A DNA stretch of 54,408 bases from Macrostomum lignano (Eukaryota). The stretch spans positions 1 to 54,408 of the forward strand of contig NIVC01004218.1 of NCBI GenBank assembly GCA_002269645.1. Direction: 5' to 3'. How positions within the stretch are numbered: the first letter of the stretch is position 1; every line of letters begins with the position of its first letter. The notes below the pieces were generated by a model, which saw nothing but the letters and a program-made list of their open reading frames with translations, was not told where the DNA came from and ran no database searches. Made by a program: the position numbers and the translations under genes. This document shows positions 1 to 54,408 of this stretch, in pieces.

Positions 1-819
1 ATAGCAACATGAGAAAAAGGGAAATTGCGCAATCCGGAGGTGGGTGGGGGGATAATTGCGCAGCGGGTGGTCGCGAAAGTGTTGCGCCAAGCAAACATTG
101 AGAACAATAGGGCTGGGGTCGAGAACAAAGGAATTGGAAATCGGGATAATTGGGGAGAATCGAGAACAATAGAAAAGCAAACATTGGAGAAAAGGTGATA
201 ATTAGGTGCGAAAACGAGAACAAAAGAAAGAGAAAATCGGAGAAAATGTGATAATTGGTCGGGGTAAGAGAACAAAAGAATCAAAAACGAGAACAATAGA
301 AGCGGAGGTGGGGTGGGTGTCGCATGAGAAATTTGGGGAGGAGAACAATGGCGTGAGAAAAGGTTGCGCAAGAGAGGGAGATGAGTCATCGATGAGTCAT
401 CGAGGGAAAGAAGGGGTCACACGACTTGCGTCACCGTTGGGAGTTTGAGAAGGGATGGGGAGACGGTGAGCACACAAAATACTGTAAGTAGACGCAAAAA
501 AGGGGGATAGCGCAGGAAAAAAGTGCAGAGAGAGACAAAAAGAGAGGGGACAGGAAGAGTACAAGAAGACTAGGGCGGAAAACAGAAGAGATAGGGTGGA
601 GGGGGAGGTACAGAGAGGGATAGGGAGCTCCGGAAAGGCAGGTGTGGCGGCAGGGGAGACGGAACCAAGGCAGCAGGAGGTGCAGCAGAGCGGGAGTCTC
701 CAGGCCTGGTCGGAGACCTGGCCGAGTCTCGACAGCTCTGTGCAGGGGGGTACATGGGATAGGAGGCACTTACGAAAAAGTTCCATGCCCTATCCCGCGA
801 CCAGAGCGTGGTTACATCA

Positions 820-1920
820 TGACTTCAAAGGTCAAGTCGGTGAAGTGTCTTGAGACTTGTACCCAAGTGACTTCAAAGGTCAAGTCGGTGAAGTGTCTTG
901 AGACTTGTAGCCAAGTGACTTCAAAGGTCAAGTCGGTGAAGTGTCTTGAGACTTGTAGCCAAGTGACTTCAAAGGTCAAGTGTTGTACAGTGTCTTGAGA
1001 CTTGTAGCCAAGTGACTTCAAAGGTCAAGTCGGTGAAGTGTCTTGAGACTTGTAGCCAAGTGACTTCAAAGGTCAAGTCGGTGAAGTGTCTTGAGACTTG
1101 TAGCCAAGTGACTTCAAAGGTCAAGTCGGTCAAGTGTCTTGAGACTTGTAGCCAAGTGACTTCAAAGGTCAAGTCGGTGAAGTGTCTTGAGACTTGTAGC
1201 CAAGTGACTTCAAAGATCAAGTTGTTGCAGTGTCTTGAGACTTGTAGCCAAGTGACTTCAAAGGTCAAGTCGGTCAAGTGTCTTGAGACTTGTAGCCAAG
1301 TGACTTCAAAGGTCAAGTCGGTGAAGTGTCTTGAGACTTGTAGCCAAGTGACTTCAAAGGTCAAGTCGGTGAAGTGTCTTGAGACTTGTAGCCAAGTGAC
1401 TTCAAAGATCAAGTCGGTGAAGTGTCTTGAGACTTGTAGCCAAGTGACTTCAAAGGTCAAGTCGGTCAAGTGTCTTGAGACTTGTAGCCAAGTGACTTCA
1501 AAGGTCAAGTCGGTGAAGTGTCTTGAGACTTGTAGCCAAGTGACTTCAAAGGTCAAGTCGGTGAAGTGTCTTGAGACTTGTAGCCAAGTGACTTCAAAGA
1601 TCAAGTCGGTGAAGTGTCTTGAGACTTGTAGCCAAGTGACTTCAAAGATCAAGTCGGTGAAGTGTCTTGAGACTTGTAGCCAAGTGACTTCAAAGGTCAA
1701 GTCGGTCAAGTGTCTTGAGACTTGTAGCCAAGTGACTTCAAAGGTCAAGTCGGTGAAGTGTCTTGAGACTTGTAGCCAAGTGACTTCAAAGGTCAAGTCG
1801 GTGAAGTGTCTTGAGACTTGTAGCCAAGTGACTTCAAAGGTCAAGTCGGTGAAGTGTCTTGAGACTTGTAGCCAAGTGACTTCAAAGATCAAGTTGTTGC
1901 AGTGTCTTGAGACTTGTAGC
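820..1920. repeat. 48-bp tandem minisatellite, ~23 copies
   Basis: Unit GTGACTTCAAAGGTCAAGTCGGTGAAGTGTCTTGAGACTTGTAGCCAA repeated head to tail; explains ORFs 969..1892 and 1012..1941. Confidence 0.97.
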
Positions 1921-2075
1921 CTTTTAAGTAGTAAGCAGTAAGTAGTAAGTACTTTTCGGAAATATCGTAAGATTATCAGCTTAAAGTAGACGTACTTCGA
2001 AGTATTTTTTTGGGATCACCGCCAAGAATAAGCTGCATCTATATCTCATCGCTTCGAACATGGCGTCGCCAAAAG

Positions 2076-5000
2076 GGCCAATCGTTCGGCGAGATCGCCC
2101 TGCTGCACCAGGTGACCCGCACGGCCAGCATAGTAAGCCAGACCCCAATGCAGCTGCTGGCCATCGGCCGAGACGATTTTCACGACATTTTCATGCGCGC
2201 CCAGCCGGGCCGCCGACCGGCGCACATCGAATTCCTGCTCAGCTGCGAGTTCATGCGCCACTTCCGCGGAGGAGCAGCTTTTGAAACAGCCGAACGCCTG
2301 CCTGCTGACTTTCTATAGACGTAATGCCATCGTGGTGCCTGACAGCAAAGCCAGCGAATACATCGTCGTGGTCAAATCGGGTTCGTGCAAAGTGCTCAAA
2401 CGATTGGAGGTCAATGACACCGACGAGCCGACGGTTGTGAAGGAGAGGAGCGACTTTCAGAATAAGCTCAACATTGGCAGGAATGGTGAGCTGGCTTGGG
2501 CTTTTGAGATCTGATTTAACCGGCAATTTTTTTATATAAATTTCTGAAAATTTGGCTGGGGGCATTCTTGCGCTGAGCCTTCGGCGACATCGTCCCACAA
2601 CTCATTCCGCTGACTCCTCTGAACACACACAAGCGCGCCAATACTGTAAGCCGACACGCACTCATCACAAGCTTACACAGAAGTGCACAGCGGCCCTGAC
2701 TTTCTAAATTTCGTACACAAGCCCTACATTATATGATTGTGGCCGCGCAAGGAATCGAAACAGGGGTCGCTAGACCGAGAGCCGGGCGCTTTTCCAGCGG
2801 AGCTGCATGCTCTGCCAAAATTATAGTTTAGATTCTTAGAACGCAAATCTTAGCAACAAAGCTTTTTTCACTGCCAATTCTCTACATAGGAAGCCGTATA
2901 GATCATCAAAATTTGTTTTACTAAACGAGTTTCATAAACTATTCGAAATGAGTGTTGAAGTGCTGGTTACTGTACACCCTAGAGGGGTGGCCACCGGGGA
3001 ACAGGGGTACATGTCCCCCAAGTAAAGCTATGGTGGGGAAATGCCGATGCTTTCCCCCCCAAACCCACCTACGCAAACCAAGGCCCGTTATGGAAATCAA
3101 TAATTTTGCTTCAGGGCGACAAAAAATAGCGCCTGCAGCACCAAAATGAGTGCCTGCGGCGCCAAAATGAGTGCCTGCGGCTCCAAAATGAGTGCTTGCG
3201 GCGCCAAAATGAGTGCCTGCGGCGCCAAAATGAGTGCCTGCGGCGCCAAAATGAGTGCCTGCGGCGCCAAAATGAGTGCCCGCGGCGCTAAAATGAGTGG
3301 CTGCGGCGCCAAAATGATTCATGTACATGTAGATTTTGTCCCTCCCACCATAAAATCTATGGCGACGCCCCTGGTACACCCGTACCAAACCTTAGACGTC
3401 AAGAAAAAAGTTACAGTACATTCCATGTCAAGATGAACTAAATTGATACATGTATATGGTTAAAAGACGATTCACGCCAACAAACTCGCAGAGCCAAAGG
3501 TAAATACCGGATTAAGGAAAACAGCCGCTAGCGGCTCCGAGAAGCAGCAAGTGCAGACGCCCAACCAGCAGCTGTTTGATGTATCCGTCAGCAAGAAGCG
3601 GCTCGCTTTGAACTCGGCTCTCGGCAACAACAGCCGCGTGGTTGAGGTGACCCGGCAGCAGACAGCGCCAGATTTTGACGCTATCGCAAAGAAGCAACAG
3701 GAGCCGGTGGAGCAGGTCAAGAAGTCTGTGGCGGTGCAGATTAGCACTCTAAAGCCGGGCGACGTGTTTGTGAGTTGGGTGAAAATTATTTGAAAACACG
3801 TGACTTTTTACATGCATTCGTAAGCGTCACGTGACACTTGCACAAGTGTACGATCGCATCGCCTCTATATTATAGATTTTTCCTGCTTCAGGGTCTGTCC
3901 AACGTGGTCTTCAAAGGAGAGAAAAATCTCGAAATTGAGGAAAGCGCCAGTGTATCTTTGGTAAGTATTGCGATTCTCATTGTAGTTTGGAGACGATTCT
4001 CAGGGTAGTTTAGAGACGATTCTAAAGGTAGTTTAGAGACGATTCTCAATGTAGTTTGGAGACGATTTCAGGGTAATTTAGAGACGATTCTCATGTAGTT
4101 TGAAGACGATTTTCAGGGTAGTTTAGAGACGATTCTAAAGGTAGTTTAGAGACGATTCTCAATGTAGTTTGGAGACGATTTTCAGGGTAATTTAGAGACG
4201 ATTCTCAGGGTAGTTTAGAGACAATTCTAAAGGTAATTTGGAGACGATTCTCAATGTAGTTTGGAGACGATTCTCAGGGTAGTTTAGAGACGATTCTAAA
4301 GGTAGTTTAGAGACGATTCTCAATGTAGTTTGGAGACGATTTTCAGGGTAATTTAGAGACGATTCTCAGGGTAGTTTAGAGACAATTCTAAAGGTAATTT
4401 GGAGACGATTCTCAATGTAGTTTGGAGACGATTTTCAGGGTAGTTTAGAGACGATTCTCAGGGTAGTTTAGAGACGATTCTCAGGGTAGTTTAGAGACGA
4501 TTCTCAGGGTAGTTTAGAGACAATTCTCAATGTAGTTTGGAGACGATTCTCAGGGTAGTTTAGAGACGATTCTCAGGGTAGTTTAGAGACAATTCTCAAT
4601 GTAGTTTGGAGACGATTTTCAGGGTAATTTAGAGACGATTCTAAAGGTAATTTGGAGACGATTCTCAATGTAGTTTGGAGACGATTTTCAGGGTAGTTTA
4701 GAGACGATTCTCAGGGTAGTTTAGAGACGATTCTCAGGGTAGTTTAGAGACGATTCTCAGGGTAGTTTAGAGACGATTCTAAAGGTAGTTTAGAGACAAT
4801 TCTCAATGTAGTTTGGAGACAATTTTCAGGGTAGTTTACAGACGATTCTCAATGTAGTTTGGAGACGATTCTCAATGTATTTTGGAGACGATTCTCATGG
4901 TAGTTTAGAGACGATTCTTAAGTTGTTGTAGAGAGAGAGAGTTGTGGATATTATAGACAGCCTTTGCCAGGAGTGTTAAGGCCACGACCATCACATCATC

Positions 5001-5233
5001 ATCTCCCTTGGCAGATCAGCAACGGTTCTGAGTGTCTCCTCTTCCAAAAGACCTTCTTCGTTCAGCACGCCAACGAGCTGTTGAAAAAGCACGTGAAAGA
5101 GCTGGCCAGACCCTATCCAGAGGAGGGCGTATTCGAAAACAACTATTACAGACAAATGGCCTGGGACCGGTACCGTCGGGGTCTGTTCAGCAGCACGCTA
5201 TCGGAGATTACGATACGAAAGAATGACAGCTAA
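2076..5233 (+). CDS. Cyclic-nucleotide-binding domain protein (CNBD2-like), 3' exons only
   Basis: Inferred exons ~2076-2485, 2578-2645, ~3525-3769 (start uncertain), 3892-3960, 5015-5233 with AG/GT boundaries. cNMP-binding motif GQSFGEIALL...RTASIV; second degenerate domain ends KPGDVF|GL...VSL|ISNGSECLLF; stop TAA at 5231-5233. Apparent 1-bp insertion near 2265. 5' exons are not in the window. Confidence 0.75.
2738..2812 (-). other. Degenerate tRNA-like / tRNA-derived SINE head in intron
   Basis: Minus strand has A-box-like AGCTCCGCTGG (2804-2794) and B-box-like GTTTCGATTCC (2761-2751) at tRNA-like spacing; the acceptor stem does not pair. Confidence 0.3.
3139..3313. repeat. 21-bp tandem repeat, ~8 copies (intronic)
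   Basis: GCGGCGCCAAAATGAGTGCCT units. Confidence 0.95.
3985..4920. repeat. ~23-bp tandem minisatellite, ~40 copies (intronic)
   Basis: TAGTTTAGAGACGATTCTCAGGG and variants fill the intron between exons ending 3960 and starting 5015. Confidence 0.95.
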
Positions 5234-5679
5234 ACTCTAATTAAGCCCATATTCCGACTGGACCAAGAAAGTTTAGGGACGGTTTCTTGTGTTTAAAGTT
5301 TGTTACCACAGCCAGCATAGAGTGTACATAGCCATATGTTCAAGAATTTTATATGTCTAGATTATTTTATTGGAGAAAAAAAGGTGTAAGGTTCCCCGGT
5401 ATGATACTGAGAATTGATATTTCACTGCCTAATTTTGCTTAATTTTCAGGTTTACTTATTAAAAATCTCAAAAGACGTTTCTTATTAATTTTCTCATAAA
5501 TCTCTTCAAAGATGCCAAATGTCACTAAATATATCAATGTTCAGAATAAGTATTTAAAAAATAAATCATTGCGCACTTCTAAACTTCTCGCTTTTCTTCG
5601 TTTCAAATAGAGGTGACTGGACGAAGGTAGAGCTCTAATAAAATATCTATGAAATTTTCTGGGGTAGCGGAGGCACCTA

Positions 5680-6410
5680 AGAAGATCAAAGAGAGTATTG
5701 GCGGCATCGTAAAAGATCAGAGTAGTGGCGGCATCGTAAAAGATCAGAGTAGTGGCGGCATCGTAAAAGATCAGAGTAGTGGCGGCATCGTAAAAGATCA
5801 GAGTAGTGGCGGCATCGTAAAAGACCGAAGAGAGTAGCGGCGGCACTGTAAAAGATCAAAGAGAGTCACGGCCGCATTGTAAAGATCAAAGAGTAGTGGC
5901 GGAATCGTAAAAGACCGAAGAGAGTAGCGGCGGCACCTAAGAAGATCAAAGGAAGTATTGGCGGTATCGTAAAAGATCAGAGAGTAGTGGCGGCATCGTA
6001 AAAGACCGAAGAGAGTAGCGGCGGCACTGTAAAAGATCAAAGAGAGTCACGGCCGCATTGTAAAGATCAAAGAGAGTAGCGGCGGCACCTAAGAAGATCA
6101 AAGGAAGTATTGGCGGTATCGTAAAAGATCAGAGTAGTGGCGGCATCGTAAAAGATCAGAGTAGTGGCGGCATCGTAAAAGACCGAAGAGAGTAGCGGCG
6201 GCACTGTAAAAGATCAAAGAGAGTCACGGCCGCATTGTAAAGATCAAAGAGAGTAGTGGCGGAATCGTAAAAGACCGAAGAGAGTAGCGGCGGCACCTAA
6301 GAAGATCAAAGGAAGTATTGGCGGTATCGTAAAAGATCAGAGAGTAGTGGCGACATCGTAAAAGATCAAAGAGAGTTGTTGCGGCGGCGCCTAAGAAGAT
6401 CAAAGAGATT
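5680..6410. repeat. 27-30-bp minisatellite with higher-order blocks
   Basis: GTAGTGGCGGCATCGTAAAAGATCAGA and variants recurring in the same order. Confidence 0.9.
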
Positions 6411-7269
6411 AGCCGTAAAGATAAGCTACTTATTACTTGTGCAGTAAAAATAATTTTATGAAATATTTAAAATCCCAGTATTTGTCAGTAATACCTCTGA
6501 GCACGGGGCCAACAGCAAAAAAATTTATTAAAACAGACATATGTTTATTAATTTTAGCGAAATTGTACAAGCAGATCAACATGGGAATCAGGTAGGTGGG
6601 AGCGGGCAGGGAAAGAGTTATTATTTCTTCAGATTTATTCAAACCAATTATAACTAATCCCTAACAGGCAAAATATTGTAGCAAAAATCGTATGCGTGAT
6701 GTACATAAATGTATGTTTGTAGCAGAATAAACTCTACAGAATGAAGTGATTTATACGAAAGTATAACAAATAACTCTTCTTAAGGGCGGTGATTAACACT
6801 TTGGGGGAATTTAAAAAGAGTTTAAACTACTTGTACCCAGTAACCCATTAACTGTTCTCTTAACTATTTATAATTTACCAGGTATGCTAAATGTATATAT
6901 TTATGTTTACAAAATGATTGAAGGTGCTGTTCTGAAATGTGTGCCTGCGCGCACTCAACTACTTATACTGCAGATAAAGTAGTAACAGTAAAACGAAAGG
7001 GCAACAATAAAAAAGAACAAATAAAGAAAATATGATTAATAAAATGAAACACTACAGAGTGCTTATTAAACCAATAACCCTGTTACTAAACAGGAGGACC
7101 ATGTTAACTTCACACCTAGCTTACTAACTACAGATATGCAGTTTGTAGTACAATGGCTAACAGACAGTACAGTAAACTGTCATTTTATCAGAGCAGGAGA
7201 GTATGCTGACAAATTACTTGAGTGAAGGGACACACGAGATTGGAGGAAAGTATATTCCACAACTGGTGG

Positions 7270-8215
7270 AAGGTGTAGTCTGAGACTGGCGGAGGGTATA
7301 GTCTGAAGGACTGGCAGAGGGTATAGTCTGAAGGACTGGCGGAGGGTATAGTCTGAGACTGGCAGAGGGTATAGTCTGAAGGACTGGCGGAGGGTATAGT
7401 CTGAGACTGGCGGAGAATATAGTCTGAAGGACTGACAGAGGGTATAGTCTGAAGGACTGGCGGAGGGTATAGTCTGAGACTAGCGGAGGGTATAGTCTGA
7501 GACTGGCGGAGGGTATAGTCTGAGACTGGCGGAGGGTATAATCCGAGACTGGCGGAGAATATAGTCTGAAGGACTGACAGAGGGTATAGTCTGAAGGACT
7601 GGCGGAGGGTATAGTCTGAGACTAGCGGAGGGTATAGTCTGAGACTGGCGGAGGGTATAGTCTGAGACTGGCGGAGGGTATAATCCGAGACTGGCGGATG
7701 GTATAGTTTGAAGGACTGGCGGAGGGTATAGTCTGAGACTAGCGGAGGGTATAGTCCGAGACTGGCGGATGGTATAGTTTGAAGGACTGGCGGAGAATAT
7801 AGTCTGAAGGACTGACAGAGGGTATAGTCTGAAGGACTGGCAGAGGGTATAGTCTGAGACTGGCGGATGGTATAGTCTGAAGGACTGGCAGAGGGTATAG
7901 TCTGAGACTGGCAGAGGGTATAGTCTGAAGGACTGGCAGAGGGTATAGTCTGAAGGACTGGCAGAGGGTATAGTCTGAGACTGGCGGAGGGTATAGTCTG
8001 AGACTGGCGGATGGTATAGTCTGAAGGACTGGCAGAGGGTATAGTCTGAAGGACTGGCAGAGGGTATAGTCTGAAGGACTGGCAGAGGGTATAGTCTGAA
8101 GGACTGGCAGAGGGTATAGTCTGAAGGACTGGCAGAGGGTATAGTCTGAAGGACTGACAGAGGGTATAGTCTGAAGGACTGGCAGAGGGTATAGTCTGAA
8201 GGACTGGCAGAGGGT
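7270..8215. repeat. 23/25-bp minisatellite downstream of the CUL4 stop
   Basis: GGACTGGCAGAGGGTATAGTCTGAA / GACTGGCGGAGGGTATAGTCTGA units. Confidence 0.95.
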
Positions 8216-8283
8216 ATACAGTTGAAGAAAGCTGGCACATAGAGTGGATGCAGAGGGCGCAGGCGCAGGGTGCAGAAGGGGGC

Positions 8284-11200
8284 TCAAGCCACATAGTGGT
8301 AGAGGTTCTGCTTGTCGCTGTCCCTGCGAATATAGTCCCTATCAATAAGACTCTCGATTCGTTTCTTCAAGTCGGACGCTTTGCAAGGAAATTTGAGCTG
8401 TTCGAGTAGTTCGGCAATCAGCGGATTGTGCTCGAGAGTTTTGCGCATTTTCATAATTCGAACAATTGCTGCGTCAACTTGGAACTGACGGTCGGCGAAC
8501 ACGCGCTCCTCCGTGAGCTTCTGCTCTTTGTCTGTCTCCTTCAGCTGGAGCTGGTTGAACTTCACCTTGATGAGTTTGTGCCGGAACTCGGCGTTGTATT
8601 GAAACGTGTCAGTGGGCAGTACATCTTTGCTAGAGGGGTTCTTGATCAGCACCCGCTGCTTCTGGACACACAGGCTCAGCAGGGTCCGCTTCAGCTCGCT
8701 CTCCTCTATGCCGGTGCGGTCGGCGATCTCGATCAGGGTGAGACTGTCCGAATCGTTGAATAGCAGCAGAACTAGGGTTTGAAATTCGGACACCTGCGGA
8801 TGGAGAGTAGATATGACTCATGACTCGTAAATACACAACTAAATGTAGCTCATAAGTGAATTTTAGAAGCAACCTCTATGAGCAAATAAAAGCTTAAAAA
8901 CCTAGATAAAACAAACAGATCAACATATCAAGTCAGAATGACCAAATTCAGAGGCTCATTATAGGCTCATAAGCCACACTATGACCAAGTAAGTTTGGGC
9001 TCATAAACCTACTGTGATCAAATTAACCTCTTTGACCAATTAGACAGAGGCTCATAAACCTACCATGACAAGTTTTATAGAGGTTCATAAGCCTACTATG
9101 ACCAATAAGATGGAGGTTCATAAGCCGTACTATGACTAATTAGATAGAGGCTCATAAGCCGTACTATGACTAATTAGATAGAGGCTCAAAAGCCGTACTA
9201 TGACTAATTAGATAGAGGCTCATAAGGCATACTGTGACTAATTAGATAGAGGCTCATAAGGCATACTGTGACTAATTAGATAGAGGCTCATAAGGCATAC
9301 TGTGACTAATTAGATAGAGGCTCATAAGGCATACTGTGACTAATTAGATAGAGACTCATAAGCCGTACTATGACTAATTAGATAGAGGTTCATAAGCCGT
9401 ACTATGACTAATTAGATAGAGGCTTATAAGCCGTACTATGACTAATTAGATAGAGGCTCATAAGCCGTACTATGACTAATTAGATAGAGGCTCATAAGCC
9501 GTACTATGACTAATTAGATAGAGGTTCATAAGCCGTACTATGACTAATTAGATAGAGGCTCATAAGCCGTACTATGACTAATTAGATAGAGGTTCATAAG
9601 CCGTACTATGACTAATTAGATAGAGGTTCATAAGCCGTACTATGACTAATTAGATAGAGGTTCATAAGCCGTACTATGACTAATTAGATAGAGGTTCATA
9701 AGCCGTACTATGACTAATTAGATAGAGGCTCATAAGCCGTACTATGACTAATTAGATAGAGACTCATAGGCCCCATCATGACCAAGTAGAGGATCATAGG
9801 TCTATTATGACCAATTAGATAGAAGCTCAAGACAACTATGAGCAAATAAAGGCTTATTATAGAGAGCACAAGCGAAATTCCACTAACCAGCAGCTCTTTG
9901 CGCTGGCCGCCAGAGAACTGCGCCTTCAAATTGCAGCAACCCAGACTGTGCTGGAACAGCAGCCGCCTGCCTGTGTGCTTGCCCAGATAGAACCGTCTGA
10001 ACAGCTCCTGCAGGCTGATCATCTCCGGCGGCAGGCGGACCTCGCCAGGCTGATAAGTTGGCCAGAAGCCCATGGTCAACACGTTAACTGACATGTCAAT
10101 GCTGGGCGGTTGCGGCTGCTGAGCCAGATGCTGTCGGAACGCGCTATTGATGTCGTGGCTGAGCTCGATATCCTTGAACATGCCCTCGAGCTTGTTGGTG
10201 TACCCGGCGCCGCACTCCTGCTTCAGCTTGGACAGCATCGACTTCTCGGCGTCCGAGCTGGCGCTCCGGCCGATTAGCAGGCGTTTGGCCAGGTCTTTCT
10301 TGTAGAAAGCCTCGAATACGTCTTTGCCCTGCCGGCGGGATGCGGTGGCTAATTAGACGCTATTGTCAACTGAGGATCTGGGAGGCTGGCCCAGCAACTG
10401 AGGATCTGGGAGGCTGGCCCAGCAACTGAGGATTTGAGAGGCTGGCCCAGAAACTGAGGATTTGAGAGGCTGGCCCAGCAACTGACACTCTGGGAGGCTG
10501 GTGGCCCAGCAACTGAGGATCTGGGAGGCTGGCTCAGCAACTGAGGATCTGGGAGGCTGGCTCAGCAACTGAAGATCTGGTAGGTGCCTCAGCAACTGAG
10601 GATCTGGGAGGCTGGCGAACAAGAAGAGGCTTAGACTTACCTGCACGAATCTGAACAGCACCATAATCTTGTCCAGCAGCCGCTCCAATTCCTCATCTGA
10701 AGCGGATTTATTCCCTGACTTCAGCTTGGAGTCGATGTACTTAGCGATGTACTCTGCGGGCTTGTTGGGCCGGCAGTTGCACACGGCCTCAAACGAGTGC
10801 ACGATGGCGTGCTGGAATTTCTCATTGGAATCGAAGCAGTTGGCCTGAATCTCGTCCACTTTGTCCTTGAAGTCCAGCAGCTGCTGCACCATGGCGCGGT
10901 CCTTCTCCGGGTCGCAGCTGGGGTTTTGCACGATTGAGCAGCCCTCCTGCTTGATGAGCGACTTGAACGCGTCGCACAGCTGCGAGTGTCCGCCCTCGAT
11001 TCTGGGCGGGGATGAGCTGTTAATATGTTGGTCACGTGACCTCTACTCAGCATACAGAATCAAGAGGATTTTTATTCGAATACAAGGGATTTCAGGATAT
11101 AGCGCATGCAAATCTCGGACACTTTAGCAGTTCAAGAAAGAATCTCGGACACTCTGGAGCTAAAAAGAAGACATCTTAGACACCGAAGAAAGGCGTTTTA

Positions 11201-13976
11201 GATACTATATAAATTTACTATATTATAAATAAAACCTCGGACACTAACCAGTCTTAAATCTCGGACACTAGCGAATCTAATCCTGGACACTAACTAATCA
11301 AAACCTCGGACACAAAAAGTGTGTGATTTCGGACACCAATCACCCAAAATATCGGACACTATGGAACGTGAAACCTCTGACACTAATGAATAAACAAGTC
11401 TCGGACACAAACGGATCTAAATCTCGGATACAAACGATTCTAAAATCTAGGACATAAACGGCTCTAAAATCTCGGACACTAACGGACCTGAAATCTCGCA
11501 CACTAACTGATCTGAAATCTCGGACACTAACGGATCTAAAACCTCGGACAAAAACGGATATAAGATCTTGGACACAAAAGGATCTAAGATCTCGGACACA
11601 AACGGATCTAAGATCTTGGATACAAAAGGATCTAAGATCTCGGACACAAACGGATCTAAAATCTCGGACACTGACGGACCTGAAATCTCGGACACTAACG
11701 GATCAAATCTGTGGTACAAAGGACACACATCAACAGAATCTTAATGTACATACCTGGCCAAAAGTCCGTACAACCGGCTCAGATCATCTCGCCGGACAGT
11801 CGGTACAATCAGAGGTCGAAGGCCCCGTTCAATAATAACTGGCAGGTGGGCAGTGAGCAGCTGCTGGAGAAGCACGGCGAATAACTGAGTCCGGCTGCAC
11901 TGGTTCAGGTAGTGGCTCAGCCGGTCGTTCTCTTCTGCTAGCCGAGTCTCAACTTGGCTCAGGTAGTCCGCCACCTCCAGGGCCGCAAGGCGCTGCTGGC
12001 CTTCGATTCTGCGTACGTCAGAGGGGGATTCGGCCAAATTTGTAACTCTCAGGTTGCAGTTTCTTAGATCCTATGTTGGGGATTCTCAGCTTCAGGGAAT
12101 GGAATTCTCAACTTCAGGGAATGGGATTCTCAGTTTCAGTGACTGGGATTCCCAGTTTCAGGGACTGGGATTCCCAGTTTCAGGGACTGGGATTCCTATT
12201 TTTATGGACTGGGATTCCCCCACCTTCATGGACTGGGATTCCCCCACCTTCATGGACTGGGATTCCCCCACCTTCAGGGACTGGGATTCTCAGCTTCAGG
12301 AACTGGGATTCCCCAACCTTCAGGGACTGGAATTCCCCAACCTTCATGGACTGGGATTCCAAGCTTTAAGGACCGGGATTCCCCCACCTTCATTGACTGG
12401 GATTCCCAGCCTCAGGGATTGGAATTCCCAGCTTCAGGGACTCGGGTTCCCCAGCTTCAGAGACTGGGATTCCCCCAGCTTCAGGGACTGGGATTCCCTC
12501 AGCTTCAGGGACTGGGATTCCCCCAGCTTCCGGGACTGGGATTCCCAACTTCAGGGACTGGGGTTCCCAGCTTCAGGGACTGGGATTCCCCCAACTTCAG
12601 AGACTGGGATTCCCCCAGCTTCAGGGACTGGGATTCCCTCAGCTTCAGGGACTGGGATTCCCCCAGCTTCCGGGACTGGGATTCCCAACTTCAGGGACTG
12701 GGATTCCCAACTTCAGGGACTGGGGTTCCCAGCTTCAGGGACTGGGATTCCCCCAACTTCAGGGACTGGGATTCCCCCAGCTTCAGGGACTGGGATTCCC
12801 CCAGCTTCAGGGACTGTGATTCCCCCAGCTTCCGGGACTAGGATTCCCAACTTCAGGGACTGGGGTTCCCAGCTTCACGGACTGGGATTTCCAGCTTCAG
12901 GGACTGGGGTTCCCAGCTTCAGGGACTGGAACTCCCAGCTTCAGGGACTGGGGCACAGAAGAGTCTCACCTGTACAGCCGCTCGGTGGCAGCCAGGAACT
13001 CGGGCTCGAACACGGTGCGATACTGGCCCAGATCGAATAGCATTCGAAGCAGGGTGCGCAGCAACTGCCGATCGACAGCATCGCCGCCTCGTTCCAGCTC
13101 GATAAGCTCCAACAGGCCGCCAATGCAGCGGCGTTGAACCTCGCGATTGTCCAGTATTCTTCTGCTGAATGTGTTCAAGCCCAGATCCCACAGGGAGCGC
13201 ATCTCAGGATTGAACAGTACGTGCTGCCGATCAAGGAATAAAAATATGCAGCGAATCATGAGGATCTGGCAACAGTAGTTGTCCCAGAAACTGGCCAGAG
13301 TGCGCAGGTAGCTCACTGTGTCCGGACTGTCCGTTAGGAATCTGGGGAGAGGCCGAGGGAATAACGGCATCATATTTAGTCAGAATATACAATATCACAG
13401 CTGAGAATCTTTCTCAAAATATTCTCACACCTGAGAATCTATTAGAATATTCTCATACCTGAGAATCTCCCAGAATATTCTCACACCTGAGAATCTGTCT
13501 TAGAATATTCTCTCACACCTGAGAATATGTCAGAATATTCTCACACATGAGAATCTCATAAAATTCCTTCGGATTCGAACCCCTTACCCACCTGAGACAA
13601 TTAATCTGCAAAAAAGCACTCACTTATGCAAATTAGATTGGACAAACTGATCAAAAACCATTTGCAAATCTTTACAAAGAGTATCGGCTAAGTAATGATT
13701 GCAAACAGTTTCAACAGCTTTGAGTAAATCTTCCAGAGTGTACTGCACACTGGTGCTCTGATACACAGCATCCACAGCCTCCTTGAGCTTGCTCCACTCG
13801 CTCGAATAATCAATAGTAGACGAGCCAACTAACGACAGATTTTTTATTGCTAATTTCCTTGAGGATGAACTGGGAGCGCTGGAATTGGCTACTGAACTGC
13901 TCGAGTCACCAGCGCTGGTGGGAGGCTTCTGCTGCTGCTGATGCAACATTGATCTGCTACCGCCGCTGTTTGACAT
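8284..13976 (-). CDS. CUL4: Cullin-4, 6 coding exons, ~763 aa
   Basis: Exons 13976-13624, 13341-12970, 12008-11754, 11001-10641, 10328-9888, 8793-8284 splice in frame with GT/AG ends (2292 nt). Cullin motifs [52 protein letters not shown], and neddylation domain [12 protein letters not shown]...[16 protein letters not shown]...YHYVA. Confidence 0.95.
9100..9770. repeat. 34/35-bp minisatellite, CUL4 intron 5
   Basis: AAGCCGTACTATGACTAATTAGATAGAGGCTCAT units, ~19 copies. Confidence 0.95.
10367..10616. repeat. 28-bp minisatellite, CUL4 intron 4
   Basis: AACTGAGGATCTGGGAGGCTGGCCCAGC units, ~9 copies. Confidence 0.93.
11110..11705. repeat. Degenerate ~24-bp minisatellite, CUL4 intron 3
   Basis: AAATCTCGGACACTAACGGATCTA-like units, most regular from 11400 on. 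Confidence 0.88.
12075..12952. repeat. 22-24-bp minisatellite, CUL4 intron 2
   Basis: CAGCTTCAGGGACTGGGATTCCCC units. Confidence 0.95.
13380..13560. repeat. Short ~25-bp palindromic repeat, CUL4 intron 1
   Basis: GAATATTCTCACACCTGAGAATCT-like units. Confidence 0.8.
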
Positions 13977-14067
13977 TGTGGTGGTGGCCAGGTTTGATCA
14001 CTGAATGCTGCTGTTGTGTACCGTGGGCTGCATGCAAAAAGAGGTTGGGTTTTTATGAGAGAGGCGA

Positions 14068-15105
14068 TGCTCTAGGGGGTCAGGAGGGCGACTCTCTAGG
14101 GGGTCAGGAGGGCGATTCTCTAAAGGGGGTCAGGAGGGCGATTCTCTAAAGGGGGTCAGGAGGGCGATTCTCTAGGGGGGTCAGGAGGGCGATTCTCAAA
14201 AGGGGGTCAGGAGGGCGATTCTCTAAAAGGGGGTCAGGAGGGCGATTCTCTAAAGGGGTCAGGAGGGCGATTCTCTAAAGAGGGTCAGAAGGGCGATTCT
14301 CTAAAGGGGTCAGGAGGGCGATTCTCTAAAGGGGGTCAGGAGAGCGATTCTCTAAAGGGGGTCAGGAGGGCGATTCTCTAAAGGGGGTCGGGAGGGCGAT
14401 TCTCTAGCGGGTCAGGAGGGCGATTCTCTAAAGGGGGTCAGGAGGGCGATTCTCTAGCGGGTCAGGAGGGCGATTCTCTAGCGGGTCAGGAGGGCGATTC
14501 TCTAAAGGGGGTCAGGAGGGCGATTCTCTAAAGGGGGTCAGGAGGGCGATTCTCTAGCGGGTCAGGAGAGCGATTCTCTCGCGGGTCAGGAGGGCGATTC
14601 TCTAAAGGGGGTCAGGAGGGCGATTCTCTAAAGGGGTCAGGAGGGCGATTCTCTAAAGGGGGTCAGGAGGGCGATTCTCTAAAGGGGTCAGGAGGGCGAT
14701 TCTCTAAACGGGGTTAGGAGGGCGATTCTCTAAAGGGGTCAGGAGGGCGATTCTCTAAAGGGGTCAGGAGGGCGATTCTCTAAAGGGGGTCAGGAGGGCG
14801 ATTCTCTAAAGGGGGTCGGGAGGGCGATTCTCAAAAGGGGGTCAGGAGGGCGATTCTCTAGCGGGTCAGGAGGGCGATTCTCTAAAGGGGTCAGAAGGGC
14901 GATTCTATAGGGGGGTCAGGAGGGCGATTCTCTAGCGGGTCAGGAGGGCGATTCTCTAAAGGGGGTCAGGAGGGCGGTTCTCTAGCGGGTCAGGAGGGCG
15001 ATTTTCTAAAGGGGGTCAGGAGGGCGATTCTCTAAAGGGGGTCAGGAGGGCGATTCTCTAAAGGGGGTCAGGAGGGCGATTCTCTAGGGGGGTCAGGAGG
15101 GAGAT
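14068..15105. repeat. ~26-bp minisatellite, ~40 copies, upstream of the CUL4 ATG
   Basis: AGGAGGGCGATTCTCTAAAGGGGGTC units. Confidence 0.96.
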
Positions 15106-15574
15106 TGTCTACAATCTTTTTTCAAGTAAAAATAAACAAATAAAATATTTAGAACGATTTCAACTAGAGATATTTCCAATGAATGAATGCACGGAGGCAT
15201 CGGTACTTATCGCATATCCAACCGATGCACAGGTAATTAAAGAATGACAATAACGCTCGTAAAATATTTGTATATTGTACTGTTAAAACTGATATATAGC
15301 GACAAACAATTCTAGAAATAAAAAATGCACGCTTTTTATACGTATTAACAAGTTGCAGCGAAAAGTACGGATGTCTATTACTCATAGCATTTACATTGAA
15401 CATGAATTAAGTGTAAGTGCATTCATTAAGCTGGTGCACTTCTATCCATGATTCTCTCATAATGAGAATTTAGGGATTCCCTAATGGAAACCTATGGAAT
15501 TTCTCAAACAGGAAGCTACAAAAAGAATTCCCTAACAGGGCACCTCCAGAATGAAAATTCCCCAACAGGAAATT

Positions 15575-16005
15575 ACGACTACAATTTGTCTACAATTGTC
15601 ACCAAGGGAATTCCCTAATGAGAAATCACCAAGGGAGATTGTCTACAATTGTCACCAAGGGAATTCCCTAATGAGAAATCACCAAGGGAGATTGTCTACA
15701 ATTGTCACCAAGGGAATTCCCTAATGAGAAATCACCAAGGGAGATTGTCTACAATTGTCACCAAGGGAATTCCCTAATGAGAAAACCAAGGGAGATTGTC
15801 TACAATTGTCACCAAGGGAATTCCCTAATGAGAAATCACCAACGGAATTCCCTAATCAGAAATCACCAACGGAATTCCCTAATCAGAAATCACCAAGGGA
15901 ATTCCCTAATGGGAAATCACCAAGGGAATTCCCTAATAGGAAATCACCAAGGGAATTCCCTAATTAAAAATCACCAAGGGAATTCCCTAACCTTCACCAA
16001 AGGAA
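15575..16005. repeat. 27/50-bp minisatellite with AGGGAATTCCCT palindrome
   Basis: CACCAAGGGAATTCCCTAATGAGAAAT units downstream of the TIMM22 stop. Confidence 0.92.
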
Positions 16006-16112
16006 TTCCAAAACATTTGAATCAGCAAGGCAATCAAGAAAATCACTGGGGAATTCCCCAATCGAACACTAAGCAATACAAATCAAACACAGCGCAGGCC
16101 ACACTACAGGCT

Positions 16113-17107
16113 CTACCTATGCTTCATATACCAGTCAATCGCCGTAGAGAAGGCGGCAAAACCGGCGGCCCCTGCGCCTGCGGCTTTCAAACCGGCGCGA
16201 AATCCCAGCACGCCGCCAACGATGGCGCCGGCGCCAGTGCCATTGAGCAAATCGTTTTTAGCGCGCACCACCTCTAGAGCGCATTCCGTGGAAGCGAACA
16301 TGATGCCTAGTACTGCGAAATTCTTGCCATAGGACACCATTCGGCTGCCCATTTCGCGTAGTACCTGCGCGTTATTTGTTAAATTAGGATCGTGAATAGG
16401 TACGATAGTGCGTGTAATTAAAGATCTAAAATCATTAAATTAAACAAGAACAGTATTAGATAATCATGAAATGAAGGGTTATATAGAATCAAAAAACAGT
16501 CATAAAGAATCAATAAGGATTATGAAAGGTCATGAAGGGTCATAAAGGATCATGAAAGGTCATGAATGGCCATAAAGGGTCATAAATGATCATGAAGGGT
16601 CATAATATGATCATAAAGGGTCATATAGGACTATAAAGGGCTATAAAATGATCAAAAAGGGTCATAAAGAATTATGAAGGGTCATAAAGGATCATTAGGA
16701 ATAAAAAATACAGCAGTTATCAGGCAACGCACCTGTCTAGTGCTGGGAGTCTCGGCGCCGGGCACCACAGTGGACATGGGATCAATGCTGGCAGTGAACA
16801 GGCCAAAGAAGGCGCCCAGAGCACCGCCGGCTACACAGGACAGACAGGCTTTGAAAGCGCAACTGTCCATCACTACGCGAACTCGACGCTCCTCGGGACT
16901 CAATGGCGGCATGTGGGGCGAAGTAAAGGAAGGCGGCAAGGCCAGCTGCGGCCGGAGCACCCTGGCAAAGAGGATTCGCTCCTTCTCAGCGTCGGTTTTA
17001 GCGTTGGCCAGCTGAGCTAGCAGGCCTGCGCTCTGCTGAATGTCCAGCAGGCGGTTCAACTGCTGCAGGAGCGGATCTTCGTCGGGATTGGCTGGCGACG
17101 TAGACAT
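16113..17107 (-). CDS. TIMM22: Mitochondrial import inner membrane translocase subunit Tim22, 2 exons, ~208 aa
   Basis: Exons 17107-16733 and 16364-16113 join in frame (STRQ|VLREM). Tim17/22/23-family motifs [66 protein letters not shown]. Confidence 0.93.
16500..16700. repeat. Degenerate ~20-bp repeat in the TIMM22 intron
   Basis: GGGTCATAAAGGATCATGAA-like units. Confidence 0.75.
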
Positions 17108-17922
17108 GGCCGCTGAAATCGGATAACAATGTGCTTTTCAACTACTATGGATTCTCTAGTAGTATATACGCAAACGGTTAAAATAATTATTAACATAGGT
17201 AAAAAGCCGGAGTAAATTATTACAGCATTTTATAACGCAATTACCTCGTCATCTAATTAGTTCTATAACGTAAACTATTGTATTTACTCGTACTTACTAC
17301 TTAATAGGTAGTAGTTTAGTAGTTAAGCTATTTCCTCTGTACTAAAAATGACTCCTCTACAATGTTATTTACTCAACATATCGGCAAGTTTTTTTCTTTT
17401 TTCTTACTGAATATAATAAGCTACTTAAAGTAGAGAAAAAGAAAATTGAAAAGTATTTTTTAATGCAGTTCTGTCAGAATGAACGCAATGTTTGCATTCA
17501 ATAGCTATTTTATTAATAGTAAAAGCATAGGCTGTGTTACTGCAATTCATTGTCACAGAACAGAATGAGAGTAAAGGCAAGAAAACCAACAAGCGATTTT
17601 TCTCTCCAACCCCAACTCAAAAAAAACTCAGACTTATTGCGCAATCAATATCTGCACAAATAATACTTGTAGAAGTAGCAAGTAAAGGACGAGAATTTTT
17701 TTAGCGAAAGCATTCTTAAGCTACAGAACTTAACAAGAAGTCAAGAAATAAAGCAACAGCATCAAATCACATGAAACATGAATTAGCATTGATTGACAAA
17801 TAAGGATTTTGCTCATCATTTTTGTTTAAAGTTTTCCATTTTTCAAACAGGTTTGCAAACACAATTTAGGATACGGCAGATACGTTGACTGACGGACAGA
17901 CAGGCAACAAAATGCCTGTCTT

Positions 17923-19658
17923 TCAAAGACGTTTCAAAGCTTTTTTAGACTTTTTAGCCGCAGGTCCTGCAGGCTGAGCCAGGGGTCGCTTGGCCAAGCC
18001 GGATGTGCCGGCTGCTGTGGAAGAGGCGGCAACTGAGGCAATGGCATTGTCGTTGGCGTCACGAAGTCTGCAGGATTTTCGAGTGAATTAAGAAATCAAA
18101 TGAGGATTCTGATACAAAATAGAAATGAGGATTCTGATCCCATATAGAAATGGGAATTCTGAACCCATATAGAATAGGGGATTCTGATCCCATATAAAAA
18201 TGGGGATTCTGATCCCATATAAAATGGGGATTCTGATCCCATATAAAAATGGGGATTCTGATCCCATATAGAAATGGGAATTCTGAACCCATATAGAATA
18301 GGGGATTCTGATCCCATATAAAAATGGGGATTCTGATCCCATATAGAAATGGGAATTCTGAACCCATATAGAATAGGGGATTCTGATCCCATATGGAAAT
18401 GGGGATTCTGAATTCTGATCTTAAATAAATAAGAATGGGATCAATTATCACTCATCCCCGATAGATCCAGGATAATAGGAATCAAAAAAAGACGAAACAA
18501 GAACGTTCAATTACACGGCATTGTCGCCGGCCTCCATCGGCTCGAACCCAGCGGCAACAGCGGGATTCTGCAAGGCATGAACCTCTGTGAACAGGCGCGC
18601 CCTGGAAAAGTACTCAGCGTAGTCTTCTAGCAGAAGCCGGCCAGCCTCCTGCGCGAAACAGGCAGAGAAAAATGGTTGAAATTCTAAATTCTAATGTTTG
18701 AGATTGCAGATTTATAGTACTTGCTATGAGTAGACACAGGGGTTATATTTTTTATTGCACACTGTTCATCGTTACTAAGATAATTCGTTAGATTCGTTGT
18801 GCGACAACTTTCTAAGACTTCACCGCACAAGAAAAATCTCACAGAGAAAAATCTCACAGTAGATCTCAGAAAATCTCACGCTACATCTCAGACGATCTCA
18901 CATTGGATCTTAGAAAATCTTACAGACGGCATTTCTCAGAAAATCTCACAGCATTTTAAAAAATCTCACACTGGATCCAAGAAAATCTCACAGTAGATCT
19001 CAGAAAATCTCACAGCATCTCGAAAAATCTCACACTGGTTCCAAGAAAAGCTCACAATAGATCTTAGACAATCTCACACTAGATCTTAGAAAATCTCACA
19101 GCAGATCTCACAAAATCTCACAGCAGATCTCACAAAATCTCACGGTAGATATAAGAAAATCTCACGCTAGATCTCAGAAAAATCTCACGGACGGTAGATC
19201 TCAGAAAATCTAGCAGTAAATCTTATAAAATATTTAAAAAGCCATCTAAGACAACGCAGTGAAGGATGGATCACCTGATTGAGTGCAGACTCGGCATTCG
19301 GCACAATAAGCAGACACTTAATAACCAGCAGCAGGTGTCGCAGACCAGTGTCCGGTGTCCAATCCCGTTTGATAGTATTCACACAGATCTCGCCAGACGG
19401 AGTGGCTATGTTCGGGTGAAAGATTTTAGTCAGAAAGTAGCCCTTCGGCGGTTCCTGCGGGAAGCTGTGCCCCATCACTAGGCGAATGTGGAACCTGCCG
19501 CCACAGTAAGGGGTGTCCACCGGGCCATCGATAACGGCGTGAATGTCAGTGAGCTTGGCATCGTCAAAGTGCACTCGGATACCTTCAGGCGGCTGCTGGA
19601 CAAGATCGCGAACCTCTTTGCTCAGGCGTTTCATCACGCTTGGCGAGCAGTTCTCCAT
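17923..19658 (-). CDS. UBE2S: Ubiquitin-conjugating enzyme E2 S, 3 exons, ~220 aa
   Basis: Exons 19658-19275, 18648-18515, 18067-17923 splice in frame. UBC core PKGYFLTKIFHPNI...GEICVNTIKRDW, PNAESALNQ|EAGRLLLEDY, and the basic C-terminal tail AAKKSKKALKRL* characteristic of UBE2S. Confidence 0.92.
18105..18420. repeat. ~24-bp minisatellite, UBE2S intron 2
   Basis: ATGGGGATTCTGATCCCATATAAAA units with an internal inverted repeat. Confidence 0.9.
18830..19230. repeat. Degenerate ~22-bp repeat, UBE2S intron 1
   Basis: AGATCTCAGAAAATCTCAC-like units. Confidence 0.85.
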
Positions 19659-21054
19659 TGTGACCTCCGGATGCCCCGTTTTGACCAGCTTTGTTGGAAA
19701 AAAAATGATTAATAATAAAATCTAATCTCGACTTGGACTGACGGGTGTGTGCTATCCACTGAAAGCAGTTTAGAAGTTCAGAAATTTATAAAGTCATGCA
19801 TTAATTTTTTTGTTTGTTTGGTCTTTGCGGCGTATTGTACATCACAAAATACATCAAATTTAATTTTGGAATCCTGAATTTGTACTCCAAATGCCAAATA
19901 CTAATATTATTTATATATTTAAGCATTAATTTGGACTAGCAATAACATTAGCTCTGGACGCGTTACAGGGTTGTTACTACCGGCCTTAAACAGACTGTTT
20001 CTGGACATTCCATTTCTGGGCGAATAGAAAATTCATGCTTATCGACTGAGAAGTGATGCACTAACGATTTTACAGTGACGCTAAAGCGCTTCTTCTGCGA
20101 CTTTTGGGCGACTTGTATGTGTCCATTAAACTGCAAAAGTTACCAGCAATTTTATATTTTTATTTCGCTTAAAAAATAAGTGCAAAGAGTGACGAGAGCG
20201 CTTTTTGCCGCGTGGCGGCAAAAATAGGCAGGCTGTTGCAGCCTCTTGCTCGCCAAACGCCGCTTTGTTTTCCTGTCCATCCTCATGGTTTAACCGCGAC
20301 ATCTTGTTGTTTTAGAGGCTTTTAGAATCTGGGGCGATACAAGTGACTCCAGGACGTTACTTGGCCTGGGTACCGTTTTTATCGGGCAATAAACACTCGT
20401 TTTTGTCTATTGAATTCTAATTGCTGCAATTGCACTATAATTGCACTTTCACTAGCCTACTGAGTTATTAGAAAGTTAAGCGCCAGCACAACGATTCTTG
20501 GACGACTTATTTGCGACTCTTACGCTTCTACAACTCAGGTGACGCGCTTGTGATGCAACAGTCACCTCTCCATCACATTTGACGCGTTTGAGTCGTTAAA
20601 AAGTCACAAGTCGCCCCAGACGCGCTAGAGTCACTAGAGAGTTGTTTGCAACGACTTTTTAGCGACTCTTGTCATGGTATCGTTTTCAATGGATTATGGA
20701 CAACATGCTTAGACTATATGGCTATCAGTTAGTCTATGTATACCTGCTTTACTATAGCAATAATAAGAAACCTAGCTTCACTTATAAACTATAGTTCATT
20801 TCATGCTTAGGCTTGTCCTGGAGGACAAGTGACCTAAAATTTTCTTGAACAGTTCTTTAATGTAAAAGTTGTGGCAAGATTTAAAATCTTAACTATGTTG
20901 TTAGTCATATATCTCTTTATGAAACTAAGGAAAACTAGAAGATATACAATTATATCAAAATCATACATTGTTATGCCAATTGATTTTATTTTTTTTTAAG
21001 ACCAGGCATACTAAAGAATTCTAGTGTTAGTCTAACAAAAAAAACTATGGCTTA

Positions 21055-21366
21055 CATACATAGCAAAATTTGGAGGTTGTGCATGTATGTATGCACATGT
21101 AAACTAAGGCCATGCAACTTAGTTTTAAGAAAAAATGTGACAGTTTTTTGGCCAAAAATGTGACTTACATGTAAAAGAAACCCTAAAGCAAACTTAATTC
21201 AACTTTGGGTAAATGGCAGGAGTAACTTTGACTGTCTTATTAAGGCAAAATGCCTCATTATCTACTTAGTGCTACTTGGGTATTTATTCAGGTGGGCATT
21301 TTTGCATCCTACCTTGGTTGGCTACCAAATTGGTCAGCTAGATTGGCCAACTGTTGCACATGTATG
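21055..21366. mobile_element. hAT-type MITE, copy A (aged, CpG-free)
   Basis: 8-bp direct repeat ATGGCTTA at 21047-21054 and 21367-21374; ends CATACAT...GTTGCACATGTATG; colinear homology with 24388-24685. Confidence 0.85.
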
Positions 21367-22439
21367 ATGGCTTATAAATATAGACTTTGCAAAAAATCAA
21401 ATTTAAAAATTTAATATCAAACTGCTTTATACTTTATGCATAAAAATTATAAAACATGCACTTTTAATATTCTAAATATATAGATCAAAGTTACAATAGT
21501 TTCTAATATTATATTAAAAGTATAATTGGATAATAAGTTAATAAGTAGTATATATACAACCTAAAATAAAACTACATATGACCTTTTTACTTTAAACCAA
21601 CTTTACATATTACATAGGCCTATATATAAAATTTTGAAAAAATTCTAATTTTCTTTACTTTTCCAATATGTTTGCTTTGTTGCCTTGGTTAAAAAACAAC
21701 AAGTTTTGAATAAGCAGAATTGTATACACTTTGAAAAAAATTAGATATACTACTAGCTATAGCTTAAAAAAATCTTCCATAGCCCATTAATGTATTTTGG
21801 CCACAACTAACTTTTATAGACCTTGTTATGGTTGTTGGCTATTTTGCTTTAAATATTTGATTAACTTTTATTTTGAAAAAAAAACTTTTATAATTTATAT
21901 TAGAAGACCTATACTATTGGTTGATAGTCATTTTTTCTGCTACCAGTTTGTCTGCCACTCTTGTTTGCAAAAACATACTAGTCATTCCTTTACACATTGA
22001 TATTGTTCAAAATCAATAATAAACTATGATCTGAAATTTGTCATACAGTGATACCTGACAACTAATATATTGTTATTCAAAATATCAGTTTATCTAAAAA
22101 TAATAATTCCTATAATTTTGTTTATATTTTTAATAACCCAGCTAGGCCCTATCTATTAACCATCCATTAATTACATAATAGATAAGTATTAAAGAAAACA
22201 TCATCTAATTAAAGAAACAATCATGCTGACTAGAAAAAGGTAAATATTAAAATTGTCTTCAATTGGATAATTAAATATTAGGCCTATATTATAGGTTCAA
22301 TTTTATTTAAATATTAATAGGCCTAACAAACAAAATAAATAACATATGTAAAAATAGTTAACTACTAGCAATCTAGCCCACTTGGGGAGAGCAAAAAGGA
22401 AAATGAAAATGTTGCTAAAATATTAAGAATAGACCCATG

Positions 22440-23400
22440 CTTCCAGTAGGCCTTGATATCTAAGTAATTCCCCCAGCTAAGCCTTGACATCTCAGCAATT
22501 CCTTAAGCTGCAAGCCTTGACATCTCAGGAATTCCCCCAGCTATAAGCCTTGATATCCCAGCAATTCCCCAGTAAGCCTGGCCATCCCAGAAATTCCCCA
22601 TAAGCCTTGACATCCTAGAAATTCCCCATAAGCCTAATACCTAATAAGCTAATTAGGTATTTAGGTATTTTCCATAATACCTAATCCCAGCAATTATCTA
22701 ATAAGCCTAGACATCTTAGCAATTCCCCAATAAGCCTTGACATTCCAGAAATTCCCCTAGCTGTAAGCCTTGATATCCCAGCAATTCCCTTAGCTATAAG
22801 CCTTGACATCCCAGCAATTCCTTCAGCTGTAAGCCTTGATATCCCAGCAATTCCCCAGTAAGCCTGGACATTCCAGAAATTCCCCATAAGCCTTGACATC
22901 CTAGAAATTCCCCATAAGCCTAGACATCTCAGCAATTCACCAATAAGCCTTGATATTCCAGAAATTCCCCTAGCTGTAAGCCTTGACATCCCAGCAATTC
23001 CCTAGTAAGCCTGGACATCCCAGCAATTCTCCATAAGCCTTGACATCCCAGCAATTCCCTAGTAAGCCTTGACATCCCAGCAATTCCCCATAAGCCTTGA
23101 CATCTCAGCAATTCCCTAATAAGCCTTAACATCCTAGCAATTCCCCCCAGCTATAAGCCTTGACATCCCAGCAATTCCCCCCAGCTATAAGCCTTGACAT
23201 CCCAGCAATTCCCCCCAGCTATAAGCCTTGACATCCCAGCAATTCCCCTAGCTGTAAGCCTTGATATCCCAGCAATTCCCTTAGCTATAAGCCTTTACAT
23301 CCCAGCAATTCCTTTAGCTATAAGCCTTGATATCCCAGCAATTCCCCCAGCTGTAAGCCTCGACAATAACATCTTAGCAGTTCTCCTAGTAAGTCTTGAC
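22440..23400. repeat. 26-30-bp minisatellite, ~30 copies
   Basis: AAGCCTTGACATCCCAGCAATTCCCC(CAGCT) units, almost CpG-free. Confidence 0.93.
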
Positions 23401-24387
23401 ATCTTATCAATTTCCCAACTAATTTTTTGTTTGACAAGATGCTTCGTTTATGCTAGAAATTATGCTTCCTATATGTTTAGCATGATGCTTTTTCACATCA
23501 CATGGTGGTCCTTTTTGTAAGCTTTAATCATGAAGCTTCAAAAATAATAACAAATTATTCTACTAAACTTCAAACCCAGTTTCTGCTTTAGCAGCTCTGT
23601 CTGTTTGCATCTAGGCTAGCTTTCATTGATATATATGCTTGCAAATGAATTGTAGCACTTACAATTCAACATTAACAGCACATTAGTTAGAGTAAAAGTC
23701 ATGACATAATGTATTTCTCAGTCAGTCAGTGTCAGTTACCATTAAAGTTAGCAATTCAATTATGCAATATCAATCAAGTCTTGTGCTATATGCTTCCACA
23801 CTGTGTACTCAGTACTCTAGACTGGTGCAATTCAATTCAGTGTCAAAATTCAGCCAATACACAGACAATAAATAAAAAGCCTAGTTTGATGTAATGCAAT
23901 CTATTTCAGAATCAGAATTCAACCAGTTAGTTTTTTTTCTAGCATTCCTACAATGCATTTTAGGTCGAAAGAGCTGCTTGACCTTTGCAAAAAAAGCATG
24001 TTTTTTGAATATTTAATCCCTTTAAAATTTAGCAATTTCTTAGCTACAAACCATGTACTGTCACAGAAAAATTTCTGATCAAATGGTGCAAGTTTGGTGG
24101 GAATTGGTTGAGCTATTATTATTGATTGCACAGACAGACAGATAGACAGAGACAGCTCAGATTTAGATTTAGAAGAATAAATAAATAATAATTAGAAAAA
24201 TAATATAATATAAATAATTATCAATAAATACAAATATAAATTATAGATAAAATAAATTTTTAGATGACATGTAAATCTTGTTATAAAAGATATGCAAGTT
24301 ATAATACTAATATACAGAGAGCTTGTGTCCATAGTAGCTACCCCTCTTAGAGGGGCCCTCCAATATTTAAATTGCATGCATGGTAGC

Positions 24388-24685
24388 CATACATGTGCAA
24401 CCTCCAAAATTCGGTCAGCCGTGCGACTTAGTTTTAACAAAAATGCGACGTAGTTTTTGGCCAAAAATGCGACTTACATATAAAAAAACCCGAAAGCAAA
24501 ATTAACGCAACTTTGGGTAAACGGCAGGAGTAACTATGACTGTTTTATTAAGCTAAAATGCCTCGTCAGCTACTTAGTACTACTCTTCAGGTTATTTTTT
24601 GGGTGGGCATTTTTGCGACTTCCTTGATTGGCCGCCAAATCGGTCGGCCGGATCGGCCGACTCGGCCGACTGTTGCGCATGTATG
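24388..24685. mobile_element. hAT-type MITE, copy B (298 bp, intact)
   Basis: 14-bp TIR CATACATG(T/C)GCAAC; perfect 8-bp TSD ATGGTAGC at 24380-24387 and 24686-24693. Confidence 0.9.
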
Positions 24686-24970
24686 ATGGTAGCCATCTAT
24701 CAAGTATTTTAATTGTATACATGGCAGCTATCTAGACCTACCTAATATTCTAAATTACATATATAGCAACTGGCAGATGGGCAATATAGTGAATTGCAAA
24801 TCCAAATTAGATCTTTTCTCTCAAATCTGCATATTGCTAGGCCCTACTCTTAAACTTATTTAATAATTTATTAATTTTTTATCTCCTGTACAATATAATC
24901 TTAATTTATAGCTATTTTTGTGGCAGTTGTTATTTGTCTGGTGACTGGACGAATAGCGATGTGGTTATTT

Positions 24971-27900
24971 TAGAGATGGACCGAAATTTCGATTTCGATT
25001 TCGATTTTCCGAAATTCGGACTTTTTTCACTGAATTTCGATTTCGGACAAATTTCGGAAATCGGAATTTCGACGAACAATTTTTCCGAAAATTATTCAAC
25101 TGATTTGTTTCCCACTGATTGTATTAAGAAATGATAGGAAGTAAGTAGTAATGCATATCTTTCATTCAGCAAACAGACTTTTTAGTAGGTCCAAGCGCTG
25201 CGAATTAAATTGAAAAGAATCAGCTTTTTAACTACGTGCCCAGTAGCTGGACTTAGTTATAACAACTTAGAGTTCCGAGTATTTTCTGTGGTGCTGAGTG
25301 AAACCAGTAAATTGCCAGTAAATGTCAATGTGTTATTTCATTGGATAGAGATTGGGGTGGGAAGGGTAAGATTTTTGTGGCTACAAGCCTGTCATCAGTG
25401 CCGAACTCTACTATTGGCTATTGGTTTGACCGTTTGGTTGGGTGGGCCGGTATACGTGTACATATATAAACGAAATACATGTAAGAAGCTCACAGAATGT
25501 TTTAATTAAAATTGCGAATAAAGGATATTATCAGGCTCAAGTATCTGACCGGTGACCAAAGTTCTGTTAGAAATTGTATATAGTAGCCAGCAATTAAGGT
25601 TTTTTTCAACTACCTCTCTCTCGATTTTTGCATTACCATGCCAAAAGTAAAGGCTCCAATCCATGACTATTTTAAATTGTCTTCCGACTTACTCACTGCG
25701 GAATGCAAGGAGTGTGGAAAAAAGTATCGAGAGGAAAAGATCCTCGCAAACCATCCAATAGTGGGATGCGGCCTGCATCTCAAAAATCACCACCCCGAAC
25801 TGCATGACACTCGAGAAGAAGCAGATCTTGAGAAGTCGCTAAGAAAGCGTGCTGCTGAGGAGTTGCAAGAAGAGGCCCGAGCTTTTTTGCCTACTGAGAA
25901 AAAAGAACGATTGAAGCAGCTCACCATTGAGCAGACGCGTGATTCCGTGAACGAACTGCCGTCTGGGACGCCTCGCATCCAAAAGCCATGGAATTAACTA
26001 AATTGATCGGTGGGTGATACTAACTTAGTAACTTAACTATATTTTGACATTTACATGTACATGTAGATTATACGATCAAAGCTTTGTACTTGTACATTCT
26101 GCATGCAGTAGCTACACGTACTTCATGGATTAAAAATGTTCTAAAACAAAAACTCCAGAATGGAGAAGCTTCATGATTCCTGTCTTGAACTATTTACATT
26201 TTATGCACTGCAATACAAGAAACGAAAATGTATTGCATACATCTTTTACATGTAGTATAGCTAGCTAAGGAATGTTCACTACTTTTGTCTTTTATACCCA
26301 AAACAGGAAAGATGCTGGCGGTGGATCACCTACCGTTCACGTTTGTTGAAAATCCTGGCTTTTCTGCTCTTCTGAAATTCCTGGCGCCGAACTACGAGAT
26401 CCCGTCACGCAAGCATTTTGCAGAAGTGGTCGTACCCACCATTTATGAAGAGGTCCGCTCGTCTGTTCGAACTATGTTAGACGGGGTTGACGCCGTCGCG
26501 TGCACGAGCGACGAATGGACATCAATGCAAGGAAAGTGGTCTGTTGTCAGCCTGACAGTTCATGCAATTACTGATGAATTCAAGCTGCGTAAGGCAATCC
26601 TTTGCAGTGCACCTATCAACGGTGCTTCATCCGGAGTGAACATTGCAAGCTCCTTGAAGAATGTTTTGAGCGACTGGAATGTGCAGGAAAAACTTGTGAA
26701 GGTCGTTACTGACGAAGGCTCTGCCATGCAAGTTGCTTGCCGCGAACTCCAAGTAAGGATAAACTTTAAAAACTGTAAAAAATTTGCGCTGGGTTCTCAT
26801 TTTTGCTTAATGGACCCTCTCATTTGGCCTCTCATTCTGTCTCTTTGTACATCTTATTAGGTCCCACGCGTGTCCTGTACGATTCACAAGCTGCAAAATT
26901 GCATCCGCGACAGCGTCCCAGACGATGCTAACAAGCAGTGCGTCCAAAGATCGGTTGGCGATCTGCTTTCCAGGATGCGCATCGTTGTGCGTCACTTCAG
27001 CCAGTCTCCCAAGGCACATCGCGAATGGAACGATTGCTGCACTTCACTGAAAGCTGCGTCATTCAAGGGGTTGATTCAGGATGTACGGACTCGAATCCTC
27101 GATGGGATTCGCAGGTTGCAATGCTGGAGTCTTTCCGAGATCAGGTAAAAATCGAACTTACTATCGTTGCCTTTTTACCGATATTTTTATGTAATTTTCT
27201 TATTTTTTGTTATTGGAAATGATTTTGTGCATCCATAGTACTGTATATAGTATATACAGTAGTCATTTAATTAGTATAATTATATATATACTGTATCCAT
27301 ATTTTACATTTTTGCATCCATTAAATTAAGGCCCAGGTTGTTCGGCTATACTGTGCCAAGTACAAAATTGGAGCCACACTTTCTTGCGCTGATTGGGATC
27401 TGATCGAGCCACTCATCTTTCTGCTCCGACCAATTCGCGACCTTGGGCTCTGGTTCTCTGGAGGAGGATTAGTGAGCACTGTTCTGCCTAAGGTAATTCT
27501 GTTTTTTTAATTCAATCAAACATATCACTTTTTATTAAATCAGTTAGAATCAGTCAAAATACAGATACATATCATATCGCTACGAAACTGAGTCTCAGAA
27601 ACAGCGGGAGATTGCTAACCAATAGCAGAGCTCCCGCTGAGCCTGCCACGAGCCTCCGAGCCTCGACCTGCCCCAAAATAGGATTGGACTCCTATTGAGC
27701 GATAGACTCTAGCTCGTATAGAGAAAGGCCCACCTTGTGTGAAAAGAGGTGCAAAGAATGTTTATTGAAGGGAAATAGGCGTCCTGGAAAAAAGCGCTTA
27801 GCAAGTTTGATTGCTGGAGTTCTGTCAAATAATGGTTTTGCAGAATACAGATAAATCCTTTGCTAGCAGGGAGTCAAGGTGTAATAATATAACTATATGC

Positions 27901-29391
27901 ACGTGGCACAGGCTCCAATTCGACGCGAGACTTAGCAGTTACAATTTTATAGGCAATTTTGTAGCATTGAATGCAGCTGGGTATTATTGGGAATTAGCTA
28001 CAGCATACAATGCATGCATACACGTATTGTATGAGTCATTGTATAACTGCACTCTGTTATGCAAAAGTAAAACATTATTAACAAAACATTACAGATCCGC
28101 GGACTGCACAAGTTTTTGTCGGCAGCAGCTGAATCACGAGAAGCCGCAGGCGTGCAAACTCTTGCCAAGGCCATCAGCGAGTCGGTCCAGCGGTGGTTTT
28201 CGAAAGTGCTCGAACTTTCAAACGAGGTATTCGTCATTTCAACTGTGCTGGACCCACACTACCGTACGTGTGACCTTGGATTCCAGGGAGACCCGGCCAG
28301 TGTGCTTCGTGCTCACGAAGCAGTTCTTTGTGCAGCCGGCAGAAGCAGCCCAGCAGATGACAGCGTCGAGACTGTCATAGCTGATGCTCCGAGCTACTCA
28401 GCCATTTCTTCTGCTGCTGATCATAGTGCCTTCAACCTTGAAGCCTTTGACGATTGGTCCGGTCCTGTGGGGCACAGCTCACCCAAGTTGAGGTGCCAGT
28501 CGCAAGTTTCTGCAGCTGATGAGCTGCATCGCTACACTAGTGAAGCGCCTCTGTCCAGGCCTCGAGACGCAAAAATGCAGACGGCCAACACGCTGCGCTG
28601 GTGGTCGGTGAACCGCTTTAAGTATCCGCTACTAGCCAAAGTAGCTCGGAGGTTCCTTGCCGTGCCGCCATCCAGCGCCGATTCAGAGCGGCTCTTCAGT
28701 GCAGAAAGTCTCATCGTTACGGAAAAGAGAAATCGACTTTCACCGGAGACGGCGCAAATGCTATTATTTATCGACGGAAATTTAAATATTAAAATTTAGC
28801 AATTACGCTCGTGTCTTTCACTTTTAAGTTCAGACTGTCGACCAAAAAACTCTTTTATGCATGAATTATAACTACAGTGCAATAGCTACAATTATAGCCG
28901 CGTGTACATACGACAATGCTGCAGCTAGTTACATGTACATGTACAGTTACATTACATGTACAATTCCTTCTTATTTTTACGTGTAAACTTTCTTATTTAT
29001 GTACTAACAATAGGTTTCCACCAAATGTTTAATAATACACTCATCGATTCAATGCCACAATGTTGTTTCGTATATCTTAATTGTTAAATATGTTAAACAA
29101 TTCCTTGACGAATTAAGATTACGAATACTCTAATTTGCCTTTCACTTGTATGTAGTCTTTAAGATCCTTGAAATTCTTTTCTGGAAAATTCAACGTTCAA
29201 ATTTAAGTACGTGTTCAGCCCACATAACAAATTTAATCGGAAGGTTAAGTTAATTTAATTTATTATACTAAAAACTATATAAATTCAATAATACTTAAAA
29301 CATTTCGATTTCGGAACTTTCCGAAATTGAGTTGCCCACTTTCGATTTCGATTTCGATTTCGATTGAAATTCTGCTTTCGGTCCATCTCTA
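24971..29391 (+). mobile_element. hAT DNA transposon, 4421 bp, full length
   Basis: 15-bp perfect TIR TAGAGATGGACCGAA; perfect 8-bp TSD GGTTATTT (24963-24970, 29392-29399); subterminal TTCGAT repeats at both ends; contains a transposase gene. Confidence 0.96.
25638..28799 (+). pseudogene. hAT transposase, multi-exon, frameshifted as sequenced
   Basis: BED finger (CKEC...HLKNHH), LPFTFVENPGF, catalytic-type TSDEW and VTDEG, CxxH (CTIH), TR/WDS split by an 8-bp insertion, exon ~27339-27492 (DWDLIEPL), LDPHY, and C-terminal dimerisation domain RWW...YPLLAKVARRFLAVPPSSADSERLFS. Confidence 0.88.
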
Positions 29392-32300
29392 GGTTATTTG
29401 TCCAGTTACTGGATCCTGACTATGCTTTCTTATTTATCCGGTTAATACCGGACAAATAGACATTTTGTTATTTGTCTGGTTAAATAAATTGATAATTCTA
29501 AAAATTCTTGTTCATAAAAACCACAAGGGTAAATATTCCTAGACTTTAAAGACTTCTTACTCGTATCTTGATTATTATATTGTTATACTAGTATGTGTTT
29601 TATACACCAAATTATGCCGAATTGAATACACTGCTTTGCTTACACTCTAAAGAAATAATCATCAGTATACAAGAAAAGGTCCTAAAAATCTAGAATATTC
29701 ATTACGAAACAAATAAGATACTTGTGTTAGCAATTTAACTGGACAAATAGCAAAAAGGCTATTCGTCCGGTCACCGGACAAATAACAACTGCCATTTTTT
29801 GTTAATTCAAATATTGATTTCCAATAATTCAAGCAGTATATTATAACATACATACTATATAATAAGTAAAGATGTGCCGGCCATGCATGCAATTTAAACA
29901 CTGGGTGGATGGCTGCCATGCACACTAGCTCTCTGTATAATATAATATAAGTAACTAACTACATTTTTTAAAGTAGGGCCTAGCAGTAAAAAGTTAAAAA
30001 GCAAAAAGTTTTGCTTTTACTGCATTTTTACTGCATTTTATTGTACTTTATCTTTTTCTTTAGAATGTTCTATATTTGGTAATTTGGGTAGGCCTTCTGG
30101 GTAGGTAGACTTTGAAATTATGTAGGGCCTAACTCAAGTCTGTTTAGTAAATATCTGATAATTTTTGCTTAGGCCTATTTAATTAATGCGGATTGCAGAT
30201 ATGGTTCCTAAATGCCACATGTAGTCACATCTCATGAGCTTCTTCAGCTTCGAGATCGAGAAGCTTTTAAGCTTTCAACCTAGCCTTCCTTCGCGCTAGT
30301 CATATCTACTGGTTTCTTCTCAACGTTTAAACAGGGCTTAATAAAAAAGATCCGACTTAATAGGCCCTAACGATTGCAAGCCCATAGCCATAGACCCAAA
30401 CGCCATAGGGCCTACCCTAGCTAGCTATGGGCCATGGAATTATCCTAGCCTTTAATACCACTCCCTCTATATCGCTACAAATGTCTTAAGCTTATGTCTT
30501 TACATGCTTAGTACCTCGATACCAGGCGACGGAATGGTCATCTAATCAACACACATTCAACACGGTTATAATATTGATCGTTCGTTTCGTTATACTAGAC
30601 GGGCACTGCCAGCAGCCACAATGCACCCTTTTACTTTTACTTTGATAAGTAGCTAGCGTTTCAGCCCCTAGCCGGGGCTCTACCGCTAATAATACATTAT
30701 TTAGAATCGAAATATTAATTTTACGTAGGACCTCCAACGCGTCCGACCGTGAAGCCTTTCTTCATTTTACTGTTCAAAAAGGGGGAAATTATTTCAATAA
30801 CAATAACAAATATCTAACTAATTAAAATTATGTTTAATCTAGCTTTACAAAAACTGCTTAAAACAATAAAAAGGGGCGTCAGAAAAAATTAATAAGAAAT
30901 AAAAAAATTTAAAGATTTATTACACGATAAGAACAGAAAAAGTAAAAATATTTTTCTGGTTTTTTACACTTAGGCGTGGTGGGGCTTGTGTTTAATTAAT
31001 TTAGTAAATATTTATATATATATAGATTACAGATAGTAATATTTAGATTTAGCAACGTCTGAACTTTGGCTGTCAGACTGACCAAGGATAGACTATACAT
31101 GAGAGAAATCGGGCTTCCGACTTCTAGACCGACCGGCCCATGGAGAACATATAAGTTAAAGAGGTACGCCACTCATAAAAATCGTACAAATTTCACAGGC
31201 TGGTTTTCGTTACAAAATGTGTAAACATGTCGGATTCTTTAAGTTTTTAGCAATGAATTCCCAGTAATCTCGTTTCCTGAACTTACCAAATTACAAATTG
31301 AGCAACTAACATTCTTTAGCTTTTACGCCGGCAAACATGCAGTGTACCATGTATGTTGCTTACTGTGAATGAGGTTTTAATTTTTAATAGCATTTTATAA
31401 GGTTTGTTACTTGTACACACGTACATGCACGATATGAGTAGCACTAGCAGACAGCTAGGAGTCCCGTCTCATTAGCAGGCATTCCGATGTAAGTAAAGTG
31501 ACATATACACTTTTGCTATGCAACTGATTACATACATGTACGCAGAGAGACATGTCAAGAGATGTCTAGAGATGTAGAGATTGTACATGTATGTCAAAAT
31601 ATCGGCAGTACCTAAGGTCCGTGATCAACACTTTTAGGCTACTGATGGGTTTCGACCTTTCGGCCCCCTTTTGGGGAAGCCTTCGGGCCTCAGGTCTCAG
31701 AAATAAATCGATTAGAGTCCTGACCCCCCAGCCCCATGGTAGCTTGATCGTGTGGCGAGCAGTCTAGGTCCTATAGCTAAGAGAGGGACAGCGAGAGACA
31801 TTTTGAAAATGAGATCAGCTAATCCGCAGATTAGCTAACTCGCTGCCACCAGCCCGTACGTCCTGGCTCACCACACCGGGACTCTCGAAATCGGGCTTCC
31901 GACTAGAAGGGCTGTGCACTTACCTGCCAACTAGTGTCTTTTTGCTGTCAATCTCGAAGTCATAGCCGATGATAAGGGACACTGCTAGCTGGGACTAGAT
32001 CGCATTGGCCATGCAGGTACAGAGGGGACTTGTGCAGGGGATTCTTGCAGTGGCGAGACTATGGGGTAGCTACATGTATTATTACATTGCTAAACACGAA
32101 AGATTGTACTTTTGGCCTTTAACGCGCCAACTAGCCTCTCATAGCGCTGATGATAGACTAACTCGAACATCAGAGACCGCATGATTCATCACCCGAGCCG
32201 CTTGGCTAACCTAGAGTGCACAGAGTACATCTCTGGCGCCGATTTTGCACTATTGGCAATTTCGCTAACTGATTTGATAGATTGATCGACTGAGAACTGC

Positions 32301-35300
32301 CTTGCCATTGGTCCACTGTGACCGGCGCCTACTAGCTTAGCTATTCATCTGAGCCATCGGCGAACAAATAGTCAGTTACGCAATTCTAAACTCCAATTAC
32401 GCAAAACTCCAATTCTAATTGGAGTTTTAGACTACTAGCAGTATTATTGAATGACTTCCGCCTCGATTACAGCACTACTGAACAAAATGAGCAAAGGTGT
32501 GCGCCTAATTCAGCTACTGAAACAGGAGACAGATAAGGAATCACCCAATCAAGCAAGTCTAGGCAGCCTCTCACCCAACCAATCAGAAACTCAACAGCCG
32601 GAGACCAGGTAATCCACAGTGACCGAATCGGCTTAGTGCTTCGCAGCTGTAGACCCGGGATGATGCTGATGTCACAATCTTCGCAGATAGCTAGCAGGTG
32701 ATGTTCTTAATCTTGCTGTTCGCTGCTGACGACCGGGGGGATTCGTCCTTGATGATGATGGGGGGAGTCGTGATCCGGGGATCAAGAGACGACGGTCGAG
32801 CTCCGGGAGGTCTAAGTTAGGCCAAGATCCCAGGAGAGGGGTAGGTCCGAGCGGGCCAAAAACACCGGTCTAAATAGCCGCCAACTGGATCGCAGTTTGT
32901 TATAATGGAACACGTCGATTCTGATTGGCTGAGCCGATTTGTTAAAATGAGCGTCGAATTCTCTGATTGGCTAAGCTGGTTGCTACCCAGAATCACGTGA
33001 CCGGGAGATCCTATCAGTTCCCTCGGGGTCGTAAAAACATGACAGGTGCGGCCATAAATCAATCAAAATCGCAACAAAATGATTTATGACTTTTCGCGTA
33101 GAATTGACAAAAATTAATGAAAAAATATACATTAGAAAGCTCTTATTAAATAGAAAGTGAAGATAATGAAGAGAAATTGCTAATCGCTAATCCCAAAGTA
33201 CTTTTAGGGGTAAAACGCATAGCTGTCAAAGCTGTCACACGCTTGAGTGAACACGAACAATAGGCTCTGACCTCATAAATCTTGATGGTCTGTCAAAATG
33301 ATGAGAAAAAAAGCTACCGCCCGCATCCTCTCAGACCATCTGGCGCCCGCCTCAACACTGAGTGAGGCGCAGGTGGCTGTCAGAACAGCTTCGAAAGCGA
33401 TGATGTATGACCCAAAAAGCTGCGCCTATGTTATTATGACTACTAGTATGACCAAACATTATAATCTAGTATAGATTTTATGACAATTCGCAGAAAAGGA
33501 TAAAAATGCCCATTGCCCACTGTTAGTAGGCTAGTAAGTTTAGAGCCCATGTGCTAGCGCGGGATTTGGAAAAAAGTGCGTCCTCATCACTACGTTAGCA
33601 GAGTACATGTTTATATTATGCACATAAGCCCCCATAAATTATTTGCAGGAAAAATGCCATTGAGACTTGCCAAGCTATTAACATATACTTGTAAATGAGT
33701 TTTGCTAGAAAGGGAAAGGTAAATTCTAAGTAACTATTAAACAACGTTACTAATTTTTTCACACAGGATCGAGGAAAAGTTTTGTTACTTTTAAGGGTAA
33801 CGATCGTAATTAATTTCGTCAGCCACGTGTGTACTGTTACTTGTATGCATGAGATGGATACTCGCAGCTAGTCAGTAGTGCAAAACCTTGATTTTTATCA
33901 TCGAGATTATCCAATCATCGTGTCAATGGTGACCTTTCGAATTCTATTCACGTACATTTACATGTACTATTTATAGTGCAGACCGCAACTCATTCAATTA
34001 CAATTGTCAGATCAGATGAATGAACAAGCTCATTTAGATCTATGTGAATCGGCTTTTAATTCGTAGCAAGAGGAGGTCAGTTAGGTACACTTCTGTTGCT
34101 GAGGCACAGTAATCATCGGACTGCCTCTGCAGACCTCGATCAACACGACCTATAACCCTCCTGCACCCGGCATGCGGCCGGAACCGCTGCAGTTGCAATC
34201 AGATTTTTGTTTAAACCCTGGGACTGACCGCAGCGCGCTCGACCGCCCGACATGCAGTCCATGTAGACTCTGAAATATACTGCGCGTCTTTTTCCCATTC
34301 GAAAGGATCGTTGTGTTTTTTTTTCCTTTATATGTGTATTTTTATACAGTACACTAACAGCCTGTGCAAAATTTCAACGTAACCTGAAGATCGTACGCAA
34401 CGTAGTAGTACCCGACATCGCTTGGCGTCGCTGGCAAAGGGTCGCTCTTAAATTATACGACGTTTAGCCCGGCCACGTAAAACGTTGTCATCCGTTGGCG
34501 TAATGCATGTAAAAAAACATTTTTGCCAGCGCGACGCCGATGGACGTCAAAACGTCGAGTTGCTGTACGGCTTGCATGCAATATTGCTACGTTTATTACA
34601 TGTAGTTCGTACACGCAACTAAAATTCCAGATAAATTCTCCAATGCATGCAGATACATGTACATTTCCAATGTGTAGTGCAAAACCGAAGCGAAGCAGGG
34701 TTGAAAAAAGCTAGCTTTGGTGTAACTTCGACTAGAGTGTAATTGTCCCGGCCCGGCGGTTGGATATTCTTCTTCAGCAAGCCAGTAAAACCGCATGCCC
34801 GAATAACTTCCTTGACGGCATGCAGAACGATAACGGTGCGAGTTGTATAGTACAGTTATATGCATTATATATACAATGCACTGTGCAACTGCAACGATTC
34901 TAGCTTGTCGGGCTATTGCTGCAAAAAGGGTGTCTTACATGTATATGGCAGATCCTATATTTTCTTCAACAAAACAAATAAAATATCAGTCAAGTTGTTG
35001 TTTTATGTTTAAACAAATTAAAAACTAAGAAACTATTTTATAACTATATAAATTAAGCGACTGCAGCTATTAAAATGGATCCAGAAATGTACCTTGTACT
35101 TTCGCTTCAGACGCCACATGGGTTTTACTGATGGCGCCTAAATGATGGTTGCACCCCAATACCACTACAGAAAAAATAAAATTTGCCATAAGCTCCCAGT
35201 AATAATGCGTCACTCAGAACGGAATTCTCGAGTGGCATTAAAGGTAAGACATCTTCCATAAAAACAATATTTAAGCTAAAAAAGTTTATGCGCTTCATAT

Positions 35301-35571
35301 TGCACGCAGGATTAGCATTTACGAGCCATGTACTCGTATAAATGCGTCTAACGGATTGAGACAGGCCATGCAGTGGTTTCACATTTTGATTCGAGCTTTA
35401 GGAGAGCGAAATTCAACAGCATATAGTGCAAAGGATCCGCGAAAAGAGAGCGTGAGTAGATATTTCGTACAAGTACAGCTTGTGTGACATCCGAAATTCT
35501 CGTATATTCTCGTCAGCAGTTACTTTTCGCTTCTAGCAATACGAGCCGTAAACCTGACGATGCACCTATCC

Positions 35572-36003
35572 CAAAGGTCGACGAGCTCCGGCCCGAGGGC
35601 CACATGCGGCCCGCGAAGCCTCTCTCAGCTCTTCCGGTCCTCGGGTCCTTTGAAACTTCACAATAGCAATCCGGCCGCTCAAGGTTTTGTCTTCTCATCT
35701 CTCTTCTCAGTTCTTTCCAATCTCCTCTCTCCTCTCTCTCCTCTCCTCTCTCCTTTCTCTCCTATCTCCTCTCCTCTCTCCCTTCTCCTCTCTCTTTCCT
35801 CTTCTCCTCTCCTCTATTATTTTCTCTCATCGCATCTCTCATCGCATCTCTCATCTCGCCCCTCGCCTCTCACATCTCATATCTTCTTTAATCTCTCATA
35901 ATCTATACCATCCTCTTTTCTCTCTCCTCTATTCCCACTTCGTCTCGTATCCGGCCCGCAGCAATCATCTGGCCCCTGAGGTAAAAAAGTTTGTCGACCT
36001 CTG
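35572..36003. mobile_element. hAT (Charlie/Buster-like) MITE with CT-rich interior
   Basis: Imperfect TIRs CAAAGGTCGACGAGCT / (rc) CAGAGGTCGACAAACT; subterminal GGCCCGAGGGCCACATGCGGCCCGC; 7/8 TSD ACCTATCC / ACCTATTC with central TA. Confidence 0.75.
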
Positions 36004-36066
36004 ACCTATTCGGTACAGCAATCTGACCTCGGCGACGGGTGGCCGACGCTCCCGGCGTCTATCGAA

Positions 36067-36166
36067 GTCGATGACAGATATGTACTTTTACATCCCACCG
36101 AAGTTAAGCCGACGTACGGCGTCAATATCCGTCGATACAATGTAAAAGTACATATCTGTCATCGAC
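36067..36166. repeat. Perfect 27-bp inverted repeat with 46-nt spacer
   Basis: GTCGATGACAGATATGTACTTTTACAT (36067-36093) is the exact reverse complement of 36140-36166. Confidence 0.95.
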
Positions 36167-36709
36167 GTCGGATTGCTTTACGGGTATAAGTGCGAAATGG
36201 GTCGTGATTTTGATAAATCTCTATTTTTCTAATGATTGTTATTGAATCATTTTTGTCCTTACTAGCCAAGCAAGGAACGTTACCCAATGGAGATGAAATA
36301 CTGCTTTAAAATGTGAATTCATTCAACTCCGTCCAGAGTTGATTTCATGTGAAGCATGAAATATGCCTGCCAAGCCTTTTTTCTGATCTTTACTCTGCCT
36401 CCGCTTTCACGCGCTTCACGCTCTCTTACTGTTGTGCATCCTGACGTTCGGAATCTACGCAGCACTCTACAGTATTTGCAGCTGTGTTCATCTGTTCTCA
36501 TTGGCTGTTGCTTGTGCAGTGCCCAAACCAAATTCGCAATTTTCTTCCTGGGAGAGAGAAAGGGGGGTTCGGCGGTATACGAGCGTATATAGTTGCGGTA
36601 TATATAGTTACTGACGATGGCGATATTATAAATTCCAAACAGCTATCGGCTAAGCTTTCATGATAACTTCTCTGAACTGGATTCTGAATTTGCTTTGACT
36701 TAATCCGAC

Positions 36710-39700
36710 ATGTCTGGCTGGATTAACTCGTTCATGGGGCGTTGGCGCCTCTGGCAGCTGGAGACCCGAGTGTTGGCATCGGCCATTGCGGCCAGCCTTG
36801 GCAGCGGCCTTCTCATGGTGGTGGCGTCTTGCACCAACCACTGGGCGGACCTGTCGCTTATGACGGAGGACGGCGTCAATCTCGTCGGCTGTCAGGGCCT
36901 GTGGAAGATTAAATATCACGGTAATTTGATGCAATTAGCACTGCTGATTGTTCTGAGTGAACGCGTTGTGAAACCCTTGGCTAGCTTGAGCCGTTCACTT
37001 CAAAGCTTAAGCGTCGAGAGTCCTTGAAGCATGCAGCGTGTCACAGAACGCCACATAAGGCTATGCCCAGAGGTACATCTTTGTATACCGACTGTCCCGT
37101 GCAGCATTCCTAAGCCTGATTGTTGTAGGTGTGTAAAGCGAGAACTTCTGTAGCATAAAAGGACGCAAAACTACAAAGTCGCGTGATTTTTAGGGGAGCT
37201 ACGCTCGTAACCTTCTGGAAAAATACACTGCGGATACAGGAAAAATCCTATTTTTCGCCACAAGATTACCATTATTGTAATTTAACATGTACAAAATTTT
37301 ACTCTGTTGTGTTTTATATGGTTTTGTAGTGAAAGTTTCATTTTCATATTTTCTCTTTTAATCAAGTGTAAAGCATCATAATATGTAAAGAACAAAAGTA
37401 TTGAGTGATTCATATCATAGCACTTCTTCAAATACTTTTCAAGTATTTAAAACTCTGATGTCATTTTAGCAGGCTATTTTCGCTCCCGCTCTGACAAGGT
37501 AGTTCAGCTGTAATTGGCACTGAATTACGGTTGATTTCTGAACAATTTTCCAGAGATTAGTTCGCCCTGGCAATTTTTAATATCGGCCTCAGTTCCTTGG
37601 AATAATCTCCAGCTCCGCGAGCCGCGCACCTGCACCCAGGGTTCGGGTTCCAAAGATTGCCAGGTCGGCGACAGCTTAAGCCATGGGACAGGAGCGAAAT
37701 CTGCCGAATCTCCACGTGCCAGGCCCGCGAAAATTGGCGACGGAAAAACAATTAGCGCCAGGCCCAAATAATTGCGGGGGGCGGCCTCGCACCGCCTCGC
37801 TATTTTCTCCCTGCAGGGACTGCATGGTCGAATTTTCAAAGCAACAACCGACCAAACAACGTCTTTGCCATTTCGTGCGTCTCCCAGAGACAGCCCTAAC
37901 AGAGCCTGCAACAGGCAGCTGCGGCCACAGATGACTGTACACTACTGCTGTGCACTGCATGCGTACGCACTGATTATCCAAAGGCTTCTACACACCTTGA
38001 ACTTAAGCCTGATGCAGCAAGGCCCTGCATCAAGGTTTTGCGACCCCTGCAGATTTTTAAAAGTCAGTTTTTTACTTTAACGTACGCACAGAAAAAATGC
38101 GCCATTTTTGTTTGGGGCACGGCCTTTATTATGAAGGCCGTTAAAGTTGCAGTAAACCTCAAAAGTGTGAGCCAAAGAGCGTCGAGGTGGCCCTGTGGAC
38201 TGGCTTTGACATTTGATTTTTTATGAATTAAAGTTTTTATTAGCCTTGGGAACCTGCTATACTAACTACTGAAGTAGCTGTGATCTGACTGACTGACTGA
38301 CTAACTGACTGACTGACTGACTGACTGACTGAATGAATGACTGACTGACTGACTGACTGACTGACTAACTGACTGACTGACTGACTGACTGACTGACTGA
38401 CTGACTGACTGACTGACTGACTGACTGACTGACTGACTGACTGACTGACTGAATGAATGACTGACTGACTGACTGACTGACTGACTGACTGACTGACTGA
38501 CTGACTGACTGACTGACTGACTGACTGACTGACTGACTGACTGACTGACTGACTGACTGACTGACTGACTGACTGACTGACTGACTGACTGACTGACTGA
38601 CTGACTGACTGACTGACTGACTGACTGACTGACTGACTGACTGACTGAATGAATGACTGACTGACTGACTGACTGAATGAATGACTGACTGACTGACTGA
38701 CTGACTGAATGAATGACTGACTGACTGACTGACTGACTGACTGACTGACTGACTGACTGACTGACTGACTGACTGACTGACTGACTGACTGACTGACTGA
38801 CTGACTGACTGACTGACTGACTGACTGACTGACTGACTGACTAACTGACTGACTGACTGACTGACTGAATGAATGACTGACTGACTGACTGACTGACTGA
38901 CTAACTGACTGACTGACTGACTGACTGACTGACTGACTGACTGACTAACTGACTGACTGACTGACTGACTGACTGACTGACTGACTGAATGAATGACTGA
39001 CTGACTGACTGACTGACTGACTGACTGACTGACTGACTGACTGACTGACTGACTGACTGACTGACTGACTGACTGACTGACTGACTAACTGACTGACTGA
39101 CTGACTGACTGAATGAATGACTGACTGACTGACTGACTGACTGACTGACTGACTGACTGACTGACTGACTGACTGACTAACTGACTGACTGACTGACTGA
39201 CTGACTGACTGACTGACTGAATGAATGACTGACTGACTGACTGACTGACTGACTGACTGACTGACTGACTGACTGACTGACTGACTGACTGACTGACTGA
39301 CTGACTGACTGACTGACTGACTGACTGACTGACTGACTGACTGACTGACTGACTGACTGACTGACTGACTGACTGACTGACTAACTGACTGACTGACTGA
39401 CTGACTGACTGACTGACTGACTGACTGACTGACTGACTGACTGACTGACTGACTGACTGACTGACTGACTGACTGACTAACTGACTGACTGACTGACTGA
39501 CTGACTGACTGACTGACTGACTGACTGACTGACTGACTGACTGACTGACTAACTGACTGACTGACTGACTGACTGAATGAATGACTGACTGACTGACTGA
39601 CTGACTGACTAACTGACTGACTGACTGACTGACTGACTGACTGACTGACTGACTAACTGACTGACTGACTGACTGACTGACTGACTGACTGACTGAATGA

Positions 39701-42537
39701 ATGACTGACTGACTGACTGACTGACTGACTGACTGACTGACTGACTGACTGACTGACTGACTGACTGACTGACTGACTGACTGACTGACTGACTGACTGA
39801 CTGACTGACTGACTGACTGACTGACTGACTGACTGACTGACTGACTGACTGACTGACTGACTGACTGACTGACTGACTGACTGACTGACTGACTGACTGA
39901 CTGACTGACTGACTGACTGACTGACTGACTGACTGACTGACTGACTGACTGACTGACTGACTGACTGACTACTGACTGACTGACTGACTGACTGACTGAC
40001 TGATGAATGACTGACTGACTGACTGACTGACTGACTAACTGACTGACTGACTGACTGACTGACTGACTGACTGACTGACTAACTGACTGACTGACTGACT
40101 GACTGACTGACTGACTGACTGAATGAATGACTGACTGACTGACTGACTGACTGACTGACTGACTGACTGACTGACTGACTGACTGACTGACTGACTGACT
40201 GACTGACTGACTGACTAACTGACTGACTGACTGACTGACTGAATGAATGACTGACTGACTGACTGACTGACTGACTGACTGACTGACTGACTGACTGACT
40301 GACTGACTGACTGACTGACTGACTGACTGACTGACTGAATGAATGACTGACTGACTGACTGACTGACTGACTAACTGACTGACTGACTGACTGACTGACT
40401 GACTGACTGACTGACTGACTGACTGACTGACTGACTGACTGACTGACTGACTGACTGACTGACTGACTGACTGACTGACTGACTGACTGACTGACTGACT
40501 GACTGACTGACTGACTGACTGACTGACTGACTGACTGACTGACTGACTGACTGACTGACTGACTGACTGACTGACTGACTGACTGACTGACTGACTGACT
40601 GACTGACTGACTGACTGACTGACTGACTGACTGACTAACTGACTGACTGACTGACTGACTGACTGACTGACTGACTGACTGACTGACTGACTGACTGACT
40701 GACTGACTAACTGACTGACTGACTGACTGACTGAATGAATGAATGACTGACTGACTGACTGACTGACTGACTGACTGACTGACTGATTGACTGACTGACT
40801 GACTGACTGACTGACTGACTGACTGACTGACTGACTGACTGACTGACTGACTGACTGACTGACTGACTGACTGACTGACTGACTGACTGACTGACTGACT
40901 GACTGACTGACTGACTGACTGACTGACTGACTGACTGACTGACTGACTGACTGACTGACTGACTGACTGACTGACTGACTGACTGACTGACTGACTGACT
41001 GACTGACTGACTGACTGACTGACTGACTGACTGACTGACTGACTGACTGACTGACTGACTGACTGACTGACTGACTGACTGACTGACTGACTGACTGACT
41101 GACTGACTGACTGACTGACTGACTGACTGACTGACTGACTGACTGACTGACTGACTGACTGACTGACTGACTGAATGACTGACTGACTGACTGACTGACT
41201 GACTGACTGACTGACTGACTGACTGACTGACTGACTGACTGACTGACTGACTGACTGACTGACTGACTGACTGACTGACTGACTGACTGACTGAATGAAT
41301 GACTGACTGACTGACTGACTGACTGACTGACTGACTGACTGACTGACTGACTGACTGACTGACTGACTGACTGACTGACTGACTGACTGACTAACTGACT
41401 GACTGACTGACTGACTGAATGAATGACTGACTGACTGACTGACTGACTGACTGACTGACTGACTGACTGACTGACTGACTGACTGACTGACTGACTGACT
41501 GACTGACTGACTGAATGAATGACTGACTGACTGACTGACTGACTGACTAACTGACTGACTGACTGACTGACTGACTGACTGACTGACTGACTGACTGACT
41601 GACTGACTGACTGACTGACTGACTGACTGACTGACTGACTGACTGACTGACTGACTGACTGACTGACTGACTGACTGACTGACTGACTGACTGACTGACT
41701 GACTGACTGACTGACTGACTGACTGACTGACTGACTGACTGACTGACTGACTGACTGACTGACTGACTGACTGACTGACTGAGCCACAATGATTCGATTT
41801 GTAAACTCATTGCCACCCGCAGTGGGCGCCAAAACGTACGACTACGTGCTCGTTCACCTATTCGGCAGCGGACTGAAACGGCAGCTAGACGATCACGTGA
41901 CCAGTTGAGTAATCACTGCAGTATGGCGTTGAGTTCTATGATGGATTTTGTAATGACTAAGAGACTTACTTTACAGCATCAAAGCATTTTGAGAGCGGTA
42001 AAAGCGTCTGACTCTCGCGTCACGACCCCTGGTTTGATTCCGTGCGCGGCCCCACATTCATTTGCCCGGGCTGGTGTGCAAAAGTACACCCTGTGTGCTT
42101 GAGTGCGTGCCTGTGTACAGTATTGGCGCGCCTGCATGTGCTCGATCAGGAGTCAGCGGAATGGACAGAACTGTCTCAGCGCAGGTTGTGGGACAATGGA
42201 AGTTTGCCTAAGGCGTTGTGTCAGGCTGCCTCTCGCAATCAAAGCCATTAAAAAAAGGCCATGTTTTCTGATTCGTTGGATGGTGAAGAAAAACACATAT
42301 TTTTGGTGCAGGAAGAAAGTGGAATCAAAATGGCTCCCAAATTTTGCACTAGCGGCTAATTAGCATTTAATCAACCTTGCCCCGTTGGAACATCCGCAGC
42401 CATGCTACGCACCGCCGTGTCCTTCGTGGGCATGAGTCTGCTGATGCTGGTCCTGTCCAACCTGTTCGCCGTTTACTCGCTAAGAAATCCCAGGTTTACG
42501 TTTAAAAGGGCCGCTGCCGCTCTGTTCGGATTGACAA
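36710..42537 (+). CDS. Claudin/PMP22-family tetraspan protein, partial (two exons recognised)
   Basis: Exon 36710-36920: hydrophobic TM1, W, and GLW motif (CQGLWKI), GT donor at 36921. Exon 42400-42537 (AG/GT, phase 1): MLRTAVSFVGMSLLMLVLSNLFAVYSLRNPRFTFKRAAAALFGLT (TM2-loop-TM3). Linkage of the two exons is inferred; the TM4 exon was not found. Confidence 0.62.
38285..41782. repeat. (GACT)n microsatellite, ~3.5 kb, with AACT and GAAT variants
   Basis: Directly visible; explains the 915-aa SVSQ ORF. Confidence 0.99.
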
Positions 42538-42724
42538 GTAAGATGGCGTCTCCCCCCGACTGCAATACATGTAACATTTGACTTTTTGTCGTTCTAACTG
42601 CAACTGGGGAAGTCTTGGCTACCACCAAAAACAAAATGAAGGTCACTGAAATAGTCACTTGTTAGTCCAACGACTACTTCGAAATCAAAAAATTTAATCA
42701 CTAACCTACCTTTACAAACCAAAT

Positions 42725-42960
42725 TCTCAGTCACTAACTGATCTTCACAAACCTAATATACTCGGTCACTAACTGATCTTCACAAACCTAATATACTCGG
42801 TCACTAACTGATCTTCACAAACCTAATTCTCGGTCACTAACTGATCTTCACAAACCTAATTCTCGGTCACTAACTTACCTTCACGAACCTAATATACTCT
42901 GTCACTAACTTACCTTCACGAACCTAATATAATCGGTCACTAACTGATCTTCACAAACCT
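42725..42960. repeat. 33-36-bp tandem repeat, ~6-7 copies
   Basis: GGTCACTAACTGATCTTCACAAACCTAAT(ATAC)TC units. Confidence 0.88.
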
Positions 42961-43508
42961 TGAACCAAGGACTACTGTGGTGTACTACAGTGATCCAATT
43001 GCCTTAAAATCAGTCACTGAAACAGAAATAATAAATCGCCCAAACCCAAAGAACCAGCTTATCAGACATCGAGCTCAAAGTGTTAAATGGTGAAGAATTT
43101 CACATTGATTAATCAGTTTCTCAGCGAGGCAACAGTAAAGGGGGGAGGGGTGTCGGATCGGTCGGTCATTGCACGATGAAGTGCGAATCCAGCTTCCGTT
43201 CTTGATGAATGCGGGCACAATAAAATTAGATTATTCCCATTACTAGGTTTGATCAGGCGTGCAAAATCCACTAGAAAACCAGGGTGGGTTCTCATTCCCC
43301 TAAATCAATCCTGGTAATTGCTTATTGCTATCGCAGTGGTTGCAGGCGGCATGCACTGACGTATTCTACGGTTCAGTGCGGAAATGCGGCCCGAGAATGC
43401 TGATGGTTATTGAACCAAAGCTACGGCAGCTATAATATGTATGTAATGTTGATATTCCCGATTCCGTTGTACAATTTGAACGCAATCGGTTTAAAACTCA
43501 CGAGCTGT

Positions 43509-44042
43509 TGTTACTGTTACGCTCCTTCCCGAGTTCTTGAAGATGTTCCTAGAAATAGATCTCTCTGCTCCGGAAATAGCTAGATAGTACCGTTGTACTA
43601 CCTATCGATTTGCCTGAAAAGAACCTAAAATGTTAGCCTTAGACTTGGTAGGGTTGCTGCCACCTTGGTGTGCGGACTCGACGCGTCGGCAGAGTTGTCT
43701 ATCCGTCACCTGAAATAAAATAACGAAGTCGCTCGGAGCAAAGGCAAATCTAAAAAATGTCTCGACAGTTGATCGTTCCTAAGACTGCTGCTCGATCTTG
43801 AAAAACCTCAAAATCCTGAAATGAGAGAGGAGAGCTCGGAGGCAGAGAGGCAGCTCCGGTCGAGGCCAGGCAGGACGACGCGATCTGGAGGAAAAAGGCT
43901 CCCAAATGGTCTGTATTTATAGCCGATCAGACTCCAAAAGTCACGTGAGTTTCATGCAGTGAGCGCGTGAAACTTCCTTATTTGGTCCTTAGAATCATGC
44001 GAGCGATGCGTGATCCAAGGCCAACTTCCAAATAAGGTAACC
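43509..44042 (-). mobile_element. Possible solo LTR
   Basis: Ends TGTTAC...GTAACC (one mismatch to a perfect inverted end) flanked by CTGT on both sides; minus-strand TATAAATA at ~43915-43922 followed by a CT-rich leader. Weak. Confidence 0.3.
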
Positions 44043-44699
44043 CTGTCACGCAGCAGTGGCGTGATTCAAGGTCAGCGGCCACGCATAACATGCGTGCACA
44101 GTCACGTGCTTATTCTGTACTAAAAATAGAAATTGGGCGGATGAGTGATCCTGTTTACTCCCTCCTAGGCAGCCATTACACCCGCGCAGGTGATGAGTCA
44201 TCCTGCTATGCCTCCTCAGCGCGAGTGGGAAGACATTGTGTGTGGCTGCCCGCACCTGCTCAGGCGATGAGTCATCGGGCAGTAAACACCTTGGCCCAGC
44301 ACAGGGTAACTCTCTCTCAAACAGGTGGACTGAGCTGATGTGCAGCGGATCACAGAGCTCTTAGGGAAAGCTAGTGAATGCTGCTGAATAGCCAGTTAGC
44401 AGCCAGTCACTACATTACCATCTGGTAGCTGTTCCTCGAGACTTGATCATAAAATCGGATTAGGTAAAATCGTAGCGTTTGTATTTTTGGAACTTTATAG
44501 ATCAAAATTCTGTAAGTAGAATTTTAGCCTGGTTTGATTTTTACAGAAGCTCAACTTTAGAACTTTTTAAAACAGCACGGCATAACATACTTCGTACAAC
44601 TTCCAATCCATAAAAGCACATACTAATAGTTCAAAACTGCAACAGAACACGCGGAATTTAAACAGAGCACGCGAAATTCGAACAGAACACGCGGAATTC

Positions 44700-45464
44700 A
44701 AACAAAACCCAACCGCAAACCAAACAGAACTGCAACAAAACACAACCGCAAACCAAACAGAACTGCAACAAAACACAACCGCAAACCAAACAGAACTGCA
44801 ACAAAACACAACCGCAAACCAAGCAGAACTGCAACAAAACACAACCGCAAACCAAACAGAACTGCAACAAAACACAACCGCAAACCAAACAGAACTGCAA
44901 CAAAACACAACCGCAAACCAAACAGAACTGCAACAAAACACAACCGCAAACCAAACAGAACTGCAACAGAACACAAACCGCAAACCAAACAGAACTGCAA
45001 CAAAACACAACCACAAACCAAACAGAACTGCAACAAAACACAACCGCAAACCAAACAGAACTGCAACAAAACACAACCGCAAACCAAACAGAACTGCAAC
45101 AGAACACAAACCGCAAACCAAACAGAACTGCAACAGAACACAACCGCAAACCAAACAGAACTGCAACAAAACACAACCGCAAACCAAACAGAACTGCAAC
45201 AGAACACAAACCGCAAACCAAACAGAACTGCAACAGAACACAAACCGCAAACCAAACAGAACTGCAACAAAACACAACCGCAGACCAAACAGAACTGCAA
45301 CAAAACACAACCACAAACCAAACAGAACTGCAACAAAACACAACCGCAAACCAAACAGAACTGCAACAAAACACAACCGCAAACCAAACAGAACTGCAAC
45401 AGAACACAAACCGCAAACCAAACAGAACTGCAACAAAACACAAACCGCAAACCAAACAGAACTG
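44700..45464. repeat. 33-bp minisatellite, ~23 copies, truncated at 45464
   Basis: AACTGCAACAAAACACAACCGCAAACCAAACAG units; the last copy stops at GAACTG. Confidence 0.96.
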
Positions 45465-45504
45465 AGTAGAAGGCATGAGGGGGCTTTTGGGACAAAATTT
45501 TTCA

Positions 45505-45718
45505 CGTCCTCCATAATCCCATTAAATCCATCTATATTATCCCCGACAGAATCAGAAAAAAGGGGGGCTGCACTTGCTCACAAAACGTCCTCCATAATCC
45601 CATTAAATCCATCCATATTATCCCTGACAGAATCAGAAAAAAGGGGGGTCGCACTCGCTCACAAAACATCCTCCATAATCCCATTAAATCCATCCATATT
45701 ATCCCTGACAGAATCAGA
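45505..45718. repeat. 81-bp repeat, ~2.6 copies, in the putative terminal region
   Basis: CGTCCTCCATAATCCCATTAAATCCAT...GACAGAATCAGA starts at 45505, 45586, 45667. Confidence 0.93.
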
Positions 45719-45926
45719 GCATAACAGGTGTCCTACTGTTATGCTCTGAGGGTTTATGCTCTAAGCATAACAGCTCCAAATCCACCCATAGCATCTTCGA
45801 AACAATCAGAAAAAATCTGCATTCTTCTCCCCACATTCAATTCGCAATTCGCAATGATCCCTAAAACTTTAAATCCCCTAACCCAGGGTCCTTACCCTTT
45901 GAAAAAAATCTAAATTTTCTCTAAAA

Positions 45927-46166
45927 ATGTTTCCAGTTGTCTCTCCAGGTTCCTATTATACACAGCCTCATCCATTGTACAAATCCAAGTACCGATGCAA
46001 ACTAGAATGCAGCGAGTACATGAGAAAATATTGGCCCGACGCTCAAATAAATGTCCCTAATATTAATCTAGCTCTCCAAAGACATTGGTTTCATAAGTAT
46101 GGAGTAACCTATGTAAAAGATTATGACAGCTACTATAACTTTGCAGAAATCATTAGGCAATTGTGA
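45927..46166 (+). CDS. Small orphan ORF of the Polinton, 79 aa
   Basis: ATG in the AAAAATG context shared by the element's other genes; ends 4 nt from the convergent mCP stop; Tyr/Trp-rich; no recognised domain. Confidence 0.55.
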   Translation: MFPVVSPGSYYTQPHPLYKSKYRCKLECSEYMRKYWPDAQINVPNINLALQRHWFHKYGVTYVKDYDSYYNFAEIIRQL

Positions 46167-46170
46167 TTTC

Positions 46171-47034
46171 TTACATTCTCTCAATGATTAACGTCAATAC
46201 AAACTCTTCACCGTTGAAATCAACACCCATCCCATCTTCAGTCTCAAACTGTAGCACAATCTCGTGAATCTCCTTATTACTCAATACAACTCTTTTCACT
46301 GGATTTGGTTTCTCTACCACCATCTGTCCTCCAGCAACAGAGTTGGAGATGTTGTACAAAATATTCGTTCGCTTTCCCTTAAATACCCAATCAAGACTGA
46401 GATTGCTTCTGATTAGAATATTCAAACCCTTTACAATGTCTGCAATATTGGGTGCTAAGAACAAACCGCTTACACTTTCCCGGACCATTCTAACAGTCCC
46501 CGATGCTTGAGTGGCGGTCCGCGCCGCGGATTCTGCCTTATAAACTTTCTTCTCGAATCCCAGTTCCCTATACCAAGTGTCATCTTTAAACTCAACCTCC
46601 GCATCTTTGTGAACTTGCATAACCACTCTCATTACAGTGAGATCATAGGTTAGTTTGACAGGGAACAGTTTCTTCTCTGGCTTACTCGCATCAGGTGTCT
46701 CAAAATGGCCTCTCTTAGTAAAGACATTTTCTAGAAAGTTATTGTAGGTATCCACACTTTGCGTGCTCACATGGAATACCACAGGGTCTGCTGCTGCACC
46801 TTTCCATTTGTAATAAAACTTATTATTTGCTGCCATCACATTGGGAACGTTTGACCAACCAGTGAAGTCGTTAAGATAGACATGGTAATTAGCGCCTGGA
46901 TCCAGGCGAATCGCCTGCTCTAATTTTTCAACAAACATCCCGTTTGAGTCATTAATTCGCCCAGTTATTGTAATAGGAATGCTCTCCTTAGAGTGAGAAA
47001 CAATATTATTTAGTCTTTCAGCAATCGCTTCCAT
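46171..47034 (-). CDS. Polinton minor capsid (penton, single jelly-roll) protein
   Basis: Adjacent to MCP; pattern AIRLD...YHVYL...SNVPNV...NNKFYY, LGF, NILYNI...GGQMVVEKP...IHEIVLQFETEDGMGVDFNGEEFVLTLII resembles Maverick PX/mCP. First ATG at 47034 (track start GTG 47043). Confidence 0.8.
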   Translation of the reverse strand: MEAIAERLNNIVSHSKESIPITITGRINDSNGMFVEKLEQAIRLDPGANYHVYLNDFTGWSNVPNVMAANNKFYYKWKGAAADPVVFHVSTQSVDTYNNFLENVFTKRGHFETPDASKPEKKLFPVKLTYDLTVMRVVMQVHKDAEVEFKDDTWYRELGFEKKVYKAESAARTATQASGTVRMVRESVSGLFLAPNIADIVKGLNILIRSNLSLDWVFKGKRTNILYNISNSVAGGQMVVEKPNPVKRVVLSNKEIHEIVLQFETEDGMGVDFNGEEFVLTLIIERM

Positions 47035-47056
47035 TTTTTTCACATAAAAAAAATAT

Positions 47057-48343
47057 TTAAACTTTACTGGATGAATTGTTGATCATGTTAAGCTTCACCT
47101 TCCTCTCAAATGCATAGATAATGTACAGGTCCACGGGTGTTGCGACAGTCCTCTCAATGTTAGTCACGATATTCACAGGGCTGTTATCAGTAGGCATTTG
47201 TCTGGCAGACACATCAGCGCCAAACATCGGATATAGAGTTCCATATTGAAGAGCAGTGATAGCAATTCCATTGTTCTCTTTCACAGCCAAGTCGACCAAC
47301 TCGCTGTAAAATTTGCTAATCTTGTTCTGACTGAAATCTCCATTTTGTGGCAGTGCAGGGTAAAGATTATCACTGATTTCATGCTGAATGGACCGAACGT
47401 CTCCATGCATGTAGCGTATAATGCTATTTGGGTTTCTCATATTAATAATGATATACCTTGGATTGCTGCATGATCCCTCTTTGATGCAGATGTTTGTTCT
47501 AGTTTCGTTTCGCTCATCTCGACACATGTAGGCCGTGTATGCAACATCAATATCCTTCTCTATTGCCTTAAGATAGTCTGCTTTTAGTGCAGTCTTTGGC
47601 TCAATGACTTCCAAATACAGCTCGATTCCGGTTAGCTTCACCTCCATCCTTGTGTGATCCGCCCCAGTCCACAACACTCTACTGCGATCATCTCTAGTCA
47701 TCCTAAAGGTGTAGCTAAAGTTACTAGTCAGTCGATTAAATTTATTACAGAATCCACTCATAAATCTCAGTGGTACAAATACATCAACAGACCGATACAG
47801 CGGGTTTTTAGCAGCATCATCAGCACCTTGCAATGCATAGTTGTATCTCTTCTTCCTCTTTTTATAGCCACTGTCATTGATGTCTCCTTCTTTTTCATCT
47901 GCAATAAAACCCGCACCACTTCCCAACTGAATAAAATCAGGATTCTCGATCAAACAATGAGCGTCATAGACAATTCCAAAGTTGGCGATTCGCTCCAACT
48001 CTGTGCTCCCATTCGATACACTAAACTCCTTGAACATGTACGCCCAAAAGTTACTGATCAGAGCCACATCCGCATCATGCTTGTCAACGTTAGCACGAGC
48101 CGCATCCGCACCACCTTTTGTCTTGAATTGAAATGTCATATGGAAGCCGCTCTTAAGACTGTGCACACTAACCAGAGACGAACATCCATTGTATGTAAAT
48201 GTCAGTGTTTGACCTGGACCCAAATTAGTTTCATTCTGGTTCTCGTGACTCGGAACTCTAACTTGTGTCGCTTTGATTGTGCTATCATCACTAAAAATAG
48301 GCTTGTTAATTTTGTAGAAAACTGGTGTCAGTGGGTCGTTCAT
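47057..48343 (-). CDS. Polinton major capsid protein (double jelly-roll), 428 aa
   Basis: Beta-rich protein of typical size; ALISNFWAYMFKEFSVSNGSTELE and VFVPLRFMSGFCNKFNRL...FRMTR match Maverick PY/MCP patterns; gene context. Confidence 0.83.
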   Translation of the reverse strand: MNDPLTPVFYKINKPIFSDDSTIKATQVRVPSHENQNETNLGPGQTLTFTYNGCSSLVSVHSLKSGFHMTFQFKTKGGADAARANVDKHDADVALISNFWAYMFKEFSVSNGSTELERIANFGIVYDAHCLIENPDFIQLGSGAGFIADEKEGDINDSGYKKRKKRYNYALQGADDAAKNPLYRSVDVFVPLRFMSGFCNKFNRLTSNFSYTFRMTRDDRSRVLWTGADHTRMEVKLTGIELYLEVIEPKTALKADYLKAIEKDIDVAYTAYMCRDERNETRTNICIKEGSCSNPRYIIINMRNPNSIIRYMHGDVRSIQHEISDNLYPALPQNGDFSQNKISKFYSELVDLAVKENNGIAITALQYGTLYPMFGADVSARQMPTDNSPVNIVTNIERTVATPVDLYIIYAFERKVKLNMINNSSSKV

Positions 48344-48373
48344 TTTTTAACTAAAAATAAAATAAAATAAGAA

Positions 48374-49528
48374 ATGAAGCGGAAAAGTTCATATCATATC
48401 TCTGAACTAGAAAAGCTGGCGCAAGCAGAGAAACGAGTTACCGGACTAATCAACAAAGAACAACAATCTTACAATGAATTCGTCCAAGCAGCCACCGAAT
48501 TTCACAAACCTGGATACACAGAAGCGAAGAAAAACATCGACACTGTGAAGGAAACAATTGATGATATTCAAGAGAGCCAATTGCAAAACACATTGGGTAA
48601 AATCCCATCTTCACCGGAACAACCACAGGCTCAGCAACCAGGACAACCAGTGCAGATGAATGTGACGGATAACTTTTTTGGCCCCGTAATGGTTGATGGA
48701 AAATATATTTTTGGAATTAGCGCCTGGCGAAAAGAAATTACCAAGGAACCGGTGGATTACAACATTGAAGTGACAAAGGAAAATATTTCAATCAATAAAG
48801 GTGTAGAAACTAAAAGAATCCCCTACACTAAAACTTTACTTGATTACATGACTAAAAATCTAGAGAAAACGTCTGAAAAGCAGCTAAAAAATTACAAAGA
48901 TCTTGTTACCTTCGCTTTAGAGAGGGACATAGACATTCTCAAGAACAACGGTGTTTTGAAAGTTTTACATGAAAACAGGATTGACTTGAACAGGTTTAGA
49001 AAATACAAATACTTTAAACAATGGTTTGGTTTGCCAGATCAGTTGGAAGTCATAAAATATCTAGAACAACAACAGCAGCAACCACAACAACAGCAACAAC
49101 CACAGCAACCACAACCTCCACAGCAACAAAAAACCCAGGTTGATCAAGTACTTGATCAACTTGACGCCGCAGAACCGATTCTTGTTTCGCAGTACAAAGA
49201 TACAAACCCTGATACTTGGCGACAATTAGAGCGGCTCTCCCCAGAACGAATGAAGCGAATCAATGACAGATTATTCACACCTCAACAAAGACAAGCGCCA
49301 CATGACAGTTCCTCCTCTGACCAATCATTCGAATCACCTCCAAGCTCTTCCGGAAAAGGCATGCCTGAATTCTACAAGCGGTTAGCTGTTCTTCTAGGAG
49401 CGGCAAAGACTGGAATGAAAGACGAGAATAGAAAAGAGTTCGTTCATATCCTAGACAAAATGCTTGAGAGAAAATGCATCGATAAAAGAGCAAGAGAACT
49501 TTTGCTTTCACGGTTTAACAAAAAATAA
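48374..49528 (+). CDS. Polinton conserved accessory protein, 384 aa, Q/P-rich tract
   Basis: Long intact ORF; C-terminal GKG-M...KRLAVLLGAAKTG...EFVHILDKMLE resembles the RLxLLxxxxxAGN...EIxxI helical motif of Maverick accessory proteins. Confidence 0.65.
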   Translation: MKRKSSYHISELEKLAQAEKRVTGLINKEQQSYNEFVQAATEFHKPGYTEAKKNIDTVKETIDDIQESQLQNTLGKIPSSPEQPQAQQPGQPVQMNVTDNFFGPVMVDGKYIFGISAWRKEITKEPVDYNIEVTKENISINKGVETKRIPYTKTLLDYMTKNLEKTSEKQLKNYKDLVTFALERDIDILKNNGVLKVLHENRIDLNRFRKYKYFKQWFGLPDQLEVIKYLEQQQQQPQQQQQPQQPQPPQQQKTQVDQVLDQLDAAEPILVSQYKDTNPDTWRQLERLSPERMKRINDRLFTPQQRQAPHDSSSSDQSFESPPSSSGKGMPEFYKRLAVLLGAAKTGMKDENRKEFVHILDKMLERKCIDKRARELLLSRFNKK

Positions 49529-49544
49529 ATTTCTATTTAAAAAG

Positions 49545-49925
49545 ATGCCAATTATTTTCGAAAAAGACATTGACAAATACTACGACAAAGAGGAACTTAA
49601 TCTCATTAAACGCGGATCTGGACTTTTCCCTGCAGGCCACTATCCAAGAAAAGAACGCTCTGGGAATGGCCTTGCTGATTTGATCGCTCAAGGGGCCAAG
49701 ATTTTTAAGGTCATTGGAGAGAACAAAGAGAACATCAAGAACGTTGCCGAAGCGGCTGGCAGTGTAGCCACAGCAGCCAAGAGGATTAAAGATACGGTTA
49801 ATGAAACCCAGAAATCAATACCAGATATTCAACCCCTTGCACTGAGTGCAGATAGTGTCGATCCAGCCATCTACGCAAAGATGAGAGCTGAATATAAGAA
49901 AGGAGGCGGTTTTAAATTTGACTAA
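49545..49925 (+). CDS. Putative virion core / membrane-lytic precursor, 126 aa
   Basis: First ATG at 49545; three GxG-hydrophobic motifs (RGSG-L, SGNG-L, KGGG-F) and an amphipathic helix LADLIAQGAKIFKVIG. Confidence 0.6.
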   Translation: MPIIFEKDIDKYYDKEELNLIKRGSGLFPAGHYPRKERSGNGLADLIAQGAKIFKVIGENKENIKNVAEAAGSVATAAKRIKDTVNETQKSIPDIQPLALSADSVDPAIYAKMRAEYKKGGGFKFD

Positions 49926-50123
49926 TTTGGTGCACCCTGACGGTAAAAGAGGTGTGAGGGTGTAGGACTAGTCGGATGTAGGACTAGTCAAAAAAAGACA
50001 CACACAACCCGAAAAAAAGACACACACATCCCGTAAAGAGACACACACATACACATCCCGCAAAGAGACACACGCGTCTTAAATACACAAGTTTAAAAAG
50101 AAAAATTTTTTTTTACATAAAAA

Positions 50124-50924
50124 ATGGACTTCACAAACGACTTTCATCCCCACTGGACACGCAATCAGATAAAATTTGCTCACAACGAGATAATTCCAGG
50201 GCATTTCCGATGCATTGTTGTTGGCTCATCTGGGTCAGGGAAAACCTTCAGAGTTTTTAACATGCTCCTCAGACCTGGATTCCTCGATTATGACACACTA
50301 CATATCTATTCACCCACTCTGTATCAAGATGAGTATAAAATGCTAGTAGCGGGCCTACAGAACAAACTCAACAAGGAAGATATTATTCAATGTTTTAGAC
50401 ATCAAAAAGACCTCAACAGCAACCCGGAAGTTGTAGCCACTGAATACGCAAAACACATCCCAGACAATGAAAAATGGCAAAACATTAAAGTTTTCACTTA
50501 TGGAGATCCACAGATAGATCCTAAAACTAAACTCTTACCTCAACCTGATGAACTAGAAAAGGGGAGAAAGCACCTGATTGTCTTTGATGACTGCATGACC
50601 GGTCCCCAGAAACAGATAGAAAATTATTTCACCCGGGGTAGACACAATAACTGCAATGTTATTTACATTGCCCAAAACTGGTTTGAACTGCCAAATAAAA
50701 CAATTAGAGGTAACTGTAATTTGATTCTCCTTTTCCCAACCATACCACAGGATCGACTGAAACGATTTTATAATGAGGTCATTGCCCCAGCTCACATTAC
50801 ATATCCAGCTAAGAACTCTAACAGAACAATATCACAGGAGGAATTTGTTAACATATGCTATGAAAAGTGGAACCAACCCTATCAGTTTGTCATGATTAAT
50901 AAGGAGAAAAGAATTTTACTTTAA
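50124..50924 (+). CDS. A32/FtsK-like DNA packaging ATPase, 266 aa
   Basis: Walker A GSSGSGKT, Walker B LIVFDD, RGRHNN arginine motif, IAQNWF, and IRGNCN. Confidence 0.93.
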   Translation: MDFTNDFHPHWTRNQIKFAHNEIIPGHFRCIVVGSSGSGKTFRVFNMLLRPGFLDYDTLHIYSPTLYQDEYKMLVAGLQNKLNKEDIIQCFRHQKDLNSNPEVVATEYAKHIPDNEKWQNIKVFTYGDPQIDPKTKLLPQPDELEKGRKHLIVFDDCMTGPQKQIENYFTRGRHNNCNVIYIAQNWFELPNKTIRGNCNLILLFPTIPQDRLKRFYNEVIAPAHITYPAKNSNRTISQEEFVNICYEKWNQPYQFVMINKEKRILL

Positions 50925-50940
50925 TTTTTTATTTAAAAAA

Positions 50941-51675
50941 ATGTCTATTAATTTTGCAGGTGAGTCAACTACAGGCAACAGCACTCTCACAACTTCCTTC
51001 CTTGATAAGCGCTACATTAACACTGATGAGGAGATCCCAGAGATCAAACTGAATAAAAACAGACTGAAACAATTAGAACGTTCCATGCACCAGTTGCAAA
51101 TGAACATGGAAGATCTCAGGCTTAAAGTAGCTAGACAGAAGTTTGACAGTGATAAGCTTTATGTGCCGTTGTTAAACGCAACTAATGAACTAAGGTCAGA
51201 AATAACTTCGATAGTCTCGCAAATCAACGGCTTAAGATCATCAGTTAATCTTCTGGGAAATTCCATTGATAGACGGATGCGTATTCTTGAAGGAGGAGTT
51301 TTCACAAACACAGCTAAAGTGAATAATTTAGAAGAGTTCATGAACCAGTCAACAGCATTGCATGATAGAATTAAAGAAAACGTCGCAACCAACACAGTTA
51401 AAGTGAGGAATTTAGAAGAGTTCATGAACCAGTCAACAGCGTTGCATGATAGAATTAAAGAAAAACTTGAAGCATTAAAGAGAAACGATGTATCACACAG
51501 TAGCTATCTAAACGGAATGTATAGCTCTTGGGGTAAAATACTAAGGAGGCTTAATCGTCTGGAGAGAACACTCAATCTTCGTGATATTGCTATTGATGAA
51601 GCAGAATCTACTGCTCGTCCGGTCGTTACTGCAGATGAAATTATCAAAAAGAAAACAGATCTTCAAACCGGGTAG
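50941..51675 (+). CDS. Coiled-coil protein, 244 aa (candidate fibre)
   Basis: Intact ORF, heptad-rich, with an internal 28-aa duplication; function inferred only. Confidence 0.6.
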   Translation: MSINFAGESTTGNSTLTTSFLDKRYINTDEEIPEIKLNKNRLKQLERSMHQLQMNMEDLRLKVARQKFDSDKLYVPLLNATNELRSEITSIVSQINGLRSSVNLLGNSIDRRMRILEGGVFTNTAKVNNLEEFMNQSTALHDRIKENVATNTVKVRNLEEFMNQSTALHDRIKEKLEALKRNDVSHSSYLNGMYSSWGKILRRLNRLERTLNLRDIAIDEAESTARPVVTADEIIKKKTDLQTG

Positions 51676-51709
51676 TTTTGTAATTTTTTTATTTTTTCTA
51701 GAGAAAAAA

Positions 51710-52422
51710 ATGGCCCAACAAAATTCTCTATACGATCAGTCTCAATACGTTGAACCTAAAATACCGACAGCACCAAACCCAATGGCACCGAATTCGAACA
51801 CACAAAGCCTGGCACCGAATCTGAATGCACCCAATATGAGCAGCAAAAACTCTACCCCGTCATTACTTGTAACTCTCAACAGTTTTGACTGGTGGAGATT
51901 CAAAAAATGCGCGATGATCTTGAAAAAATTATTTTCCACAACACAAAGAAAATTAAGCGCTATGACAACCACTGTAAATTTTTCGACTACAGCAATATGA
52001 TTCTAGGATCTGTGTCTGTTCTAACTGGGTCTGCTGCAGCTGTCTCAGTGTTGCTAGTCATCACAGCCCCAATCGCAATCCCGCTCGGCTCTGTGGGTGC
52101 TGCATGTGGACTTATTTCAGCAATTACTGGAGCAGTAGCGCGAAACAGGCGAAAAAAACTAAAGCAGCTACAGGAGAAGCAAGTAAAAGAGAAAGGAGTG
52201 CACACTTCAATCATAGGGTACATTTCAAGGGCAATCGAGGATAAGCTCATTTCAGAGGATGAGTTCAAAACCATTCAGGATCTTTATGAACAATCAATTC
52301 GAATGAACTTGAACATGGTCGGTACTGATGACATGAGTCAGCTGAAAAATGAACTCGAGAAAGTTTTTCAACATTATGCGGAAAGAAAGTCGGCAAGAAG
52401 AACGGTGAGAAATGCACAATGA
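51710..52422 (+). CDS. Polinton two-TM membrane protein (GasderminX-like), apparently frameshifted near 51887
   Basis: Pro-rich N-terminus from ATG 51710; C-terminal ORF 51892-52422 has a hydrophobic hairpin (MILGSVSVLTGSAAAVSVLL/ITAPIAIPLGSVGAACGLISAI) and ISRAIEDKLISEDEFKTI, typical of this Maverick family. Confidence 0.65.
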
Positions 52423-52426
52423 ACCC

Positions 52427-52826
52427 CTATGAAACACAGGTACGAATAATTTCCTTGTAGGTCTTTCGTGTTTTGGTCATTGCATACAAAACAGTCATGC
52501 ACAGCTCACCGCAAATATCACTGCTAAGACCTTGAAGAATAAAGTCTGAGTGGTAAATTTTTTTATTATTTTCCCCTTCATATAATTTCTTAGCTCTTCT
52601 GGTACTGCCGTCCCATAGCTATCAAAGTAATAACACTTGTGCTTGCGATCGGGATCAATCACCCAGCAAACCAATGAGATCCTGGCTTATCGGTGGTGTC
52701 AAAGTTCATGATGCCGCATTCCTTTCTTAGAGGAAAATCAGGCAGAGTGTCCCTCATAAATATTCCTCTAAAGTTTGGGATTTCCAGTTCGTTAGCCAAA
52801 TCTTCAAGAAAGTTATTTGTCGTCAT
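52427..52826 (-). CDS. Adenain-like (C5/Ulp1-fold) cysteine protease, two -1 frameshifts as sequenced
   Basis: ATG 52826; FRGIFMRD...ECGIMNFD...GSHW | W...YYFDSYG | LQ...SDICGELC...stop at 52429-52427. H, D, Q and C catalytic residues are present; restoring 2 nt gives 133 aa. Confidence 0.85.
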
Positions 52827-52890
52827 TTTTATGTCACATTTTATGAGGTTTATTAAACTTTCTCTTAAACCTAAACCCAATCTCCACCTC

Positions 52891-54408
52891 CTAAACCCAA
52901 CCTCCTAAGCCTAATCTCCAATGCCCGAACGGCAGACTGTTGATATTGTCATCAAAAATGAATCTCTTGTTATCTGCACCTGACAGTCCAATCTTCTTTT
53001 GCTGAATTGTGTGAATAATATGGTTTTTAGATTGTAGCTTTGAGAACTCATGAGATGTCTTTTTGTTGCAATTCAAGGCGTCTCTGTATTCAGCTTCATT
53101 AATTTCCTTCCTAACCACACGTTTCGGAATTCCCTTTGATTTTTTAATTGGGTCTGACGACTCACATTTTACAAAATAGGACTTTGCTCTCAACCCAATG
53201 AATTCAGTGATTATGTCACCAGCAATCTCGTCCTTCATTTTCCCAATCACTTTCTTGTTAGTGGCGTCAAACACTTGATCGCCCTTCTGTGTCCTGCAAG
53301 ATTCATCATACTCAGACAAGTCAAACAAATCTTTTTGCTGCAGCATGTCCTGATAAATGTCTTCTGTTTGAATGTCCATAATAAAACTGTCTGTGTCAGT
53401 GTACAAGAGTTTCATTTTATCCTTGTACTGCTGCTTCATGCCATAGAAGAACTGGTACATCAGACGTTTTGATTCGTCGAGTACAGTGACACCTGTATAG
53501 ATCGGCTTGCGCAGCGTCACCTTAGTTTTGTAAAATATGATCACACCTAAGTAGCTATTAAAGATATGGAGTTCTTTGAATGTTGGCTTTGACATATTTG
53601 CCTGAATAACAGCAGGCTCTGATGAGGTAACAAGTTTCAGGTTTGTTCTTTTCCGCTCATTTTCAAGAGTCTTGCCATAGACAGAGTTGTTGGCTAACTT
53701 AAAGAGGTTCTTGTCAAAGTCGTTGGTTGCTTTGGTCCTAAACTTGGTGTTCATATCAATGTAGGGTTTCATCCACGCTTCCTCTGTAAATGTAAGAGCC
53801 CGGTGAACTTTGGTGACCCTGCAACCAAGTGAGATAAAATACTGAAGCAGTTTGTAATGGATTTTGTAACGTGTCTTGTTGTTTAGATTCTGTGTTAGTT
53901 TCTCTGTATGTTCTTTTTCTGTTCCTGACAGGTGCCAAGTTCCATTAATATCATTGGGAGTTTCGATTATTTTCGGGCACTTGATGTTCTCTGGGAAGGG
54001 TGGAAAGTCAGAGAAATAGTCGTGAAGCTCTGGTGGAATGTAAACATCAACCTCATAAATGGCAGCCAATGAAAAGTCCCATTTGAATTCTGATGAGGGT
54101 AGCCATCGAAAATCTCTAACTGGAAGATCTTGACTCATCGCCCACCCGTAGAGATTATTAGCGTCCAAGTAAGTAATGTAGTTTGAGGGCTGCTCCTTAT
54201 TGTAAGATTCAATGTAGGGATTGTTTGCTTTTGCATACCTGTTAACGCAAATTGAGATTCCCCCTCGCTTTGACGATTCGACAAAATTGTACATGTCAAT
54301 GTCTGTAAGAAGTTCAATGTACCAATCTGGATCTTGATCCCATTTCATTTTAAGCAAAGATTCCGCTGGTGCAGGCAGAGACACATAATGTGCTGGATCG
54401 AGGCCATA
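52891..54408 (-). CDS. Protein-primed family B DNA polymerase, C-terminal part (5' end beyond the window)
   Basis: Frame open to the window edge (YGLDPAHY); motif A YLDANNLYGWAMSQDLP, motif B KLANNSVYGK, motif C YTDTDS, plus GKMKDE, EFIGLRAKSY and KSKGI. Confidence 0.95.
   Translation of the reverse strand, partial: YGLDPAHYVSLPAPAESLLKMKWDQDPDWYIELLTDIDMYNFVESSKRGGISICVNRYAKANNPYIESYNKEQPSNYITYLDANNLYGWAMSQDLPVRDFRWLPSSEFKWDFSLAAIYEVDVYIPPELHDYFSDFPPFPENIKCPKIIETPNDINGTWHLSGTEKEHTEKLTQNLNNKTRYKIHYKLLQYFISLGCRVTKVHRALTFTEEAWMKPYIDMNTKFRTKATNDFDKNLFKLANNSVYGKTLENERKRTNLKLVTSSEPAVIQANMSKPTFKELHIFNSYLGVIIFYKTKVTLRKPIYTGVTVLDESKRLMYQFFYGMKQQYKDKMKLLYTDTDSFIMDIQTEDIYQDMLQQKDLFDLSEYDESCRTQKGDQVFDATNKKVIGKMKDEIAGDIITEFIGLRAKSYFVKCESSDPIKKSKGIPKRVVRKEINEAEYRDALNCNKKTSHEFSKLQSKNHIIHTIQQKKIGLSGADNKRFIFDDNINSLPFGHWRLGLGGWV

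Follow-up and report, generated by a model that had tools for sequence, protein, structure and literature searches.

A probably defective Polinton/Maverick copy from a mosaic family of roughly 240 elements in Macrostomum lignano

We have analyzed a 54,408-nucleotide stretch of the Macrostomum lignano genome (the window), which ends within a copy of an integrated Polinton/Maverick (adintovirus-type) endogenous virus. The class is already known, as a preliminary description had recognized, and the gene set and folds agree with that assignment; the family is a new member. We consider it probable that this is one likely defective copy among some 240, and that the mosaic copies come from a recombining, capsid-forming and recently integrated virus population. 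The family itself displays the gene set, the folds, terminal repeats, 6-bp target-site duplications, high copy number, module mosaics and purifying selection on which this reading draws.

Table 1. Positions of the element and its features in the window
Feature	Position	Strand	Remarks
Host 33-bp tandem satellite, insertion target	44701..45464		Picked up again beyond the right end (three other contigs)
6-bp target-site duplication, left copy	45459..45464	+	
Left part of integrated Polinton/Maverick element	from 45,465 exactly		Start as in the preliminary description
Left terminal inverted repeat region	45465..46166		Terminus, subterminal repeats and 79-aa ORF
81-bp subterminal repeats	45504-45718		Inside the left terminal inverted repeat region
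79-aa ORF	45927..46166	+	Within terminal repeat; uninterrupted in 40 of 42 ends read
Predicted minor capsid protein (penton), type A, 287 aa	46171..47034	-	Model and fold matches
Predicted major capsid protein (MCP), double-jelly-roll, 428 aa	47057..48343	-	Model and fold matches
384-aa accessory ORF, Q/P-rich tract	48374..49528	+	Most variable internal gene
Basic 126-aa ORF, candidate core protein of the virion	49545..49925	+	Putative role
A32/FtsK-type genome-packaging ATPase, type A	50124..50924	+	PF04665 E = 7.5e-7, over cut-off; Walker A and B motifs
244-aa coiled-coil ORF, 84-bp internal repeat	50941..51675	+	Generic coiled-coil matches only
Membrane-protein (TM) gene, putatively SLATT/GasderminX-like	51710..52422	+	Frameshifted near 51,830
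Adenain/Ulp1-type maturation protease gene	52427..52826	-	Three frames; breaks near 52,670 and near 52,570
Protein-primed family B polymerase (PolB), 3' part	52891..54408	-	Gene cut by contig end

The six bases preceding the element flank the insertion on both sides in G000 contig C4576, and follow its right end in contigs C4147 and C2701. The window stops at the contig end, inside the PolB gene, and contains no integrase, the contig ending before that part of the element; the absence of an integrase was correctly noted in the preliminary description, which proposed that the remainder be retrieved. A second assembly has now supplied it: the full insertion is 14.2 kb, with a matching 6-bp duplication. 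It contains, beyond what the window shows, an rve integrase, a pX-like gene, a truncated PLA2 gene and the second terminal repeat. Over 13.0 and 6.9 kb, independent assemblies of the insertion have 99.3-99.5% identity with the window. The left and right ends of this insertion are 86% identical over 556 bp. The target-site duplication and the similarity among copies agree with the recent integration proposed earlier, and the order and strands of the ORFs are as first described. Gaps between ORFs had been put at mostly 4-35 bp, which is borne out, six of the nine being 4-30 bp. A nested second copy was considered as the reason for the contig end and rejected, since two assemblies of the insertion read through PolB. 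A nested-copy junction of this kind does occur in contigs C4149 and C5061.

The identities first proposed for the MCP, minor capsid protein, ATPase, protease and PolB genes are upheld by folds, profile matches and motifs, and structure prediction, suggested as a check, gave jelly-rolls for both capsid ORFs. The penton model (pLDDT 74) matches the mavirus penton with E = 3.7e-10, and comparison with the mavirus penton and with a capsid chain of PBCV-1 gave Z = 12.7-13.1, in keeping with a single-jelly-roll penton. The MCP model is of low confidence (pLDDT 51), and the sequence matches PF21738 below the cut-off (E = 5.5e-5). The model nevertheless matches the Sputnik MCP (E = 1.4e-10) and the faustovirus MCP (Z = 10.8, rmsd 6.5, 313 residues aligned), and all 23 matches listed in the structure search are double-jelly-roll capsid structures, the fold that we assign to this protein from its model. 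A PDB sequence search gave no identity for the ATPase. The 126-aa ORF co-segregates with the ATPase type among copies; its Gly-rich motifs presumably resemble protease sites.

The protease was identified from another copy, with matches to PF00770 (E = 3.6e-4, just below the cut-off) and to adenain (E = 0.006). PolB carries polymerase motifs and is 42-46% identical to the best 120 of 4,496 matches; a Pfam search of its 505-aa half in the window gave no match. In another copy the N-terminal part of PolB has an endonuclease VII domain and matches PF03175 over the cut-off (E = 3.1e-9), a weak match lying on the exonuclease part, and Cys and His residues at the N-terminus, where Polinton polymerases have terminal-protein and vOTU domains, stand, as judged by eye, in vOTU-like contexts. 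The rve integrase (PF00665, E = 5.3e-10), a PLA2 domain (PF08398, E = 1.7e-13) in a protein without a pX match, and a separate pX-like gene (PF05829, E = 4.7e-7) were likewise read from another copy. The TM gene, which may be GasderminX-like, matches SLATT_1 weakly (E = 0.0097) and has nameless look-alikes in the Atlas at 0.94. This gene is frameshifted, and the 171-aa ORF is thus merely its 3' part.

The 79-aa ORF had been called an orphan. It sits in the terminal repeat, and 17 of the 24 copies with two ends carry it at each of them; a dN/dS of about 0.2 on shared variants suggests that it is likely to be a real gene. Family searches including PHROGs and NCBIfam gave no match to it and no credible match to the 384-aa ORF, and the PHROGs and NCBIfam searches of the accessory genes yielded nothing useful. 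Copies of the family also have a variable gene slot near the element ends. Slot families A3 and A4 match each other only weakly (hhalign probability 30%), helix-turn-helix matches are weak and single-member, and a PDB sequence search provided no identity for the slot family. A test for recent exchange of slot genes at the DNA level between this family and other Polintons gave a negative result: a 92% match at C13 was rejected as foreign exchange, adjoining as it does a diverged end of the same family, and the sole other match is at 67%. Shuffling the labels of the slot tree gave values as low in 63 of 500 trials, which is not significant.

Copy number was estimated from the 20-nt terminus, which has 489 exact matches in the genome and none for the reversed control, corresponding to roughly 240 elements; contig read depth does not provide a copy number. 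About 30 of these were read. Exact 6-bp target-site duplications are present in 16 of 24 copies; four more have one with a single mismatch, the remaining four lack a matching duplication, and no copy has an exact duplication of 5, 7 or 8 bp. C27, a nested copy later resolved, was left out of this count, palindromic C276 was left out of the gene counts, and C28, where the contig ends inside the copy, served only in the comparison of element ends.

The capsid pair (MCP and penton) occurs as two types that are 21-24% apart, and the ATPase as two types that differ by 21%. Single-linkage clustering with a cut at 4.5%, by contrast, leaves PolB, protease, pX and TM in a single cluster each. On this near-identical polymerase/protease backbone the capsid and ATPase types are found in all four pairings, AA in 10 copies, AB in 11, BB in three and BA in one (n = 25), the lone BA copy having been picked for its ATPase similarity. 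The two ends of a copy differ by 5-17% in 12 of 17 copies, all of which keep the target duplication with zero or one mismatch, and by 0.9% or less in the other five, and for 22 of 34 ends a foreign end is more similar than the partner on the same copy. Some terminal repeats are long and near-perfect (1,124 bp and 4,755 bp at 99.6%), and hold gene pieces from the opposite end. Short internally deleted copies with target duplications are also present.

Variants common to at least three copies have a dN/dS of 0.08 and contain no stops; by gene the values are 0.05 for MCP, 0.10 for the penton and 0.13 for PolB. When the two capsid types are compared, dN/dS comes to 0.065 for the MCP and 0.043 for the penton at a dS of more than 1.5; synonymous divergence is near saturation between the capsid types and between the ATPase types. 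Judged from these sequences, purifying selection supports a capsid function for the family; it shows past function, not present activity. None of 24 copies has all 12 genes open, and PolB is interrupted in all 22 full-length copies. There is real decay, with 30 private stops and multi-kb insertions inside genes. Much of the remaining frameshifting among the copies has the look of assembly noise; private 1-bp deletions fall in homopolymers in 54 of 104 cases against a background of 36%, a modest enrichment. Two runs that we guess to be RNA cover 29 of 30 and 30 of 30 bins, the non-coding ends included, and we draw no conclusion on expression from them.

The copy in the window is likely to be defective on its own, because its protease and TM genes are frameshifted and one protease break, near 52,570, is present in all three assemblies of the insertion. 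It had been described as near-intact and perhaps virion-competent, which does not hold for this copy alone; its PLA2 gene is truncated in both assemblies covering that part. Could it nonetheless be intact and make virions by itself, the breaks being errors of assembly? The protease break near 52,670 is found in only one of three assemblies and the TM break in two of three, and between assemblies there are 14 indels against 10 substitutions in 8,928 columns, so indel noise is real. Given the shared protease break and the truncated PLA2 gene, we regard an intact copy as very improbable. We hold it to be about as improbable that assembly of a high-copy repeat created the mosaics and unlike ends artificially. 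The assembly is noisy within these repeats, several contigs stop inside copies, and four of 24 copies lack a matching duplication; yet unlike ends are no more than about 1 kb away from unique flanks with matching duplications, and the independent assemblies of the insertion agree closely with the window. Moreover the modules fall into discrete types that evolve under purifying selection, and both types are therefore real sequences.

A more serious alternative, although in our judgment an unlikely one, is that the family now spreads as a particle-free, intracellular self-synthesizing transposon, the mosaics arising by gene conversion between chromosomal copies. Such conversion could generate both mosaics and unlike ends, and a high copy number favors ectopic conversion. 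The internally deleted copies with target duplications indicate that elements do move without having capsid genes in cis, and no particle, free genome or protein of the family has been observed. Against this, the capsid genes are constrained like the replication genes among shared variants, and of the 28 termini that could be paired within the first 100 matches listed, 21 lie at least 14.7 kb apart. The right end of the window's insertion is 100% identical over 1,400 bp between two assemblies, a weak sign of no later conversion.

For the recombining virus population that we favor, we infer virions and a life cycle from the genes. The protein-primed polymerase would copy linear genomes from their ends, and the ATPase would package them into penton-capped double-jelly-roll shells, with the protease maturing the particles. 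The PLA2 and pX-like proteins may aid passage through membranes, and the rve integrase would insert the genome by cutting the target with a 6-bp stagger. Recombination between co-replicating genomes, in their conserved stretches, would shuffle modules and pair unlike ends, and long perfect repeats might be restored when one end is now and then copied from the other. The window's copy would need protease from another copy.

The element shares with Polintons/Mavericks (class Polintoviricetes; PMC11161782, PMC8097293) the protein-primed PolB, rve integrase, packaging ATPase, Ulp1/adenain protease, double-jelly-roll MCP, penton, inverted repeats at the termini and 6-bp duplication, and its size is within the 12.7-24.6 kb reported there for intact vertebrate elements. 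Vertebrate Mavericks have convergent modules, PolB-ATPase-PZ and INT-penton-PW-MCP-protease, and the end motif (AGT)2 or (AG)3 (PMC8097293); here the gene order is not this two-module layout, and the terminus is AGTAGA. The copy number of about 240 compares with a vertebrate median of 8 and maximum of 287, the latter all defective. In the part of PMC8502044 available to us, Alpha and Beta adintoviruses share the core set with this element, together with PLA2, pX-like and membrane-active genes, and a PLA2 gene is a hallmark of the Alpha module. PolB here is probably of the divergent, Beta-like kind, to judge by its weak PF03175 match, and is accompanied by a PLA2 gene, whereas that part describes only the reverse hybrid; it also has PLA2 with a C-terminal pX (PLA2X) in Alpha adintoviruses, where here they are separate genes. 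Beta adintoviruses are marked by GasderminX and Cupiennin genes, for which the TM gene and the pX-like gene are the candidates here, and the two groups are further told apart by whether hexon and penton cluster with Mayetiola or Terrapene references. The best structure matches among adintovirus/MELD entries have only about 9% identity.

The nearest relatives of the MCP are environmental (P0001-P0009, P0143), at 71-77% identity for seven proteins and 42-44% for three; their contigs are short and unannotated. From these the two capsid types, A and B, stand apart as sisters (100/100 support), and relatives further out are at 27% identity or less. None of 167 pattern matches in IMG/VR is a relative. 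Modules are swapped among co-resident elements in nematode Polintons (bioRxiv 10.1101/2023.08.22.554363) and mosaic Polisuviricotina (bioRxiv 10.64898/2026.10.13.758929) as well. There the replicase is exchanged against the morphogenesis module, whereas here it is the morphogenesis module itself that is shuffled internally (capsid pair versus ATPase/core), as are the two ends, on a single polymerase backbone.

The element class itself is ordinary. Maverick particles have not been observed but are inferred from selection, and the genomes of highest copy number hold only defective copies (PMC8097293, 2021). With about 240 copies of low divergence and constrained capsid genes, M. lignano is a natural place to seek particles and free genomes. 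Recombination has left its record in the copies, both within the morphogenesis module and between ends. This is relevant to how linear genomes with protein-primed replication retain or lose the identity of their ends, and to whether capsid and packaging motor need co-adaptation. A bolder reading, which we advance tentatively and at somewhat less than an even chance, is that the Polinton is still active and particle-forming. The insertions would then be a snapshot of a recombining swarm, in which two long-coexisting capsid types pair freely with two motors, unlike-ended genomes replicate and integrate, and the terminal slot trades accessory genes with co-resident Polinton families. If this is true, animal Polinton virions and their recombination would be directly observable.

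The element is real and belongs to a known class, the Polinton/Maverick elements, and the copy in the window is not intact. The window is the entire contig C4218 of genome assembly G000, and the contig end falls within the polymerase gene. Read-out of the open reading frames (ORFs) agreed with the preliminary description in their positions, order and strands. To the left of the element lies eukaryotic host DNA with cullin exons, a ubiquitin-conjugating enzyme, a hAT remnant and numerous satellites; one of these, a four-base microsatellite, creates long spurious ORFs. The stretch or part of it is contained in 20 sequencing runs (8 studies, one organism), of which one may be the source sample.

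Coordinates of features in the window (contig C4218) and of short derivatives of the element elsewhere in assembly G000
Feature	Contig	Position	Strand	Remark
Cyclic-nucleotide-binding exon	C4218	1971-2315	+	
Cullin gene	C4218	8287-13997	-	at least 5 exons, minisatellite arrays in between
Ubiquitin-conjugating enzyme ORF	C4218	19188-19721	-	
hAT transposon remnant	C4218	24921-29794		
Dimerisation domain of hAT remnant	C4218	28071-28796		flanked by inverted arms
Four-base microsatellite	C4218	38285-41782		3.5 kb, 875 units, 97%
Element terminus	C4218	45,465		
Short derivative	C124	22982-23697		same target hexamer as in C289
Short derivative	C289	58541-59180		same target hexamer as in C124
Short derivative	C32	1150965-1151833		6-bp duplication with one mismatch
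Short derivative	C544			

The identity of the genes was examined by profile and structure comparison. The 428-aa protein, taken as the major capsid protein (MCP), gave a sub-threshold match to PF21738 and a weak structure model (pLDDT 51), for which double-jelly-roll capsids head the structure matches: Sputnik at E 1.4e-10 and faustovirus at Z 10.8 (rmsd 6.5, 313 residues aligned). The 287-aa protein was modeled better (pLDDT 74), and resembles the pentons of mavirus, Sputnik and adenovirus. The ATPase exceeds the PF04665 cut-off. Other copies provided a PolB with PF03175 and an endonuclease VII domain, together with an rve integrase, a phospholipase (PLA2), a pX-like gene and a C5 protease. 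The preliminary description had named a lack of jelly rolls in the capsid ORFs as grounds for its rejection; given these capsid and penton matches, it is not refuted. Named relatives of the polymerase, five among the best 120 of 4,496, come from sponge, corals, dragonfly and sea slug, and suggest that the host is an invertebrate animal.

Every hallmark of the Polintoviricetes for which the comparison gave a clear answer is present. The element deviates from the vertebrate-type Maverick, as described in PMC8097293, in gene order and end motif, and its combination of a probably Beta-like polymerase with PLA2 does not agree with the hallmarks given for Alpha and Beta adintoviruses in passages of PMC8502044.

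The same insertion is found in three other contigs, where the target site and satellite known from the window come after a right end. In C4576 both ends lie 14,209 bp apart with an identical 6-bp duplication and, flank included, 13 kb of the sequence align to the window with 99.3% identity. Beyond the point where the window stops, C4576 supplies the missing part that the preliminary description had proposed to retrieve: the remainder of PolB, a pX-like and an integrase gene and the second end, with a PLA2 gene that stops after about 117 of 159 codons. The presence of the host locus in four contigs (C4218, C4576, C4147 and C2701) suggests haplotigs or duplicated chromosome segments. The protease gene of the window is split over three frames and its membrane-protein (TM) gene over two. 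Of the protease breaks, one near 52,570 is found in all three assemblies of the insertion and one near 52,670 in one of three; the TM break is found in two of three. The suggestion of a near-intact, perhaps virion-competent copy is thus not upheld; with these breaks and the cut PLA2 gene the copy is likely to be defective in cis.

The 20-nt terminus has 489 matches in the genome (248 plus, 241 minus; reversed control, 0), from which we estimate a family of about 240 elements. Among the first 100 matches listed, 56 make up 28 pairs, 17 spanning 14.7-20.1 kb and five less than 4 kb. Both ends were present in 24 of 25 regions read; 19 of these 24 copies had been picked by terminus only and five by ATPase similarity to the window. 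Of these 24, 16 have an exact 6-bp duplication and four have one with a single mismatch; in the other four it is absent. Gene order is conserved, and nearest-neighbor divergence is 1.4-4.6%. Among variants common to at least three copies dN/dS is 0.08 and stops are absent; among private variants it is 0.38. This contrast would be expected for selection during replication followed by decay after insertion; the same argument is made for vertebrate Mavericks in PMC8097293. Short derivatives of 0.6-3.6 kb retain both ends and the 6-bp duplication; those in C124 and C289 may be one insertion assembled twice. Some copies are nested within other family copies or within another family's polymerase region (C27, C273, C4149, C5061; sequence L081).

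How much of the decay is real? Indels outnumber substitutions between assemblies of the window's insertion (14 versus 10, 25 versus 12 and 34 versus 19). The private changes in 228,792 aligned bases of the 24 copies comprise 143 frameshifts and 978 substitutions, with no correlation between the two (rho = -0.15, p = 0.47). Since the family's frameshift rate of 0.6 per kb lies within the between-assembly noise (about 0.8 per kb in each of the two closest assemblies), many frameshifts are likely to be errors. Genuine decay is seen too, as 30 private stops and multi-kb insertions within genes, and as assembled none of the 24 copies has all 12 genes open.

The copies are mosaics of modules. There are two types of penton (24% apart) and two of MCP (21% apart), always matched in the 23 copies having both; the predicted core protein and the ATPase likewise form two types, 12% and 21% apart, and are always matched. 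For PolB, protease, pX and TM there is one cluster each. Taking capsid type then ATPase type, the combinations are AA 10, AB 11, BB 3 and BA 1, and block boundaries are discernible along the element. Because deeply diverged blocks sit on a near-identical backbone, recombination is required with or without the single BA copy. Between capsid types synonymous sites are near saturation, with dN/dS = 0.04-0.07. Types A and B are sisters relative to environmental relatives (tree of 24 proteins, midpoint root), so the two have likely long coexisted in the lineage.

Exchange of this general kind has precedent: polymerase swaps are described for nematode Polintons (10.1101/2023.08.22.554363), and replicase/morphogenesis mosaicism in 10.64898/2026.10.13.758929. 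Among the titles and abstract openings listed, none described shuffling of capsid against ATPase genes or a genome with two unlike ends, which is weak evidence given their partial coverage. The supplements of a survey of 7,103 assemblies (10.1101/2025.04.19.649669) may already include these regions. Two further, distant Polinton elements of 20.5 kb (C2379; L087, L105, L106) and 18.3 kb (C13; L110, L109, L091) have terminal inverted repeats of about 350 and 310 bp, 6-bp target duplications and differing termini, and one of their ORFs has an F5/8 type C domain. They share 85-91% DNA identity over much of their length, and as this does not include the polymerase region, comparison of the sequences suggests a replicase replacement.

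The interval from PLA2 to the right repeat is a slot of variable sequence, 0.1-2.6 kb long, in which several ORFs occur that are unrelated or only remotely alike. One slot gene family has 119 genome matches (22-100% identity), some also in other, distant Polinton families of the genome; weak helix-turn-helix matches make its protein, at a guess, a candidate DNA-binding regulator. In a quick tree its members are intermixed with those of other Polinton families, strong branches forcing at least four label changes, and clustering by Polinton family is not significant. Some members are seemingly divided into two exons, with GT-AG ends at the split in one copy. The slot gene in C51 (L022) has a predicted spliceosomal intron, and close relatives in other copies lack it.

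The two ends of a copy are frequently unlike. A 79-aa ORF within the terminal repeat is open in 40 of 42 ends. In 12 of the 17 copies having it at both ends these differ by 5-17%, similar to random pairs of ends (median 12%) and far above decay since insertion; in the other five they differ by 0.9% or less. The outermost 38 bases are identical in 19 of 24 copies and differ by one base in five. All 12 unlike-ended copies retain the target duplication with at most one mismatch, which excludes simple crossing-over between insertions. Gene conversion after insertion is a possible source of the unlike ends. In a few copies the repeats are long and nearly perfect and contain gene pieces from the opposite end, one of them being a palindrome of 4.75 kb. 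Adenoviruses offer a likeness, having linear genomes that need to match only at the terminal origin, recombine and sometimes copy an end. The ends of the present family would fit recombining linear genomes of this kind, in which only the terminal origin matches and one end is sometimes copied from the other. The family is young, large and mosaic, and its capsid genes are constrained.
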